Below, one piece after another: positions 1 through 64,000 of a stretch of DNA of 64,000 nucleotides. The stretch comes from a virus. The first letter of the stretch is position 1, and each line of letters begins with the position of its first letter. The stretch lies in the IMG/VR virus record IMGVR_UViG_3300025666_000002, positions 76,788-140,787 of that record; one strand, 5' to 3'. The position numbers were made by a program, and so were the translations under genes. The notes beneath the pieces are model-generated. The model was not told where the DNA came from. It worked only from the letters and a program-made list of their open reading frames with translations, and did no database searches.

Positions 1-332
1 TTAACAAAATCAGCGCCCGGCTTCCACCTAAACTCAATTTCACCAAAAGCAGCATAGCCTCTAGTTGCATCATGTCCAGTTAGTCTTGACATACCGTAAA
101 TTGACTCGGCCTGTTGAGCCGTGTAAATATTCTGTTCCACTAAAGAATCTTCTACGTAGAACATAATCAATTCACTCATCTCACTCATTACATTTAAGAG
201 CTGTGCGAAAGGAGAGGCCTCAGTGAACAAGGTACCTGCACGATTATAGATACGAGAAATATATGTTCTTGCATCCTGTTTAATCTGAGCACCTGTTACT
301 CTAAGCTTATTTAAAAATTTAAGATCTGCCAT
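1..332 (-). CDS. baseplate wedge protein (T4 gp6/baseplate J-like), N-terminal part, runs off window
   Basis: ATG at 332, open to window edge (MADLKFLNKLRVTGAQIKQDARTYISRIY...ASPFAQLLNVMSEMSELIMFYVEDSLVEQNIYTAQ); follows a gp25-like gene; not in ORF track. Confidence 0.7.
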   Translation of the reverse strand, partial: MADLKFLNKLRVTGAQIKQDARTYISRIYNRAGTLFTEASPFAQLLNVMSEMSELIMFYVEDSLVEQNIYTAQQAESIYGMSRLTGHDATRGYAAFGEIEFRWKPGADFV

Positions 333-345
333 CCGTTTTATTTAT

Positions 346-702
346 TTAATTTACGTAAACCTGCACAAGATAACTATTATCAACTGTGATGTCAATATAA
401 GCAACATCTCTCACAGTACCTCGTAAAAAGCTAATTTCGGTTTTCACGTTATATTTTTTAGCCAGTGGACAATACGCGTTTATCTGACCTTCTATTGTTG
501 ATTTCAATTGCTGTTCATTGTACTGTAATGAATATATCAAATCTTCTAAATTACAGCCAAAACCAGGAGCGCCTAAAACTTCTCCTTTATCAGTAAAAAG
601 AGTAGTTTCAATTTGAGTTATAAGTTGTTGTACTTCATTCTCAATATGAACTTGATTTGGATCATAGTTAGGATCTCCTATATATTTAATGTACAATTCC
701 AT
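346..702 (-). CDS. baseplate wedge subunit, gp25/GPW-like
   Basis: LFTDKGEVLGAPGFGCNLEDLIY motif typical of gp25 family; 118 aa. Confidence 0.8.
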   Translation of the reverse strand: MELYIKYIGDPNYDPNQVHIENEVQQLITQIETTLFTDKGEVLGAPGFGCNLEDLIYSLQYNEQQLKSTIEGQINAYCPLAKKYNVKTEISFLRGTVRDVAYIDITVDNSYLVQVYVN

Positions 703-719
703 CTTTATATGTATCTCTT

Positions 720-1559
720 TTAGCTATGGAACATCCAGTCCACACCTTCATCACCCTTGATTTCTTCTTCAATAGCAGAAAGTTCATCATCACCCATTGA
801 TTTAATTGCATCATAATCAAAGTCTACATTACCAGGTAAAGCAAATTTGAAGATACCCAATTTGGCACCAAGTGATTGTTTGATCTTTGCGCTAATATAT
901 CTAAAGAAGATCTCATCATCATACAGAGCGCAGTCTGGAATTGTCTCATAAACCTCTAGAATAATATCACCTTTTGGTGTATCACCCATGAACTTTAAAT
1001 CACCAGTTAATCTTGAGTACTGGAAAGAGATCGGATTCTCAAGAATCTGCCTTGACAGATCGGCAAGTGAAGCATTAAGTACATAGTATTGTAACTCTTC
1101 AGCTGCTTGTGCAGGTCCTGAACCATCATACATTCTTCTAAATAACATCTTATCGATTGAGAAGTCAGCACCAGACTGGAATCTTAAATCAGATCCGCCC
1201 ATGTTATTCCAACCACTTGCAAGATCATATACACCGTAAACAGCATAAACTTTACCCGCACCGTCAGCCGCAGCATCTGGCAGAGTCAAACATCTGTGCT
1301 TCTTAAAATATTCAGTCTCAAAAATCTCTTTCGGGATATGATAATAGTTCTCCTTTACAGAGTCCTCATATTTCTTGTAGAACCATTTCTTAGCTCTCTT
1401 GATAATGTTGATGATCTCCTTTTTAGGCAGATTAACTGGTACCATACAAGCACCAGTAATCTCATCACCGATCTCATCTAGAAACTCGTTTAAACAATCG
1501 TCACTAAAATCTCTAGGGGTTGTTAAACCATTTTCATTACCACTTCTAATTTCACTCAT
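720..1559 (-). CDS. neck/head-completion protein (T4 gp13-like)
   Basis: C-terminal LGAKLGIFKFALPGNVDFDYDAI resembles gp13 neck proteins; structural context. Confidence 0.55.
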   Translation of the reverse strand: MSEIRSGNENGLTTPRDFSDDCLNEFLDEIGDEITGACMVPVNLPKKEIINIIKRAKKWFYKKYEDSVKENYYHIPKEIFETEYFKKHRCLTLPDAAADGAGKVYAVYGVYDLASGWNNMGGSDLRFQSGADFSIDKMLFRRMYDGSGPAQAAEELQYYVLNASLADLSRQILENPISFQYSRLTGDLKFMGDTPKGDIILEVYETIPDCALYDDEIFFRYISAKIKQSLGAKLGIFKFALPGNVDFDYDAIKSMGDDELSAIEEEIKGDEGVDWMFHS

Positions 1560-1560
1560 T

Positions 1561-2871
1561 TTATGAATTTATTTTTTTACTTACTACGATTTCCGTATCG
1601 TCAAATCTAGCATACGGGCCAACGTTACCCTCTCTAAATATACCACCGACCATCCTGCCTTTAAAGATACCATCCCTACCGAAAACGTAACAGTTAACAG
1701 CACTACAGCTTCCATGTACATATGAAGACTGTATTTTGGACTCTTTAACCTCAGTTGACTGATAAAAATTACAGTACTGTAGATCTGAACCCTCTATCTT
1801 ACACGCATAAAAATTACAGTTAATTAGATTACCTCTAATTTCAGATGTGATAAACTCGTAATTTTCAGCCAAGAAACAAGTCGACATCTTACCGTCTTTA
1901 ACTTGAATTGAAGAAAAGTCAGAGTCGTAGTTGATAGTACCTTCTTCTAAAGAGCCATGGATAATTAAGTCCAATACTCTTCTCTTAATTCTATCCCAAT
2001 GTACTTTAATAATCTGGTAGTCATCTTGCAGATCGACTAAGAGGTTAATCTTGGGCCAGTGCTTATTTAAGTTCCTGTGGTCTTTTAAAGCCTCAAGAAT
2101 TGGCAAGTTCTTATTCAAGATATACTTAAGCTCAATTTTATCTTCAGCTGTAAATTCAGTCTGAGAACATGCCTTAAAGAGCTGTAGAATAAATCTATCA
2201 GCCATGTAAAGAATATCGTCTTGTCTCTCTTCATAATCTTTACCACCAATATACCTAAACTCTAGGTAGTTCTTCTCTTTCTTTAAGAAGTTAACGCCAT
2301 AGTATTTAGTGTCCGGAAATACAAAGTTCATTGGATTAACGTGCTCGGCGCTAAAGTGTGCCGCTTCATGCTTTGGCATCACAAACTTAATCGACTTTGC
2401 GTAAACCGAGTTCTCTCTATTTGGAAAGAATTTATAGACCTGCTTTTCATTAAAGGCCAAGATAAACTTAAGAGTGTTCATCTTTGATACCATCATCGGA
2501 TCTTCAAGATACTTCTTGTCAAATGACATGTTTAAGTGGATTGAAGCTCTATCTGTTGTATAACCATGCTCTCTAATCCAACCCAACATCTTAATGATAA
2601 CAATTCTAGCATTACGGTAAGGCATCGCACCAGTCACAAGCTCAATTAAGCCTGAACCACCTGACATATCAGGCTCCATCTTAAAGTGTTTGTCTGTTGG
2701 TTGAAAGTCAGAGTGTGCCTTTTCTTCTAGACTAATAGGTAAACCTAGAAGATCCTCAAGCATTTTTTGAGTTTCTTCTAGGTTCTTTTTTGAATAGAAT
2801 TCAAATTCAATGCCCATTAAGGCGGCATTGAGTATTGACTCTCTTGTAGACTGTCTACTTAGTTTATTCAT
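1561..2871 (-). CDS. putative amidoligase (COOH-NH2 ligase) family protein
   Basis: GIEFEF, IELVT, SIHLN, KYYGVN and YLEFR motifs in order. Confidence 0.7.
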   Translation of the reverse strand: MNKLSRQSTRESILNAALMGIEFEFYSKKNLEETQKMLEDLLGLPISLEEKAHSDFQPTDKHFKMEPDMSGGSGLIELVTGAMPYRNARIVIIKMLGWIREHGYTTDRASIHLNMSFDKKYLEDPMMVSKMNTLKFILAFNEKQVYKFFPNRENSVYAKSIKFVMPKHEAAHFSAEHVNPMNFVFPDTKYYGVNFLKKEKNYLEFRYIGGKDYEERQDDILYMADRFILQLFKACSQTEFTAEDKIELKYILNKNLPILEALKDHRNLNKHWPKINLLVDLQDDYQIIKVHWDRIKRRVLDLIIHGSLEEGTINYDSDFSSIQVKDGKMSTCFLAENYEFITSEIRGNLINCNFYACKIEGSDLQYCNFYQSTEVKESKIQSSYVHGSCSAVNCYVFGRDGIFKGRMVGGIFREGNVGPYARFDDTEIVVSKKINS

Positions 2872-2921
2872 CGAGCTCGATATATTCTTGTTTGGATATA
2901 TATCCGGCTCAAATATGTAGC

Positions 2922-4205
2922 TTATGGTAATTTAAGAAAGACCTTCTGGGTCTCCTCTTCAATTCGAGTAATCTTGACTGTAATGTCATCACCTGGGTTA
3001 AAGACTTTCATTATATCTTCGCCTAGTTCACTGACGTGTAGCAGTCCAGTAACACCATCCTCGATTGTAACAAAAAGGCCATAGTCTTTCTTGGCTTTTA
3101 CTTGAGCCTTAACAACAGCTGGAATTTTATACCTTGTAGTAATATCATCCCATGGGCTAGTTTGTACATTATCGATCTGTGTTAGAGTAATCTTAGTGTT
3201 CGAGATAACATCCTTTACTTTAAAGGTAACTTCATCCGCCGGCATAATTTCACGCTTCTTAAACTTCTCGAATGTTTCTGGGTCTAGATCATTCTTGTGA
3301 ATCATACCTGTCAAACATCTGTTAAATTCAACGAAGACTCCGTATTTAGCAGTTCCTGTTACGTTACCTGTGATTTCTTCACCGGCATTCTCTTTAATAT
3401 TCTCAATCTCCTGTGGGATTAATGCCTGTAAGTATTTTCTGTGTGAAACAACTATTGTGCCTCTAGTCGCAGAGAAAGATACTGGTACCACATAGAGTTC
3501 TTCACCAACAATAGACTCAAAGTCTGCAAGCTTGTTGATACCCGCAAGTGAACCTGGCATGAAACATTCAATACCTTGTACTTCAACAATGTAACCACCG
3601 TTTTCAATCATGTTCTTAACAAGACCTACCCAAGCAGTATTGCCTGATTCAACACCGTCTCTAAGATCCATAAAGACTTTCTGTTTAATACCGCCTGAAA
3701 CAGAACCTGAGATAAAGGCATTATCAGTGTTAGTAATTAAAACTGCAGTTTCTTCACCTGGTGTAAGTTCTTTGACACTCTGTGGTTCTTTATCGGCTTT
3801 CACATAGATTAATTCTCTGTAACCAATGTCAACTGTAATTGTATCTTGGGTTACTGCATAAACAATACCCTCGTGGATTTCACCTATTTTAACACTAGAT
3901 TTAATCGATCTGTTGATTTCAGAGTTCTGCAACATGTCGTACATCTCTTGAGCATAATCTTCTCGAGAGTAAACTTTGTCACCTTTTTGTGTTTTAATGT
4001 GAGGGTTAGGTTTTCTTGTGTGTGAAACACAAGTAGCTTCATATGCTTCCCATATAAAATTACCATCTGAATCATAGAATTCACTATGCTCATTTTTTGG
4101 CTCCTCTGAAATGTTGTTTGATTCGACGTTTTGTTCAGGTGTTTGACCTAATTTTTGACTATCGGTTGCCGATCCGATTCTAGTCCTTTTGTTTTCTTTT
4201 GACAT
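2922..4205 (-). CDS. rpsA: ribosomal protein bS1 homologue (about four S1 domains)
   Basis: S1 repeats (GIECFMPGS, YGVFVEF..LTGMIH, YGLFVTIEDGVTGLLHVSEL); N-terminal FIWEAYE resembles Bacteroidota bS1. Confidence 0.85.
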   Translation of the reverse strand: MSKENKRTRIGSATDSQKLGQTPEQNVESNNISEEPKNEHSEFYDSDGNFIWEAYEATCVSHTRKPNPHIKTQKGDKVYSREDYAQEMYDMLQNSEINRSIKSSVKIGEIHEGIVYAVTQDTITVDIGYRELIYVKADKEPQSVKELTPGEETAVLITNTDNAFISGSVSGGIKQKVFMDLRDGVESGNTAWVGLVKNMIENGGYIVEVQGIECFMPGSLAGINKLADFESIVGEELYVVPVSFSATRGTIVVSHRKYLQALIPQEIENIKENAGEEITGNVTGTAKYGVFVEFNRCLTGMIHKNDLDPETFEKFKKREIMPADEVTFKVKDVISNTKITLTQIDNVQTSPWDDITTRYKIPAVVKAQVKAKKDYGLFVTIEDGVTGLLHVSELGEDIMKVFNPGDDITVKITRIEEETQKVFLKLP

Positions 4206-4253
4206 TTATTTTTATATTAAAGGTGTAACATATTATATATCCGTTTAATTTTC

Positions 4254-6080
4254 TTAAAAAACCACGGGCACAAAACCTGGCATTGGCACTGGACCAATTG
4301 GTGTTGGTATACCACCAAGGTAGAGTAATTTAAACTCTAATAAATGTAGAGCATATGTAGCTGCAAGTGCAGAAGCGACAGCTATGGCCGGCGGCTGCGT
4401 TGCCGGTATTTGTGAAAAAGTCTGCCCCATGTGCATAGCTCTTCTCAAGTTATTTGCCAGTCGATCTACACTACCATAATAAATTGGAATGTATAGACCA
4501 CCAAGTGGAGCTGGAATAAGAGCTGGTAGAGCGGATGGCGAAACCTTAAAAGGCTGTACTAATGTACTATACCAATAAGCAATTGTAGCTAAAGCAAGTT
4601 GCTTCCATGGATCTGTACCATCCTCGGTATTAAATAGACCGTTGTCCATAGATAGACCTGAATAGCACCTGTAGTCAAACGGTAGATCTACAGGCGCTTC
4701 TTCACAAGCAGCAGCATTATTTTCAGCCTGTTCACCTTGCCATTTAACAAACTCAAATAGAGTACCACCGCTAAGAGCTTTAAAGTCTGCAAATGTGCTA
4801 CTTGAGTTAAAAGCCCTTAACTGTGGATCTGGTGTTCTAACCCAGTTATTTTTATATTCAGTAACCACATATGTTGATACTACATGTAGCGGTGTTTTCT
4901 GCCATCTACTTAGGATTCTTTGTGTACCATCGGCTAATGTCTCTGTAAATGAAGAAGCATCAATACTACCAGCTGTAAAGGTAGATGGTAAGTAAACTCT
5001 TACATCTGGTCTCCATGAAAAGAAGGCAACAACAGCATCTGTCAATATTTTAGGCCTTTCACTAGGAGATTCTCTATTATAAGAAACTTGGATACGTTTT
5101 GGGTTCAATTCCTTTTCTGGCCTATCATTTCCAAAGGGCCATGGTTTTTGAATTGGATTAACAGCAGGTCTTTTAATTGCAGAGTCGATAGTATCGATAT
5201 TTACAACATTAGCAAAAGCACTATACCAGCTAGAAATATCAACAGGATGTGCCGCCATAATAGCATTTCTTACTTTGTTTGAAACGTTATCAATCAACGT
5301 TTGCCAGTTATAACCAGCAGCTGCAATTCCTGTTTTAACATTGTTATGTACGTTAATATAAGGTGCACTAAAGCCACTGCCTAAATTAACCCCGCTAAAG
5401 TTATAGCCTAGGTATTCTATTTTACCTAAAGATGAAACCCATTCAAAGAAACTCCAGCGTTCGTTTGGACTGCTTATTTTCTCAAACTGTTGTAAGAGCC
5501 TGTTCGCAAACATATCTTCAATCTGAGCCCGTGTGTCGCTGGGCTCAATACAGTGAAACTCGAAATAAGAGAAAGTGTAGAGCCTTGACCCTTCTTCTTC
5601 TAAGAACTGACAGAACTTCTTCTCGCGTTCGGCTTCTAGTTCTTCTTCAGTCGGTGGGTCTGGAATCTCAGTTGACATTTCATCATAAGGCTCAAGAGAT
5701 TCTTTGCCCTGTTCTGTAACATTGCCGTCTGCGTCTTTTTGATCTACTAAATAAGGTTCACCATTTCTAAAGATCTGCTCAAAGATTTCACCGTAGGCTT
5801 TAATAAAGATTTGTGCTGCTGGTGATTGAGTGTGTGTTGCACCAAATGGAGTTTGTGCAGTCTTAAGTGCATCTAAATAGAAGCCAGCTAAGGCTTCACC
5901 AAAATTCCTGCGGCCACTTGGTGTTACAAGTGGTACATATGTTTTAACGTTAAAGTTAGCGTTAATCTCAGCGCCTGGTCTATCTTGACCTTTCAGAACT
6001 CCTGGTCCACCAGCATTTGCATCGCCGTTTGCAATGTAACTACTAACGTCTGTTATGAATTTAGGCCATAGTGCTGGCAT
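4254..6080 (-). CDS. hypothetical protein, probably baseplate/tail associated
   Basis: 608-aa ORF overlapping the spike gene stop; no recognised motif. Confidence 0.6.
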   Translation of the reverse strand: MPALWPKFITDVSSYIANGDANAGGPGVLKGQDRPGAEINANFNVKTYVPLVTPSGRRNFGEALAGFYLDALKTAQTPFGATHTQSPAAQIFIKAYGEIFEQIFRNGEPYLVDQKDADGNVTEQGKESLEPYDEMSTEIPDPPTEEELEAEREKKFCQFLEEEGSRLYTFSYFEFHCIEPSDTRAQIEDMFANRLLQQFEKISSPNERWSFFEWVSSLGKIEYLGYNFSGVNLGSGFSAPYINVHNNVKTGIAAAGYNWQTLIDNVSNKVRNAIMAAHPVDISSWYSAFANVVNIDTIDSAIKRPAVNPIQKPWPFGNDRPEKELNPKRIQVSYNRESPSERPKILTDAVVAFFSWRPDVRVYLPSTFTAGSIDASSFTETLADGTQRILSRWQKTPLHVVSTYVVTEYKNNWVRTPDPQLRAFNSSSTFADFKALSGGTLFEFVKWQGEQAENNAAACEEAPVDLPFDYRCYSGLSMDNGLFNTEDGTDPWKQLALATIAYWYSTLVQPFKVSPSALPALIPAPLGGLYIPIYYGSVDRLANNLRRAMHMGQTFSQIPATQPPAIAVASALAATYALHLLEFKLLYLGGIPTPIGPVPMPGFVPVVF

Positions 6081-6796
6081 TACTTATTCTTTTGTTGATA
6101 GTTAATATGAGTAGCTGTAAGTTCTCCAACGGTAACTGGTGTTGGCGGCATTGGTGGGCCGCTAGGACCAACTCCAGTTGGGTGGATGTGTGTATTATAG
6201 TCATCCAATAGTTTTTGTAACCAGTCTTGTAAGGATTGACCACGCACCGCAGGTTCAGTCTCATCTGCTCCACCTTCACCTTCATTTGAGATAAAAATGT
6301 CACCACAGTCTAAGAACATCTTAGCATCAGTTGAGATCTTAATAAAACCCTCTTCGTCGATCTGAATCATCGGCCTCTCTTTGGCTCCAGAGCCACGCGT
6401 AATCACAAGACCATCTTCCGGTGAGTGATATATCCTTAAATTTCTTTCAGCGTCGTAGACTAGGCTTATAACATCTTGTGGTGCGTCTGAGGCCTCAAGA
6501 ACATCAGTCTTAAGGTCATCATTCTGATCTACTTGAAACCAGTATTCTGGGTGATAGATGTTACCATTATCAAAACGAACTGCAACAATATCACCAACTC
6601 TAGGTACGTGATGTGAACCTACAGCATCTCTGTTCATTGGTGTTGCCCATGGGATAGCATCGTCTGTTAACTGATCAAATTTACCAAAGACTTTGACACG
6701 GCACCTGCCTTTTAGAAGTGGGTCTTCGTTAACCACAACTTCACCAAGCCAATGCGCATCTCTAAGATTATCTCTATAAAGTTCATTGTTATTCAT
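6080..6796 (-). CDS. baseplate central spike protein (gp5/gpV-like OB fold)
   Basis: GEVVVNEDPLLKGRCRVKVFG...IPWA...VPRVGDIVAVRF OB-fold; C-terminal THIHPTG HxH apex motif. Confidence 0.85.
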   Translation of the reverse strand: MNNNELYRDNLRDAHWLGEVVVNEDPLLKGRCRVKVFGKFDQLTDDAIPWATPMNRDAVGSHHVPRVGDIVAVRFDNGNIYHPEYWFQVDQNDDLKTDVLEASDAPQDVISLVYDAERNLRIYHSPEDGLVITRGSGAKERPMIQIDEEGFIKISTDAKMFLDCGDIFISNEGEGGADETEPAVRGQSLQDWLQKLLDDYNTHIHPTGVGPSGPPMPPTPVTVGELTATHINYQQKNK

Positions 6797-8093
6797 GTAC
6801 GTTCTGGTTTAAGTTGCCATCTGGACTACTGTCTACTCCTGGCTCGTATATTCTTTCGTTAATTGGTCCTTGTGAACTATCTATCGCATTTTCTGGATAG
6901 ATCTTTTTTGGAGTTATTACATCGTTACCGTTTCCACCTGAAGGCTGGTTAAACTGATTAAATAATTGTCCAGCTGCGTTGGCTATACCGTTTAAACTAG
7001 CTGCGTTTATTGCATCTTGGATTGTAGATCCTGCGTTAATCCCGTGTACATTACCAAGTAGAAGACGCGCAAGTGCACCTTCAACTACAGAGTTAGCGAG
7101 TTGCCCAAGTTGCCCTGTTAACAGAGAACCATGTGCATTACCTAAAGCACCTCTATCACCTGGAAGTCCACCTAGTATATTTGTTACACCAGCAATAGCA
7201 CCATCTAATTGATCTTTTGCCCTATCTTTAAGCTTATCAATAGGGTTAATAGGGTCAAATGGATTATATGCCTCTAATCTAGGATCAGGATCTCTTTGGA
7301 ACGCTATACTGTTTTCTTGGTTAGCGTTTAAGTTTGCACCATACCTTTGCGACTGCTGTTCAGCGGTATTCCAGTGTATAATAATCTTAGACTTTGCCAT
7401 TTCTGGCGATTTACTCAGACTGGCAAACATATCACTAGTAGATTCTATATCGAATTCACAGTGGCCTAATCTAGTTACAAAAAGAGGTTTAGCGTCAACG
7501 GCCATCTCAGCGTTAGTAGCGTTATCGGGGTTAGTTTCGTCTGGATTTCTAATCTCAGTCCTTGAAGTATCTTTATTTTTTGAATTTAAAAGTCCTGCGA
7601 CAGTTGTTTGTTGAAAGCCTCTAACTTCAGTTACCCACACGTCCAACTGAAAATGGCGTAAATTCTTAGGTATTACTTCAACCCATCTGTTAAAATCAAA
7701 TGCAGCTCTTTTGTATAAATCAATCAGAGTAGCAGCAGTAAGTTCAATATTCTCTAGACACTCAATTTCCAGCGATGGCGACTCAGCACCTCGCCATGGA
7801 TCTTCCATCTTATTGTACTTTCTAGTATTCTCAAGTCCGGATACGCTTTGCCAAAACCAAGGCAGTTCTGTATTAACCTTCTTTAAAAGTTTAACAAAAC
7901 GAGCTAATAGATCAGCTCTTTCAGTATCTTTAACTACATTTCTTAAATATTCCTCGGCAACACCTGATAGTAATGGTGAATTTTCTCGAGAAGTATCAAA
8001 CAAAAGGAAGAAGCTCAAGTAAGTCGGATCCTCATTGATCTTCCTTAATTGAGTTGTCTTTCTAAATTCGTTTATCTTACCAAAGTCTGCCAT
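6789..8093 (-). CDS. tail/baseplate structural protein (tail-tube-like fold possible)
   Basis: 434-aa ORF within baseplate module; PWFWQSVSGLE segment resembles tube-type proteins. Confidence 0.45.
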   Translation of the reverse strand: MADFGKINEFRKTTQLRKINEDPTYLSFFLLFDTSRENSPLLSGVAEEYLRNVVKDTERADLLARFVKLLKKVNTELPWFWQSVSGLENTRKYNKMEDPWRGAESPSLEIECLENIELTAATLIDLYKRAAFDFNRWVEVIPKNLRHFQLDVWVTEVRGFQQTTVAGLLNSKNKDTSRTEIRNPDETNPDNATNAEMAVDAKPLFVTRLGHCEFDIESTSDMFASLSKSPEMAKSKIIIHWNTAEQQSQRYGANLNANQENSIAFQRDPDPRLEAYNPFDPINPIDKLKDRAKDQLDGAIAGVTNILGGLPGDRGALGNAHGSLLTGQLGQLANSVVEGALARLLLGNVHGINAGSTIQDAINAASLNGIANAAGQLFNQFNQPSGGNGNDVITPKKIYPENAIDSSQGPINERIYEPGVDSSPDGNLNQNVHE

Positions 8094-8106
8094 GTACTAT
8101 ATATTC

Positions 8107-9627
8107 TTATTCTGCGTAGTTAGTAAAACCACCTGGCCATTCTCTTCTAATAAGAGTAACCTCTTGTACTATTCCACCTTTATCAATGTTGTATTTATAG
8201 TTAATATTCTCAATTACGTAAAAACCGCTTAAGAATCTGTTAACTACCTGGTCTGGTTTAGAATCTTCATTATCTTCTTCAGCAACACCCGGATCTATAT
8301 CCAAAAACTTATCAGAAAAACCTTGTTCATCTAAAAACTTATTGTACTTGAGCATTGCCGCAACACGCTCTTTATTGTATTCGTAAATAAGAATTGGAAT
8401 CTTCTGGTACTTATAGATCGATGGGTTAAAAGATTCTAGAGAGACTTTAAGTTTAACCTTTTCTATCTCAGCTAAGTTTTGCGCCTGGTGTAATTTAGCA
8501 AAATTTAAGCTTGGATGTACGTTACCAATATCACCTTCTCCAACATCCTGTCTACCAATATATTTATGCTTCTTATGAGTGTCATATCTATCCTCGTTAC
8601 GCCTGCCTTTTAGAGGCTCTTCATAGTCCATCATTTCCTCTGAGTTCAAGGCTTCTATTGTAAATTCTTGAAATCTTTCACCGGCTTCTGAGTTATCATC
8701 ATAAATAACAACGTCTCTAGTATAACCATATGCTGTACTTATATCATTAGCATTATTTACTAGATTAAAAGCACCGATAAACATATTTGTACCTTTACTG
8801 TTTCTGTGGTTTGTAAGTATTAAAGGTGCTTCAATATCATCACTTTCTTCAGGTGTTTCTTTATCCTCTGCCGTGCTGTATATTGCTGATGCAAAAGAGG
8901 CCTGTAAATCATCTATCGGTGGATTAGGAGAATTAAAAACCCTATTCACATCAACATAGGTTAAATAATAGTATTGATCTATATAAAACCTTTGAAATGA
9001 GTCGTCTGAAATATAAGAGGTGTCTACTGTTTCTTTAATAAAATCTAGAGTAGATGTATATGCTTGTATTCTAATTTGAGCATCGTCAGTGTTTTCGATG
9101 TTTGTAGCTAAGCCTAGCTGTAAATCTCTAGCAACTTCTTCTAGATGATCTAACGAACCTGCAGCATCAAAACTTCTACACTCTTCGCTGTAAAGCCTTG
9201 GTACTTTAGCTGTCCCAACTACGGTAATTGCATTAAAATCACCTTCACTGGCCTGTTTACTAGTAATGCTCGTAATGTCAAAATCCATGTGAATACTCTT
9301 AAACGTAGAAGAGTTTTTACTAGTTAACAATATTGTAATCACATCGCCATCTCTTGGAAATGAATCAACACCAAATGTATTTTTTCTGTCAACTAAGCGG
9401 ATCCTCATCTCAGGCAAAAATCCAGAGTTATCTAATGAGAAACTCTGTATGTCTTTCTGCATGAATTGATAATTATTTAGGAGCACAAATGGTAAATCAA
9501 CACCAATAGCTTTAGTCTGGCGATCTGCACCACCATCTTCTTCAGCCTCACCTAGCCCCTCAATCTCAATTGCAGTAGGCATAATTGCCGGTTCAACGAC
9601 CGCTAATATGTTATTGTCTAGATTCAT
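8107..9627 (-). CDS. baseplate hub protein (gp27/GpD-like)
   Basis: position upstream of the spike gene; C-terminal LSGFYVIENINYKY...VTLIRREW typical of hub proteins. Confidence 0.55.
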   Translation of the reverse strand: MNLDNNILAVVEPAIMPTAIEIEGLGEAEEDGGADRQTKAIGVDLPFVLLNNYQFMQKDIQSFSLDNSGFLPEMRIRLVDRKNTFGVDSFPRDGDVITILLTSKNSSTFKSIHMDFDITSITSKQASEGDFNAITVVGTAKVPRLYSEECRSFDAAGSLDHLEEVARDLQLGLATNIENTDDAQIRIQAYTSTLDFIKETVDTSYISDDSFQRFYIDQYYYLTYVDVNRVFNSPNPPIDDLQASFASAIYSTAEDKETPEESDDIEAPLILTNHRNSKGTNMFIGAFNLVNNANDISTAYGYTRDVVIYDDNSEAGERFQEFTIEALNSEEMMDYEEPLKGRRNEDRYDTHKKHKYIGRQDVGEGDIGNVHPSLNFAKLHQAQNLAEIEKVKLKVSLESFNPSIYKYQKIPILIYEYNKERVAAMLKYNKFLDEQGFSDKFLDIDPGVAEEDNEDSKPDQVVNRFLSGFYVIENINYKYNIDKGGIVQEVTLIRREWPGGFTNYAE

Positions 9628-9633
9628 AATTTA

Positions 9634-10638
9634 TTATTGACCACATGGAGCTGTACTACCAGTGCCGCTAGTGCCATTTCCGCCACCAGTGCCGCTAGTG
9701 CCATTTCCGCCATCGTTTTGGTTATCTCCATACTCGTCTGCTGAAGTACCGCTAGTGCCATTTCCGCCACCAGTGCCATTTCCGCCACCAGTGCCGCTAG
9801 TGCCATTTCCGCCACCAGTGCCATTTCCGCCACCAGTGCCATTTCCATCGCCACCATTTCTTAATTTATCAAAATAGAGCTGACTTTCAAAGCTACCTTG
9901 TATAGAACCGTTCGGATCTCCATATTCACCGTAGAGTGAGCCTGCAACTTCTTGTGCAACATCCGGGTTAACAGCAACCCAAGAGCCACCAGTCCAGCTC
10001 CATACTCCACCTGGAATCTTCTCAAATTGAGAGCCTGTGTTTTCACCGCCAATTGTAATTGTATCTCCTAGAAGATCTGTGTTAATCTCATCACCTGAAT
10101 CTGCATCAAGATTTCTATTAATAGCATCAACTACAGCATCGGTTTGTGCTTGAGCACCCATTCTAATCTGAGAGCCCACATATTCATAATTCTTTTTACC
10201 AACCGGTATTACATTCGGTGGCAACAGATTATCTTTACCATATTTCTTCTTTAAAGCATCAAGTCTACGCTGGTCCTTTTTGCTCAAGCGTTTACCTGAA
10301 ATAAACTGTAGTTTAACAGGATTATTTGTAGCATCAAATTCTTTCGGTCTTTCTAGCTTGTAGAAGGGAGCGTTTGCATGTGGAATTTCTAAGACATCAC
10401 CTTCGTTAATTGAAAATGGATCTGAAATAGAGTTCCATTTTAAGATCATATCAAGCTTACTCTGATTTCCATAATACTTCAATGCAATTAGATCTGGCCT
10501 TGCAGCTTGATCAGCATTAACAACATGCTCTGGATTAAGCAGTGTAATGTTTTCCTTGTTAGCAAAGATCATAGTTGGTTGTGTTAGGATATACCTAATA
10601 CCATCAGATGTTTTATTTATAAATGTCTTTAAATTCAT
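9634..10638 (-). CDS. baseplate wedge protein gp53-like (LysM-like) with Gly-rich tail
   Basis: RPDLIALKYYG...ILKWNSISDPFSINEGDVLEIP motif. Confidence 0.7.
   Translation of the reverse strand: MNLKTFINKTSDGIRYILTQPTMIFANKENITLLNPEHVVNADQAARPDLIALKYYGNQSKLDMILKWNSISDPFSINEGDVLEIPHANAPFYKLERPKEFDATNNPVKLQFISGKRLSKKDQRRLDALKKKYGKDNLLPPNVIPVGKKNYEYVGSQIRMGAQAQTDAVVDAINRNLDADSGDEINTDLLGDTITIGGENTGSQFEKIPGGVWSWTGGSWVAVNPDVAQEVAGSLYGEYGDPNGSIQGSFESQLYFDKLRNGGDGNGTGGGNGTGGGNGTSGTGGGNGTGGGNGTSGTSADEYGDNQNDGGNGTSGTGGGNGTSGTGSTAPCGQ
9655..9858 (-). repeat. coding tandem repeat encoding GGGNGT(SGT) units
   Basis: repeated ccaccagtgccatttccg / gtgccgcta units. Confidence 0.9.
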
Positions 10639-10640
10639 AA

Positions 10641-12407
10641 TTATCCAGCTGACATGTCAGACAATTTTTGTATAGCGTCTTCGCTAAAGCCTTGAGCTAG
10701 TCTATCTTTATTTCCATATGCAGATACATTTACAAGATTGTCTATGTCTCCACCATATTCTGGCTGTAGATACATTCTACCTTTTCCAGCATTAAACATA
10801 CTCTCAATCTCACCCTTATCGCGCATTCTAGCAGGTTTAAGTGTAATTTCAACCTTTAGTTTAGAAGGAAAATCTTCATAACCAAACGGCCCTTCAAATG
10901 AGAAGCTAGAATCAGTACACGCAAGATTACCAACCATCATAATCGGGTTCAGTGGATTACCGATAGTTAAATGCCACTGCCCAGTAGGGTCTCCGGTTAA
11001 AAGTGAGTTAACAATCGCGCCACCCTGTGGCCCATTAAATAATTTCATAAGACCACCACCAATAACGTTATTTAAGATCTTAGAGTCTCCAAGATTACCT
11101 GTTTCAAATGCTTTAGATATATCAGCAAAACCTGTAGAAACAGCATTGCTCAGTTGACTACCTAGGCCTTTTAAGAAGCCCTCATAATCACCAGATCTTA
11201 GTAGTTCATAGTCACCAAATGGTTTACCAAGAGAACCACTACCAGTATACCTAACAGCACCACCCCAGAAAGGAGCATTATTGTATGTCAACGCTAGTAA
11301 GTTTGCCATACTGTCCATAAAAGCAACCTTAGGACTTGTGTTACCATAACCACGTAAATCATAGTGAAAAGTTAATTTAAACTCTTGTTCAAATTTTAAA
11401 CCCTGCTCTCTAGCCATAATGTTTTTAATTACATTAAGAGGACCATAAACAGTGTTTGGATATGTCTCCTTAAGTGGGTCAAATCCACCACCTTGTGCGT
11501 TTGCACGTTGTGTTTGATCTGCATTGTAACCGTTTATACCATTTTCAATAGCCTGGAAAATAGGGCTACCATCAATCATTGCACCAACAGCACCTCTATT
11601 CTTCTTACCAGCCTGAATAGTTTGAACTGCAGATTCTTCTTCTTTCCATGGTATACCAACGTTAAACTTAAGGATTTCTTTTAGATCGTTACCCAATGCA
11701 GGACTCAACCAAGTAATCGCACGTGCTATATCCGGCTGAGTAACATCAATGGGTTCGCCGTCAGGCCCCATTTGCCTAGGCGCAATGAGGTCATCAGCAA
11801 TTGGATAACCAAAACGTCTTAGAGTCACCATGTAATTATTAGAAATTTGACCATAGTGTTCACATTGTATAAAGTCAGTCAAGCTATACTTAAAAGCTAA
11901 AGAATCAATATTATTAGAATATTGTACAATATTGTTAGCAGTAGGTGCAATATATGGTGAAGTTGAGTTAACAACCGTGCTATACTTGTCAGAAACTTCA
12001 GAACCTTGTGAGTTTTCACTTAAACCACTTATGTTCTTGTACTTAAAAAGAGTCCATTTATTAAAGTGTGATCTAACAGCTTCACCTTCATGAATACCCT
12101 CAGTTCTGCTATCACCTTCCGGTGCTTTATACTTTCTACTCTGGACTAATGTTTTACCATAAACACTAGTATATTCTGTAGGTGTTGGTTCTTCTTCAAC
12201 AGTAGTATTACCCTGAGTTACTGGCTCTGGCTCTGGCTCTGGCTCAGTATAACCATATAATATATTTTCAGGTGTTTCTTGAAAAAGATACCACTGGTCA
12301 TCCGCGCCTTTAAATGGCGGAGAAGCAAAAGTTTCCTCTTGCACACCAGTCTCTATAACTTCAAATTGTATTTTAGGTCCGAGTTTCCCTAGATATTGGT
12401 AAGCCAT
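10641..12407 (-). CDS. virion structural protein (baseplate/tail-tube cap-like)
   Basis: 588-aa ORF heading the baseplate operon, preceded by GATATATA motif. Confidence 0.45.
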   Translation of the reverse strand: MAYQYLGKLGPKIQFEVIETGVQEETFASPPFKGADDQWYLFQETPENILYGYTEPEPEPEPVTQGNTTVEEEPTPTEYTSVYGKTLVQSRKYKAPEGDSRTEGIHEGEAVRSHFNKWTLFKYKNISGLSENSQGSEVSDKYSTVVNSTSPYIAPTANNIVQYSNNIDSLAFKYSLTDFIQCEHYGQISNNYMVTLRRFGYPIADDLIAPRQMGPDGEPIDVTQPDIARAITWLSPALGNDLKEILKFNVGIPWKEEESAVQTIQAGKKNRGAVGAMIDGSPIFQAIENGINGYNADQTQRANAQGGGFDPLKETYPNTVYGPLNVIKNIMAREQGLKFEQEFKLTFHYDLRGYGNTSPKVAFMDSMANLLALTYNNAPFWGGAVRYTGSGSLGKPFGDYELLRSGDYEGFLKGLGSQLSNAVSTGFADISKAFETGNLGDSKILNNVIGGGLMKLFNGPQGGAIVNSLLTGDPTGQWHLTIGNPLNPIMMVGNLACTDSSFSFEGPFGYEDFPSKLKVEITLKPARMRDKGEIESMFNAGKGRMYLQPEYGGDIDNLVNVSAYGNKDRLAQGFSEDAIQKLSDMSAG

Positions 12408-12445
12408 TAAATCACTATTCTTTTTTTATATATATCCAGCTCTAC

Positions 12446-13051
12446 TTAAACCCACTCAGAGTTGTCCATCTCAGATGTATCTGGGCGGTAAAGCAATTCG
12501 TCTACCCAGTCTTTTTGCTTAGGGTATCTATCTCCTAAAAACTTCTCTAGTGCTTTAATGTATTCACCTCGAGTATGGAAATAGTATGGGCCTTTAGAAT
12601 AGACCGTACGATTAACTAGTTCATAGAGTTCTTTCAGTTTTAACTCAATATGAAAGGATTGGATATTATTGAAGAGCTCTTCTTGTTCTGCTCTAGTCCT
12701 TGTGCAAAAGACAGAGTCAACAACAATCATGTATTTTTGCCAGTTCTGGCCACCAAAGACCTCATCTTCTAAGATCTTTACTTTAGAATAGTTTTCACGT
12801 TTAAGGTTGATCTTTGTGTCGTGGCCTTCAAAGTCTCTAATGAATCGGCCACCAAACAGATTCTGCTTTAAAAAGTAGATTTGATCGTAGAACTTAAGTA
12901 CTTTAATCTGATACTGTGGATTGATGTCGTCGAACTTGACGTCATAAATGATAGCTCTGACTGGGAAAAGTACGTTTGGTTTTTGTGTAGTTGAGATTAG
13001 CGCATGTATCTTTTCACCTTTTGCAAAAAGTTTGTGCTTAATCATTGTCAA
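12446..13051 (-). CDS. hypothetical protein
   Basis: 201-aa ORF in tight operon. Confidence 0.7.
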   Translation of the reverse strand: MTMIKHKLFAKGEKIHALISTTQKPNVLFPVRAIIYDVKFDDINPQYQIKVLKFYDQIYFLKQNLFGGRFIRDFEGHDTKINLKRENYSKVKILEDEVFGGQNWQKYMIVVDSVFCTRTRAEQEELFNNIQSFHIELKLKELYELVNRTVYSKGPYYFHTRGEYIKALEKFLGDRYPKQKDWVDELLYRPDTSEMDNSEWV

Positions 13052-13445
13052 TGAATTTTACATTGTTAAATTTACTTAAGACGCCCTGCTTTGGGTAATC
13101 AGATCTGTTAATCACAGTTAGATTAAGCTCTATCTCAGAATCAAAGAGCCCAGACATAAAATCATGAACACCGGTGACTGAATCTTGATCTAAGTTGTTA
13201 AACATATAGGCTATAGAAAAGTCATCAGACTCACTCTCTATTTTAGAGTTGAGTGCTCTCATAATCATTTTACGGATATAAAGCGTAATGATAACATCAG
13301 AAGGCTCCTCGTTATACGGATCACTCTTCATCAGTCTATTAAAAATATCGGAATAAGATATTGCTAAGTCATGACCATTAGACCTATACAATTTATCAAA
13401 CTCCGTTCTAGTTTTACACCAAACGCATTCTATCCTAAAATTCAT
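13038..13445 (-). CDS. hypothetical protein
   Basis: 135-aa ORF overlapping neighbours. Confidence 0.7.
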   Translation of the reverse strand: MNFRIECVWCKTRTEFDKLYRSNGHDLAISYSDIFNRLMKSDPYNEEPSDVIITLYIRKMIMRALNSKIESESDDFSIAYMFNNLDQDSVTGVHDFMSGLFDSEIELNLTVINRSDYPKQGVLSKFNNVKFIDND

Positions 13446-13765
13446 TACTTTAATTGCGTAGAGAGTCTATCAATTTCAGCTTCTAGCTGCTTGATTCTCT
13501 CCTTTGTTTCTTTGATCGACGGGTTGTATTTAGCACCCCATTCAGTTTTAGCACTGAACATATGCTTGTCGATTTCAGTTCCTGTTTCTAGCCCTAGATC
13601 CAAGATAATGTCTTGGACCAGGTTGACTAGGTTTATTCTTTCTTCGTCGTTGTCTAAATCATAGACAACTCGAGACACATGTTCTTCTCCGCCACCGTTA
13701 ACGTTATCATCAACTACATACTTGATGACCCCGTTATCAGCAGGTTCAATGCTAACTGTAATCAT
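13445..13765 (-). CDS. hypothetical protein
   Basis: 106-aa ORF, stop/start overlap. Confidence 0.7.
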   Translation of the reverse strand: MITVSIEPADNGVIKYVVDDNVNGGGEEHVSRVVYDLDNDEERINLVNLVQDIILDLGLETGTEIDKHMFSAKTEWGAKYNPSIKETKERIKQLEAEIDRLSTQLK

Positions 13766-13768
13766 ATC

Positions 13769-14200
13769 TTACTTTTTGTTTCTAGCCGCCAATGAAGCTG
13801 CAGCCTCTTTCATCAATTTTCTAGACCGCTTCACATCAGCTCGGTAAGTTTCTCTGTCTTTGATTGCAGTCAAAGCCCAAGCTTCTTCTAGCATTGTCAT
13901 TTCTTCTTTGTTGTAGCCAATGTTAGACCAAGTCTCTTTCATTCTTTCTAATGCAGCTTCAAGTCTTTCGGCTTGAGCTTTTTCAGCAGCATCTAGTCTA
14001 GCCTCCTGAATTTTACGCCCATTCTCCATGTTCTGCCGTCTAATTGCAGCTCTTGTCGGGTGGAAAAAGCTTAGCTTGCTTAAATACTTAAGCATTCCAT
14101 TCTGCTTCATCATAAGTCTTCTCTGACGTCTATTCAGAGGCATCTGTGCCTGTGGCGTTGCTTGAGTTTGATTTTGCTCGTTTGTTGTTTCTTGGCTCAT
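13769..14200 (-). CDS. hypothetical basic helical protein
   Basis: 143-aa ORF with NRRQRR motif. Confidence 0.7.
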   Translation of the reverse strand: MSQETTNEQNQTQATPQAQMPLNRRQRRLMMKQNGMLKYLSKLSFFHPTRAAIRRQNMENGRKIQEARLDAAEKAQAERLEAALERMKETWSNIGYNKEEMTMLEEAWALTAIKDRETYRADVKRSRKLMKEAAASLAARNKK

Positions 14201-14756
14201 TTGTATAATAATTAGAAATAAAAGTTTCGATTTGTTCTTTAAGTTGTTCTCTTAGGTTATCTATCTGGCTTTCTACAAGCAGTCCTATCTGTTCATTCAG
14301 TTCTGTTGCTTCCATGTCCATTTGATCCTGTAGCATTTCATAGACCTCTTTTGCTGGGATATTAACCTCAACTAGCATTGCAGCCTTGTTCTTCTTGCTG
14401 ATCTTCTTCAACATCTCCATCATTACGTTAACTTCTGGAGTTGGTGCTGACTTACCGTCTGTAATTCTACGCTCTTGCTTTGGTGCCTCTTGTTTTACCG
14501 CAACAGGTTTAGCAGCGCTATTAACACTCGAGCCAATTGGGTTTAAGTCTAGTGAATAAACCTTAGCCTCTTGCTCAGATTTAGCCGACATTAAGAATTC
14601 TTTAACGATACTCTTGTTGATCTGAGTACCATCTGTAAACTTAAGCCATTTAGCATCATCTTGTACTTCAGCAGGCTGTACAATATCACCAACACGTTCG
14701 GATTTAGCCCAAACGTACCAGATTTCTTGTTGCTTGTCTTTAACTTGTGTAGACAT
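14130..14756 (-). CDS. hypothetical protein (start probably MSTQVKD at 14756)
   Basis: ATG 1 nt after the stop of 14758..14967. Confidence 0.65.
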   Translation of the reverse strand: MSTQVKDKQQEIWYVWAKSERVGDIVQPAEVQDDAKWLKFTDGTQINKSIVKEFLMSAKSEQEAKVYSLDLNPIGSSVNSAAKPVAVKQEAPKQERRITDGKSAPTPEVNVMMEMLKKISKKNKAAMLVEVNIPAKEVYEMLQDQMDMEATELNEQIGLLVESQIDNLREQLKEQIETFISNYYTNEPRNNKRAKSNSSNATGTDASE

Positions 14757-14757
14757 A

Positions 14758-14967
14758 CTATTCTTTATCTTTTTGATTATCTTTCTGAACATTATATGCC
14801 TTTTCTGCAAATTGTTTAATCATCTCAACAGACGAGCTATCTCCAATGATTGCATCAGTCTTCATCAGCCTCTTATGCCAATGCATACCGAACTCATGTT
14901 CACCCATCTTACACTTACTCTCTTCTAGGTCCTCGATTGCCGGCACCCATAATTTGTTAAATCCCAT
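14758..14967 (-). CDS. hypothetical protein
   Basis: 69-aa ORF fitting between neighbours. Confidence 0.6.
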   Translation of the reverse strand: MGFNKLWVPAIEDLEESKCKMGEHEFGMHWHKRLMKTDAIIGDSSSVEMIKQFAEKAYNVQKDNQKDKE

Positions 14968-14974
14968 AATTATA

Positions 14975-16705
14975 TTATTTTACTATCTTAATACGTTCTT
15001 TAAATGAAGGCGGGAAGAAGTCTGGTTTATTTATCAGACTCATAAAACTAGCGTCAATCACGTATGTAATTGCCCAGTCATCTACGCTTCTTACGCTTCG
15101 GCCAACACCCTGTTGAATTGAAACACCAGTCTTCCAGTTGTACCAGTCGTTTGATATGTTGAGCTTAGCTTTAATCAGTGGATCTGCTAAGCTAGGATAA
15201 GGTACTTTAAAAAAGATCTGGAATCTGCTCATACCATCCTTAAGGTCAAGGCCTTCTAAGAGTGAAGGGCCCATGATAATAGAGTCTTCTTTCTGCTCAA
15301 AGAGTTCAAGCATCTCAGCCTTCTCCTTTGAACCTTCATAGTCCATTAGCCTAAAGGTATGCATTGAATGCTGTTTGATATAGTTTGTAAACTGATATGA
15401 GCCCGAGTGAATAATACCACGCTGGCCTTTATGTTTCTTTATAATCTGATCCAGGATCTTAACCACCTTTGGCAGTGAGGCTTCACGCTCTCTATAGGTT
15501 AGCTTATGTCGGTTGACAAAAATTATTGGTGACTTTTCAAAGCTAAATGAATTGTCCATACGAATAAAGCGAGCGCCTTTAATGCCCATGATTCTTGCAT
15601 ATGCTCTTGGGTCACCAATTGTAGCTGACATGAAAACTTTAAAGCCAGCTTGTTCGTGTAAGTACTTTTGAATCATCTTAGACTCTTCTACACATGTGAA
15701 TCTAGCCTCATCTTCTCGCTGGTCAATTACCATGGCTTCTAAGCCAACATCTTTGATTAAGTCACTGTAGTCATCAAACTTACAGTAGACGTCTTTCAGG
15801 CGGTCGAAAGCGGTGAATGCGGATGCCCAATCACTTGGTATTGTTTTCTGACCAAACCTCTTCTTGGCGGTCTTCTTAGCAATATCTTGTGCAGCTCTGT
15901 ATGTAATAGCAATACCTCTAAACTCTTGAATAGCTTTAAAGAGTGGCTCGCGACCTTTAGTTGTCATTAGATCATGTACAACTGCCTGTAATCTATTCTT
16001 GGTTTGTGTTTCAGCTGGTATATTATGGCGACTAATAAACCGGTTAAGGTAAACTACTCGGTCAATAATAGACTCGTCGATACGTGCGCTAAAATGGTTC
16101 TGTACAATCTCATCTACTTTATGTGCCTCATCAAAGAAGACAAAGTCACGCTTCTTGAACGGAGCATCACGCTCTTGTTCATCCATTCTAGCCTGAACGT
16201 AGTTACGTTGGATTAGCCAGAAGCTGTAGTTTAAGAGAGCAACTGGTTGTTCAATCGCACGCCTTCTGTTTTGTAGGTAGCCACAGTGACCATAACAAGA
16301 GAGTTGTTCAGCTTGTTCATAGCTCATGCCTTTCATCTTACAGTCACCCAGACTAAATGGTAAGCTGTTGACAAAGCACTCATAGTTATCAACACCTCGA
16401 ATACTTGGCCAGTTTAGGCTAAGGCGCTTAAAGTCTTTCTCATACTGGTCTTGTAGTGCTAGATCTGAAGTCACTAGATAGCCACGCTTGCCCATCTCCT
16501 TTAGGATATATGAGCTCCACATAGCAATGAGTGACTTACCAGTTCCAGTTGGTGCATCAATCACCACTGTAGATTCTGGATCTTCTTGATAAGCAGTCAC
16601 AATCTGCTCAATCACTTCACGCTGACCTCTCCTGAAAGAGAAGTCCTCACCAAAAACTTTAGTTTCTAGTGCATGGTCTATTATGTCTTTTATAGGTCGT
16701 TCCAA
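14975..16705 (-). CDS. DinG/Rad3-like SF2 DNA helicase
   Basis: Q motif FRRGQ, Walker A APTGTGKS, DEAH, MSAT, QGVGRSVRS; four Cys for an Fe-S cluster. Confidence 0.9.
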   Translation of the reverse strand: MERPIKDIIDHALETKVFGEDFSFRRGQREVIEQIVTAYQEDPESTVVIDAPTGTGKSLIAMWSSYILKEMGKRGYLVTSDLALQDQYEKDFKRLSLNWPSIRGVDNYECFVNSLPFSLGDCKMKGMSYEQAEQLSCYGHCGYLQNRRRAIEQPVALLNYSFWLIQRNYVQARMDEQERDAPFKKRDFVFFDEAHKVDEIVQNHFSARIDESIIDRVVYLNRFISRHNIPAETQTKNRLQAVVHDLMTTKGREPLFKAIQEFRGIAITYRAAQDIAKKTAKKRFGQKTIPSDWASAFTAFDRLKDVYCKFDDYSDLIKDVGLEAMVIDQREDEARFTCVEESKMIQKYLHEQAGFKVFMSATIGDPRAYARIMGIKGARFIRMDNSFSFEKSPIIFVNRHKLTYREREASLPKVVKILDQIIKKHKGQRGIIHSGSYQFTNYIKQHSMHTFRLMDYEGSKEKAEMLELFEQKEDSIIMGPSLLEGLDLKDGMSRFQIFFKVPYPSLADPLIKAKLNISNDWYNWKTGVSIQQGVGRSVRSVDDWAITYVIDASFMSLINKPDFFPPSFKERIKIVK

Positions 16706-17202
16706 CAGATAACTTCTTCAACGTCAATATTAGCTTTCTTTAGTAGTTCTACACCACTCATATCACGATAGTCTTCTGAGTAGTAGACTTTTGAGATACC
16801 GGCTTGAATAATCAATTTTGCACAATCAAAACACGGGCAAGTTGTAGTATAAAGTTCAGCACCATCGCAATTCATAGTTGACTTAGCAACCTTCATAATA
16901 GCATTTGATTCTGCGTGTAGAACCTCACGCTTGGTTACAGCATCTTCTTTAGTACAGCAGCCATCACTACATTCATATCCTTTTTCGATTAGATCTAAAG
17001 TACCTTCTGGATCCTCATAGTATAAAGTATGGTCATCCTCGCATTGGTTATCAAAACCATACGGCATACCATTATAGCCAAATGAGATTAATTGTTGGTT
17101 CTTAACAATTACACAGCCAACCTTGCGTCTTTTAGCATAGCTTAGCTTTGCAAACTGGTATGCTGTCTGCATGTATATTTTTTCAATTGCGATTCTTGGC
17201 AT
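16690..17202 (-). CDS. dCMP deaminase (ComEB family)
   Basis: GYNG, HAESNAI, PCFDCAKLIIQAGI. Confidence 0.92.
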   Translation of the reverse strand: MPRIAIEKIYMQTAYQFAKLSYAKRRKVGCVIVKNQQLISFGYNGMPYGFDNQCEDDHTLYYEDPEGTLDLIEKGYECSDGCCTKEDAVTKREVLHAESNAIMKVAKSTMNCDGAELYTTTCPCFDCAKLIIQAGISKVYYSEDYRDMSGVELLKKANIDVEEVICWNDL

Positions 17203-17215
17203 ATTTCTTTAAATA

Positions 17216-17256
17216 AAAAAGGTCATGCATTATATGCATGACCTTTATAAAGTTTA
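17216..17256 (-). promoter_or_regulatory. class II promoter (TAAAC-N17-TATAAT) whose -10 box lies in the loop of a terminator hairpin
   Basis: AAAGGTCATGCAT-ata-ATGCATGACC-TTTTTT on minus strand; TAAAC at 17252-17256. Confidence 0.6.
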
Positions 17257-17363
17257 TAGTATGTAGTTCTTAGTACTCAGGCTTTTCAATAACACCGTCA
17301 TCTAATGTTGCGCCATATCCACGCTTTTAAACATCTTTAAGATCTTTTTTAGTAAGACCTTCG

Positions 17364-18122
17364 TTAACTACCTGATTCGCTAATGCCAAAGTGTTTAGCA
17401 GCTGCTGCCTTTAACTCATCATATGTATATTTACCGGTTAGTGCGTCATCTATTATAGTTCCACCCTTTTTACCAGAAGCGTACATTGATACGTGATCGA
17501 ATCCAATCCAATCTCCACCACCAAATTCGTTCTTTTTATCAAAACCTAAATCTAATGATAATGTTTTAGAAAGTGATTGTCTTCCTAGGAATTGATCGTT
17601 ATAACCTAATTTACCAGCTTTAATGTAACCTGATGCGTTTACTTTTTCGTTAAGCTCTTTTGTAGAACCATTTACAAATGATTCAAATGTTTTTGTGTAT
17701 TTCATTTTATGTATTTCATTTTTTGACTCATTAAGATCGTAGCCATCCCAGTCCCATTTGAAACCTTTACCGTCAGCTGCTGTGCCTAGATAACCATACA
17801 TTCCTCTGCTAAAGCCATCAAAGAAAATAGCTCCACCTTCTTCACCAAGCTCTTCAACATATTCTCTAGCTGCGTCTTCTTCCATTGCTTGAACGTAGAC
17901 CTCGCCACCTTCAAATGAAAATAAGATTCCTTTTTTAAATGTTAGAGAGTCTCCTTGGTACCATTCTTCACCATCAGCCTCTTCATCGTTCGTTGGTTCG
18001 TCATACATGTCGAATTGTGGTAATTCAGAGATACCATATTCCAAAGCCTCTTTTTCTGTCTTAAAGAAATTCACCTGAGCATAATCTGGCGTTCTTTCTG
18101 TTACGTAAAATATTTTAGCCAT
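17364..18122 (-). CDS. hypothetical protein with internal capsid-targeting-like motif (start MAKIFY at 18122)
   Basis: internal DLNES...MKYTKTFESFVNG...ELNE; start corrected from 18167. Confidence 0.65.
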   Translation of the reverse strand: MAKIFYVTERTPDYAQVNFFKTEKEALEYGISELPQFDMYDEPTNDEEADGEEWYQGDSLTFKKGILFSFEGGEVYVQAMEEDAAREYVEELGEEGGAIFFDGFSRGMYGYLGTAADGKGFKWDWDGYDLNESKNEIHKMKYTKTFESFVNGSTKELNEKVNASGYIKAGKLGYNDQFLGRQSLSKTLSLDLGFDKKNEFGGGDWIGFDHVSMYASGKKGGTIIDDALTGKYTYDELKAAAAKHFGISESGS

Positions 18123-18144
18123 TCTTAATTTATTTTTATTTAGT

Positions 18145-18729
18145 TTAGTCTTCAGTAGCAGGTGCATCAGCCGACCACGCTTCCATCATTTCATCCATCT
18201 TCTTAGCATAGGCTTCTTTCATCTCGTTACATGATGCTTCGTACATTTCAACAGTCATTTCACCTTCTTTAACACCTTCACACGCAGACTCATACATTTC
18301 AGCCATCATGCCAGCATTAAGAGCTGCCATCTCTTTCATGTAAGATTCTACGGTATGTTCTTGGTAATCATCACCTTCATATGCTTTAGCTTCGTTACAC
18401 GCAGATTCGTAGACTTCTTTTAACATTTCAGATGCTAACTTAACTTCTTCAGACTCCTCTTCAGAGTCTTCATCCTCATCCTCGTCTTCATCCTCGTCCT
18501 CATCATCGTCGTCGTCTTCATCCTCGTCTTCATCCTCGTCCTCATCAGACTCTTCGCCTTCTAGTTCTTCAGACTCGTCTTCATCTTCTTCGTTAGCCGT
18601 CTCTATGCCATCGTCCTCGATCTCTTCAGCTCTGTCTTCAGTTGCCACCTCGTCAGTTTCTTCTTCACTAACGTCTGGTGCGTTTACTTTCTTTGAGTAC
18701 TCCTCAAATGATAAAATTTTTCTAGCCAT
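18145..18729 (-). CDS. highly acidic protein, possible internal head/scaffold-like protein
   Basis: long D/E tract, repeated YE(S/A)(A/S)C units, N-terminal ILSFEEY, GATATATA upstream. Confidence 0.65.
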   Translation of the reverse strand: MARKILSFEEYSKKVNAPDVSEEETDEVATEDRAEEIEDDGIETANEEDEDESEELEGEESDEDEDEDEDEDDDDDEDEDEDEDEDEDSEEESEEVKLASEMLKEVYESACNEAKAYEGDDYQEHTVESYMKEMAALNAGMMAEMYESACEGVKEGEMTVEMYEASCNEMKEAYAKKMDEMMEAWSADAPATED

Positions 18730-18771
18730 TTTCTTTAGTTTTATTTTTGTGCTTAGGTTTTATATATCTTG

Positions 18772-19077
18772 CTAATCAAATAATATTTTTACGCTTAACA
18801 CAGCTGTGCCTTTGATTACTCTGTGGATAGTTCCAGCTGGGATATTAATATCCACACCTGTTAGCATTGGAATTGGCATTTCATTGTCATACTGAAAGCG
18901 CCAGTCATTGTCTTCAAGAACCTCTATTGTTCGGTCCTCTTCATCCCAGTGCCATTTGAATAAGTGTTCCGGGTAGCTTGAATCAAAATGACGCATGATA
19001 TAACCATCGTAGCGCTCTTCAGTAAAGGGTTTACGCTGGTCTTCAATCATCTCTATCATTTCTTCGTGCGTTACCAT
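18772..19077 (-). CDS. cupin-fold protein
   Basis: WHWDEEDR...IPAGTIHRVIKG. Confidence 0.65.
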   Translation of the reverse strand: MVTHEEMIEMIEDQRKPFTEERYDGYIMRHFDSSYPEHLFKWHWDEEDRTIEVLEDNDWRFQYDNEMPIPMLTGVDINIPAGTIHRVIKGTAVLSVKILFD

Positions 19078-19610
19078 GGTTGATCTGATTTAAGCCCTAG
19101 TTGTTTGCCAAAAAGTGTTGGCCCATAACAAGCCCAGAAGCCGGCTTTATTAGGATCTTGTTTAGCTTTAGTGTCACATTTATGTCTTGCCCAGAATGAA
19201 GCCGCTGCCCCAGGGTCATCATTCTTAACTGCAAGTTTCGGGTCTCCCCATTCAATCTTCTTAGCTAGAATATTACCGTCTTCATCAGTTCGACCAGTGT
19301 TACGATAGACAATAAACTTCTTATTGCCACCACGTTCTGGTGAATCCAGTTTAACCTTCTTGGCCTTACCGCCACGTTCTTTATAGACTGCTGGCTTACC
19401 AACTTCAAGGTTTTTAGCCATCCAACCGCTTGGACCTTTAAGAATGATGTTGCCTTTATCCCAGTACTCTTTTACCTCTTCAAAAAGTTTAGCATAGGCC
19501 TCACTGCCCAGTCTAAAGAATGAATTGGTTAAGTCAAGGTCCTCATCGATGTGAGCCTTTAGTTCTGGCGATACATTATTCCAATCCTCAAATGTCTTTA
19601 TAAATTTCAT
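19071..19610 (-). CDS. conserved phage protein with capsid-targeting-like N-terminus
   Basis: MKFIKTFEDW; C-terminal SFWARHKC...AGFWAC motif common in large phages. Confidence 0.7.
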   Translation of the reverse strand: MKFIKTFEDWNNVSPELKAHIDEDLDLTNSFFRLGSEAYAKLFEEVKEYWDKGNIILKGPSGWMAKNLEVGKPAVYKERGGKAKKVKLDSPERGGNKKFIVYRNTGRTDEDGNILAKKIEWGDPKLAVKNDDPGAAASFWARHKCDTKAKQDPNKAGFWACYGPTLFGKQLGLKSDQPW

Positions 19611-20527
19611 AGTTCTTTTATTCCAGTTTTGTAATCTTGTTTATGTCCATACATCACTGGAAACTCTTTCTCTAGTTCATAGCCCATCTTCTCCCAAAAC
19701 TTGATTGATTTCTTATATGCATCAATCTCTACATATTTAGCACCTTGTTCTTTAGCCCATCTTTCAAAGTCAGCAACCGCCTTTGAGCCAATTCCACCAC
19801 CTCTTTGTGCAGCTTTAACTTCAATGTGGTTTAACTTAGCCTTATCGCCTTCAACGTAGCCGGTAATCTTAACACCATCAAAACCTGGATAATAATTTGA
19901 CTCATTTAAAGACTCATCCATCTTGTCAATTAGATCTTCTCTACCAAGTTGCTTATAAACCTCTTTGCGAGTCTTCTGCATCTTCTCAGCGTAGTCTGGA
20001 TCGTCGTTGCGATTAAAGACGTATTGTTGAGTTAATGAACCACTAATCTTCTTAACATCCTTCTTGCGAGTCTTAATTAGCCAAGCAGCTAGATCCTTAA
20101 TAGAAAGATCTCTGAAGCGACCTTCAGCATCCGGTGCATCTGAGTGATGAAAGTCCGGTGCGCCTTTCGGCTTCTTCTCGGTAACAAATTCTTCAAAGAG
20201 CTTTACAAATTTCATATCTTCGTTGGTTGCTCTTTCTTTTTTCTTAGCAGCCTTAATTTTATTCTTTAAGATTTCAGCCTCTTTGCGCATAACCAATTCT
20301 TGTGCCTTTGCTGAAGACTGACGTAGTTGCACCTTAGCTAGTGAAGCCTTCATCTTATCAGAAGGTTCCGGAGAATCAGCAAGCTCTTTGGCTGTTTTAA
20401 CTAAATCTTCTTGTTTGCCAACAGTCTTCTTAATCTTCTTGTCAATCTTCTTGACCTTAGACTTAATTGAATTCTTCTTGTTCTTCTTCTCGTTTAAGAA
20501 ATCATTATATGTTGTATTGATCTTCAT
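19607..20527 (-). CDS. multi-module protein with C-terminal GNAT acetyltransferase domain
   Basis: QRGGGIG acetyl-CoA motif, FWEKMGY; N-terminal and internal capsid-targeting-like motifs. Confidence 0.7.
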   Translation of the reverse strand: MKINTTYNDFLNEKKNKKNSIKSKVKKIDKKIKKTVGKQEDLVKTAKELADSPEPSDKMKASLAKVQLRQSSAKAQELVMRKEAEILKNKIKAAKKKERATNEDMKFVKLFEEFVTEKKPKGAPDFHHSDAPDAEGRFRDLSIKDLAAWLIKTRKKDVKKISGSLTQQYVFNRNDDPDYAEKMQKTRKEVYKQLGREDLIDKMDESLNESNYYPGFDGVKITGYVEGDKAKLNHIEVKAAQRGGGIGSKAVADFERWAKEQGAKYVEIDAYKKSIKFWEKMGYELEKEFPVMYGHKQDYKTGIKEL

Positions 20528-21249
20528 TAGAATTTACCAATGCCACCTATTTTTTGTGCTCTTCTGCGCCAAAGGTCTAAAACTTCAGCTCTTGTTTCAT
20601 TATCTATCACATCTTGTTCTTGTTGAACGTCTAAATATCTGTTAATAGCATCTGCAATCGACTCTTTACGTTTCTTAGCCTCATACCTTAAGCCTTGTAG
20701 ATTAGCATCTACTTCTTTTGGTAGCATCAAGTAATGATACTTTGGTAAGAAGCCCATTTTAATCAAGGCTCGCATTTCAGAGTCATCTTCATCTGGTTTG
20801 CCCATTCTGTAGTTTCCGACACTTTTACCGTCTTGGGTAATATGTTCCATCTCGTGGCGCATTACGTCGGCAAGGTGCATATAGACCGTTTGCCATTCGC
20901 CAGGCAGCCACTCATCGTTGATTGCAAAGTCAATTAAGATATAAGGATCCTGATCCACTAGATCGCCTTCATCATCGTAATACTCATCTCTACCGTCAGC
21001 GCCAGTTGAATCTAAGACTTCAAAGCCTTTTATCTGCTGACCTTCAACGTCACCAAAGTAGATCGTTGAAGTAAGATCAAAGATTAGTCCACGCTCTTCA
21101 ACGCTTAGCATAAAGGTCGATAGCTTCTTGCCACTCTTCCAGTCTTTAATCCACTTCTTAAAGTTTTGGCTCACGAGTTTATTGGCTAAGCCATCGTACT
21201 TGCTTCTGCCTTCGTTGATAAAATCATTATAAGTCTCTATATGCCTCAT
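20527..21249 (-). CDS. zincin-like metallopeptidase with capsid-targeting-like N-terminus
   Basis: HEMEH (HExxH) plus downstream EVDA; MRHIETYNDFINE. Confidence 0.6.
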   Translation of the reverse strand: MRHIETYNDFINEGRSKYDGLANKLVSQNFKKWIKDWKSGKKLSTFMLSVEERGLIFDLTSTIYFGDVEGQQIKGFEVLDSTGADGRDEYYDDEGDLVDQDPYILIDFAINDEWLPGEWQTVYMHLADVMRHEMEHITQDGKSVGNYRMGKPDEDDSEMRALIKMGFLPKYHYLMLPKEVDANLQGLRYEAKKRKESIADAINRYLDVQQEQDVIDNETRAEVLDLWRRRAQKIGGIGKF

Positions 21250-21263
21250 GGTTTATATATCAT

Positions 21264-21292
21264 AAAAAAGAGGAGCCACAACGTGACTCCTC
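21264..21292 (-). terminator. intrinsic terminator
   Basis: AGAGGAGTCAC-gtt-GTGGCTCCTCT followed by T run on minus strand. Confidence 0.65.
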
Positions 21293-21316
21293 TGCTAAAG
21301 CTAAACTAAGGCCTAA

Positions 21317-21592
21317 TCAACTATTCACGGCATTTGTCTGGGTGTTGCCTTCAGGTGACGATGTGAATACCTCATCTAGAACCTGCATGCAACCATCTGC
21401 ATCTGCGATTGCAGATACCAATTTGTCCATTTCGTCAACAATGTGCGGGTGCTCCCCGATCCCAGCCGAATTTGACATATAGTTTTCTAGTTCAGCTAAT
21501 GCTTCAAGCTTTCTAGCTTGATAGCGCGCTTTAAGTGCTTGTAATTTAAGATTTGCCATTTTGCTCTGTATTTGATTTACGTAGTTCTCCAA
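21317..21592 (-). CDS. conserved small phage protein
   Basis: GIGEHPHIVDEMDKL motif; true start may be MANLKL. Confidence 0.7.
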   Translation of the reverse strand: MENYVNQIQSKMANLKLQALKARYQARKLEALAELENYMSNSAGIGEHPHIVDEMDKLVSAIADADGCMQVLDEVFTSSPEGNTQTNAVNS

Positions 21593-21773
21593 TAATCTCT
21601 CCTAGTCCGCTAAAAATAATAGCTGGAATAGCAAATAACCAAAATCTATCAGAACCAATGTTCATGATAGCAACAATCCAAAAGATAGTTGACTGAATAG
21701 ACATTTGGTATTTAGAGCAGATTCTAAGGAATGCTCTAAAACCACTAGCCAATTTAGATAAAATGTTTTTCAT
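21546..21773 (-). CDS. small membrane protein
   Basis: two hydrophobic segments. Confidence 0.55.
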   Translation of the reverse strand: MKNILSKLASGFRAFLRICSKYQMSIQSTIFWIVAIMNIGSDRFWLFAIPAIIFSGLGEIIGELRKSNTEQNGKS

Positions 21774-21787
21774 AAATATTTTAATGC

Positions 21788-22705
21788 TTATACGAGTTCT
21801 AATGTGTATTGTTTCAGATAACGTTGCACTGCCTTCTCTTTAGCCTTGGCTTCTATCTCAATGTCAAGGTCTAGGCCGTAGTCGTCAATCGGATCATAGA
21901 TGTAATCGGCATGTGCGCGGTTCATTACACTTTCATCTTCGTAAACGCATTTAGCTGAAGAGTAATGGCAAAGTTGTTTGATTGATCTGTGCCAAGTCTT
22001 ACTAGCAAGTCGGAGCGCTGCTTCTTGATCTAAATGGCCTGGATGGCACCAGTGATGATGATAGTCAAAAGTGATTGGTATATTAAGGTGAGTGTAAAGA
22101 CCGTCATAGAGGTCCTCTACTGCGTACTGAGACCGCTTGTCGTCGTTCTCTACAACAAGACGTGCTTGTGTAGTCGGTTTAAGCAATTTAAAGTTCTGTC
22201 TGAATCTAGCCAGACATTCTTGCTTGCCACCTTGAGTTGTATTAACATGAATGTTGATTGCAGCGTAATGAGTCTCTGGTAAACCCATAAGATCCATGAT
22301 CTCAGCATGTTGGTCTAATTCTCTAATAGTCTTGTCAACTACAGCCTGATTTGTGCTAGCAAGCACGTTGAAATGACCAGGGTGAAAGGTCAGGCGTTGA
22401 CCGTATTTCTTTGCCAGATGACCCACACCGTTGAGTAGGATTGAGATCTTCTTATAGTCTGGTAAGTCTTTGAGTTCGTATTCACTCATCCATGGAAAGA
22501 TGTCGCTGGACATACGGTAAAGCGTAATGCCGTTCTTATGGTTCCACTTGATGATCTCAATTAGATCTCGGATGTTGTTTAAGGTTAGTTCTGATGCGTA
22601 TGCAATGCCCTTTTCTTGAAAGGTGCGTTTAATCATACCACGATTGGTAGTGATCTTGTCTTTGCGTAGTTCAATATTGATACAGCAGTAGCCTAAATTA
22701 GTCAT
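21788..22705 (-). CDS. uvsE: UV DNA damage endonuclease UvsE
   Basis: LGYCCIN, RMSSDIFP, RLTFHPG, ENDDK, FDYHHH, HAD, EAKAKE. Confidence 0.93.
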   Translation of the reverse strand: MTNLGYCCINIELRKDKITTNRGMIKRTFQEKGIAYASELTLNNIRDLIEIIKWNHKNGITLYRMSSDIFPWMSEYELKDLPDYKKISILLNGVGHLAKKYGQRLTFHPGHFNVLASTNQAVVDKTIRELDQHAEIMDLMGLPETHYAAINIHVNTTQGGKQECLARFRQNFKLLKPTTQARLVVENDDKRSQYAVEDLYDGLYTHLNIPITFDYHHHWCHPGHLDQEAALRLASKTWHRSIKQLCHYSSAKCVYEDESVMNRAHADYIYDPIDDYGLDLDIEIEAKAKEKAVQRYLKQYTLELV

Positions 22706-22898
22706 CTTGGTTATTTTTAAAGAGGTGTATGAAAAGGTTTCGTATAAACATAATAGTATAGATTGGCCAGATTAGACCGACTGCAATCCGCTCTTTCATT
22801 GTAAAGCGTAGAGCCTTATTGCCCAACTTATCTACAAGCAAGTCGTAGATAAAGTTGAACAGGATTCCTCCAAGTAAGTAGTAAATAATGTGTTGCAT
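22698..22898 (-). CDS. small membrane protein (start MQHII at 22898)
   Basis: two hydrophobic segments, LIWP motif. Confidence 0.6.
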   Translation of the reverse strand: MQHIIYYLLGGILFNFIYDLLVDKLGNKALRFTMKERIAVGLIWPIYTIMFIRNLFIHLFKNNQDD

Positions 22899-22899
22899 C

Positions 22900-23310
22900 T
22901 TAGCCCCAGTCTTTTTCGAATGTGTACCAGTGGTCTGCACCAGCGCAATCACGATGCGCGTCGACCACGATAGTTATAGCATCTTCTTTAGTGATAGTTT
23001 CAAGAATGTGCTTAATATTCATCTCAACAAGCTCTTCGTTCTCAAACTTATTCCAGGCCCAATTGCCAAGACCTGTTGTTAGTCGAGAAACTATATTATC
23101 AAGATGGTTAAAGCGACTGCCTTGGTGATAGTCACCGTTAGGGTCTGCTGCAATAATTCTACTCCAGATTTCATTAAGACCAAGATCTAAGCGGACCTTT
23201 AAGATGGTAGACTCGATTAGATCTTTTGATTTTAGAGCTGCTTGGTAACCATATCCACCAACACCATTACAGTGGACTTCGTTTGCGTTAAATGTATATT
23301 CCATGTTCAT
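22900..23310 (-). CDS. hypothetical protein (start MNMEY at 23310)
   Basis: start corrected to follow the stop of 23315..23578. Confidence 0.65.
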   Translation of the reverse strand: MNMEYTFNANEVHCNGVGGYGYQAALKSKDLIESTILKVRLDLGLNEIWSRIIAADPNGDYHQGSRFNHLDNIVSRLTTGLGNWAWNKFENEELVEMNIKHILETITKEDAITIVVDAHRDCAGADHWYTFEKDWG

Positions 23311-23314
23311 AATT

Positions 23315-23578
23315 TTAGTCGTTAATAATAAGCGCTTTGAGACCATCGTTAGTTTTATATCGCCAGCCGTAGATTTCTTCAGCATCGCGATCGATACCAC
23401 ACATCTTAAAACTCTTGAGATTACCAGTCTTAGGGTTCTTAATTATCAGGGTCGTTGCTGGAGTTCCAATGCCAAGCATACTTGCTTCTTGTACAAACGC
23501 CTTGTTATCCTTTTGCCAGTCGAATTGTCCAACCTCGAAGAATTGCATTGTTCCGTTATCGTTCCAAAATGGTGTCAT
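23315..23578 (-). CDS. hypothetical protein
   Basis: directly downstream of a class I promoter repeat. Confidence 0.65.
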   Translation of the reverse strand: MTPFWNDNGTMQFFEVGQFDWQKDNKAFVQEASMLGIGTPATTLIIKNPKTGNLKSFKMCGIDRDAEEIYGWRYKTNDGLKALIIND

Positions 23579-23590
23579 AATTGCTTTGTT

Positions 23591-23654
23591 TTAATTACAG
23601 TGTAAATATAAACAAAAAGATTGACACTAGAAAACTTTTTTGCAACTTTTTTGC
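23591..23654 (-). promoter_or_regulatory. class I (early-type) ~65-bp promoter repeat, copy 1
   Basis: TGCAAAAAAGTTGCAAAAAAGTTTTCTAGTGTCAATCTTTTTGTTTATATTTACACTGTAATTAA on minus strand. Confidence 0.8.
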
Positions 23655-23678
23655 AAAAAAAAGGGCCCCAATGGGGCC
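23655..23678 (-). terminator. intrinsic terminator
   Basis: GGGCCCCA-t-TGGGGCCC inverted repeat + T8 on minus strand. Confidence 0.65.
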
Positions 23679-23703
23679 CAAGATCTATCTTGTTCAATCT
23701 AAA

Positions 23704-24390
23704 TTATCTAAATCTCATCTTAGGAACAGATACCTTCGGCATGTTCATCTTTGGCATTGCATTTGCCGGAGTTCGAGGCGGCATCTTAGGACTTGGTATT
23801 TCCTTTTGGCCTGTTGTGTTCGGTATTTCAGGTGATGGTCGTTGAGCATCTAAAGCCGGTACTCTGCCCATACTTGACTTAGGCGTAGAACGTGTATTTT
23901 CATTAGAATCAGGCCCGTCATCACTTTTAGGGTTTGTTATATTACTAACACTTTCAATGGCATATTCTCTTAGCTTATTAATAGCTTCTTCTTTTCTAGT
24001 CTTTAACCAGTCGCTAACATAAGATTTACCAGAGTTATAAATATTTGAAACTATATTACCATCAGCATCACTCTTTGCATCCACTTTCGTTTCATTAATA
24101 GGAGCTAAGTCTGATTTTTCTGAGGATTTAGCGCTAGACTTATTTTTCATGTCATTTACGCTTAAACCGTCTGAGCCTTTAGCTGGATCTTCAGCGTTAT
24201 TGACCTTATTTAAACCTTGGCCCTCTTTTGCAGAGAGTTCGCTCTGATTGTCGGTAATCTTAGAGCTACCGTTATTACTCGCATCGGATGTTGTACTTGT
24301 GAGATCTTGAGATACTGTAGGATCAGGCGTGCCGTTAATCTTACTCAACACGCTATTCTCTGATCTAAATTTAAGACTATCTCCTGCCAT
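23704..24390 (-). CDS. low-complexity Ser/Lys/Asn-rich protein with Pro/Met-rich C-terminus
   Basis: 228-aa ORF, GATATATA immediately upstream. Confidence 0.65.
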   Translation of the reverse strand: MAGDSLKFRSENSVLSKINGTPDPTVSQDLTSTTSDASNNGSSKITDNQSELSAKEGQGLNKVNNAEDPAKGSDGLSVNDMKNKSSAKSSEKSDLAPINETKVDAKSDADGNIVSNIYNSGKSYVSDWLKTRKEEAINKLREYAIESVSNITNPKSDDGPDSNENTRSTPKSSMGRVPALDAQRPSPEIPNTTGQKEIPSPKMPPRTPANAMPKMNMPKVSVPKMRFR

Positions 24391-24404
24391 AACATATATA
24401 TCCT

Positions 24405-24431
24405 AAAAAAGCCAGACCGAAGTCTGGCTTT
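24405..24431 (-). terminator. intrinsic terminator closing the ncRNA pair
   Basis: AAAGCCAGAC-TTCG-GTCTGGCTTTTTT, UUCG tetraloop. Confidence 0.85.
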
Positions 24432-24438
24432 AAAGTTA

Positions 24439-24684
24439 TAACAGGATCGTGTTCGTATTATTCAGCTCGGCAGCTATATCTCTTTTTACATCTTAGACTT
24501 CTGCTTCGACGGCCTACTATACTTCAGCTGGTCTGGTGCTTCTTCGTCAACAGTGAGAAGTTGATGGCGTGCTTGTAGTTTTCAACCAGGGCACTGCTTT
24601 CCGGGTCTTGTTAGCTCAATACAACCGAAATTGCTTCGCTAACTCTGTCATAGTATATAAGGTACTGTTTGCTGTACCGATCCT
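24439..24684 (-). ncRNA. candidate Y-RNA-like structured ncRNA 2 (~245 nt)
   Basis: 5' AGGAUCG pairs with 3' CGAUCCU; ACAGCAAAC just inside the 5' strand; 3' tail GUUA; no long ORF. Confidence 0.6.
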
Positions 24685-24685
24685 T

Positions 24686-24751
24686 TAACAGGTTTCTTGA
24701 ACTTTAACTTGATATTTGCTTGTAAGTATTGTAGTTTGCTGTAAGAAACCT
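24686..24751 (-). ncRNA. candidate Y-RNA-like ncRNA 1 (~66 nt)
   Basis: perfect 9-bp terminal stem AGGUUUCUU/AAGAAACCU, then ACAGCAAAC; 3' tail GUUA. Confidence 0.6.
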
Positions 24752-24797
24752 TATTTTGTTTATATATTAAAGAACTCTACGTCTATTGTTGCCATGT

Positions 24798-26243
24798 TTA
24801 CGCTTTAATGTTTTTATACCTTTCGCCCATGATTGTTTCATCCATGATACTAGCTGGCGTAAACTCTTCAGCTGCTATAACCGAAGTCATAATTGCTGGT
24901 GAGAATCCACTGATCAGCGCAGTACCTTGCTTGTCAAATCTAACTGGAGACTGACCATTTCTAGACTGAATGTTCCAGTATACGATCTTTGGCATTTTAT
25001 AACCAGCGTCATTGTACATTTTCTCAATCATTTGTTGAGCAGTTGGGTTCCATTCAGCAGTATTGTCATTTCTGCCCCAGTAACCTCTAGTTGAAGTTGC
25101 TTCGTCAAACTCCATATCTGATAGGATCAAGATCTTATCAGGCATTTGGTCTTGTGAGACGCTGTGCTTTACAGCCTGGTCTAGGACTTGCTTAAAGGCT
25201 GCTTCAAGGTTAGTGTTCATTGCCCACTCTGATCGGCTTAACTGTTGGAATCTGTCTTTCAAGCTTCCAGTCAAGATCTGTAATTCTGGCTTACCGCTGA
25301 AAGTTAAGAACGCATCTTTAAAAGGACCCACATTCTTTTCAGAAATATAGAGACCTAATGAAACTGCAACATCCATACAAGTTACGTTTGGATTACCGCC
25401 AGCTGGAGTATTCATTGAACCTGAAACGTCTACCATTGGCAAGATCATTTCGTTGGCTCCTTCCATCCAGTTTGGTAGTGCTTTCCACTGCTCGGTCGCA
25501 ACGTCAGCGTTTCCTCTGTGCAGAGACTTAGTAATATCGTAAGGATAAACTGCACCAGCATTGATCTTAGCCTCACCTTTTTGCAGTTTACCAATGTAGG
25601 CCTCGTATTGATCCTTAGCATTCTTCCAGAACGCTTTTTGATAACGAGCACCTGCAACTGAAGGCAGTTTAGAGAAGTCAATGTCTTCCCACTTCTTAGC
25701 ACACATTAGCTGCTCAACTACGTTAGTTAGACTAACCAGAACCTTACGGTAAAGCTTTGGCGTTAAGCCCATATGATTACGTAACTTAGCTGCAGTAACT
25801 CCTTTACGTGGCATCCACTTTGCACACAGTCCATTTTGATCTTCAAGAAGAGCCTTTTGAATTAGGTTAAAAGCATCCGCTTGTAATTTAGTGTCCTCAA
25901 GGACTAGAAGGTCATCCCAACGTCCGAATTCTGGAATTAGGTTGAGGTTTATCTTCAAGGCTTCTGGATGAGACTCCAACAAGTAGCCCATAATATCACG
26001 GAAGATTTGACGCTCTCCAGCTCCACCGCGAACATCACGAGCCCAGAACAAGATTTTCATTGCTCGAGTCGGATCTTGGTAAAATGCCTTTGAGAAAGTT
26101 GCGATTAAACGATCTTTGTCTTGACCGCGCATAGCACCTATATTAAAGAATAGGTCTACAACTGCGCTTAAAGAGCTACTGTTGGTTGCCATGCCATTTT
26201 CAGTCAAACAGTCCTCTTGACGAAGTGCGTCTACTAGTTTCAT
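24798..26243 (-). CDS. DUF2828-family TROVE/Ro60-like helical domain plus vWA domain protein
   Basis: TENG, WARDVRGGAGER, FGRWDDL, AKWMPR; vWA MIDAS DVSGSM, TFS, ILSDMEFD, YWN, SGFSP. Confidence 0.85.
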   Translation of the reverse strand: MKLVDALRQEDCLTENGMATNSSSLSAVVDLFFNIGAMRGQDKDRLIATFSKAFYQDPTRAMKILFWARDVRGGAGERQIFRDIMGYLLESHPEALKINLNLIPEFGRWDDLLVLEDTKLQADAFNLIQKALLEDQNGLCAKWMPRKGVTAAKLRNHMGLTPKLYRKVLVSLTNVVEQLMCAKKWEDIDFSKLPSVAGARYQKAFWKNAKDQYEAYIGKLQKGEAKINAGAVYPYDITKSLHRGNADVATEQWKALPNWMEGANEMILPMVDVSGSMNTPAGGNPNVTCMDVAVSLGLYISEKNVGPFKDAFLTFSGKPELQILTGSLKDRFQQLSRSEWAMNTNLEAAFKQVLDQAVKHSVSQDQMPDKILILSDMEFDEATSTRGYWGRNDNTAEWNPTAQQMIEKMYNDAGYKMPKIVYWNIQSRNGQSPVRFDKQGTALISGFSPAIMTSVIAAEEFTPASIMDETIMGERYKNIKA

Positions 26244-26307
26244 ATCGATAAGTTTAAAGTTCAGTAGTATATATTATGATACTACCAAAAAGTTTCAACT
26301 AGAGCAC

Positions 26308-26336
26308 AAAAAAAGGCCAAACAAATGTTTGGCCTT
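26308..26336 (-). terminator. intrinsic terminator
   Basis: AAGGCCAAACA-tt-TGTTTGGCCTT followed by T run. Confidence 0.7.
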
Positions 26337-26358
26337 CAATTTATAACTTATTGTTAGC

Positions 26359-26421
26359 TTATGCTAGTCCATGTTCGTATCTTAAACTCTTCCATCTGCG
26401 CCAACATGTAAATTCTCTCAT
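26359..26421 (-). CDS. possible 20-aa microprotein MREFTCWRRWKSLRYEHGLA
   Basis: ATGA overlap with marC stop; ends before terminator. Confidence 0.3.
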   Translation of the reverse strand: MREFTCWRRWKSLRYEHGLA

Positions 26422-27023
26422 ATTGTGTTTATTACGCTAGAAGCATATTGAATGCTTAGTAGCAGGTTCTGTAACAGGATCTTCATGCCTATTGCAATCA
26501 GGATAATACCGAAGACACGTTCGACGATGATAATGCCAGTTGTGCCAACTTTGTTTTTAATCCAATCCGCACTCTTGAGAACGAGATAGATCACAACAGA
26601 GTTTAAGACAATTGCAACTACAATCTCAAGTTTAGTAAACTCACTTGTCAGTGACATAATCGTCGACAGAGTACCCGGCCCGGCTATTAACGGAAACGCA
26701 ACTGGAAATATAGTAGCCTTCATGGCCTCTTTTTTCTGCTGCCCGTTATCATCAATACCAAGTACCATCTTAACGCCAAAGTAGAGGATTAAGAATGAAC
26801 CTGCAAGGCCGAAGTGAAACGTTTCGATGCCCAAGAGTTGAAAGACATATGTACCTACAAAGAGAGTGCCTATCATAATACATGCTGCAATATAAGTGCC
26901 CTTAAATGACTCTATTTCGCCATGTGTCTTTCTGAGCTTAATAATCAGCGGCACGTTACCGACCATGTCGATAACCGCAAATAATGTTAACGTTGCTGTT
27001 AAAATATTGAGTATTGTTTGCAT
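26418..27023 (-). CDS. marC: MarC family membrane protein
   Basis: six hydrophobic segments, FPVAFPLIAGPG, ERVFGIILIAIG. Confidence 0.9.
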   Translation of the reverse strand: MQTILNILTATLTLFAVIDMVGNVPLIIKLRKTHGEIESFKGTYIAACIMIGTLFVGTYVFQLLGIETFHFGLAGSFLILYFGVKMVLGIDDNGQQKKEAMKATIFPVAFPLIAGPGTLSTIMSLTSEFTKLEIVVAIVLNSVVIYLVLKSADWIKNKVGTTGIIIVERVFGIILIAIGMKILLQNLLLSIQYASSVINTI

Positions 27024-27044
27024 TTCTATATTAGTATAAGTTTA

Positions 27045-27260
27045 TTAATATAAGTAATTTTCTACCGCTGTGTAAACGAAATCTGAATCTTCATTCATTT
27101 CCTCTACTTCATCCTCAGTGGCATCTCGAAAGGTACCGTCCTCGTTTTCAATAGTTGCACTAGCGATATAAGCATCGCAGAAATCTGGATAGTCTCTTGT
27201 ATCAATTCCATCTACTTCAATGTCGTGTACTTTACTGTAATCTAATTCTACTTTAGTCAT
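27045..27260 (-). CDS. small acidic phage protein
   Basis: DGIDTRDYPDFCDAYI motif. Confidence 0.7.
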   Translation of the reverse strand: MTKVELDYSKVHDIEVDGIDTRDYPDFCDAYIASATIENEDGTFRDATEDEVEEMNEDSDFVYTAVENYLY

Positions 27261-27287
27261 AATTTTTATTTTTTAATGGTTTAACTT

Positions 27288-27337
27288 TTAATTATAGAAC
27301 AAATATAAACATAATATTTGAATCGGTAAAACTTTTT
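27288..27337 (-). promoter_or_regulatory. class I promoter repeat, degenerate copy 2
   Basis: AAAAAGTTTT...GTTTATATTTGTTCTATAATTAA. Confidence 0.55.
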
Positions 27338-28379
27338 ATGAAGTTTTTTCATTAAAAGGCTTCTCGTAAGCCGGTTTTATCATCTTCCAGATTAATTGTT
27401 TCACTTTATCTTCTTTAGTGTTATACATAGCAAAAATAAGTCCATGATTGACTCCATTTAACTCTTGAACTCTCAGTGCAAATTCTTTACGATCAAGTCC
27501 ATATCTAAGAGTGCTGGAAAGATGTGCCATATGCTGATTGAAAACAAAATCATACTCTTCTTTCAAGCGCACTTCCAGTTGGTTAACCCAATCGTAGAAC
27601 TCATCCGGAACATCTTTCAACATCTCTTCAGGTAACTTACCAAAAGTCTTTAAGTTTTCCCAGACATCGTAAGAAGAACAGTTAGTCAAGACTCGGTGTA
27701 ATTTCACATAGTCAGCAAACTTGATCTTACAACGATCTCCATTAGAGAACCTAACGATAAAACCCTCTTTGTTATCCCAGTTCAGCTTTTGAATCTCATT
27801 GTAGTCCTTAAAGTCATACCTCTTAACGATGTTAAAAATGCTGTTCTGCCAGTAATCCATACCCAACTCTTCACCAGAAGCAGTATGAATCTCACCTAAC
27901 ATAACTACATCCTCCATGTCACCATAGTTTACAACGATCCGGTTTTCAGGGTAAATAATCTCAAACATGTAAGTATTAGTCACTGTAAGGTGAGAGGTCA
28001 TATACTTGCTTGTGAAGATCTCCTTAAACTTTAAGGCCTGCTCAGAGGTAAAAGAACCACGTGATGCAAAGACCCATTCACCGTTGTAGTAGAACATGAT
28101 GCCTAATGAACCATCCATCTTCTCGTAGATCTCAAATTCATTTGTTGCAGTGTGCTTGTTCTCCTCGATGTTAAAGAACTTCTTGAATGGACGAGCAACA
28201 ATAGTACCCATATCATCTACTACAAGTCCACGGCACTGAAGAGTAACCTCGTCCCAATGTGCATCATACTGAGTTGCTTGAGAGTAGTTGTAAATAGTTA
28301 ATGGCAGAGTTGGGTGAGTCTGTGAGATCAGCCAACCTTCCGCTACATATCTGTCTAATATGTCTTTAGTTATCTTCAT
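27336..28379 (-). CDS. T4 Rnl1-like RNA ligase
   Basis: CRGLV, ARPFKKFFN, EKMDGSL (motif I), SRGSF, FEII, EGF, KIK. Confidence 0.9.
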   Translation of the reverse strand: MKITKDILDRYVAEGWLISQTHPTLPLTIYNYSQATQYDAHWDEVTLQCRGLVVDDMGTIVARPFKKFFNIEENKHTATNEFEIYEKMDGSLGIMFYYNGEWVFASRGSFTSEQALKFKEIFTSKYMTSHLTVTNTYMFEIIYPENRIVVNYGDMEDVVMLGEIHTASGEELGMDYWQNSIFNIVKRYDFKDYNEIQKLNWDNKEGFIVRFSNGDRCKIKFADYVKLHRVLTNCSSYDVWENLKTFGKLPEEMLKDVPDEFYDWVNQLEVRLKEEYDFVFNQHMAHLSSTLRYGLDRKEFALRVQELNGVNHGLIFAMYNTKEDKVKQLIWKMIKPAYEKPFNEKTS

Positions 28380-28572
28380 ATGCTCCGAATGTTTCTTCCC
28401 ATTCCTGCGGGGTTATACCGCTGATTAAGAACTCACGCTCGTCAGGGCGCAACTGTGGAATTGCCTTTTGAATTAATGTACCTCTTTGCCAGCGATCAAG
28501 CTGTTCTTGAGTAACATTAAGGTCCATCGTGTGAACCTTGCCGGTCAATTGTGATTTCTTTGTGATTTCCAT
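28366..28572 (-). CDS. conserved small phage protein
   Basis: LIQKAIPQLRPDEREFLISGITPQEWE. Confidence 0.75.
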   Translation of the reverse strand: MEITKKSQLTGKVHTMDLNVTQEQLDRWQRGTLIQKAIPQLRPDEREFLISGITPQEWEETFGAYEDN

Positions 28573-28733
28573 TATCCTACCATTATTTCTTGAACAGCAT
28601 CAGCCATCCATACGTTATCTTTACCGAGCTCTTTGCGCAATTCAATCTCTCTGGCGATTGCTTGTGAAATGTTGTTGGTTCTAAGGTCGTTGATGATTTC
28701 TTGTCCGTTCCAGTATCTTACTAAATATCTCAT
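28572..28733 (-). CDS. hypothetical protein (start MRYLVRY at 28733)
   Basis: start corrected to lie downstream of promoter repeat. Confidence 0.6.
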   Translation of the reverse strand: MRYLVRYWNGQEIINDLRTNNISQAIAREIELRKELGKDNVWMADAVQEIMVG

Positions 28734-28743
28734 GTTGTTGCTT

Positions 28744-28808
28744 TTAATTACAGTACTAATATAATAAAAAAGCCTGACATAAAAAAATGTCAGGCCAATT
28801 ATTTTGCA
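28744..28808 (-). promoter_or_regulatory. class I promoter repeat copy 3 with embedded terminator hairpin
   Basis: GCCTGACAT-tttttt-ATGTCAGGC-TTTTTTATTATATTAGTACTGTAATTAA. Confidence 0.75.
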
Positions 28809-28836
28809 AAAAGTTATTAACAATTTGTCATATTCG

Positions 28837-29715
28837 CTAGTAACTCCAGTCTGCAGCAACGCTTAATTCTAAGCCATGTTTATCTGTAAATTTCTGAAGT
28901 GCGTCGATAATTTTTGACTGTAACTTCTCGAACTTAGTGTATTCTTTGCTCATTGTTGCATCACTACCATACTCATCTGGATGTCTATACTGTCTAGGCT
29001 CATCTATTTTCATACGAACCTCTCCGTGTTTCATAACTAGAGTAGGTTGTCTTGTATCAATACCCAGCTTTCTGGCTATGTCCTTCATTGCATAGTAGTC
29101 CTTGCTAACTTTATCACTTAAAGTATTGAATTGCTTTTCAATTGCAGCTCTATTCTTAGCAATCTTCTTAGCCTCTCTTGGATTAAACGGAGCACCATGT
29201 TTCTTCTCATATTCGGCAAATATTTTTACAATATCTTCTAGCATTTCATCGTGCTTTGAAATTGCTTTATATGTACCGTATGTTACATATTTCTCAATTG
29301 GTTTTCCACCGTTTGGATTTGGTAATCCTTCGAAGTAGTGGCCTACAGAATATCCTGGACCTCGTGTACTATCACCTGAAGTATATGAAAGAGGAGCATC
29401 TTTGTAAGTAGTTGTGCCCATACCAACAACACCAATACTTAGGACTAGGTTACCTCCATAGTTCCATTCTGATCTATAGACTGAAACCTCAAGTCTAACT
29501 GGTAGTGCTTTCTTTAAGAATTTAACAGCCTTAATACCTTTACCAAAGTTTAGGTTAGATTTAAGAGCTTGTTTTGCCTCTGGTGAGTTCTTAATTCTCT
29601 TTAAGAAGTCACTTGCTGACATCTTTTCATGTTGATTGAAAAGCGGCTCGTTGTTAATTTTATCGAAGATAAACTCTTCGTTTACGAATTGTTCGTATAG
29701 TCCTACTTTCTTCAC
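28837..29715 (-). CDS. hypothetical protein with capsid-targeting-like N-terminus
   Basis: MKKVGLYEQFVNEE. Confidence 0.7.
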   Translation of the reverse strand: MKKVGLYEQFVNEEFIFDKINNEPLFNQHEKMSASDFLKRIKNSPEAKQALKSNLNFGKGIKAVKFLKKALPVRLEVSVYRSEWNYGGNLVLSIGVVGMGTTTYKDAPLSYTSGDSTRGPGYSVGHYFEGLPNPNGGKPIEKYVTYGTYKAISKHDEMLEDIVKIFAEYEKKHGAPFNPREAKKIAKNRAAIEKQFNTLSDKVSKDYYAMKDIARKLGIDTRQPTLVMKHGEVRMKIDEPRQYRHPDEYGSDATMSKEYTKFEKLQSKIIDALQKFTDKHGLELSVAADWSY

Positions 29716-29963
29716 AGTATTGTTCTTTTTATTTTGTTGATATTTATATCGATTTTAGCTATTTCTTTTTGAAACTGAATCTTTTGTAAAGTTAAGGCGT
29801 TAATCTCTTGCTTGTATGCATCTTCTTCATCTCTATTTTTAACACTAAGATCATCATACTTGTTGGCAAGGTCTCCTATCTTATCTTTAAGGTCCTTAAT
29901 TTTAGAGTTGTATTCTGCCTTGGTTGCTTTTTCAAATAGCTCAAAAGATTTTACGTGTTTCAT
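29712..29963 (-). CDS. coiled-coil protein with capsid-targeting-like N-terminus
   Basis: MKHVKSFELFE. Confidence 0.65.
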   Translation of the reverse strand: MKHVKSFELFEKATKAEYNSKIKDLKDKIGDLANKYDDLSVKNRDEEDAYKQEINALTLQKIQFQKEIAKIDININKIKRTIL

Positions 29964-29965
29964 AA

Positions 29966-30154
29966 TTATTTAGGTGCCTTAGCAGACTTTAATTTAATAA
30001 CTCTATCATCATATCTATTGTATACGGCCGAGATCTCTAATAGTTGTTTAGTAAATTGGCCTTTAAAAACACCAATCTCAACTCCCTTCTTTGCGTTAAT
30101 GTCATTTAGAATATCAGTGATTACTGGGATTCTTTCTTGGTTTAACTTTTTCAT
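29966..30154 (-). pseudogene. truncated class I SAM methyltransferase fragment
   Basis: GVEIGVFKGQFT motif I present but ORF ends at 62 aa. Confidence 0.5.
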
Positions 30155-30159
30155 ATGGT

Positions 30160-30765
30160 TTATAATTGTTTTAATGATTGTAAAAAGCCCTCAATATCCT
30201 CTGAGAAAATAAGTTCAAATCTATCTTCTAATGCATTAAGGTCTAATTCCCACCATTTACTTTCAAGTAATTTATTAATTGTTTCTTTATCAAATCTTTT
30301 TCTAATCTCTTTAGCTGGAAACCCACCTACAATTGTATAAGGCTCAACATCTTTAGTTACCGTTGCATTCGCACCTATTACAGCACCGTGGCCTATTGTA
30401 ACACCACTTAGTACAGTTACATTCTGTCCAATCCAAACATCGTTACCAATAGTAATCTCACCGTTAGATAAAATGTTACCTTCTCTAGGTTGGCATAGAT
30501 TAAAACCTGGCAAATATGTAGTTACTCTATTCATGTTATGGTTTCCACTTAGTAGAAATTTGCATTCTTGTGCAATAGAAACAAAATCACCTATATTAAG
30601 CTTTAACGTATTAAAGTGTTCTGGTTCTGTGTACACTCTAGACCTTATATAAGGTAAAGGTGAATTAGTAACTCTAGCCTTTTTATGTTTGCCTATTAAG
30701 CGAACCAGGCTAGATACACCGTCTTTAGCTTTATTTAGCTCTTCTATTAAGTCTAAAACAATCAT
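30160..30765 (-). CDS. hexapeptide-repeat O-acetyltransferase (CatB/Vat-like fold)
   Basis: IGNDVWIG, GVTIGHGAVIGA, DVEPYTIVGGFPAK, KWW. Confidence 0.88.
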   Translation of the reverse strand: MIVLDLIEELNKAKDGVSSLVRLIGKHKKARVTNSPLPYIRSRVYTEPEHFNTLKLNIGDFVSIAQECKFLLSGNHNMNRVTTYLPGFNLCQPREGNILSNGEITIGNDVWIGQNVTVLSGVTIGHGAVIGANATVTKDVEPYTIVGGFPAKEIRKRFDKETINKLLESKWWELDLNALEDRFELIFSEDIEGFLQSLKQL

Positions 30766-30787
30766 ACTTTAATTAGTTTTACGTGTT

Positions 30788-31942
30788 TCATATTGTTTTT
30801 TTGTATTTTTCAGCCTCTATTTCTTTAATCTTTTGCGCAATTTGTGGTCCCTTAACGCCAAACTCTCGCATTACCCAATTACCATCGGTTGTTGGTTTGT
30901 ACTTTAAGAAGGCCTTAATTTGCTTCAGATCTAATCTATTTATCTTCGCAAACTGTGTAATTACATCCTTGTCAACCTTGGTGGTCACCCACTGCTTGTA
31001 AAGGTCAAACACATTTTCAGGCTTAAGGTCCCTCAGGTTCTTTAGAAAGACCACAGCATTAACCTCGTCTGACGTAAAAGTCATCCTATTCATCTCCTTC
31101 TTAATCATATCGTTTGAGTTCATATCAAACAGGTGAGTCAATTGAATAGGCCAAGTGTTAGTATTGACAAAATTGGTTGAAATTACAAGATTTGGAAACA
31201 TAATATCCCATAGACTAAAGTGACTAACCATATTTAAGTAGTCGACTGGCTTCTTTGCAGATTCAATTGACTTCTTAAACTCATCACGAATCCTTTCAGG
31301 GCTAACACCTTCCAGGCTATTGTCGGTCAAGATAGCATCTGCCGTCTCCTTCTCTAGTTTAGAACCAGTCCTGCCTGCAAATCTGAGTGCTCTCAGCTTT
31401 CTTAATGGATCTTCAGCAAATCGATCAGCAGCAGCGCCAACAGTTCGAATCTTCTGGTCCTGGATGTCTTTTAATCCTCCAACCAGGTCAACAATCTCGC
31501 CTCTACCAATATCGTAAAAGAGAGCGTTGATTGTTAAGTCTCGTCTAAGAACATCCTTGTCGATGGTTGAGTATTTTACAGCATCTGGTCTGCGACCTCC
31601 TGAAAGGTCCTCTCTAAACGTGGCAATCTCAACTCCATTCTTATCTGAAGGTATTTGCACAATCACAACACCAAACTGCTGCCCAACCTCTCCAATCGTA
31701 GAGTAACCAGCCCCTTGGACCATGTTAACCACCTCTTCTGGAAAGGCATCAGTTGCAAGGTCAAAATCCTTAGGCTTTTTACCCATGATTGCATCTCTGA
31801 CAGCACCGCCAACAATATAGAGCTCCTTACCATTCTTTTGGAATAGTTTATGTAGGTCTATAATATCTGAAGGCACATTGAGCCTAAGTGAGCTCTGTGC
31901 CTCGTTGACCATTTGGAATTCTGTAAATGTTTTAAGTTGCAT
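30788..31942 (-). CDS. class II tRNA nucleotidyltransferase (CCA-adding/poly(A) polymerase family)
   Basis: VGGAVRD, DFDLAT, EIATFR, RRDLTINAL, EDPLRKLRALRF, SPERI. Confidence 0.92.
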   Translation of the reverse strand: MQLKTFTEFQMVNEAQSSLRLNVPSDIIDLHKLFQKNGKELYIVGGAVRDAIMGKKPKDFDLATDAFPEEVVNMVQGAGYSTIGEVGQQFGVVIVQIPSDKNGVEIATFREDLSGGRRPDAVKYSTIDKDVLRRDLTINALFYDIGRGEIVDLVGGLKDIQDQKIRTVGAAADRFAEDPLRKLRALRFAGRTGSKLEKETADAILTDNSLEGVSPERIRDEFKKSIESAKKPVDYLNMVSHFSLWDIMFPNLVISTNFVNTNTWPIQLTHLFDMNSNDMIKKEMNRMTFTSDEVNAVVFLKNLRDLKPENVFDLYKQWVTTKVDKDVITQFAKINRLDLKQIKAFLKYKPTTDGNWVMREFGVKGPQIAQKIKEIEAEKYKKTI

Positions 31943-31966
31943 GTCCTATTTATTAGATTTATTTTG

Positions 31967-32236
31967 TTAATTTTCTGGTAAAAGGATAATGTTAGTATCA
32001 ATTGGATTCTTAAAACCCATTTGCATTTTAGGTCCAAAGATTGACATCATATCCCACATTTGAAATTCAGTATAACCGTCTTCATCTTGCCTTGTCTTTA
32101 ATTCTTCAATAGTAACCGGTTTAATGGTACCTGAAAAATGTACAAACTTATTCTCATGAGCTAACCATACTTCATAACCATATTCGGTTACTTTTACTTT
32201 AACATCGTGGTTGATGTTGAATTTAATTCGTTCCAT
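31967..32236 (-). CDS. conserved small phage protein
   Basis: NINHDVKVK...DEDGYTEFQMWDMMSIFG. Confidence 0.7.
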   Translation of the reverse strand: MERIKFNINHDVKVKVTEYGYEVWLAHENKFVHFSGTIKPVTIEELKTRQDEDGYTEFQMWDMMSIFGPKMQMGFKNPIDTNIILLPEN

Positions 32237-32237
32237 T

Positions 32238-32636
32238 TTATCTAAGTTTTACTTGAAATCTGTTTTCCATTTTTTCTAAAGTCTCATCAGGAACTCCATG
32301 CTCATTGATTCCACCGTGACGGTTCTCAACAATTAGTGAGAATACTGCAAAGTCATACTTTTCAGCCAATTCATAGTAAGGTTTCATTTCCCATTCTTGT
32401 GTGAATGTGTTAGAAACGATAACTGTATTATAGCCGTAAGGTTGCATATAAACATCTGTCTGTTTTTGACACCATTCATGTGCTTCCTTTAATTTAGAAG
32501 CATCGAAGTTGTATTCTCCATTTTTCATAAAGAACATATCGGCCTCTACATGACCTGTCTGTGCATTCATTAATGATTTTGCTAATGATGATTTACCACA
32601 TCCTGGTAAACCTCTAAGTAAATATAATATCTTCAT
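32238..32636 (-). CDS. P-loop polynucleotide-kinase-like protein (AAA_33)
   Basis: LRGLPGCGKS, EADMFF, VSNTF, HGVP. Confidence 0.85.
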   Translation of the reverse strand: MKILYLLRGLPGCGKSSLAKSLMNAQTGHVEADMFFMKNGEYNFDASKLKEAHEWCQKQTDVYMQPYGYNTVIVSNTFTQEWEMKPYYELAEKYDFAVFSLIVENRHGGINEHGVPDETLEKMENRFQVKLR

Positions 32637-32640
32637 AATC

Positions 32641-33000
32641 TTAAAAATTAAATGGTTTAGTTAAAGTTTTCACAATATAGTCTTTACAGCTATATGCTAA
32701 AAATGTAGATTTTTCAAAACCAGATTCTACAATTTGTTGTAAACCACTACCATTACAAACTCTACAATCTGATTCAGTTGGATTGCTATTATCTCCGTAA
32801 GTATCATTATAAGTACAACCACAATCTACACTCATATACCAATTCTTCATTCGTATAGTACCTCTTGAATTTCTCATAGTAAATGAAATCCAGTCTACTA
32901 CTTCATATTCCTCTGAAGTGGTTTTAACGGTTCTAACTCCATTAATGATTACGATACCATGTGATGGTATTCTATAAATACTTCCTGCTTCTGGTTTCAT
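32641..33000 (-). CDS. hypothetical protein with CxC/CxxCxGxG zinc-ribbon motif
   Basis: DCGC...CRVCNGSG; AT-rich. Confidence 0.6.
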   Translation of the reverse strand: MKPEAGSIYRIPSHGIVIINGVRTVKTTSEEYEVVDWISFTMRNSRGTIRMKNWYMSVDCGCTYNDTYGDNSNPTESDCRVCNGSGLQQIVESGFEKSTFLAYSCKDYIVKTLTKPFNF

Positions 33001-33023
33001 ATTTTAAATTTTTGTTTATATTT

Positions 33024-33479
33024 TTAAAAGTTACCTGGAGCTACTTGAAAACAGCTGATACCATTCTCTCTCCACATTTTTACTACTTTATCTCGGTCAT
33101 CAAAGACACACATGATCTCGTGGCCTGCTGCCATTTCTTGATCTAACCACTCTTTCTTCAACACGTCATCTGGCGTGAAAGAACCCTGCATTCTCATGAA
33201 CAAGAAGTCTGGTTGAATGCCGTGCTGTGCTAACCAATCTTCAGTCTGTTGACGACTAATAGAGTCTCGACCACTAAAGATACCAACCCGAAAGCCAGCA
33301 GCCTTCATTGCTTTAAAGCTTGCAATCACTGGCAAGTTTGGCTCATCCAAAGAGATATTCTCTGGTGCAAAGAAAGTCTTCCAGTTAATTTTACCATTTG
33401 GCTTAGCTGCCAAAACACGTCTCTTATCGATCAAGGCCAAAGTACCGTCCAAATCGAATATTACTGTTTGTTGTTTCAT
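33024..33479 (-). CDS. HAD phosphatase, T4 PNKP 3'-phosphatase-like
   Basis: FDLDGTLA, SGR, FMR, DDVLK, FDDRDKVVKMWR, CFQVAPGNF. Confidence 0.88.
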   Translation of the reverse strand: MKQQTVIFDLDGTLALIDKRRVLAAKPNGKINWKTFFAPENISLDEPNLPVIASFKAMKAAGFRVGIFSGRDSISRQQTEDWLAQHGIQPDFLFMRMQGSFTPDDVLKKEWLDQEMAAGHEIMCVFDDRDKVVKMWRENGISCFQVAPGNF

Positions 33480-33490
33480 CTTGTTTTGTT

Positions 33491-33551
33491 TTACAGTGTA
33501 AATATAATAAAAAAGCCCGAGACTAAAAAATCTCAGGCCATCTTTTTTGCA
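33491..33551 (-). promoter_or_regulatory. class I promoter repeat copy 4 with embedded hairpin
   Basis: GCCTGAGA-N8-TCTCGGGC-TTTTTTATTATATTTACACTGTAA. Confidence 0.7.
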
Positions 33552-33566
33552 ATTATTTTTGAGTAC

Positions 33567-33899
33567 TTATCTCAAAACTTCTACAAATCCAACTTTATTA
33601 ATATCGTTGGATTCAACACGCATTACCAATCGATATACGAACGTTGATTCACTAACATTAGAACCCCACCATGTGCCATCCCAATATTGATTGGTATCTC
33701 TTGTTTCAAATATAAGTTGACCATTACGTGTATAAACTTCTAACAGGTAATCTGAAACCGTCAATGTATCATCAAATATAGGTTTCCAATAATCATTCAT
33801 CATATCACCATCAGGGGTGAATGCGTTTGGAATATGGACTTCTTGTGCGAATGCAGTTGCTCCAACAAACATTGCCGCTATTACTAATAACTTTTTCAT
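33567..33899 (-). CDS. secreted stand-alone T9SS type-B sorting domain (gliding-motility-associated C-terminal domain)
   Basis: signal peptide ...ATAFA-Q then IPNAFTPDGDMMND.W.P...VYTRNGQLIFET...WDGT...GFVEVLR. Confidence 0.85.
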   Translation of the reverse strand: MKKLLVIAAMFVGATAFAQEVHIPNAFTPDGDMMNDYWKPIFDDTLTVSDYLLEVYTRNGQLIFETRDTNQYWDGTWWGSNVSESTFVYRLVMRVESNDINKVGFVEVLR

Positions 33900-33901
33900 C
33901 T

Positions 33902-34126
33902 TTATTTACCGGTATATCTGTTTACTTCATCAATACAAATGCAATTCTTTTCTCCGTAGATGTGGCCATTGGATGCTGATGTTCGAACCCAAATTTGTTC
34001 ACCATTCTTATCTACTTTATGAGTATTACAACTCCATTGCATACACGTTTTCTCACAAGAAGAAAACAAAACACAGGCCGTTAAAAATGTAACGAACCCT
34101 ATAAAACCACATACTAACTGTTTCAT
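33902..34126 (-). CDS. small Cys-rich lipoprotein
   Basis: hydrophobic leader with FSSC lipobox-like site; four further Cys. Confidence 0.55.
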   Translation of the reverse strand: MKQLVCGFIGFVTFLTACVLFSSCEKTCMQWSCNTHKVDKNGEQIWVRTSASNGHIYGEKNCICIDEVNRYTGK

Positions 34127-34171
34127 GATTATTTGATTATGATTATTTGATTAAATTGTTTTTATTCATTG

Positions 34172-34417
34172 TTATAAATGTCTACTCTTAATCCGATAGT
34201 GAAAGTTAATATTGTCCACTATAGTCTCTATTGCCTGGATGTTACTCAGTTCTCGAATGCGTTTGATCGCAAGCTCTTTGTAGTTAGCTGCAGCATTCAT
34301 TTGACTTTCATTCTTACATGATGATATTACATCAGTGCATTTGTCGTAAATAGCTCTAACTCTAGCGTCCATTGTTTCTAGTTTAAGATTTGCAATACTG
34401 TTTTCCAGTCTGGGCAT
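34172..34417 (-). CDS. hypothetical protein
   Basis: 81-aa ORF; true start may be MDARV. Confidence 0.55.
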   Translation of the reverse strand: MPRLENSIANLKLETMDARVRAIYDKCTDVISSCKNESQMNAAANYKELAIKRIRELSNIQAIETIVDNINFHYRIKSRHL

Positions 34418-34839
34418 TCTTCCGAGCCAAACTTAATTACTTGACCTTTGAACTCTGCAGCACCATTGTTTGGTCGGTCGTCGATCAGATAGTCACCGAT
34501 CATTAAGTTCTTGTTGTGTGTGAAAATAAGTCTTCGGTTAACCTCATTACCAAGGTGTTGCTCTGCCCAAACTCGTTTTGCAGTTAGAGACTCTGGATTA
34601 GCCCAAGGTGCTGTTGATAAGATGTAAACGTCAAATCTTGGGTCGTTACTGAGTTGCTTGAATGCTTCTACCGCACCTGGCATTGGCGCTGCTTTGTAGA
34701 ATGGTTCTACATCTTGGTCGATAATCGCGCCAACGTCAAAACCGTCTTCACCGAGTGCATGGATATATTTTTCGTAGACTGCACCGACTAGATCGACGAG
34801 AACGCCATCCATGTCTATGTAAACTACTTTCTTATCCAT
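34378..34839 (-). CDS. 5'(3')-deoxyribonucleotidase (NT5C-like HAD)
   Basis: IDMDGVLVD, ILSTAPW, K, GDYLIDDR. Confidence 0.88.
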   Translation of the reverse strand: MDKKVVYIDMDGVLVDLVGAVYEKYIHALGEDGFDVGAIIDQDVEPFYKAAPMPGAVEAFKQLSNDPRFDVYILSTAPWANPESLTAKRVWAEQHLGNEVNRRLIFTHNKNLMIGDYLIDDRPNNGAAEFKGQVIKFGSEECPDWKTVLQILN

Positions 34840-35056
34840 TCTTGCTGTTGCTTTTTACGTTTGACTTAAATAGGATTGAGAATAAGAAGTTCAATCCAAG
34901 TGCTTGCCAGAAGCCGATTGAGTTGACTCCATCGACTGCAGGTTCTAGACATGTATTCCACAACCACATGGTTGGAAATGCCATTAGCAATGCTATTAAA
35001 GAGATAGCAGTTAACCCGATAAAGAAGAGTCCGATAATTTCTAATAGTTTGTTCAT
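34832..35056 (-). CDS. small membrane protein
   Basis: MWLWN...IGFWQALGL motif. Confidence 0.7.
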   Translation of the reverse strand: MNKLLEIIGLFFIGLTAISLIALLMAFPTMWLWNTCLEPAVDGVNSIGFWQALGLNFLFSILFKSNVKSNSKNG

Positions 35057-35068
35057 TTATGTATGTTT

Positions 35069-35133
35069 TTAATTACAGTACTAATATAATAAAAAAGATT
35101 GACACTAGAAAACTTTTTTGCAATTATTTTGCA
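35069..35133 (-). promoter_or_regulatory. class I promoter repeat copy 5
   Basis: near-identical to copy 1. Confidence 0.8.
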
Positions 35134-35136
35134 GAT

Positions 35137-35394
35137 TTACTCAACAAAGTCAAATGTCTTAATCTTATGTTTGTCCATCCAGCGCCCAATGAAACCTTCA
35201 CCAACACCTAGATCTATAATCTCATATTTGTGATCGATCAGGGGCTTCTGAGCTCGAGCATTATTCACAATGTCAACACTTTTAAGAGTGACTAACATGT
35301 AGTGTTTTTTGCCTGTTTTAGTCTTACGGTAAACTGCGACTGTTGGTGGCTTCTTAAATTCTATCTTGTCTAAGTCTTTTAGTTTCATTTCCAA
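35137..35394 (-). CDS. hypothetical protein
   Basis: 85-aa ORF in operon. Confidence 0.65.
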   Translation of the reverse strand: MEMKLKDLDKIEFKKPPTVAVYRKTKTGKKHYMLVTLKSVDIVNNARAQKPLIDHKYEIIDLGVGEGFIGRWMDKHKIKTFDFVE

Positions 35395-35726
35395 AATAAT
35401 TGAATAGCGATTAGGCCAACCGATAGTGCGAGAGAAACTCCTGTTTTTGCAGTTATACCTTCACCCATGAAAATATATGTCATTACTGTAAAGATCAGGA
35501 TTCCACTGGCAAAGCCAATAAAACGGCCAGGCCAAAGCATTCCATCGAAATGTTCAACTACTAGTCGGGTTGCCTGAATTAAGATGTAACTGATAATACC
35601 ACCAAAAGCAAAAGAAACTAGCCATGGGTTCTTCTTAAACCATGGCCATACAAATTGACCATTCGTCTGTACCCAAATCAAGCCCTGGCCTAAGAAGAAG
35701 AGCAGGAAGCCTAAGAGCAGATTCAA
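35385..35726 (-). CDS. four-TM membrane protein (SMR/DMT-like)
   Basis: 113 aa with four hydrophobic helices. Confidence 0.6.
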   Translation of the reverse strand: MNLLLGFLLFFLGQGLIWVQTNGQFVWPWFKKNPWLVSFAFGGIISYILIQATRLVVEHFDGMLWPGRFIGFASGILIFTVMTYIFMGEGITAKTGVSLALSVGLIAIQLFWK

Positions 35727-36355
35727 AACAGATTAGTTGTTTTAGTCAACATGTGACTGATGAATGAATGTCTGTGCATTGGTGTAGCGCCCTCGTTAAC
35801 GATTGCGTCTCTGTGTTGTTTGGTACCGTAGCCTTTATTACTACCCCAGCCAAATGCTGCATACTCCTCCATCTGGCTCAAATCTCGCATGTAATTATCA
35901 CGTTCGGTCTTTGCTAGAATCGAAGCTGCTGCAATACTAACGTATATGTTGTCTCCGCCAACGATGGTTCCGAAAGGTATACCATTGTACCCATGGAACT
36001 GATCCCCATCAACCAGAATGAACTGGAACTCGTTTTCTTCGGCTATTTTATCAAGGCATTGCTTCATACCGTTCAGAGTCGCTTTCAGTATGTTTGTGGA
36101 CTCGATTTCCTCTACTGGAATATGAACTATTGAATATGCAAGTGCGTTGTCCAGAACTAGCCTACGAGCTTCTACCTTCTGTCCTTCAGAAAGTAACTTT
36201 GAGTCTTTAATCAACTCATGTTGAAAACCATGTGGCATAATACACGCAGCAACGGTAACTGGGCCTGCAAGTGCGCCTCTGCCAGCCTCGTCGAGGCCAA
36301 CCTCTGTTATGTCGAGGTCGTTCATATGGCTTGATTTTAGTAGGATCTGCTTCAT
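35723..36355 (-). CDS. rnhB: ribonuclease HII
   Basis: GLDEAGRGALAGPV, DSKLL, VDG, SIAAASILAKTERD, NKGYGT, HRHSF. Confidence 0.95.
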   Translation of the reverse strand: MKQILLKSSHMNDLDITEVGLDEAGRGALAGPVTVAACIMPHGFQHELIKDSKLLSEGQKVEARRLVLDNALAYSIVHIPVEEIESTNILKATLNGMKQCLDKIAEENEFQFILVDGDQFHGYNGIPFGTIVGGDNIYVSIAAASILAKTERDNYMRDLSQMEEYAAFGWGSNKGYGTKQHRDAIVNEGATPMHRHSFISHMLTKTTNLF

Positions 36356-36372
36356 TTATAAACTTATTTAGA

Positions 36373-36400
36373 GTTATATGTGAAGCTCTAGAATTGTTTA
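36373..36400 (-). promoter_or_regulatory. class II promoter TAAAC-N17-TATAAC
   Basis: same spacing as copies at 17229, 44783, 49775, 54527, 56559. Confidence 0.6.
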
Positions 36401-36844
36401 GGACTCTTTCTTAGGTCGATCCCATCGCATCTGGTTCTCAGCTCTGTACATACCACACTTTTCGTAGAACTCTACGTTCTCGTCTGAACAGTTTAGGATT
36501 GTCTTGTAACAATTCTTCTCTACTGAAAGTTTAAGTAGATCTTCAATCAGCATTTTACCTAAGCCTAAGCCTCGGTATTCTTCAGCTACAGCAACGTCTT
36601 CGATCAGGGCAATTCTATTACCTGATCTGATAATTTTATTGACTGTAATTAGAGAAGCAACTCCAGCAATTTCGCCGTCAACTTTAATGACGCGATATGT
36701 AATGCTATTGTCACTTATTATTTTCCACCATTGAACTGGTGCTGGTTCTGTAAAGCCGAATGCGGAGCTATAGATCTGGCAGATTCTGTCTAGATCATTA
36801 TAGCCCGCGTCTTCGATTGTTATTTTTCGTTCTTGTGTCTCCAT
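36398..36844 (-). CDS. GNAT acetyltransferase, glucosamine-6-phosphate N-acetyltransferase (GNA1)-like
   Basis: IEDVAVAEEYRGLGLGK, CYKTILNC, FYEKCG. Confidence 0.8.
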   Translation of the reverse strand: METQERKITIEDAGYNDLDRICQIYSSAFGFTEPAPVQWWKIISDNSITYRVIKVDGEIAGVASLITVNKIIRSGNRIALIEDVAVAEEYRGLGLGKMLIEDLLKLSVEKNCYKTILNCSDENVEFYEKCGMYRAENQMRWDRPKKES

Positions 36845-37500
36845 TGGTCATACCTTTTCACGATGTCTTGTAAAATCTTAGCTCTCACTATATCTCTATC
36901 GTTGAAGATGTGAGTGCCGACACCTTTTACATTTCCGATTAACTCGATGAAATTAGGTAATGAAACTCTAGATGCTGCAATGTCATGTTGACTTACGTCT
37001 CCGGTTACAATAACCTTTGAGTCTCTTCCCATTCGAGTTACAAATAACATTAGCTGCTTAAAGGTTGCGTTCTGGGCTTCGTCGAGAATCATAAGTGAGT
37101 CGTCAAACGTATCGCCTCGCATATATGCTAAAGGTTCAAACTTAATAATATTCTTGTCGAATAAGATCTTAGTCTCTTCATGTCCAATAATCTTCTCGAT
37201 GTTAGACTTGTAAGATTTCATGTAAGGATCTACCTTCTCATCTTTACCACCTGGTAGAAAGCCCAACTTCTCACCAGCTTCCTGGATTGGCTTACATAAG
37301 ATGATCTGTTTGATCTTCTTCTCCTTTAAGAGTTTAAGTGCTGCGAAACAAGCCGTAAACGTTTTCGAAGTTCCGGCTGGCCCGTAGCAAAATGTTATTT
37401 CATTGTTTTCAATTTGGTTTAAATATTTTTGTTGTGACTGCCTTAATTGTACTCTCTTTAGCAGTTCGTTATTATCTCCTGTGTTGGTTCGTTTTGTCAT
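36820..37500 (-). CDS. phoH: PhoH-like ATPase
   Basis: GPAGTSKT, GEKLGFLPG, PLAYMRG, DEAQN, TGDVSQHD. Confidence 0.93.
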   Translation of the reverse strand: MTKRTNTGDNNELLKRVQLRQSQQKYLNQIENNEITFCYGPAGTSKTFTACFAALKLLKEKKIKQIILCKPIQEAGEKLGFLPGGKDEKVDPYMKSYKSNIEKIIGHEETKILFDKNIIKFEPLAYMRGDTFDDSLMILDEAQNATFKQLMLFVTRMGRDSKVIVTGDVSQHDIAASRVSLPNFIELIGNVKGVGTHIFNDRDIVRAKILQDIVKRYDQWRHKNEK

Positions 37501-37514
37501 TCAATTTATTGTGT

Positions 37515-37859
37515 TTAATCCCCAGCCATTATGACTAGCTCCTTTAGCTTCATTAGTCGTTCACATTTTTCATACTCTTCGATCTCCTCGAAGTATCTAA
37601 CCATTAGATCTATAAATTTAGACCTCTGACTTATGCCATGAGGTATCTCTATTAACCTATCATCGTCCTTGAATACTATGAAGCGGTTCACCGTCTTAGT
37701 AAAGTTACGTGTGAGTTGGTAATAAGATGCTCTCATCAGACTATCCTTGTCCGAGTTTGAAATAAATCCGCTCATTATCGTATTGCCTTCTTTTTTCATA
37801 TATGATCTGCGAGTACGTTTATTGTACCGCACATCATATATATTTTTGCTGGCATACAT
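37515..37859 (-). CDS. small protein with C-terminal UVR-like motif
   Basis: YFEEIEEYEKCERLMKLKE. Confidence 0.6.
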   Translation of the reverse strand: MYASKNIYDVRYNKRTRRSYMKKEGNTIMSGFISNSDKDSLMRASYYQLTRNFTKTVNRFIVFKDDDRLIEIPHGISQRSKFIDLMVRYFEEIEEYEKCERLMKLKELVIMAGD

Positions 37860-37910
37860 CCTAACTAGAAATTAAGATTAAAAATAGTAGTATATCTTTA
37901 TGGTATAAGT

Positions 37911-38102
37911 TTAGTCTTGATTCGATCTAAACTTGCTTTCTACATACTTAGCCTTCATTTTCTGCTTTCTCTTCTTAGCAGATGGCTTAACATGTTGTTG
38001 GCGCTCGCGTAGTTCTTTGAGCTGTCTTGTACGTATTACTTTAGATTTATATAGCTTAAGGGCTTTTTCAATGCCACCTTTACCGACTTCAATTTTCAAC
38101 AT
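37911..38102 (-). CDS. rpsU: ribosomal protein bS21
   Basis: IEKALKLYKSKV...LKELRERQQHVKPSAKKR...KAKY; Bacteroidota-type. Confidence 0.88.
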   Translation of the reverse strand: MLKIEVGKGGIEKALKLYKSKVIRTRQLKELRERQQHVKPSAKKRKQKMKAKYVESKFRSNQD

Positions 38103-38376
38103 ATTCTTCGATTTCTTTTTTAATGTTTAACAGTGTGGCACATTTTTCGTAGGACTCTTTAGCCTCGTAGTATTGAATCATACCATCTAAGACTTTTAAC
38201 TTTTTCTCTGATTCTAGATCTGAAAGAACAACGTAACTTGGATGTTTTGAAATGGCTTCATAAAGTGCTTGATAGAACTGATCTCTATGTGTAAAGATTA
38301 GACTGGCCATCATTCCGTAGAATGGTGAGCCACGATGTGGATCGTAAAAGTTCATAAACATTTCTGAATCATCCAT
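38089..38376 (-). CDS. small protein with C-terminal UVR-like motif
   Basis: YYEAKESYEKCATLLNIKKEI. Confidence 0.6.
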   Translation of the reverse strand: MDDSEMFMNFYDPHRGSPFYGMMASLIFTHRDQFYQALYEAISKHPSYVVLSDLESEKKLKVLDGMIQYYEAKESYEKCATLLNIKKEIEEYVEN

Positions 38377-39178
38377 TGTTTTGTTTTATCTTTTCTATAT
38401 ATTCTAACTGCTCTTCGTTTAATTCTGGGTAAGAAGCATGTATTTTTACTAAGAGAGATCCCCTTTGTTCTGTGCCGTAAACTGGGTAGCCTTTCTCTTT
38501 AAGTCTTAATGTCTTTTCTGGGTAAGTACCTCTTGGTATCTTTAGGCTGATCAAGCCTTCTGGTGTTTCTAGTGGAATTGAACAGCCTAACATAATATCA
38601 TACCATGGTAGGGTTTTCTCTAGCCAGATGTCGTTGCCTTGCATAATAAACCTACTGTCTGAGATAACATGGATCTCGACTACAAGGTCTCCGTTCGGTA
38701 GGCTTGTGTTAAGTTGATGTGGATAGCCTTTGCCGGCTATTCTGAAACGCTGGCCTGTTTTTAGACCAGGTTTAAACGTCATTCGGATGCTCTGCCCGTT
38801 AACGTCAAAAGTTTTAGTTGTGCCATGAAATGCTTCATCAAATGAAACATGGATCTGGACTCTAATGTCTTGTCCTTTTTGTCTTCTCTGTTGGTTGTTG
38901 AACGCATTGCCAAAGACCTGATCGAACATGTCGGACATGCTGTAACGATCCTGTTGGTTATGCCGCGCAAAGAAGTCTTGTTGCCTTCGTTGATTATCAT
39001 AATTTGCTCGCTTATTTTCGTCACCAATAGCTCCGTATGCTTCGGCGATCTCTTTAAATTTTACATCATCGCCACCACTAATATCCGGGTGATATTCCTT
39101 GCTTAGTTTACGATAAGCCTTCTTGATTTCATCCTGTGTTGCATTCTCGCTAACACCTAATGTATCGTAGTAGCTCAC
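38369..39178 (-). CDS. DnaJ-class chaperone (type II, CbpA-like)
   Basis: J domain with HPD, C-terminal DnaJ domain, no zinc finger. Confidence 0.92.
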   Translation of the reverse strand: MSYYDTLGVSENATQDEIKKAYRKLSKEYHPDISGGDDVKFKEIAEAYGAIGDENKRANYDNQRRQQDFFARHNQQDRYSMSDMFDQVFGNAFNNQQRRQKGQDIRVQIHVSFDEAFHGTTKTFDVNGQSIRMTFKPGLKTGQRFRIAGKGYPHQLNTSLPNGDLVVEIHVISDSRFIMQGNDIWLEKTLPWYDIMLGCSIPLETPEGLISLKIPRGTYPEKTLRLKEKGYPVYGTEQRGSLLVKIHASYPELNEEQLEYIEKIKQNNG

Positions 39179-39387
39179 TGGCTTTTAAAGTTTGGTCTAA
39201 CTTTTATTACCTTGTCTTCGTTAATCGGCATGTCTTCACGAAGATCGCTGCGTAGTTTCTTTTCCTGTAGCTTACTAACTTTCTCGTCACGCTTAAGCTT
39301 CTTCTCTTCAATTACATTTTGTTTATCAAGAGCATCTGCAATGCGTTTAAGTTGAGCTGCTATATCTTTAGCTGTCTTTTCTTCCAT
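39175..39387 (-). CDS. hypothetical coiled-coil protein
   Basis: LKRIADALD. Confidence 0.6.
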   Translation of the reverse strand: MEEKTAKDIAAQLKRIADALDKQNVIEEKKLKRDEKVSKLQEKKLRSDLREDMPINEDKVIKVRPNFKSQ

Positions 39388-40030
39388 GTCTATTCTTTAT
39401 TAGATCTGAGTCTCCGTTTTGAAAGTCTTGGTATGGTAATGACTTATCTTTCTGGCCTTGTTGTGGCCCATTTATCATTATAACATCCTTATGTGGATTT
39501 GTTTCACCGATCCTGCTTCTAAGCCAGTCGTCAAGGTCTTGGATTGAGCCTTGGAAATGTCTGATCTTCATCAGTCTATCGTCTTCATCTTTAAGGTCTG
39601 CTCTGGCTTCGGTTTCATCTACTTTATAGACTCTCTTGATAAATGCATTGATGTCCTTCTTGTCGTAGCCAAGCAGATCACCAACGTATCTTGCCTCTTC
39701 TGGCGTATCATCACTTAAATACCCACCCTTCTTCTCTGCATAGTCTGCAAGTTTCTGAGCAGCCTTCTTGTTGTTCTTGTACATTACCCAAGCCCTACCA
39801 TCAGGTTTACCTTTAACTTCAATTGCTTTAAGTCCATTATCTAGACCATGTTGCATTGCCTCTAGTTCACTCTCGTTATTAGGTCGATAAATCGGAGCAT
39901 CCATTGTTGAAATAAATGCAAGTTCTCTTTTACCGTCAATCACAGTCTGAACGCCTTCCATTGTATCGTAGGCTTCAGATGCTTTAATTTTTTCGGCAAC
40001 AAATTGTTCAAAGAGTTTTATGTATTTCAT
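39368..40030 (-). CDS. hypothetical protein with capsid-targeting-like N-terminus
   Basis: MKYIKLFEQFVAE; GDLLGY motif. Confidence 0.7.
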   Translation of the reverse strand: MKYIKLFEQFVAEKIKASEAYDTMEGVQTVIDGKRELAFISTMDAPIYRPNNESELEAMQHGLDNGLKAIEVKGKPDGRAWVMYKNNKKAAQKLADYAEKKGGYLSDDTPEEARYVGDLLGYDKKDINAFIKRVYKVDETEARADLKDEDDRLMKIRHFQGSIQDLDDWLRSRIGETNPHKDVIMINGPQQGQKDKSLPYQDFQNGDSDLIKNRHGRKDS

Positions 40031-40034
40031 ATCT

Positions 40035-40292
40035 TTAATCGTTTTCTATAGTTGCGAGTTTTGTATAATATTTAGGATCCTCAAAAAGGTGATCTCTTGC
40101 TATTTCCATCGCTACTTTTTTATCATTAGTATGTTCCATCTCAACTGAGATTCCTTTTTCATACTCAGTATCTAGTTCGTCTAGATCTACTTCATGTTTT
40201 TTAGCAATATCCTCTAATGACATATTCCCAGATATTCCTCCTGAAATTACTTCCTCATTAATAAATTCTTCAAATAGTTTTATATGTTTCAT
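40035..40292 (-). CDS. DUF5661-like protein with capsid-targeting-like N-terminus
   Basis: MKHIKLFEEFINEE; GISVEMEHT...IARDHLFEDPKYYTKL. Confidence 0.75.
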   Translation of the reverse strand: MKHIKLFEEFINEEVISGGISGNMSLEDIAKKHEVDLDELDTEYEKGISVEMEHTNDKKVAMEIARDHLFEDPKYYTKLATIEND

Positions 40293-40294
40293 AG

Positions 40295-40798
40295 TTATTG
40301 TGATTTTTCAAGCTTCCATGATTTTACACTCTTCTTAGCATTAAAGATAATAAGAGCATCAAGATCTTCTTGAAAGTCTCGAGGGTCGTAATCGGAATAG
40401 ATAGCTCCGGCAAATCCGTTTTTAATTAATAGCTTGGTTCCGTCTAGTCCCATTACAATTTCAGCAGATGGATTACCAACAATTTCATTCACCCACTCGT
40501 CTGCATCTAATCCATTATCTTGAAATAGTTTTTGGATTCTATCTTCAAAGACATCACAAATCTTTCCGATAATCTTCGCAGAATATTGATTGGCTCCTCC
40601 GTTTTCTATCATATTAACATACCATCCATCGTCTGAATGTTCCTTCTCTAAGGCAAACCACATCGGTCTGGTATTAAGAGCCTTGATAGGTTCTCCAGCA
40701 ACATGATATACTTTACCGGTTACTTTTTCATTTTTAATGTAAGGACTTTGATAGTTCTCTTCATTAACGAATTGTTCAAATAGTTTTATGTATTTCAT
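40295..40798 (-). CDS. putative ADP-ribosyltransferase-fold protein with capsid-targeting-like N-terminus (start 40798)
   Basis: MKYIKLFEQFVNEE; VYH...WFA...GFAGAIY...LIIFN pattern like ART domains of phage polyvalent proteins. Confidence 0.45.
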   Translation of the reverse strand: MKYIKLFEQFVNEENYQSPYIKNEKVTGKVYHVAGEPIKALNTRPMWFALEKEHSDDGWYVNMIENGGANQYSAKIIGKICDVFEDRIQKLFQDNGLDADEWVNEIVGNPSAEIVMGLDGTKLLIKNGFAGAIYSDYDPRDFQEDLDALIIFNAKKSVKSWKLEKSQ

Positions 40799-40914
40799 GA
40801 TCCGTAGCAGCAACCGTTTTTACAAGAGTCACAATCACACTGACAGTGGCATCCATTTGTAGTACAAGATTCGTTACAAGTACAGTTTTCGCATTCACAA
40901 TTTTTACAAGCCAT
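40795..40914 (-). CDS. metallothionein-like Cys-rich peptide (39 aa)
   Basis: MACKNCECENCTCNESCTTNGCHCQCDCDSCKNGCCYGS, 13 Cys; GATATATA upstream; ATGA overlap with next gene; not in ORF track. Confidence 0.75.
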   Translation of the reverse strand: MACKNCECENCTCNESCTTNGCHCQCDCDSCKNGCCYGS

Positions 40915-40944
40915 GATTAGTAAGTTTTATTTTATATATCAAAG

Positions 40945-40971
40945 AAAAAAGCCAGCTCTAAAGCTGGCTTT
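40945..40971 (-). terminator. intrinsic terminator
   Basis: AAAGCCAGCT-ttag-AGCTGGCTTTTTT. Confidence 0.75.
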
Positions 40972-41014
40972 CCGGGGCCCGCACCACTGCGGTGAAATAT
41001 AAGTGATACGCAGT

Positions 41015-41317
41015 TTATATATCTAGCTTGACTGTGTCTGTTACTTTGTCTAACTCTTTTTTAATGACAATACATTTTTCAAAGTCTTCGTCCTCTTCAA
41101 AGTGCTTAAGCATAATATCGAGAGTCTGTTGTAGTGAGACAAGCTCATCGTTCTCCATATTACGTAGATGCCATTCACCAAGACCATTCTTCTCAAGCTG
41201 TTTGTAGTTCTGTTCAATAGCCTCGAGCATCATGCGTTCTCGGTATTCCTCTAGTTTGGCTTCGAAAGCACCGTTGCTCTCTTCCATAAAATCTTCAAAG
41301 TTAAAATCGTCTTCCAT
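41015..41317 (-). CDS. small acidic protein with C-terminal UVR-like motif
   Basis: HFEEDEDFEKCIVIKKELD. Confidence 0.6.
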   Translation of the reverse strand: MEDDFNFEDFMEESNGAFEAKLEEYRERMMLEAIEQNYKQLEKNGLGEWHLRNMENDELVSLQQTLDIMLKHFEEDEDFEKCIVIKKELDKVTDTVKLDI

Positions 41318-41318
41318 A

Positions 41319-41498
41319 TTATTGCTCTGTTTTAAATTCTCGTTGATAAACTGCGTGGATGTCCTCTAGATTATTTATCGGATATGCTGAGCGGTCCGAA
41401 GTGTAAGCTACTGTTACATCATCATATGCTTCAATAGCCTCGATCTGAACGATCGATTTTGTGCCCTGTGGTATTACCCAATCGTTTACTTTAAACAT
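41319..41498 (-). CDS. hypothetical 59-aa protein MFKVNDWVIPQG...
   Basis: directly downstream of promoter repeat; below ORF-track cutoff. Confidence 0.6.
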   Translation of the reverse strand: MFKVNDWVIPQGTKSIVQIEAIEAYDDVTVAYTSDRSAYPINNLEDIHAVYQREFKTEQ

Positions 41499-41514
41499 AA
41501 TCTTAGTCTTATCT

Positions 41515-41586
41515 TTAATTGCAGTGTAAATATAATAAAAAAGATTGACATAAAAAAATGCTGGGCCAACTTTTTTGACCCAGCAT
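41515..41586 (-). promoter_or_regulatory. class I promoter repeat copy 6 with overlapping terminator of the Hsp20 gene
   Basis: ATGCTGGGTCAA...TTGGCCCAGCAT-TTTTTT then GTCAATCTTTTTTATTATATTTACACTGCAATTAA. Confidence 0.7.
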
Positions 41587-41595
41587 CAAAGTTTT

Positions 41596-41949
41596 TTAGA
41601 GAATGTTGACCTTAGTCACTTTCTCTGATTTGCCCATTGTGAGTTCTAGAAGCCCGTTCTCGAGTTTAGCATCGATCTGCTCAGCGTCAACTTCATCCGG
41701 TAGCTCGTAGACTTTCTTGAAAGACGTCTTAAAGTAAGTTGTGTCTTCTTTTGCAATTTCGGCTGCGATCGTTAGCGTGCGGCCTTCGACTTCTACCGAG
41801 ACATCTTCTTTCGTGTAGCCTGGTAGAGCCAGCTCAACCAGCAAGTTAGAGTCTTTCTTAGTCACCTTTGGTGAACCATAGTTTAAGTTGAAGTTGTCTA
41901 GGACTTCGAATCCGTTCCATAGTAGGTCTTCAAAAATTGTTCTTCTCAT
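41596..41949 (-). CDS. small heat-shock protein Hsp20
   Basis: LPGYTKEDVSVEVEGRTLTI, FKKVYELP, AKLENGLLEL. Confidence 0.92.
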   Translation of the reverse strand: MRRTIFEDLLWNGFEVLDNFNLNYGSPKVTKKDSNLLVELALPGYTKEDVSVEVEGRTLTIAAEIAKEDTTYFKTSFKKVYELPDEVDAEQIDAKLENGLLELTMGKSEKVTKVNIL

Positions 41950-42083
41950 TGTACTTAAGTTTTATTTTGTTAAAGTTAAGTGGGCGTTAACGCCCATACA
42001 ACACTATATGTTCAAATAGTATACCAAACTAAAAAGTCACCACTTTTGTCATATTTTTATGCGCAGCAGTGACAACCTGTCAT

Positions 42084-42293
42084 TTATACAGCTTCCCTCT
42101 CTACTTTAACGCCGTTGATATGTGTTAGGCCTACAGACTTCCAAGTAAACATCTTAGTGTACTTGTCAAGCAATTCCCATGCTTCTTTTTCATCAGTGGC
42201 TTCAACAGTACAGTCGTCGAAGTCGAAGTCATTGTAACCAGGTACGAAACGTACTCCTTGGAAATAGTACTTGTTCTTTTCTAAATTTGCCAT
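42084..42293 (-). CDS. hypothetical protein
   Basis: 69-aa ORF. Confidence 0.6.
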   Translation of the reverse strand: MANLEKNKYYFQGVRFVPGYNDFDFDDCTVEATDEKEAWELLDKYTKMFTWKSVGLTHINGVKVEREAV

Positions 42294-42311
42294 AATATAT
42301 TTAAGTGTTTA

Positions 42312-42623
42312 TTAATTTTCTACTCTGTCATGAACGCTGATTGGTGAATCTGATGGGAAACGGCTATCTGACGTGTATATAAAGTTTCCGCCGGCCATTG
42401 AATGTTGACCTCTCTTATAGATCTCAACCGGAACTGCGTGTAAATGTTTCTTGCCCCAAAGCACTCGCTCAATTAAGATAAGTGAATCTTCTGCTAGTTT
42501 GTCGATAACCTCATTGTCAAGTTGATCGTAATAAAGGTCAAGCCTGTCATGTTTGCTGGTAAGACCCATGTTGGTGCAGTCACCAAGTACATTCTTGTAG
42601 ACGTATGTCGATACTTTGTTCAT
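42312..42623 (-). CDS. conserved phage hypothetical protein
   Basis: DCTNMGLTS...MAGGNFIYTSDSRF...HDRVE. Confidence 0.75.
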   Translation of the reverse strand: MNKVSTYVYKNVLGDCTNMGLTSKHDRLDLYYDQLDNEVIDKLAEDSLILIERVLWGKKHLHAVPVEIYKRGQHSMAGGNFIYTSDSRFPSDSPISVHDRVEN

Positions 42624-42636
42624 CTTTGTTTAAGTT

Positions 42637-42701
42637 TTAATTACAGTACAAATATAAACAAAAAATCTGACACTGGAAAACTTTTTGGCAATTATTTTGC
42701 A
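42637..42701 (-). promoter_or_regulatory. class I promoter repeat copy 7
   Basis: contains TATATTTG (TAnnTTTG). Confidence 0.8.
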
Positions 42702-43540
42702 GAAAAGTCAACTGGCTCAACGCCAATCTTATCTCCATTTCGAATAGTCTTTAGTAAGATTACTTCAATTGGGTTCTGTCGTTGATTAAACATTTTAGCT
42801 TGGTGCTTAATGATATTCAAGTGCTCCGGAGTATAACCACCGGCTAAGATTACAATCTTCTTAAGAGTTGGTATAATCTCGGTGTCGAACGGGTATCTCA
42901 GTAGTGACTTTGAAAGGTGCTCGTCGTCTAAGAAGTTTCCATTCTGAATTCCACTCTGACACTCGTAGATTGAGATTGGTTTACCATTCTCGTCGATCTC
43001 TACACCGTCTATTCGCCCAGCGTCCTCTATCGGCCATTCAGCGTCCATCTGTTCTAACTTCATGTCAGTTGCTTTACAAACTATGTTCATGAACCTCGGG
43101 CCGACTGTGGTCATCCTTTCATGTGCATTACTAAAGTTACTGCCTTCGAAGATGACTCCATTTTGATTTGAGCTTGAGCCTCTACCTTTAGCCGGCTTTT
43201 CAAGTTCAATCTCCATATCTAACATCCAGTCAACAAGTGACAAGAAAGCATCAACTGTTGGTGGCTTAATATCCACCCAGTTTTTTAGAACGTTTACAGC
43301 ATCAGCTTCGAATAATTCTGCAACATAGGCACCAAGATGTTGAATATCTTCGGTTGAATTGCTGTAGCCGAGCCGCATTGTTGCGTCACCAATCTGCCAT
43401 TCAACTTTAACGCCATTGATGTAAGTGTAAAGGTTGTTCTCACCGCGACTTAGATTAGCATCAAGACCACGGCTTTCTAATATCTCTGAGACATCTTCAA
43501 TGTTGTCTCGCATAAATGTTACTACTTCTTGTTTTGTCAT
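42692..43540 (-). CDS. hypothetical protein with possible PD-(D/E)xK nuclease-like C-terminal domain
   Basis: EWPIEDAGRIDGV...IYECQ. Confidence 0.45.
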   Translation of the reverse strand: MTKQEVVTFMRDNIEDVSEILESRGLDANLSRGENNLYTYINGVKVEWQIGDATMRLGYSNSTEDIQHLGAYVAELFEADAVNVLKNWVDIKPPTVDAFLSLVDWMLDMEIELEKPAKGRGSSSNQNGVIFEGSNFSNAHERMTTVGPRFMNIVCKATDMKLEQMDAEWPIEDAGRIDGVEIDENGKPISIYECQSGIQNGNFLDDEHLSKSLLRYPFDTEIIPTLKKIVILAGGYTPEHLNIIKHQAKMFNQRQNPIEVILLKTIRNGDKIGVEPVDFSAK

Positions 43541-43548
43541 ATTGCTCT

Positions 43549-43612
43549 TTAGTTACAGTACAAATATAAACAAAAAGATTGACACTAGAAAACTTTTATG
43601 AACTTTTTTGCA
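43549..43612 (-). promoter_or_regulatory. class I promoter repeat copy 8
   Basis: near-identical core, TATATTTG. Confidence 0.8.
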
Positions 43613-43624
43613 GTTATAAAACAT

Positions 43625-43936
43625 TTACCCATGTGTTCCATCAATAATTGATATACCATGATGAATACCAGAAATTAAATCATCTTTTTCATAACCCAAT
43701 TTATCATCATCTATGTACTCACCAATATTTAAACCAATATCATTCCCTAAGTCACTCAAATCCCCATTAAATTTAATATAAACATCTAATCCAATTTTTA
43801 TAATGTTAGTATCAGAGTTTTTATGTAGTAACCTCTCACATAATTTATTAAAGTCGTCATTATTCAAGAAATGATAATTCCCTTTAAACATAACACTATT
43901 TATGTTTGTATTTATTTTTTCAATTTTATTTTTCAT
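43625..43936 (-). CDS. hypothetical protein, very AT-rich
   Basis: 103-aa ORF with composition unlike neighbours. Confidence 0.6.
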   Translation of the reverse strand: MKNKIEKINTNINSVMFKGNYHFLNNDDFNKLCERLLHKNSDTNIIKIGLDVYIKFNGDLSDLGNDIGLNIGEYIDDDKLGYEKDDLISGIHHGISIIDGTHG

Positions 43937-43987
43937 ATTTTTATTTTAAAACGTTTTATAACAATGTATATGATTAACTTCACTTTG

Positions 43988-44737
43988 TTAGAAAGGAGCG
44001 CCATCTACAATCCCCATGCCAGCAAAACGTAGCATTAGATTTGCAGTCGCTTCAATATCCTTCTCACAGTAGTCTTTAATACGTTCATTGTTACCACCTT
44101 CCCAGTAAGACTGGTTAACTTGATAGCCTGCCATATCATCTTTTGGTGTTGGAATATCAAGTACTTCTGCAATCAAGCCTAAGCGAGCCGAACCAGACCA
44201 ATTACCGAACTTCCAAACTTCTTGCGTGTCGATTAAGCAGTTCTCCCATGGTTTTTGTTTATGTAGATGAAAACTACGAATGACCGGTACTCGGTGTACT
44301 AAAGCTCTCTTAATGATATAAGGTAGATCGAAGCCTTTTACGTTGTGGCCAACCCATTTCATATCTGGGTATTTTTGCATAATAGCTCCAGCAGTCTTCA
44401 TAAAGTCTTTCATGATCTGAGCCTCGTCGTCGCCGTAGAATGATTTGGCACTAAAAGAGGTTGGCATGCCAGTCTCGTCAAACTTAATCTGACCAATTGA
44501 GATACAGACGATCTTACCCCATTCTGGAAAGAGGCCTGCCATGCGTGGCCACATTTCGTGATAGTCCTTAATCTCAGCAAGCTCTGTTCTGTTTTGCTCT
44601 TTTAAGTAAGTAGTCTTCTCTTTCCAATAGTCTTCGAGCCTTGGATTCTGATCAGCAAGCTCTTGAAATGTTTCGGTCTGTGTGGTGGTCTCAATATCGA
44701 TGAAGACCATTTTCTTAAGTTCGTCTAACGTATACAT
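43988..44737 (-). CDS. DEDD 3'-5' exonuclease (PolB-exonuclease-like)
   Basis: FIDIET, GHNVKGFDLPYI, KPWE, DT.EVWKFG, YCEKD. Confidence 0.88.
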   Translation of the reverse strand: MYTLDELKKMVFIDIETTTQTETFQELADQNPRLEDYWKEKTTYLKEQNRTELAEIKDYHEMWPRMAGLFPEWGKIVCISIGQIKFDETGMPTSFSAKSFYGDDEAQIMKDFMKTAGAIMQKYPDMKWVGHNVKGFDLPYIIKRALVHRVPVIRSFHLHKQKPWENCLIDTQEVWKFGNWSGSARLGLIAEVLDIPTPKDDMAGYQVNQSYWEGGNNERIKDYCEKDIEATANLMLRFAGMGIVDGAPF

Positions 44738-44754
44738 GTAAATCCCTTTAAATA

Positions 44755-44810
44755 AAAAACGCCTAGTGTGAACTAGACGTTTATTATATGAGATTAATCA
44801 TTCTTGTTTC
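44755..44810 (-). promoter_or_regulatory. class II promoter GAAAC-N17-TATAAT followed by terminator hairpin
   Basis: promoter 44783-44810; AAACGTCTAGT-tcac-ACTAGGCGTTTTT. Confidence 0.6.
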
Positions 44811-44901
44811 TTAACCAGCGCCAGATGATGCCGATTAATGTGTTTGCTTTGTAGCGTTTACCTTTATGGTTTAATAGGTAGTTTTTCTTCTCTTTATTCA
44901 T
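44794..44901 (-). CDS. possible 35-aa basic peptide MNKEKKNYLLNHKGKRYKANTLIGIIWRWLRNKND
   Basis: fills gap after 44912..45139; A-rich leader. Confidence 0.45.
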   Translation of the reverse strand: MNKEKKNYLLNHKGKRYKANTLIGIIWRWLRNKND

Positions 44902-44911
44902 AATGTTAGTT

Positions 44912-45139
44912 TTATGCCCAACCTTCCCAATCGCGATATGATCTTAGATGTGTATAAGATTCATATGGTAGTGAAACTAACACATAGCCTCCGGAAATAG
45001 AGTATGGCAAGTTCTGCTCATTTAGCCAATACGGCGGAGCCTCGTCTATTCTCTCATTCAAGAAGTCGAACATTTCGTCAATTTGCATGTGGTGTACCCA
45101 CACGTTTATGATTATACAGTTCATGTTAGCTTCTGCCAT
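44912..45139 (-). CDS. hypothetical protein
   Basis: 75-aa ORF. Confidence 0.6.
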   Translation of the reverse strand: MAEANMNCIIINVWVHHMQIDEMFDFLNERIDEAPPYWLNEQNLPYSISGGYVLVSLPYESYTHLRSYRDWEGWA

Positions 45140-45140
45140 C

Positions 45141-46073
45141 TTATTCTTCGATTGAAAACCTCTTTGGGTCTGATTTTATTGTTTCTTTAATGTCTAAATC
45201 TATATACTCGTCTACTTTAGCCTCAGCTTCTTTACTCAGTGGCTTACCGTAGTAGTCTTCGTACAGCTTCTTGTAATACAAGCCCATTACACCAAATGGA
45301 ACTCCTGGTTCGCTAGACATTTCAACGATCCAAGGTTTATCATCTTGATCTACCATCACATCCATGGTGTAAATATCAAGATCGGTGTGTTTGTCATAGA
45401 ACTCTTTAAAAACACTAAGCCAGCTCTCAGGTACCGACTTCTGCTTTAAGACATAGTTGAACTTTAACTTGTCGTCAGCTGCTTTAGTCATGTTCTTAGT
45501 ATCATCGTTTGCAGCCACTCTCTGCACCCACATGATAGGTTCTCCACGCCAAACAAAGATTCTATGCTCTTCTTTAATATCGATCTTCTCGTTAAAGACT
45601 GTAAACTTAGTTAGGTCAGCCCCTTCACAATCCTCAAGTTTATCGAACTTGACAATGCCCAGTCCAGAATATCTGTTGTCGGGCTTTGCAATGATCGGAA
45701 ACTTAAGTTGATCTAGATCTTTCGGATCTGAAACAGTCTTCGGTACATAGTCTGAATCCTCGTGTAACTCGTGCCACTCCTTCTTAGAAGCTACTCCCAT
45801 CTTAGCGTCATACTTATTGTAGATCAGCTTCTCGTCGTAGCCTGTTTTCGTTAGCCTTTCGGTGTGGATGTTACAGTAGTTCAAGACTGGACCTGAAACC
45901 GATTTCGGATCGTCATCTTTCGTAAAGATCTTAAAGTACTCTTTCACGTGATAACCTTCTAGATTGATATATCTATGGTCATGATTAGATTGCGCGACTG
46001 CACAAGTGATCTGCTTTAGCTCATCCTGTACTGCCTCTACAATAAAATCGTTATAAGTACTTACCTTCTTCAT
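45141..46073 (-). CDS. ATP-grasp ligase (RimK-like) with capsid-targeting-like N-terminus
   Basis: FPIIAKP...SGLGI, EHRIFV, DVMVD, VEMSSEPG; MKKVSTYNDFIVE; GATATATA upstream. Confidence 0.75.
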   Translation of the reverse strand: MKKVSTYNDFIVEAVQDELKQITCAVAQSNHDHRYINLEGYHVKEYFKIFTKDDDPKSVSGPVLNYCNIHTERLTKTGYDEKLIYNKYDAKMGVASKKEWHELHEDSDYVPKTVSDPKDLDQLKFPIIAKPDNRYSGLGIVKFDKLEDCEGADLTKFTVFNEKIDIKEEHRIFVWRGEPIMWVQRVAANDDTKNMTKAADDKLKFNYVLKQKSVPESWLSVFKEFYDKHTDLDIYTMDVMVDQDDKPWIVEMSSEPGVPFGVMGLYYKKLYEDYYGKPLSKEAEAKVDEYIDLDIKETIKSDPKRFSIEE

Positions 46074-46084
46074 AGACTATATAT

Positions 46085-46501
46085 CTACGAAGGAAAGACT
46101 TCGATTTTGCGTTCTTCTTCTACTAGATCGTCCCAAACACCAACGTAGCGAGTACCTCTGACAATATGGTTGTCAATCCAGTGATAGTTACCGCCTCTTG
46201 GCTTATTCATTAGTAGACCATGGTACTTAAAGCCGTGTTTTTCTAACCAAGCCTCAGTTACCACTCTATGTTCTTCAGTTCTGCTGGTAAAGAAGGTAAT
46301 GATATGACCTTCATCATACCATTTGTTTAAGGTCTCTCTTGCGTCTGGATAAGGCAAGCATGTTGCCATTCTCGCAGGTTCTTCGTTCGGTACATCTTCT
46401 GTAATTGTACCATCAATGTCGATTAAGTAATTCTTTACCCATTCCGGTAGTATCGGGCTAGCGTTCTTGCCCAATTCGTCTTGTACTCTTTCTAAATTCA
46501 T
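46085..46501 (-). CDS. HAD-superfamily phosphatase (LNS2-like)
   Basis: IDIDGTI, FTSR, KPRGG, WIDN. Confidence 0.8.
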   Translation of the reverse strand: MNLERVQDELGKNASPILPEWVKNYLIDIDGTITEDVPNEEPARMATCLPYPDARETLNKWYDEGHIITFFTSRTEEHRVVTEAWLEKHGFKYHGLLMNKPRGGNYHWIDNHIVRGTRYVGVWDDLVEEERKIEVFPS

Positions 46502-46504
46502 ATA

Positions 46505-47788
46505 TTATGGTTTTCTCATGAATGAAACTGTAATGTAACGGCGGCCATTATAAATTGGCCTTGCTCCGTGCAGGTGAGTCACCATACCTGGATGCAGAGT
46601 TGCCGTACCAACTCGATCTGGATTAGATAGTTTATTGTATTTCGGGAACCATGTACCACCGCCATCAAACTCGTCATTTAGTTTGACAACTACAGTTACA
46701 TGACTAAAGTCATGGTGCAGTGAAAGGTGTGCTTGTCTATCTGGCGTATACCTTGCTAAGAAGCTTTCAGCTTCCATGTTTAGCCAGTCATCACCATGTA
46801 GATCCCAAATGTGAACGCAGAGTGGATAGACAAAATCTTTTAGAACTTGATCGTAGATCTTACCCATACCAATGTCTTGTAATAAGACATCATTTGTCGG
46901 ATAGAACTCATGTCGATTCTCAGTCCAGTTATTCTTAGCCTCTGCCAATGCAATTACTTCAGTACAGAACTTCTCGGTGAAGAGCGGAAACTCGTAGATG
47001 TTGTCTCCTAAATCATCTAAGATCAGATCCCATTCTCTATGCGCAATAATTGGATTAATATACTTGTTGGTCCAAGCTGCCCAATCTCTAGCGTCCAAGA
47101 TTTCAAAATAATCCAGAACTTGCTCTGTTGTAGATTCTGATGCCGGTCTATTCTGAACAACATAATTATCTTTCGTAGCAAAACTCTTTAATTTAGGTTT
47201 AAACATTTTTGCAACGTCTTTACGCGGATGCTTCATCTGCATCGCCATCAGATATTCGTCAGATGGTATTATATTAGCTTTGATCTTGTCGTTGACTAAT
47301 TTCTTAGCGGCACTTAGTTTGATCAGATACGCATGTGAGTTGTAGTATTCTTTTGGTTTTACAAAGTTATCAAGGACAACTTCTTCATCTTTGTGAAATA
47401 CATTACGGCCAAGTGGCATGAACTCCCATTCTGGTAGACCAGAAAGATCTAAGTTTGACAGAGAACCTGAAGCATTGAAGTCTTCTTCTAAGACTAACGC
47501 AGTCTCAACTCCGTCTTCAATCATCTTTTCCCAGACCATAATATGACTAATCATACAACCAGCCTCACCTGGTTTTACAGGTCTATTATACCATTTATTA
47601 TCAGAGTCTTCTATAGCCCAATCTGAGTATGTGCTGTAGCCTTCAGGTAGATCTCCATACCTACCATCATATGCTTGTACAATCTCGTACTGTGTGCCTT
47701 CTGGTACGCCTAGTCGATTAAGTCTACCTAAGACGTCATCAACATGGTTGTTTGGTTCTAGATGTATTACGTAAATTTTGTCTATCAT
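46505..47788 (-). CDS. fusion of GT25 glycosyltransferase and PLOD-like 2OG-Fe(II) lysyl hydroxylase
   Basis: IYVIHL, GEAGCMISH, LVLEED, PSDEYL; C-terminal LHHD, GGGT, HPG, HLHG, RYITVSF. Confidence 0.85.
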   Translation of the reverse strand: MIDKIYVIHLEPNNHVDDVLGRLNRLGVPEGTQYEIVQAYDGRYGDLPEGYSTYSDWAIEDSDNKWYNRPVKPGEAGCMISHIMVWEKMIEDGVETALVLEEDFNASGSLSNLDLSGLPEWEFMPLGRNVFHKDEEVVLDNFVKPKEYYNSHAYLIKLSAAKKLVNDKIKANIIPSDEYLMAMQMKHPRKDVAKMFKPKLKSFATKDNYVVQNRPASESTTEQVLDYFEILDARDWAAWTNKYINPIIAHREWDLILDDLGDNIYEFPLFTEKFCTEVIALAEAKNNWTENRHEFYPTNDVLLQDIGMGKIYDQVLKDFVYPLCVHIWDLHGDDWLNMEAESFLARYTPDRQAHLSLHHDFSHVTVVVKLNDEFDGGGTWFPKYNKLSNPDRVGTATLHPGMVTHLHGARPIYNGRRYITVSFMRKP

Positions 47789-47798
47789 TGTAAGCTGC

Positions 47799-48884
47799 TT
47801 ACACTTTATTTATTTCATTTATCTTTTCAGGCGTAAGTCTCTTTAAGAATTCAACAAAGAGCTTAATACAGTTCTTAACGTCTTTCTTGTGTGCCATTTC
47901 CACAGTGGTGTGCATATACTTAAGTGGAGTTGCTAAGATTGCAGTTGGTGTATTCTCCATAAAAAAGGCCATTGTGTCGTTACCATACGAGCCAACTGTT
48001 AATTGTATCGGTATCTTATTATCTAACGCTACCTCTCTTAACATATGGTTAATCTCTCTGTGATTCTGAGCTGTATATTCTAGACAAGGTCCTTCACCAC
48101 CTTTATTATCACCATCTTTAGCCTTTTCAATCTTCGGTGTGTTCGTATTGTGGCAAACATCATGTACTAGTGCTAGATCTGCCTGTAACTCTTTAGCAAT
48201 CTTCTTAGCGCCGTAGAGGCCAACCTCTTCTTGTACTGAGTTAACGACATAAAGATCATAAGGTAGATTAATACCTTCGTCTACGATTGTTCTAAGCACT
48301 TCTGCGATGATATAACCACCAATCTTATTGTCTAATGATCTGCCCACGTAGTAGTCTCCAATCTCTTCTAATTGCGTATCAAACGTGATGAGGTTACCAA
48401 CTTCAACGCCAGCTTTCGTAACTGCCTTTTTATCTTTAAGACCAGTGTCTACCCAGAGTTCGTGTTGGTCGTAGCCCATTTCAGTATATGAATCTCTAGT
48501 GTGAATTGCCGGCCAGCCGAAAAGACCTCTGACTTTTGTTCCATTATGTGTGTGAATCATTACAGTCTTCGAAGGTGCAATCATATTATCACTGCCACCG
48601 TGGCGTTTAACTCGAATCATACCACTGTCTTCAATGTGTGTAATAATCCACGCAATCTCATCACAGTGAGCTTCAATAACCACCTTATGAGTATGTGTCT
48701 TGATAGGGTCTCCAGACTTAGCCTTATGTGTTAATATACCGTATGAAGTGCCATAAGCATCTTGCTTTAAGAAGTTAACGTAAGGCTTAATATAGTCTGT
48801 CCAGATCTGTTGGCCTTCAGTCTCTTGCGCAACCGGCGCAAAAGCATTTAGATAGTCGTATAAGAATTGTTTGTTTTTCTTCAT
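47799..48884 (-). CDS. M42 family metallo-aminopeptidase
   Basis: AHCDEI, LDNKIG, VQEEVGLYGA, DV, YMHTTVE. Confidence 0.92.
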   Translation of the reverse strand: MKKNKQFLYDYLNAFAPVAQETEGQQIWTDYIKPYVNFLKQDAYGTSYGILTHKAKSGDPIKTHTHKVVIEAHCDEIAWIITHIEDSGMIRVKRHGGSDNMIAPSKTVMIHTHNGTKVRGLFGWPAIHTRDSYTEMGYDQHELWVDTGLKDKKAVTKAGVEVGNLITFDTQLEEIGDYYVGRSLDNKIGGYIIAEVLRTIVDEGINLPYDLYVVNSVQEEVGLYGAKKIAKELQADLALVHDVCHNTNTPKIEKAKDGDNKGGEGPCLEYTAQNHREINHMLREVALDNKIPIQLTVGSYGNDTMAFFMENTPTAILATPLKYMHTTVEMAHKKDVKNCIKLFVEFLKRLTPEKINEINKV

Positions 48885-48885
48885 C

Positions 48886-49551
48886 TTAAAAATTAGATTG
48901 ATCTTCTTCGTTTCTGTATTTGTTATGGTATTCCATGATCTTGTCTCTAGCCTCTTCTGCAGTATCTACAATTCTAAATAGATCAAAGTCGGATTGGCTC
49001 ATTCTGCCTTGTGCTGCAATTGTCTCTTGTAGCCAGTCAACAAGGCCGCTCCAATAATCTTTACCGACTAAGATAATCGGAAACTTAGGAGTATGGCCGG
49101 TCTGAGCTAGGGTTAAAGCTTCGAAGAGTTCGTCAAGAGTGCCTAATCCACCTGGGAATACAACAAAGCCTTGAGAGTACTTTAAGAACATTACCTTTCT
49201 AGTAAAGAAGTAACGACACTCGATGCCCGTTGTTACATACTTGTTCATGCCAGCTTCGAATGGTAACTCAATACCGATCCCGATTGAATGACCTGCAACT
49301 TCTTTAGCTCCATGGTTGGCAGCTTGCATAATACCAGGTCCTCCACCGGTAATTACACCGAAACCTTCACATGCGATCAGCTTACCGAATTCTTTGGCCT
49401 CTTCATACCACTTGGTTCCAGTCTTAGTTCTTGCGCTACCGAAGACCGAGATACATGGTCCCAGTTCATTAAAAATGTCGAAGCCTTTAGTGAACTCACC
49501 TTGGATCCTTAAGATTTGCCAGGCATCATCTGTCTTATTATGCTCCTTCAT
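48886..49551 (-). CDS. LOG family nucleotide phosphoribohydrolase
   Basis: VFGSAR, TGGGPGIMQAAN, YFFTRKVMF, PGGLGTLDELFE. Confidence 0.92.
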   Translation of the reverse strand: MKEHNKTDDAWQILRIQGEFTKGFDIFNELGPCISVFGSARTKTGTKWYEEAKEFGKLIACEGFGVITGGGPGIMQAANHGAKEVAGHSIGIGIELPFEAGMNKYVTTGIECRYFFTRKVMFLKYSQGFVVFPGGLGTLDELFEALTLAQTGHTPKFPIILVGKDYWSGLVDWLQETIAAQGRMSQSDFDLFRIVDTAEEARDKIMEYHNKYRNEEDQSNF

Positions 49552-49747
49552 CGTTTATAGTTAAGTTGGTGAGTAATTGTTCGTAAGCATCTTGCGCACT
49601 CTCAACGTAGAATACGTCAACGCATTCAACGTTATATTTGTTATGAATAAACTGACCGAATCTCAGGTCATCTGTGTTTCTGCTGTTGCCGTTGTCCAGG
49701 CTCCAGGTTACATGCTCAAGGTTAAGTCTCTTAATCGTTAGTTCCAT
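49538..49747 (-). CDS. hypothetical protein
   Basis: DLRFGQF motif. Confidence 0.6.
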   Translation of the reverse strand: MELTIKRLNLEHVTWSLDNGNSRNTDDLRFGQFIHNKYNVECVDVFYVESAQDAYEQLLTNLTINDEGA

Positions 49748-49760
49748 TGTCTTTAAAATT

Positions 49761-49803
49761 AAAAAGGTCCTAATGTTATATTAGGACCTTTCACTTTTGT
49801 TTA
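49761..49803 (-). promoter_or_regulatory. class II promoter TAAAC-N18-TATAAC with -10 box in terminator hairpin loop
   Basis: AAAGGTCCTAAT-ataac-ATTAGGACCTTTTT. Confidence 0.6.
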
Positions 49804-49810
49804 TTAAAAC

Positions 49811-50197
49811 TTAGTCTAGATATGCAATTTGTGTGTGTCGGTACGGGCGGTTATCTACATAACATATAATAACCATTCCGCCAGTAGTGAATTGTGTAAG
49901 TTCAACTTTAGAACCATTTGAAAAGAGCATCTTTAAACATACATTGCCTTCAGCATCATACATATACCACATTCCGTCTGGTTTACCATCTACATATGTG
50001 CCATTCTGGTGTAGAACACCATCCTCTCTAAACTCTTCGTATTTTAGGATAGGTCTATCAAATGAATCAAATCCTTCCAGGTGGTAGACTTTGTTTTCTA
50101 CCTTTAGTGTTGGATTTTCAAATGTTAATTCATTCTGTGCAAAAGAACTAAAGTTAAACGCCAACACTAAGCCGAATAATAGTAATAACTTTTTCAT
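49811..50197 (-). CDS. secreted MORN-variant repeat protein
   Basis: signal peptide ...SSFA-Q; GTYVDGKPDGMWYMYDAEG. Confidence 0.75.
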   Translation of the reverse strand: MKKLLLLFGLVLAFNFSSFAQNELTFENPTLKVENKVYHLEGFDSFDRPILKYEEFREDGVLHQNGTYVDGKPDGMWYMYDAEGNVCLKMLFSNGSKVELTQFTTGGMVIICYVDNRPYRHTQIAYLD

Positions 50198-50314
50198 ATC
50201 TTAATGTTTTTGATTTACGGCAAGCTTGTACTTACCATATATTTATACATTAAGATAATAATTTGTTTACATTAAGGTAACATTAAAAGATCACTATAAT
50301 ATTGTAATAACATA

Positions 50315-51208
50315 TTATGTCTTCTGGTAGACTGTAACATTACGTACTAACATTACATTCTCGTTTGGCTTAATTCCAGTATTGTGAACGCCGTTATTTA
50401 TGATGATGAATTGTTCTCGCTTCTCGCCGTTATACCATTTTAAGACTTCTGGGTCAGTACATTCAAATACCATGTTACCATCATAATATATTCTGATAAA
50501 GTCTTTCTCCCACCAGCATGCATAATGTACAAATCTACTCGTAGCATTCCAAACTGGCACATCATAAGCTCCGTACATTGCTTTTGTTCCCTCTTCAACT
50601 ACACCGTAATGTAGATTGGGTTGAATCTTAACAAAAGGTCTATTTATAAACAAGAATCGGTCTCTATAGTCTGAGCCATTTTTACTGTAAGCTTCAAATA
50701 TGTCGATTTCAGGCGGCCAAGTGTGTTCACCAGTTAACCAGAATGCTGGCCAAAGTGAAACAGCTTTCGGTAACATAATCTCAGCCTCAAACCAACCGTA
50801 TTGCCAGCTCTCTTTAGTAGTTACTAACCCAACTGCGTAAGGGATAGTAAATTGATCTGGCATCTCATCGTTCTTTCTCCAATCTGGCAGATCTGCTTTA
50901 ACAACATCTAATCCTCGATGGCTCATCTCAAGAACTAACTTGTTATCTCGAGAAACGTAAGTCTCTTTACCTTCGGTATCATAATGTTGGTGTAAATATT
51001 TTGAGTGGAAATTACCCCAAGGCTGACTTAACCTCCATTTATTCTTGTCTATCTTATCAGAAAAGTCATCGTAGAATACTTTCTCATAGCCAGCTGGTCT
51101 AATCATACCTCGATCACCTTCTGGTTTAGTTAGATATGTCTTAAATGCATTCCAACGTAGAACATAGTTCTTAATCGTTTCTCTAATTGGGTGTTTAAAT
51201 AGCTTCAT
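50315..51208 (-). CDS. glycoside hydrolase family 16
   Basis: FYDDF, YGWFE, WPAFWL, WPPEIDIFE catalytic motif. Confidence 0.9.
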   Translation of the reverse strand: MKLFKHPIRETIKNYVLRWNAFKTYLTKPEGDRGMIRPAGYEKVFYDDFSDKIDKNKWRLSQPWGNFHSKYLHQHYDTEGKETYVSRDNKLVLEMSHRGLDVVKADLPDWRKNDEMPDQFTIPYAVGLVTTKESWQYGWFEAEIMLPKAVSLWPAFWLTGEHTWPPEIDIFEAYSKNGSDYRDRFLFINRPFVKIQPNLHYGVVEEGTKAMYGAYDVPVWNATSRFVHYACWWEKDFIRIYYDGNMVFECTDPEVLKWYNGEKREQFIIINNGVHNTGIKPNENVMLVRNVTVYQKT

Positions 51209-51398
51209 ACTCCTTATTTATTTCATCTAATTTGTCAGCAATAAGTTTTAGTGCATTTGAGTTCCAGCTACCCTTTAAACTCGGGTTAGGCCAGTAGTAA
51301 AAGTAACCATCAACGTCTCTGATCAATTCACCAATTGATTTGTTGTTGACTACAATCTCCTTTACGTGTGGTTCTATTTCTATTAGTTCTACTTGCAT
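51195..51398 (-). CDS. hypothetical protein
   Basis: DVDGYFYYWP...IADKLDEIN. Confidence 0.65.
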   Translation of the reverse strand: MQVELIEIEPHVKEIVVNNKSIGELIRDVDGYFYYWPNPSLKGSWNSNALKLIADKLDEINKEYEAI

Positions 51399-51616
51399 CC
51401 TACTGTTGTGTTAATCTCATCAAGGATGTCTACGCTATCCTTTCGAGGTGAATAAATTCTTGCCCAAAGAGAACTCATTTCATCTTTCGGATCTGGTTGA
51501 CTAAGTGCCCATCTTCTAGCAAGTTCAAAGTCTTGAACAGTCCAAGTTAACCTTCCGCTAGGCTCCTTTACAAATAAGGCTCTTACTCTTCTAATAACAT
51601 AATATATTACTCTCAT
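51389..51616 (-). CDS. hypothetical protein
   Basis: 75-aa ORF. Confidence 0.6.
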   Translation of the reverse strand: MRVIYYVIRRVRALFVKEPSGRLTWTVQDFELARRWALSQPDPKDEMSSLWARIYSPRKDSVDILDEINTTVGCK

Positions 51617-51620
51617 AATC

Positions 51621-52730
51621 TTAATTGCTTAATGGTGCTTTAATTCTATCATGTGACTCATAATTTATTAAATGAAAATCATCTTTAGTCAGACCATTTA
51701 CAATTGAGTCTAAATCTTGTCTCCAATAGTCTACATCTTTGCTAATAACAATACTCGGTAAATCAAAAGGCTCTCTTGGGATCTGCTTGCTCGCAGCATC
51801 CATATGATTAGAGTAGAGATGAGTATCTCCTAAACGACCGATCAGTTGGTCTGGAATCATATTGGTCATTTTACCAAAGATAGTTAACAAGAGTCCGTAA
51901 CTTGCAATGTTGAAAGGTACGCCTAAGAAATAATCAGCTGAACGTTGGTTCCAGATCAGAGAGATCTTACGTTTTGGAAAGTTGAACTCATCCAGCTCTT
52001 TAGTGTAGATCTTATCAGCAAATGTAATATCTTTGCCTAGACCTTCACACAATCTTAGTCTTCTCTCGTCCTCTGACATTTCTGTGGTGTAGACTTGGAA
52101 TCCATAGTGGCAAGGTGGAAGAACCATTTGGTCTAATTCACCTACATTCCAAGCGTTGACCATTAACCGTCTACTGTCTGGGTTTGTTTTAAGGTCGTTG
52201 ATTAGATTTTGGATTTGGTCAATTCTTTTTGTCCCATTTGTATATTGAACCTCGCCACCAACTTTTAGATTCATTGGAATTAAAGTTTGAATTTCTAAAT
52301 CTCTCCACTGCTTACCATAGATAGGACCTAAGTCTCCATACATCTCATTGAACTCATCATCTTCCATGATCTTCTGCTCAAACTCTTCCATTGTTAGTCG
52401 AGGAGGGTATGGTGCTGAAAACGGTGGGTACTCGGCATCAAAATCTTTATCATAGACTTTATAAGCATCTCCTGTCCAAATGTGACAGCCGTTCTCTAAT
52501 AAGTACCTTAGATCAGTTCGACCTTGCAAGAACCACAGTAATTCAACTACCATAGTCTTAAATGCCATTTTCTTGGTAGTGAGTAGAGGGAAGCCAGTTC
52601 TCATGTCATGTCTGATCTCTGTAGCGAAAAGAGATCGAGTACCTGTGCCGGTTCGATCTTCTTTCTTTGTGCCCTTTCTGATAATTTTAGCCATTAAGGA
52701 TTGGTAGTCTCTGTCCAGTTGGTTCTCCAT
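51621..52730 (-). CDS. thyA: thymidylate synthase
   Basis: DRTGTGT, FPLLTTKK, GPIYGKQWR, LPPCH, QRSAD..LGVPFNIASY, HLY. Confidence 0.97.
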   Translation of the reverse strand: MENQLDRDYQSLMAKIIRKGTKKEDRTGTGTRSLFATEIRHDMRTGFPLLTTKKMAFKTMVVELLWFLQGRTDLRYLLENGCHIWTGDAYKVYDKDFDAEYPPFSAPYPPRLTMEEFEQKIMEDDEFNEMYGDLGPIYGKQWRDLEIQTLIPMNLKVGGEVQYTNGTKRIDQIQNLINDLKTNPDSRRLMVNAWNVGELDQMVLPPCHYGFQVYTTEMSEDERRLRLCEGLGKDITFADKIYTKELDEFNFPKRKISLIWNQRSADYFLGVPFNIASYGLLLTIFGKMTNMIPDQLIGRLGDTHLYSNHMDAASKQIPREPFDLPSIVISKDVDYWRQDLDSIVNGLTKDDFHLINYESHDRIKAPLSN

Positions 52731-53386
52731 TATTTTAGCTTGTCAGCAAATTTATAGTTTCTAGTGTATAAGTTTAAGTCTTCTTCTCTACTTTTGGTAA
52801 TGATGATGCTATTGTACGCAAATGTTATAGTCTCAATACCTAAAGTGTTTTTAACTCCATTTATTTCTTGGTTAATTCCGTTGACCAGGCCTTTAAAATG
52901 TTCAACGATGTTGAGTGCTCCTACTTCAAAACCGTAGATCTCAACATCGTCGCGCCACCAAGTACATTCAATATCTTCTATAATATAGACTCCACCTGGT
53001 TTTAGATTCTCTTGAAAGAGCTTGTGGAATGTCTTAATCTGGTGTTCAGCAACATGACTACCGTCGTCAATAATAAACTCACAATCTTTAGGGCTAAGCT
53101 GACTGATCTTATCAATACCATCTGGTATGCTTTGATCTGCCTGGATAATTGTTAGCTTCTCGTTCGTAGACTCTTTGGGTAGAATATCAACACCCCACAT
53201 TTTAGCTTTCGGAAAGTATTCATCCCAGAGTTTGAAAGAGCCCATCTGGTCTATGCCAATCTCAAGCATGTTGAACTCTTTGCCTCTAAGTCTTTCTAGA
53301 AAGAGTGGATAGAATCTATCATATCTGTGTCGCCATACCTTATCGGTCAATCCCTCACCGATCTCTCTAAAACTTCTTATAGCCAT
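52730..53386 (-). CDS. class I SAM-dependent O-methyltransferase (sugar methyltransferase-like)
   Basis: TDK..HRY, MLEIGI, ADQS, IIDDGSH, GGVYIIED. Confidence 0.8.
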   Translation of the reverse strand: MAIRSFREIGEGLTDKVWRHRYDRFYPLFLERLRGKEFNMLEIGIDQMGSFKLWDEYFPKAKMWGVDILPKESTNEKLTIIQADQSIPDGIDKISQLSPKDCEFIIDDGSHVAEHQIKTFHKLFQENLKPGGVYIIEDIECTWWRDDVEIYGFEVGALNIVEHFKGLVNGINQEINGVKNTLGIETITFAYNSIIITKSREEDLNLYTRNYKFADKLK

Positions 53387-53398
53387 TCGTCGAACTTT

Positions 53399-53548
53399 TT
53401 AGTTGTCGTTTCCATCTTTACTTGAAGTGTTAATTGCCGGAGCTAAGATTAATGCCCAAAGAGGCGTAAGTGTGCCAGTCATCCAGACTGCGAATCCGAT
53501 TAGGCCAAAGAAGCCTAGATAGATTAATGCTGCTGCTATATTTCTCAT
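53399..53548 (-). CDS. 49-aa two-TM membrane protein MRNIAAALIYLGFFGLIG...
   Basis: ORF below track cutoff, flanked by direct repeats. Confidence 0.65.
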   Translation of the reverse strand: MRNIAAALIYLGFFGLIGFAVWMTGTLTPLWALILAPAINTSSKDGNDN

Positions 53549-53591
53549 TGTTATTTTGATATGTTATCGAACTTTTTAGTTGTCGTTTCCA

Positions 53592-53900
53592 TTAAAAAAA
53601 GCTTTCGTCAATTTCGTACTCGTATTCTTCACCTTCAACTCCCATATCAGTCGGTGAGTTCATTGTGCACAGATTAAATGCAACTGCTTCTGGGCTTTCT
53701 GCATCTTCTTCGTCACCGTAGAATGCGTATTCATCCCAACTCTCTGCTTCCTCGTTCCAAACATAGAACTCTGAAGACTTGTTACTTTCAAAGTATCTGT
53801 ATTCTACTCGAGTGCCGTCAACTTCGATTACTCCTACATGTGTTGTTGACCATGAGACTTCATCAGCCTCTTCTAAAACTTTTACTTTATGCTTCTTCAT
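53592..53900 (-). CDS. acidic hypothetical protein
   Basis: 102-aa ORF. Confidence 0.7.
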   Translation of the reverse strand: MKKHKVKVLEEADEVSWSTTHVGVIEVDGTRVEYRYFESNKSSEFYVWNEEAESWDEYAFYGDEEDAESPEAVAFNLCTMNSPTDMGVEGEEYEYEIDESFF

Positions 53901-53902
53901 TG

Positions 53903-54280
53903 TTATTTTGATATGTTACGTCTTCTAAACCAAGTTTTGGCACAAATCGTCGCCGCACTCACAAGTGCAAGACCACTAATAAAGAATATGCCTTCAAACT
54001 TTTCTGATGAAACTTCATAAGTTAAGAGTGTCCAGCCTAAGATATAGCCAAACCATAAAGCAACCCAGACTACGTCAGGTATACGTTTTGCTCTCTGCTC
54101 TAATTTCACCACTTTCTCGTCGTGAACCACTCTTGACAGAGCGTCTTGTAGGTCTTTACCATAAGCCGGGATCATTTCTGTAGTCCCGTCTGGATTTTGA
54201 ATCTCAACCTCGTATTTCAACCAACCACCAAAGGTCTGGCTCTCTTTACGAAGTGATGCGTTGATAGCTCTTTTTTTCAT
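53903..54280 (-). CDS. membrane protein
   Basis: PAYGKDLQDALSR plus two TM segments. Confidence 0.7.
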   Translation of the reverse strand: MKKRAINASLRKESQTFGGWLKYEVEIQNPDGTTEMIPAYGKDLQDALSRVVHDEKVVKLEQRAKRIPDVVWVALWFGYILGWTLLTYEVSSEKFEGIFFISGLALVSAATICAKTWFRRRNISK

Positions 54281-54510
54281 TTATATTTGTTAATTAAATC
54301 TGCTGATTGTACCGGTACACCTCCGGCAGAACGACTCGTGCATTTCCAGCACAAGACTTTAACTGTGTTCTCGTCTACATTGTGGACTATCTCGTCGCAA
54401 CCACCCGGCGGCGCATATTGGCCCCACTTGCTCTCGTCTGGATTTGAATTCATGCAGAGCAGGCTTTTCGCTTCCCTGTTCTTGCTGCCCCTTGTTTTAG
54501 ATTTGCTCAT
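54277..54510 (-). CDS. small zinc-binding hypothetical protein
   Basis: Cys positions LCMN, GCDE, CWKC; class II promoter upstream. Confidence 0.6.
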   Translation of the reverse strand: MSKSKTRGSKNREAKSLLCMNSNPDESKWGQYAPPGGCDEIVHNVDENTVKVLCWKCTSRSAGGVPVQSADLINKYK

Positions 54511-54526
54511 CTTTACTTAGTTTATG

Positions 54527-54554
54527 GTTATATTTAGAAAACGCGTCTTGTTTC
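54527..54554 (-). promoter_or_regulatory. class II promoter GAAAC-N17-TATAAC
   Basis: conserved spacing. Confidence 0.6.
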
Positions 54555-54826
54555 AACATTGTCTCTAAGTCTTAAAGGTCTAGGGGGAATTTAAAATTAT
54601 TTGGAAATTTTACAACCAAGTCTCTTCTATATTCTATCTATCCCTCTTAATTCTGCGCGCCATAAACGGAAATTTTTGTACCAATACCAATAAGGCAACA
54701 GGCACTCATGGCCCTAAACTGGCCTCTGAATACTCTGAGTACATGGAGAGTACCAACGCGGGCCGACTTGGATCCGTCTCGGTCCTCTTAGAAACATAGT
54801 GGACTTTTTTAATAAAAGACTCTAAG

Positions 54827-55027
54827 ATGAGAAGAGAATTAGAGAGTGCATACTTAAACCTGATAGAACCCACAAACTTTATTCAGACCTTCAGTACTGA
54901 GAAGGAGTTTATTGACTGGTTACTCTTAGGCTCTAGAGAAGACATTGAATGTTGTCTTCAAGCCTTTGAGGAAGCTGAAGAGTATAGATGGTGTTCTGTA
55001 ATACAGAGAGTCCTGAGAGAACTCTGA
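54827..55027 (+). CDS. small protein with UVR-like motif
   Basis: AFEEAEEYRWCSVIQRVL. Confidence 0.55.
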   Translation: MRRELESAYLNLIEPTNFIQTFSTEKEFIDWLLLGSREDIECCLQAFEEAEEYRWCSVIQRVLREL

Positions 55028-55029
55028 CT

Positions 55030-55650
55030 GAACCAGAACGCCCGCGCCCGCCTTTCTAGGCCCCTACAATTTTTTTACTGGCCCTTCTGGGTTCCACGGT
55101 GGGACTCTGACCCCCAGAGCATTCTAAGGCTACTGCAAGGCAGATGGTGTAGATTACTCTGAGAATACTGAGGACTCTGAAGTTACTGAGTACTCTGAGT
55201 ACTTTGAGGACCCGTGCGCGCTCGGCTACTGCGAGTTGCAGGCTGGGCAACTCGAGTCGGCCCTTCTGGGCTCAGTCTGGAATACTCTATTTGGTAATTT
55301 CTCTGCGCGGGGCATGAAGGCCTCTCTCCCGGGGCCCCAATTTTTTGGGCTTGGGTGACATGTTCTCTCTGTGTAAATCTCTCCGGGGTATACTCTTAAG
55401 TACTCTAAGTTGCTCGCGGGGCCTGGTGGCCTTTCCGGGGCCCGTCATAATGCGCGCGCTTTGGTGACTCTTTTTTTGAGGCATGCCTATTATTACCTAC
55501 TGTTCTTTCCTGTGGGTAATCCGGCGAACTCGCCCCAGGATCCCCTAAACTTTGAGAGTCCCAGAGTCTCCAGGCTAACCCTTCTCCTCCTCTCTCGCTG
55601 CTCAAGGTCCTATGCAAGCCCTGGGCCTTTGTTTCACTCTCAGGCTAATT
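55030..55650. other. GC-richer, apparently non-coding region with short degenerate repeats
   Basis: tandem (t)actctgag-like units at ~55154-55210, ggcccttctggg twice (55080, 55259), several GCGCG runs. Confidence 0.55.
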
Positions 55651-55654
55651 CGGC

Positions 55655-55882
55655 TTACTGGTAGTGGCGCTCCCAGTAGCCTAAGGTGTCGAATTCCGAG
55701 TTCTCGTTGTCTAGATACCTGTAGCCTTTATAGGCGTTAGCCTGCATTAGGCTCCATTCAAGCATACTGGCTATACCGGCCTTGAAGTCTTTAGTGATTC
55801 TATCGTTGACTGGTGCTGCTAAGAGCTGATTGGCTCTCTCTTTTAACTGAGCTACTGTAAGTGTCTTCTTCTCTTTTGCCAT
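55655..55882 (-). CDS. hypothetical protein (early island)
   Basis: 75-aa ORF, YKGYRYL motif. Confidence 0.65.
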   Translation of the reverse strand: MAKEKKTLTVAQLKERANQLLAAPVNDRITKDFKAGIASMLEWSLMQANAYKGYRYLDNENSEFDTLGYWERHYQ

Positions 55883-55939
55883 ATAAGCGTTTATTTAAGT
55901 GTGGATGTTAGTTATATTGGCCTTGGGCGCGCCGGTTGC

Positions 55940-56374
55940 TTAGGCGGCCACTGGTTGGCTCTCTGGATCGTTCATTACGTAGGCCATGCTTGCCCAGGTC
56001 TTACTGTTAACTGCCTTGTACTGCTGTTGGCTGTAGAGCTCGGTGTTGTACCACATGCTGTTGATTGTGCCTACTGTTAAGCTTGCTAGGATCGCCTTGT
56101 CGATTAGTTTAATCTTCTTGCCGACACGCGCGAAAACGGTTAGGTAGTAGTCGCCGCCTTCTGGGCAGAATTCCACGGTCTGTAGAGCGCCTTTCTTATA
56201 TGCTCTTAATAAGCCTTCTGGGAATTCCATGTATCTTGGGTTATCGAAGTCAAATGCATCTGATACTGTGAAGAAGCCAGCACGTGTTTTCGTGATAAAT
56301 CTGAATTTGCCGGCTGAATAGTCCTTTAAGTAGTCTACTGTGTGGATGCCGGTTACGTTGATGATCTCTTTCAT
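55940..56374 (-). CDS. hypothetical protein (early island)
   Basis: 144-aa ORF directly after promoter repeat. Confidence 0.75.
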   Translation of the reverse strand: MKEIINVTGIHTVDYLKDYSAGKFRFITKTRAGFFTVSDAFDFDNPRYMEFPEGLLRAYKKGALQTVEFCPEGGDYYLTVFARVGKKIKLIDKAILASLTVGTINSMWYNTELYSQQQYKAVNSKTWASMAYVMNDPESQPVAA

Positions 56375-56386
56375 AATGATTAACTT

Positions 56387-56451
56387 TTAATTACAGTACT
56401 AATATAAACAAAAAGATTGACATATGAAAATCCTGTGGCAACTATTTTGCA
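56387..56451 (-). promoter_or_regulatory. class I promoter repeat copy 9 (divergent from copy 10)
   Basis: conserved core. Confidence 0.8.
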
Positions 56452-56596
56452 ATTATTTTGCCTACTAGCTGACTATGCTACTACCCTATGTGGAGATTGA
56501 TGCTCTGGAGCGCGCGTTACTATGGGCGCATCGTGGACATGTTTACACACCTCGTTATATTATAGTGGCTTTTTAATCGGTGTTTCACAACAAATC

Positions 56597-56661
56597 TGCA
56601 AAAAAGTTGCCAAAAAGTTTTCTAGTGTCAATCTTTTTGTTTATATTTGTACTGTAATTAA
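56597..56661 (+). promoter_or_regulatory. class I promoter repeat copy 10
   Basis: tgcaaaaaagttgccaaaaagttttctagtgtcaatctttttgtttatatttgtactgtaattaa. Confidence 0.85.
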
Positions 56662-56675
56662 AACTTAAACACATT

Positions 56676-56897
56676 ATGACAAATCAAAAAAGAAACTACG
56701 AGAACGGGTATTTAAACAAGATCGCTTACCACATGGCCTGTGATAACCACGAATCTGTGGAACACTTTACTGAGCGTCAAATTGCTCGTTACGGTCACTT
56801 AACTGCCGAGAACATGGCATGGTTAACCCGAGAGGTTGCAAGTATCAAACGCATTTGGGCTGCTGAAGCTCGAGAGTTTAATGCCCATATCGGCTAA
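56676..56897 (+). CDS. hypothetical protein (early island)
   Basis: 73-aa ORF after promoter repeat. Confidence 0.7.
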   Translation: MTNQKRNYENGYLNKIAYHMACDNHESVEHFTERQIARYGHLTAENMAWLTREVASIKRIWAAEAREFNAHIG

Positions 56898-56900
56898 ATT

Positions 56901-56967
56901 GTTAATAACTTTGTGGCACTAGATTTTCTAGTGTCACTTTTTTTGTTTATATTAGTACTGTAATTAA
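56901..56967 (+). promoter_or_regulatory. class I promoter repeat copy 11 with embedded terminator hairpin
   Basis: GTGGCACTAGA-ttt-TCTAGTGTCAC-TTTTTTTGTTTATATTAGTACTGTAATTAA. Confidence 0.75.
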
Positions 56968-56979
56968 AAGATAACACAC

Positions 56980-57156
56980 ATGAAAAAGCAAATTGGCATC
57001 TACACCTTCGAATTGGCAAACGACACTGTCTACATTCGTGAAACTGCAACCAAAGAGTTGTTAAAAGCAAAAACCTTTAGAGCCCATGAAGCGGTTGACA
57101 AGTTCACTGCTATCTGTAAACACTGGGAGGCTAAGTTTAAGCAACCAGCCTTCTAA
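56980..57156 (+). CDS. 58-aa hypothetical protein MKKQIGIYTFELAND...
   Basis: ATG 12 nt after promoter repeat; below track cutoff. Confidence 0.7.
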   Translation: MKKQIGIYTFELANDTVYIRETATKELLKAKTFRAHEAVDKFTAICKHWEAKFKQPAF

Positions 57157-57463
57157 TCCTGGGCAAGCTGAGGGTCTGAGAATGGTCCTCGGAGCTTAGC
57201 GGCTCCACAGGGGTTCGCTTCCTCTTTTTTTGGGAGCGCAGAGGGTATACTCTGCTATGCATTTATTTTTTTTTGGTCTGCGCGCGACTGTGCGGCGGCC
57301 ACTAGGACAACCGCGTGGCCAACTAGTGGCATTCTAGGCCAAGCTAGCATACTAAATTATGCGCGCATAGTCCGATTCTGCCACTCTGGGACGTCCAGAA
57401 TGGTCCGCGGACGTCCCTGAGGCCCTCCGGTGGCCAAAATGTCAAAAAAATGGCAAAAAAAGA

Positions 57464-57526
57464 CAAAATAGTTGCCAAAAAGTTTTTCTATGTCAATCTT
57501 TTTGTTTATATTTACACTGTAATTAA
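57464..57526 (+). promoter_or_regulatory. class I promoter repeat copy 12
   Basis: conserved core. Confidence 0.8.
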
Positions 57527-57541
57527 AAACATACACATCAT

Positions 57542-57844
57542 ATGAAAAGCACAGTCCTAGTCCACACACAGTATCACGAGAATTATAACGTTGGCCCAGA
57601 AGGTTTCGGAGCCACTCCACACTGGAAGCCAAAAGGTGGTCACACCTTCTCAATTGAGATGGATGTAGACATACTAATGTATGCACCTAACGTTGAGCAG
57701 ATCTTCGCTCAGCTGGTAGAACGCCAGAGCACAATTGCGGAAAAGTTCGAATACATATCCCACGAGATTCAGTGGCAAGAGCCAACCGTGTTGGGCACTG
57801 AAGAGGATTTCTTATCTTGCATGCACAGCCTTGAAACAGTCTAA
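57542..57844 (+). CDS. conserved phage hypothetical protein
   Basis: TQYHENY...HWKPKGG motif. Confidence 0.75.
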   Translation: MKSTVLVHTQYHENYNVGPEGFGATPHWKPKGGHTFSIEMDVDILMYAPNVEQIFAQLVERQSTIAEKFEYISHEIQWQEPTVLGTEEDFLSCMHSLETV

Positions 57845-57880
57845 TAAAATCACATATAATATTTAAATAAATCGTAAGTT

Positions 57881-59023
57881 ATGCCACAAGTACAAACATT
57901 ATCAAATACAGTAATCCAAAGCCGAAAAGCTGAAACCCTTAACGCTCAAGCACTCCGTAAGACTATTGCGGTTCGTGAGCTTGAGATTGTAAACGATACT
58001 ACAGTAGCTTATAATGGTCACCGTCTAGAGATGACCAAAGAAGCCTTCAAGCAGCTTATCAGTATGGTAGGTATGTCACAAGCCTTTGCTAAGAAGTTCG
58101 AAAAGCTCTTCGATGCAGAAGTTAAAGCCAAGTTCATTAACCAGATGAAGAATGCGATGGCCAGTCAGATGAATGAGATCACTATGATTGTCTCTCCTAC
58201 TACTAAGAAGGTTGTTGGTTTTACTAAGCGCGCAACTGATCTAGTATCAAACGAACGTTTTATCGGCCTAGCTGATCAGATCATCGATCAACACGGCTTC
58301 GAAGTCTCTAACTGGGGCGTCGATCCCAATAAAGGTCTTGTAACCATTAACGCATTTAACCCAAAAGCTGAATTCTCAGTAGCTGGTCTTAATGATGAGG
58401 TTTTCAACGCCGGTCTTACACTACGTAACTCTCCTGGTAAAGGAATTGAAGTTATGCCTTACGTAAATCGTATGTGGTGTACTAATGGTCTAACAACACC
58501 TTTAGCAGCAGAGTCTTACCAGTTGGCTGATCTTACTCAGCCTAGCATGGAGAAGTTCTTCCAGCATATGGCGGAACTACGTAAGAATGGCTTCCAGCCT
58601 CAAGGCTTCCAGAGCTTGATTAAACGAGCTAACGAGACTAGTGCAAGTATGTACGAATTAAAGAGAGCACATACCATGGCTAAGCGCTATGTAGGTGATG
58701 CAGCTGATAACTGGGTTCCTCTTAACGAGAACATGTCAGCTTACCGTACTGGTGGTATTGAGATTGATAACTTCGATTCTGACCAACTAAAGAACGCTCG
58801 TTCGAACCAGTCTATCTGGAGTTTAACGAACGGTCTAACACACATTGCCACTCACGCACCAGAGCGTCTTGCATTTAATATGGGCGACAAGGAGTCTACG
58901 CAACTAATGGTTGATGCTGGTTCAATGCTTGGCAAGAAGTGGGATCTTGGTTCACAAGTTGCTAACCCATGGAAAACTAACGAGATTGATCAGAAGGCAC
59001 AAGTTGGCCTTTGGTTGAACTAG
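57881..59023 (+). CDS. DUF932/DUF945-like protein
   Basis: LRNS...NRMWCTNGL motif; C-terminal WSLTNGLT. Confidence 0.65.
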   Translation: MPQVQTLSNTVIQSRKAETLNAQALRKTIAVRELEIVNDTTVAYNGHRLEMTKEAFKQLISMVGMSQAFAKKFEKLFDAEVKAKFINQMKNAMASQMNEITMIVSPTTKKVVGFTKRATDLVSNERFIGLADQIIDQHGFEVSNWGVDPNKGLVTINAFNPKAEFSVAGLNDEVFNAGLTLRNSPGKGIEVMPYVNRMWCTNGLTTPLAAESYQLADLTQPSMEKFFQHMAELRKNGFQPQGFQSLIKRANETSASMYELKRAHTMAKRYVGDAADNWVPLNENMSAYRTGGIEIDNFDSDQLKNARSNQSIWSLTNGLTHIATHAPERLAFNMGDKESTQLMVDAGSMLGKKWDLGSQVANPWKTNEIDQKAQVGLWLN

Positions 59024-59058
59024 GCTAACCCAACCAACCAACCCAACCAACCTAATAC

Positions 59059-59089
59059 AAAGACTGACCTCACGGTCAGTCTTTTTTTT
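59059..59089 (+). terminator. intrinsic terminator
   Basis: AAAGACTGACC-tcac-GGTCAGTCTTTTTTTT. Confidence 0.85.
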
Positions 59090-59153
59090 GCAAAATAATT
59101 GCCAAAAAGTTTTTCTATGTCAAATATTTTGTTTATATTAGTACTGTAATTAA
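59089..59153 (+). promoter_or_regulatory. class I promoter repeat copy 13
   Basis: conserved core. Confidence 0.8.
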
Positions 59154-59165
59154 AAGCTAATACAC

Positions 59166-59363
59166 ATGAAAGTTAAAACATCCATCAACATCTTAAACCT
59201 CATCGGCGCCATCACTGCCCTATTGGTTACCTTTTCTATTTTCAACGGTACTGCTCAAGAAGTAGTTCACTTCGCAGATCCACTTAACGAGATGGCTTGT
59301 GCATTCATGAGCACTATGTTGACTATTTGCCTGGCAGCCCTTAGTTTCGAGAAGATCAAATAA
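59166..59363 (+). CDS. small two-TM membrane protein
   Basis: 65-aa hydrophobic ORF after promoter repeat. Confidence 0.7.
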   Translation: MKVKTSINILNLIGAITALLVTFSIFNGTAQEVVHFADPLNEMACAFMSTMLTICLAALSFEKIK

Positions 59364-59365
59364 TT

Positions 59366-59430
59366 TGCAAAATAGTTGCCAAAAAGTTTTTTACTCTCAA
59401 CTATTTTGTTTATATTTACACTGTAATTAA
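59366..59430 (+). promoter_or_regulatory. class I promoter repeat copy 14
   Basis: conserved core. Confidence 0.8.
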
Positions 59431-59443
59431 AAGCATACATCAC

Positions 59444-60538
59444 ATGACAAAAGGATTTTACACACTATCACAAGCGGGCGATAACATCATTGCCACCTCA
59501 ACTAACTCATCAGAAACCGTTACGATCAAGCCTGATCATGCTAAGTTCAGCAAGATAGAAGCTTATATGGCTGACGGCAAGCTCTTGTCTGTAACGGCCA
59601 AGGGTACATTCAGTGGCCGTAAGGACTACGAAGGTTTCTATAAGTCTGTTGACACTGCTAAGGCTCCGGTTAAGGTAAAGCTTACCAAGCTGGATGACCT
59701 CAGTTTCAGTGAAGACCTCTTTAAGCCCATGGCAACTGGTACGCCGGTCGATAAGTTTATGTCGAACGACGGTGGTTTCATGCCGGGCTCTAATATTATG
59801 GCAGCAGGTGCACCGGGCGTCGGTAAGACCACCGTGCTACTTGAACTGCTCTACAAGGTACAGCAGTCTAATCCGGCCAAGAAGGTACTCTTCATCTCTG
59901 CCGAGATGAACCAACTAGACATGGCCAGATACCTTAAGCGTTTCCCACACTGGGGCCAACTGCCTATTCTCTTCTTAAGTGACTATGTAGACGCTAACCC
60001 ACAGGCAGTGATCGAACAGACCTTAAAACAAGGCTGGGACCTAGTCTTAACCGACTCTTATACTGAGGTTAACGACACGGTCAAAGAGGAATGCGGCCTT
60101 ACTCGCGGTAAGACTGAGAAGTGGTTCTTGGACCTGATGATCGCACAGAATAAGGGTCAGAATAAACTCAAGAAGTACACGACCTTTATCACCATACTCC
60201 AGTTATCTAAAGGTGGTACCTTCGTGGGAAGTAACAAGCTCAAGCACATGACGACGGCCATGATGCACCTGGACTGGAAAGGTGGCGAGAACAGTGCCGA
60301 ACGCTATATGGAATTCAGTAAGAACAGACTGGGTCAGGTTGGCCAGAAGATGTACTTCAGTTTCGAGAACGGCGTACACTTCGACGAGCAGCGTTACACT
60401 CGTGATCTACTTAACGAGCAGCTCATTCTCGAAGAGCGTGAGAAGCTCAAGACTGAAGAAGACGCATTCGATAAGCTCTTCGGTAGTCTGCCCTCTGAGG
60501 CTGAGACTGCTGAGGCTGTTGAGGCTGTATCAGAATAA
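59444..60538 (+). CDS. RadA/Sms-like RecA-family ATPase without zinc finger or Lon-like domain
   Basis: GGFMPGS, GAPGVGKTT, LFISAEM, DS, GSNKLKH, KNRLG. Confidence 0.75.
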   Translation: MTKGFYTLSQAGDNIIATSTNSSETVTIKPDHAKFSKIEAYMADGKLLSVTAKGTFSGRKDYEGFYKSVDTAKAPVKVKLTKLDDLSFSEDLFKPMATGTPVDKFMSNDGGFMPGSNIMAAGAPGVGKTTVLLELLYKVQQSNPAKKVLFISAEMNQLDMARYLKRFPHWGQLPILFLSDYVDANPQAVIEQTLKQGWDLVLTDSYTEVNDTVKEECGLTRGKTEKWFLDLMIAQNKGQNKLKKYTTFITILQLSKGGTFVGSNKLKHMTTAMMHLDWKGGENSAERYMEFSKNRLGQVGQKMYFSFENGVHFDEQRYTRDLLNEQLILEEREKLKTEEDAFDKLFGSLPSEAETAEAVEAVSE

Positions 60539-60594
60539 AGATTATGGCCCGCCGGTAGGGCTCGTGAAATACGCCGGCATACTTTTAATTACGT

Positions 60595-60629
60595 GGGACC
60601 TGGGTGTGATGGCCTGGGTCCCTTTTTTT
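60595..60629 (+). terminator. intrinsic terminator
   Basis: GGGACC(TGGGT)...(GCCTG)GGTCCC followed by T7. Confidence 0.6.
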
Positions 60630-60793
60630 GTTTGCTAGGGGCCCTGGAGCAGTGTGTGGTGTGTGCGTGTGCATGCCCTTGTTTGACCGGGCCTTCTTAA
60701 CTTATAGAGCCTTTTGAACGAGCGCTATATATTGCCCTTACGTGTGCGTGTGTGTTGGAGGCCTTACGGGCTTACAATCTGGGCTTAGCCTTC

Positions 60794-61324
60794 CTATAAG
60801 GTTTTACGTACTGAGAGCTGGACTGGGGCCTGACTGGTAGTTTGGAATAAACATTCAAGCTGTAGTGTCTTGGGCTGATCTAACCAGAAGGTGGCATAGA
60901 GACTGGTTGGTGTTTGATAGTACCCTCTTCTTGGTACTGGGCCTAACATCCAGAAGGGTGCAATACCTATTCTAATTCTATCAGTAGCTTGGTATTCTAT
61001 CTGTGCTAATCTAACTCTTACTTGCCAGTCTGTTGTGTATGTAGTGTCTTTGCCTTTCTCTTTAACTGTATAGGTAAGTTGTTTGAACGGGTTTAAGATT
61101 TCTATACGTGGACCAAAGAAGAATTTATTGTACTGGAATTCCTTTTCTATACTAACTGATAATGAGTTGTATTGTGATACGTTGATTGCTAGTTCTACGT
61201 TATACCTTTCCTTCTCTATTGGTATTGTTCTGTTTGTTGTATCTGTTGGGTTTATTGTGTCTTGTTGCGCCGCGGCCGAGAAGATTGAGCAGAAGTAGAA
61301 GAGTGAATAGAGTAACCATTTCAT
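60794..61324 (-). CDS. secreted/outer-membrane beta-rich protein
   Basis: signal peptide ...SAAA-Q; amphipathic beta strands. Confidence 0.55.
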   Translation of the reverse strand: MKWLLYSLFYFCSIFSAAAQQDTINPTDTTNRTIPIEKERYNVELAINVSQYNSLSVSIEKEFQYNKFFFGPRIEILNPFKQLTYTVKEKGKDTTYTTDWQVRVRLAQIEYQATDRIRIGIAPFWMLGPVPRRGYYQTPTSLYATFWLDQPKTLQLECLFQTTSQAPVQLSVRKTL

Positions 61325-61390
61325 AGCTGGATAATTTATTTATATTATCTATTGTGGGCGCGCCGCCGGATAGGGGCATCTGGTGTGAGA

Positions 61391-61858
61391 TTAAGGTAAG
61401 GAATGTAGGCTGAGCCAGCGTTCGGCCTGAGTTCTGGCCTGCACTTCCCAAGGCCTTGAAGAGTACTCTGAATTCCAGTCAATGGGTTCGCCGTGCCAGT
61501 ACCACTGCTGGCCTTGCTGGACAAGCTCTCCTCTAACCATTTGTTTAGCGTGAATCAGCTCATGCTGGATCGTCAGTCTTGGGTGTGGTGTAGTAACGTT
61601 AATCAAGATCAGTATAGTTCTCTCTGCTGGCTGATAGGTAACTCCGTAGACTGTAGGCCAGAGTAGTGTCTCTTGAATAATGATCTGCCACTGTCTGTGT
61701 GGTAGACTAGGATGAATAGAATCTCTAATGTATTCTTCGTGCAGTGCCTCTAGCTGTATTGGTGTGTAGTTTGGACTGGATAGTGCTGGTTGTTCTTGCT
61801 CTCTGTTTAAGCTAAATAGAATCGCTAGTATTGTGATTATAACAGAGAGCTGCTTCAT
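61391..61858 (-). CDS. membrane-anchored zincin metallopeptidase
   Basis: N-terminal hydrophobic helix; HELIH plus PWEVQA. Confidence 0.7.
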   Translation of the reverse strand: MKQLSVIITILAILFSLNREQEQPALSSPNYTPIQLEALHEEYIRDSIHPSLPHRQWQIIIQETLLWPTVYGVTYQPAERTILILINVTTPHPRLTIQHELIHAKQMVRGELVQQGQQWYWHGEPIDWNSEYSSRPWEVQARTQAERWLSLHSLP

Positions 61859-61882
61859 ACTTTATAGTCCGAATCTGTATTT

Positions 61883-62593
61883 TTAAACTATAAAGCAGTG
61901 TTGCTCGTTGAGTGGTATTTGCTCTAACTCTTCAGCTAGATACATCTCGTTAGTCTTCTCTCTGCGTTCTGAAGCGTAGTTTGCAGCCTTCCAGTATTTC
62001 TCGAGGCCTGCAATCTGACCTTTCTCTTCACGCCAAGCATCATAGAGCTTAAGCACTTGCATACAAGGTACCGTATGGCCAAACTCTTTCTTACCATTCT
62101 TAGTTGTGTAGTATGGAAAGCCTAGATTAGCTCTTCTTGCGTCTGGGTATAGGTCTTCAATCTTAAAGCCAGGAATCTGATCAAACTGCTCTTTTGTAAT
62201 GTCGATGATTCGACCGTTAGTCTTGTGCTGTACGAACCAGTGAGTAGTTGTGCCTTTAGTGCCTTTATAGTCGAAGTTAATCTTCTTGATCAATTTTAGA
62301 TCCCAGTCTGAGTCGTAACCACCAAGTGCATAGAAGACAAACTGGCTACAAGGATAACAGTAACCATAAGGAAAGTCTACCTTCATGCCTTTATCGGATA
62401 ACTTTTTAGTCTGTTTGCTGTGATCGACTGTATCTGCTGAGCTGATCTGACCGCTGCGGTGAGCTTTAAAAAGATCTGTGTTCTTCTTGAAGAAGGTTAG
62501 GTATTTAGTGTAGCCTGAATTATTAAATTTCAGTTCTACTTCTTTCTCTTCTGCTTCGTTGATAAAGTCTACGTACTTCTCTATTCTTTGCAT
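61883..62593 (-). CDS. transglutaminase/papain-like Cys-His-Asp protein with capsid-targeting-like N-terminus
   Basis: GYCY...THWFV...IIDITKEQF; MQRIEKYVDFINEA. Confidence 0.55.
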   Translation of the reverse strand: MQRIEKYVDFINEAEEKEVELKFNNSGYTKYLTFFKKNTDLFKAHRSGQISSADTVDHSKQTKKLSDKGMKVDFPYGYCYPCSQFVFYALGGYDSDWDLKLIKKINFDYKGTKGTTTHWFVQHKTNGRIIDITKEQFDQIPGFKIEDLYPDARRANLGFPYYTTKNGKKEFGHTVPCMQVLKLYDAWREEKGQIAGLEKYWKAANYASERREKTNEMYLAEELEQIPLNEQHCFIV

Positions 62594-62781
62594 GCTGCTT
62601 TAGTATTCTGTTTTATTATCTATCCTGATGATTTTTAGTGCTTTTCCGCGCCGGCAAAAGTTTAGTTCTGGGCAACGTAAACGTTAAAGGTATATGATAT
62701 ATCTCTGGGCAAAAGAAAATGCCACAGAAGTCGCCTGATGGCCTCCTGTGGCATGTTTAGAGTCTATCTACTAGTTATTAA

Positions 62782-64000
62782 TTATCCACCAGCTATGTCC
62801 TCAAATACCAAAGTTACAGTGTAACCTTGTGGTGGCTCTCCTTCAACTCCAACTAATTCTATATAGAGGATCGAACCTCCAATATTTGCAGCTGTAGTGA
62901 GAGCCGTTGTATATTGCTGTTGAGGCGGGTGTTGATATGAATGTATCAGCGTCGCGGTGTAGTTGGCCTCAGAGAAAACGTTAAAATCAAAAGGAGCACC
63001 TCCGTCTGAAGCTCCATATGAAACTTCAAGCCCAGTCAATTCTTTAACATTAAAGTATGCAGATGGAATCTGAATAAACTTCTCTTGTATGTTAGTAGTT
63101 GAAAGAGGAGTATTATAGTCAACCGCATGATAAGTTAAGTATGTTGGTCCACCAGAACCTCCTGCTCCAGATGTTCCTGAAGAACCAGATGTACCGCTAA
63201 TACCAGATGAACCCGAAGTTCCGTCCGCACCAGTTACAACCTCAGCTACGTTGTGGATATTAACATAGACTGAACCTGCGTCTGGAATTCCAGAACCAGC
63301 AATGTATTCTAATTGTGTATTAGCGTTATCACTCTGCCAGTAAATTTCAATATAGTCGTTAGCTGCAGCTGATTGGCCGGTAAACCCGAAAGTAAGTACG
63401 CCTTGGTTTGGTTGACCACTGCTCTTTCTTGGTTGAATGGTCATAGAATGTCCACTGTTTGGATAATCTGTGCCATTAAACCTCAACCAAGCTTGTACTT
63501 CTGCTTCTGCGTTATCTGCGTTTGTGATCTGCAAGGTTACGCGCATATCATAAACACCTGCATTAGCGATTACAATTCTATTTTGTGAATTTAGTGATAT
63601 ACCGTTACTGATTGTTGTGTTAGCTATCTCAACAACCTGTGGTGTGTTTACTACCAAAACCGGCTGGTCTGTCAGATCATAGAAAGATCCATAGTAACCG
63701 TTTGATGCAATACCGTTTGTTCCAGATGAACCGCTTGTTCCAGATGAACCGCTTGTTCCTGATGAACCGCTTGTTCCGCTTGTTCCAGATGAACCGCTTG
63801 TTCCAGATGAACCGCTTGTTCCGCTTGTTCCAGATGAACCGCTCGTTCCTGATGAACCGCTCGTTCCGTTTGTTCCTGAAGAACCGCTTGTTCCGCTTGT
63901 TCCAGATGAACCGCTTGTTCCGCTTGTTCCAGATGAACCGCTTGTTCCGCTTGTTCCTGAAGAACCGCTTGTTCCGCTTGTTCCTGAGGAACCGCTTGTT
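62782..64000 (-). CDS. collagen-like (Gly-X-Y) fibre protein, C-terminal part; start lies beyond window
   Basis: frame stays open from 63657 to 64000 through GTS/GSS repeats; GYYGSFYDLTDQ begins a C1q/BclA-like domain. Confidence 0.75.
   Translation of the reverse strand, partial: TSGSSGTSGTSGSSGTSGTSGSSGTSGTSGSSGTSGTSGSSGTNGTSGSSGTSGSSGTSGTSGSSGTSGSSGTSGTSGSSGTSGSSGTSGSSGTNGIASNGYYGSFYDLTDQPVLVVNTPQVVEIANTTISNGISLNSQNRIVIANAGVYDMRVTLQITNADNAEAEVQAWLRFNGTDYPNSGHSMTIQPRKSSGQPNQGVLTFGFTGQSAAANDYIEIYWQSDNANTQLEYIAGSGIPDAGSVYVNIHNVAEVVTGADGTSGSSGISGTSGSSGTSGAGGSGGPTYLTYHAVDYNTPLSTTNIQEKFIQIPSAYFNVKELTGLEVSYGASDGGAPFDFNVFSEANYTATLIHSYQHPPQQQYTTALTTAANIGGSILYIELVGVEGEPPQGYTVTLVFEDIAGG
63716..64000 (-). 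repeat. coding tandem repeat of 9-bp units encoding GTS/GSS
   Basis: ccgcttgtt / ccagatgaa units. Confidence 0.95.

What the first reader, a model, noticed from the sequence alone, without database searches (positions are those of the whole stretch)
24405..26243. Ro60/TROVE-like protein followed by two tandem stem-closed ncRNAs sharing an ACAGCAAAC motif: candidate phage Ro/Y-RNA-like system
Seen in sequence: 46 nt after the DUF2828-vWA stop, the minus strand carries two back-to-back elements of the same design. RNA1 (24751-24686) is AGGUUUCUU-ACAGCAAAC...AAGAAACCU-GUUA, a perfect 9-bp closing stem, with a second near-copy of the motif (CUUACAAGCAAA) inside. RNA2 (24684-24439) is AGGAUCG-GU-ACAGCAAAC...CGAUCCU-GUUA, a 7-bp closing stem around ~230 nt with further possible helices (e.g. 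UCAAC/GUUGA, UAUACU/AGUAUA). The stem sequences differ but each pairs with its own 3' end, which looks like covariation. A 5-nt GUUAA linker joins them, an AATATATA motif lies upstream (24761-24768) and a UUCG terminator follows. Established: bacterial Ro60 (helical TROVE + vWA with DxSxS MIDAS) binds Y RNAs whose 5' and 3' ends pair, and the genes sit together, often in RNA-repair operons. Inference: DUF2828 is a Ro60-like protein and these are its cognate RNAs, with ACAGCAAAC next to the stem as the binding site and the interiors as variable effector or decoy modules.
Basis: partly seen in the sequence, partly recalled or inferred. Interest (0 to 1): 0.88.

Follow-up and report, generated by a model that had tools for sequence, protein, structure and literature searches.

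The report
Phage Ro60-like protein with partner RNAs
A marine phage encodes a ring-shaped Ro60-like RNA-binding protein followed by two small RNA genes that share one "handle" (a short clamp helix plus ACAGCAA); this pairing recurs in very different phages and in a giant-virus-like contig, I found no paper on it, and the handle matches the unexplained Class I RNAs of social amoebae.

Summary
The 481-aa DUF2828/DUF7788 protein (24798-26243, minus strand) is predicted to fold like Ro60 over its whole length (Z 14-20, invariant DxSxS MIDAS). It is not a TROVE member by sequence. Just downstream lie a promoter-like RATATATA motif, RNA1 (66 nt), RNA2 (about 245 nt) and a terminator.

Each RNA is closed by a 7-9-bp helix followed by ACAGCAA, with a G after the 3' arm. 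Both closing helices covary across relatives. A covariance model of the handle finds it in 9 of 9 phage genomes that carry DUF2828. These hits lie beside the gene or in the tRNA array. In 4 phages without the gene it finds nothing with E below 0.2. It also finds three copies beside a eukaryote-type DUF2828 gene on a giant-virus-like contig.

RNA1 has all four conserved features of Dictyostelium Class I RNAs, and RF01414 is the only Rfam family that matches the handles, below threshold. An RNA-repair gene block lies upstream. Binding and function are inferred, not shown.

This scan has already noted the same system on other DNA (129 notes, at least 108 genomes). I reached the same reading independently. 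I found no published description.

The parts
24798..26243 (-). Gene for a 481-aa DUF2828 + DUF7788 (vWA) protein with a predicted Ro60-like HEAT ring and vWA domain; MIDAS residues D272-x-S274-x-S276
   Evidence: Pfam PF11443 E 9e-36 and PF25043 E 2e-51. PHROG 850 'RNA-binding protein' E 2e-154. Structure model matched to Ro60. Invariant D272, S274, S276 in 24 homologues.
24761..24768 (-). AATATATA, a promoter-like motif 9 nt upstream of the RNA1 stem
   Evidence: RATATATA occurs 16 times on the coding (minus) strand and once on the plus strand, mostly 4-30 nt before start codons. Its function as a promoter is inferred.
24686..24751 (-). RNA1, 66 nt. 5' arm 24751-24743, ACAGCAAAC 24742-24734, internal near-copy ACAAGCAAA, 3' arm 24698-24690, then GUUA
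   Evidence: Sequence and fold. Models R1 53.4 bits and R2 49.8 bits, E 1.3e-9. Stem covariation in 31 orthologues: 98% paired, 4 pairs with double changes, 0 of 500 shuffles as high. RF01414 gives 28.8 bits, E 0.018.
24439..24684 (-). RNA2, about 245 nt. 5' arm 24684-24678, GU, ACAGCAAAC 24675-24667. Internal hairpins include 24643-24638 with 24615-24610, and 24475-24472 with 24467-24464. Invariant ACGAA 24456-24452, 3' arm 24449-24443, then GUUA
   Evidence: Sequence and fold. In the 20-sequence alignment A3 the closing stem is 100% paired, with CG/AU/GC at one position. Over four helices, 12 of 19 pairs have double changes and 0 of 500 shuffles are as high. Window-type subset. The interior of the window's own copy fits only part of the majority structure.
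24405..24432 (-). Intrinsic-terminator-like hairpin GCCAGAC-UUCG-GUCUGGC followed by U6, ending the RNA unit
   Evidence: Read directly from the sequence. The same hairpin was aligned as a terminator-like stem. The consensus scan did not list it.
27336..28379 (-). T4 Rnl1-type RNA ligase gene (context)
   Evidence: PF09511 E 2e-16
30788..31942 (-). CCA-adding / poly(A) polymerase-family nucleotidyltransferase gene (context)
   Evidence: PF01743 E 4e-34, PF12627
32238..32636 (-). Small P-loop kinase (AAA_33), a candidate polynucleotide kinase (context)
   Evidence: PF13671 E 3e-11
33024..33479 (-). PNKP-type HAD phosphatase gene (context)
   Evidence: PF25109 E 6e-34

Best explanation
This is a phage ribonucleoprotein system of the Ro60/Y-RNA kind, built from a different protein family and a different RNA signature. 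The DUF2828 protein has a predicted HEAT-repeat ring capped by a vWA/MIDAS domain. It is followed by a separate small transcription unit: RATATATA motif, RNA1, a 5-nt linker, RNA2 and a terminator. Both RNAs carry the family-wide handle. Their 5' and 3' ends pair in a 7-9-bp helix. The 5' arm is followed, after 0-2 nt, by single-stranded ACAGCAA, and the 3' arm is followed by a conserved G. I infer that the handle is the protein's docking site, as the terminal stem of Y RNA is for Ro60. I further infer that the variable bodies are effector modules that gate the ring or tether it to other factors. These bodies are an A/C-rich loop with a second AAGCAA in RNA1 and a roughly 230-nt multi-helix domain in RNA2. 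In other phages the body is a permuted tRNA-like domain. The locus closes a gene block encoding PNKP phosphatase, a kinase, a CCA-adding enzyme and an Rnl1 ligase, and in other phages the RNAs sit inside tRNA arrays. The particle therefore most likely works in surveillance, repair or protection of tRNA and other RNA during infection, possibly as a counter-defence. Shown: the predicted fold, conservation and covariation of the RNAs, and gene-RNA co-occurrence. Inferred: binding, processing and biological role.
For: (1) Fold. Ro60/TROVE structures are the top 12 Foldseek hits. They stand at Z 19.9-14.3 over about 395-400 residues, against at most 11.7 for vWA-only hits. MIDAS DxSxS is invariant. 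(2) RNA conservation. In most of the 58 IMG/VR loci L001-L058 (58-94% protein identity to the window), two motifs 58-67 nt apart lie downstream on the gene strand. The RNA1 stem has 4 covarying pairs, and U.G occurs in 27 of 31 sequences at the outer pair, which fits RNA of this strand only. RNA2 has 12 of 19 pairs with double changes. (3) Breadth. Handles lie beside the gene in Felixounavirus Alf5 (4), Listeria LMLPA3 (3), Mycobacterium Gardann (2), Bacillus Tsamsa (3) and Campylobacter CP30A. (4) Specificity. Whole-genome searches with R2 place every hit with E below 0.01 within about 1 kb of the gene in five phages, and five such adjacent hits were not used to build the model. In Vibrio CZ01, Aeromonas PX29 and Citrobacter Ci1 the hits lie about 10 kb away, in PX29 at the head of the tRNA array. 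As a blind control, T4, T5, SPO1 and phiKZ have neither PF11443 nor an R2 hit with E below 0.2, while KVP40 has both. (5) Y-RNA-like modules. L081:4916-5049 and L088:696-826 carry a T arm, a capped acceptor-like stem and a D arm inside the handle, by my reading of the sequence. This is the YrlA layout (PMC4201824). (6) Context. Rnl1, a CCA-adding enzyme, a kinase and a PNKP phosphatase lie upstream on the same strand, and the Listeria phage locus has an RtcB-type ligase. (7) Precedent. Thermus phage phiLo Ro60 binds two Y-like RNAs encoded beside its gene (PMC12135203). (8) Hint of expression. The stretch is in 6 metatranscriptome runs from 3 studies. In run X17 a 327-nt contig, adapter-flanked and covering 24445-24722, has word depth 297, against 3-20 for contigs over the ORF. 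It bridges the RNA1/RNA2 junction.
Against: No binding data exist for any DUF2828 protein with these RNAs. The protein is not a TROVE member by sequence, and the model is of moderate confidence (pLDDT 79.6, with residues 1-24 and 384-399 poor). The handle differs from the Ro60-binding helix of Y RNAs, and no Y RNA or YrlA model of Rfam matches. The gene and the RNAs are about 7-10 kb apart in several T4-like phages, so adjacency is not universal. Related loci are not independent samples. The RNA-library evidence comes from assembled contigs, which cannot prove transcription, strand or ends, and the adapter-flanked contig could reflect amplified copies of one fragment. In Dictyostelium the proven direct binder of a Class I RNA is an RRM protein (Rnp1A), not a Ro-like protein.
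Confidence: 0.75

Rival explanations
1. The handle RNAs are real stable RNAs of the phage tRNA/RNA-repair module, but their partner is another factor: a host protein, an RRM-type or other phage protein, or an RNA-repair enzyme. On this view DUF2828 only shares the pathway or the regulation.
For: In several T4-like phages the RNAs lie in or near the tRNA array, 7-10 kb from the gene. In Dictyostelium the demonstrated direct binder of Class I RNA DdR-21 is the RRM protein Rnp1A (PMC7919456). The handle is unlike the known Ro60-binding helix.
Against: Gene and RNA co-occur in 9 of 9 DUF2828-positive genomes and in 0 of 4 negative ones. Tight adjacency is kept in distantly related phages while the other neighbouring genes differ. 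The protein has the fold of a protein family whose known job is to bind exactly this kind of end-paired RNA.
Confidence: 0.15
2. The elements are cis-acting parts of the DUF2828 mRNA, such as 3'-UTR stabilisers or an autoregulatory site, rather than separate RNAs.
For: They follow the stop codon by 46 nt on the same strand, and no terminator lies between the gene and RNA1.
Against: A promoter-like motif of the type that precedes genes in this phage sits between the stop codon and RNA1. In the Listeria and Campylobacter phages the elements lie upstream of the gene. In Felix O1-type, Tsamsa and PX29 phages they are interleaved with tRNAs or lie 10 kb away. Relatives have a 92-aa ORF inserted between the gene and RNA1. 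In run X17 the contig over the RNAs has 15-100 times the depth of the contigs over the ORF.
Confidence: 0.05
3. They are DNA-level repeats (recombination, homing or replication sites), or chance inverted repeats beside a short common word.
For: Single-sequence fold energies are unremarkable. ACAGCAAAC alone is only mildly over-represented in the window.
Against: There is a strong strand bias relative to the gene: 144 against 13 motifs and 46 against 1 handles. Compensatory changes keep the pairing while the stem sequences differ completely between lineages. The conserved U.G pair would be C.A on the other strand. Lengths vary and some carry tRNA-like inserts.
Confidence: 0.03

Closest known systems
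Ro60 (Rsr/TROVE) with Y RNAs. The nearest cases are Thermus phage phiLo Ro60 with Yrl1/Yrl2 (PDB 9KOP, 9L5Y; PMC12135203) and bacterial or mycobacteriophage Rsr with YrlA/YrlB next to rtcBA (PMC4201824).
   Same: Predicted HEAT ring plus vWA with MIDAS. Small RNAs whose 5' and 3' ends pair are encoded beside the gene, and there are two RNAs per locus, as in phiLo and Salmonella. The RNA bodies are variable and in some phages are permuted tRNA-like domains like YrlA. RNA ligase and end-healing genes lie nearby.
   Different: There is no TROVE sequence signature; the protein belongs to Pfam DUF2828/DUF7788. The RNA signature is a helix, then NN-ACAGCAA, with a 3' G, not the bulged Ro-binding helix or the GNCGAA motif. 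No Rfam Y RNA or YrlA match was found. RNA2 is far longer than Y RNAs. Binding is untested.
Class I RNAs of dictyostelid social amoebae (Rfam RF01414; Kjellin et al. 2021, PMC7919456)
   Same: RNA1 has all four conserved features: a start ..AAG, a short terminal stem, UCUUACAGCAA against the 11-nt motif CCUUACAGCAA next to the 5' arm, and the end CUGU. Its length is about 60 nt and its interior is variable. RF01414 is the only Rfam family that matches the handles, full length, in the window, in L004, in a Listeria phage and in a Felix O1-type phage.
   Different: Scores of 17-29 bits are below the gathering score of 41.5. The RNAs are phage-encoded, with no DUSE promoter. RNA2 is about 245 nt. 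Class I RNAs were reported as unique to Dictyostelia, and their shown partner is Rnp1A. I could not establish whether Dictyostelia have a DUF2828 protein.
Bas63 gp130 (Felixounavirus), reported as structurally Ro60-like, upstream of the tRNA genes and a counter of the Ppl defence (PhageMaP preprint 10.1101/2024.10.10.617714)
   Same: A Ro60-like phage protein directly upstream of a tRNA array, the arrangement I see for the DUF2828 gene of Felixounavirus Alf5. The authors guessed at Y-RNA partners.
   Different: I did not check gp130 by sequence. The authors suggested that some annotated tRNAs are the Y RNAs. Here the candidates are the unannotated ACAGCAA-handle RNAs between the tRNAs.

Membership tests
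DUF2828 / DUF7788 (Pfam PF11443, PF25043; PHROG 850) | Profile match above the curated cut-off | tested here: met
   124 bits against a cut-off of 29, and 175 bits against 27.1. PHROG 850 E 2e-154.
Ro60 / TROVE (PF05731) | TROVE sequence signature | tested here: not met
   No PF05731 hit at E up to 10. A profile of 24 homologues against PDB sequences reaches TROVE chains only at E 0.21, over 40 residues of the vWA part.
Ro60 / TROVE (PF05731) | Ring of HEAT-like repeats closed by a C-terminal vWA domain | tested here: met
   Predicted model only (pLDDT 79.6). Foldseek top 12 hits are all Ro60, E 6.6e-10 to 4e-5. VIA-align Z 19.9 (9kop, rmsd 4.3 over 399 residues) down to 14.3 (2nvo).
Ro60 / TROVE (PF05731) | MIDAS motif DxSxS in the vWA domain | tested here: met
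   D272, S274 and S276 are invariant in 24 homologues.
Ro60 / TROVE (PF05731) | Binds a small RNA through the helix formed by its 5' and 3' ends | not testable with these tools
   Candidate RNAs with paired ends co-occur with the gene.
Y RNA / YrlA (Rfam) | Match to the family covariance models; conserved Ro-binding helix (GNCGAA-type motif in YrlA) | tested here: not met
   No such match at the gathering score in the window, nor at E up to 10 over 23500-27500. RNA2 has an invariant ACGAA beside its 3' arm, but it does not fit GNCGAA.
Dictyostelium Class I RNA (RF01414) | Rfam gathering score (41.5 bits) | tested here: not met
   28.8 bits, E 0.018 for RNA1. 28.2 bits for L004. 23.1 and 18.5 in the Listeria phage. 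20.1 and 17.5 in Alf5. None in Tsamsa.
Dictyostelium Class I RNA (RF01414) | Start AAG, terminal stem of about 6 bp, 11-nt motif CCUUACAGCAA beside the 5' arm, end CUGU (PMC7919456) | tested here: met
   RNA1 reads uAAG-GUUUC-UUACAGCAA ... GAAAC-CUGU, matching 10 of 11 motif letters. RNA2 reads AAAGGAUCG-GU-ACAGCAA ... CGAUCCUGU.
Dictyostelium Class I RNA (RF01414) | Length 42-65 nt; DUSE promoter; dictyostelid genome | tested here: not met
   RNA1 is about 62-66 nt (borderline) and RNA2 about 245 nt. The genome is a 140.8-kb virus record. The upstream motif is RATATATA.
ACAGCAA-handle RNAs accompanying DUF2828 (unpublished; defined in this scan) | Terminal 7-9-bp helix, 0-2 nt, ACAGCAA (variants UCAGCAA, ACUGCAA), G after the 3' arm; same genome as a DUF2828 gene | tested here: met
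   Both RNAs fit. R2 gives 49.8 bits for RNA1. RNA2 shares the handle but is too long for the model.

The most novel reading that the evidence does not exclude
The ACAGCAA-handle RNAs of phages and giant-virus-like contigs are homologous to the Class I RNAs of Dictyostelia, and DUF2828 proteins are the general, so far unrecognised, partner of this RNA class. That would define a second Ro60/Y-RNA-like particle family spanning phages, eukaryotic viruses and eukaryotes. It would also give Class I RNAs, thought unique to social amoebae and tied to multicellular development, an origin and a testable protein partner. One candidate to check is the uncharacterised pull-down protein DDB_G0281243.
Probability: 0.4. 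Interest if true: 0.9.

Novelty: new variant of a known kind. Interest (0 to 1): 0.8.

Why it matters
DUF2828 is a very large family of unknown function. More than 7,900 proteins passed E 0.001 in one capped search, 711 phage records carry it, and eukaryote-type members exist. Pairing it with a defined, easily recognised RNA handle turns it into a testable ribonucleoprotein. It predicts what the many phage proteins annotated 'RNA-binding' or 'Ro-like' actually bind. It explains conserved 'spacers' inside phage tRNA arrays. It offers a concrete partner and origin for the Class I RNAs of social amoebae, whose function has been open since 2004. The link to RNA-repair genes, and to a reported anti-defence phenotype of a Felix O1-type Ro60-like protein, makes it relevant to phage-host conflicts over tRNA.

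Tried and rejected
- **Dictyostelium link at the protein level.** I tried a 'longer' search with the C-terminal 301 aa and an exhaustive search with a haptophyte-type member. I picked A/T-rich hits by composition and made three cluster look-ups. I also ran a profile of 12 A/T-rich members and searched the supplements of Kjellin 2021. These found algal members (Chrysochromulina, Epipyxis, Ochromonadaceae) and a megavirus member, but no named dictyostelid. The question stays open, and this is not evidence of absence.
- **Avesson 2011** is not held.
- **Literature.** DUF2828, PF11443, ACAGCAA with phage, and Ro-like with Felix gave no paper on these RNAs.
- **ARAGORN** found no tRNA or tmRNA in the window.
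- **Rfam** gave nothing at gathering scores.
- **MAFFT across lineages (A4)** misaligned the 3' arms. I used model-fitted alignments instead.
- **A CAGC:GCUG pairing** of the RNA2 motif, proposed by RNAalifold on the window-type subset, is invariant and absent from the majority subtype. I do not adopt it.
- **A GUAC...GUAC hairpin** around the RNA2 motif never varies informatively.
- **Majority-type helices 2 and 3 of RNA2** do not form in the window's own copy.
- **The terminator scan** did not list the hairpin after RNA2.
- **Read laying.** Parts without cover in single runs, and contig depths, cannot rank expression. A skip of 24496-24663 in one contig of X18 probably comes from a relative with a shorter RNA2.
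- **Complex prediction** was not used, because it scores protein-protein pairs only.
Full report
**What is in the window.** On the minus strand a 481-aa ORF (24798-26243) matches Pfam DUF2828 and DUF7788 and PHROG 850 'RNA-binding protein'. Between its stop codon and the next ORF (start 24390) lie about 400 nt with no ORF of 40 aa or more. Reading 5' to 3', this stretch holds five things:
- AATATATA at 24768-24761.
- RNA1 at 24751-24686, with a perfect 9-bp terminal helix. ACAGCAAAC directly follows the 5' arm, a near-copy ACAAGCAAA lies inside, and GUUA follows the 3' arm.
- A 5-nt linker, GUUAA.
- RNA2 at 24684 to about 24439, with a 7-bp terminal helix, then GU, then ACAGCAAAC. Its interior is about 230 nt, and GUUA follows the 3' arm.
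- A GC-rich UUCG hairpin with a U6 tail at about 24430-24405.

**Is it more than chance?** Not on this sequence alone. Fold energies are ordinary, and the 9-mer occurs 3 times against 0.9 expected. The case rests on relatives.
- I fetched 80 IMG/VR loci encoding the protein at 58-94% identity. In most of L001-L058, two ACAGCAA words 58-67 nt apart lie downstream on the gene strand, each with its own closing helix.
- Over the 80 loci the word occurs 144 times on the gene strand and 13 times on the other. Short handles occur 46 times against 1, and shuffled loci give 1-10.
- In 31 distinct RNA1 orthologues the helix is 98% paired. Four of 8 pairs change on both sides, 0 of 500 shuffles score as high, and sliding the partner columns destroys the pairing.
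- The outermost pair is U.G in 27 of 31 sequences. That is a pair only in RNA of this strand.
- In 20 RNA2 orthologues the closing helix is 100% paired, with CG, AU and GC at one position. Over four helices, 12 of 19 pairs change on both sides, again with 0 of 500 shuffles as high. This structure was derived from the same alignment.
- The interior of RNA2 exists in at least two subtypes. The window's copy shares the handle, a 5' hairpin (24643-24610) and a 3' hairpin (24475-24464), but not all the majority helices.

**The protein.** An AlphaFold model built on 24 homologues (pLDDT 79.6, pTM 0.77) matches Ro60/TROVE structures over its whole length.
- The top 12 Foldseek hits are Thermus phage phiLo Ro60, Deinococcus Rsr, and Xenopus and human Ro60 (E 6.6e-10 to 4e-5).
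- VIA-align gives Z 19.9 to 14.3 over about 395-400 residues. Matches to the vWA domain alone stay at or below 11.7.
- The MIDAS residues D272, S274 and S276 are invariant.
- By sequence it is not a TROVE protein. There is no PF05731 hit at E up to 10, and a family profile reaches TROVE chains in the PDB only at E 0.21.
- The fold likeness is not new. A preprint describes Bas63 gp130 as Ro60-like, and mycobacteriophage homologues are annotated 'Ro-like RNA binding protein'.

**Breadth and specificity of the pairing.** Homologues occur in 711 phage records. By direct inspection, handles lie beside the gene in:
- Felixounavirus Alf5: four, hidden between tRNA genes.
- Listeria phage LMLPA3: three, upstream of the gene.
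- Mycobacterium phage Gardann: two, flanking tRNA-Asn.
- Bacillus phage Tsamsa: three.
- Campylobacter phage CP30A: one.

All have 7-9-bp perfect helices of unrelated sequence. Some relatives use UCAGCAA or ACUGCAA instead. These variants keep the positions that the Dictyostelium paper reports as invariant.

I built a broader covariance model, R2, and searched whole genomes.
- In five phages every hit with E below 0.01 lies within about 1 kb of the gene. Five such adjacent hits were not used to build the model.
- In Vibrio CZ01, Aeromonas PX29 and Citrobacter Ci1 the hits lie about 10 kb from the gene. In PX29 they sit at the head of the tRNA array.
- As a blind control I took five well-known phages. 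T4, T5, SPO1 and phiKZ have neither PF11443 nor an R2 hit with E below 0.2. KVP40 turned out to have both: a 479-aa open frame matching PF11443 and a 44-bit hit 7 kb away on the same strand.
- Three tandem handles also follow a eukaryote-type DUF2828 gene on a 105-kb contig whose genes look like a giant virus.

**Likeness to Y RNAs and to Class I RNAs.** Two of the longer handle RNAs (L081:4916-5049, L088:696-826) enclose a T arm, a capped acceptor-like hairpin and a D arm. This is the permuted tRNA-like layout described for YrlA (PMC4201824).

Separately, RF01414 (Dictyostelium Class I RNA) is the only Rfam family that matches the handles. It aligns full length but below threshold: 28.8 bits for RNA1, 28.2 for L004, 23.1 and 18.5 in the Listeria phage, and 20.1 and 17.5 in Alf5. 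Kjellin et al. (PMC7919456) define Class I RNAs by a start AAG, a roughly 6-bp terminal stem, the motif CCUUACAGCAA beside the 5' arm and the end CUGU. RNA1 reads uAAG-GUUUC-UUACAGCAA ... GAAAC-CUGU. That paper reports the class as unique to Dictyostelia. Its preprint lists an uncharacterised pull-down partner, DDB_G0281243. I could not determine whether dictyostelids encode a DUF2828 protein.

**Context and expression.**
- Upstream on the same strand lie an Rnl1-type ligase, a CCA-adding-type nucleotidyltransferase, a small kinase and a PNKP phosphatase. This recalls the bacterial rsr-yrlBA-rtcBA operon. Relatives keep parts of this neighbourhood.
- RATATATA occurs 16 times on the coding strand and once on the other, mostly just before start codons. 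One copy sits 9 nt before the RNA1 stem, so the RNAs probably have their own promoter.
- The stretch is present in six metatranscriptome runs from three studies.
- In run X17 an adapter-flanked 327-nt contig covering 24445-24722 has word depth 297, against 3-20 for contigs over the ORF. It bridges the RNA1/RNA2 junction. This is a hint of an abundant co-transcript, not proof.

**Verdict.** The best reading (0.75) is a Ro60-like particle in which the handle docks the RNAs on the DUF2828 ring and the variable bodies act as effector or tether modules. A likely role is tRNA/RNA surveillance, repair or counter-defence. The rival readings are another protein partner (0.15), cis-regulatory UTR elements (0.05), and DNA repeats or chance (0.03).

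The system is a new variant of a known kind. I found no published description of the RNAs. This scan has already noted the same pairing on other DNA: 129 notes in at least 108 genomes. I consulted those notes only after reaching my own reading, and they agree with it.

Noticed in passing
window 41023 and 60733 (minus strand): Two further RATATATA motifs are not followed by a start codon within 50 nt. At 41023 a GC-rich hairpin-like stretch follows. These may mark other non-coding transcripts.
   Followed up: no
L089-L093, about 50 nt after the DUF2828 stop (e.g. L089:2696-2974): Close relatives carry a 92-aa ORF with no Pfam hit on record between the DUF2828 gene and RNA1. The window lacks it, and RNA-library contigs from relatives show a 250-nt insertion at window 24775/24776.
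   Followed up: partly
L081:4293-4368 and L081:4452-4525 (Escherichia phage Alf5, NC_031082): tRNA-like genes ending in CCA, not annotated in the record, alternate with the handle RNAs. Rfam tRNA gives 48 bits for 4452-4525.
   Followed up: partly
L082:4360-4480 (Citrobacter phage Ci1, beside its annotated 'tRNA-Pseudo'): A tRNA-like sequence has acceptor, D and T arms, and its anticodon region is replaced by an insert containing CUCUACAGCAAAAC. It lacks the usual handle helix. The R2 hits in this phage lie 10 kb away.
   Followed up: no
window 24452-24456 (minus strand): ACGAA, 2-3 nt before the 3' arm of RNA2, is invariant in 20 orthologues. It recalls the CGAA of the YrlA/Yrl Ro-binding site but does not fit GNCGAA.
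   Followed up: no
window 9957-10016 (plus strand): A handle-like match (UCCGGGU-UA-ACAGCAACC ... ACCUGGA), on the opposite strand to the two RNAs and without the flanking AAG or G. It is probably chance.
   Followed up: partly
Campylobacter phage CP30A, NC_018861: 30938-30999: A second weak R2 hit (E 0.019) lies far from the gene I examined. This phage has two places matching the protein, and I did not check whether the hit lies near the second one.
   Followed up: no
L092:3283-3352 and L092:3771-3840: One relative has two near-identical RNA1 copies separated by an 85-aa ORF, with no ACAGCAA-bearing RNA2 between them.
   Followed up: no
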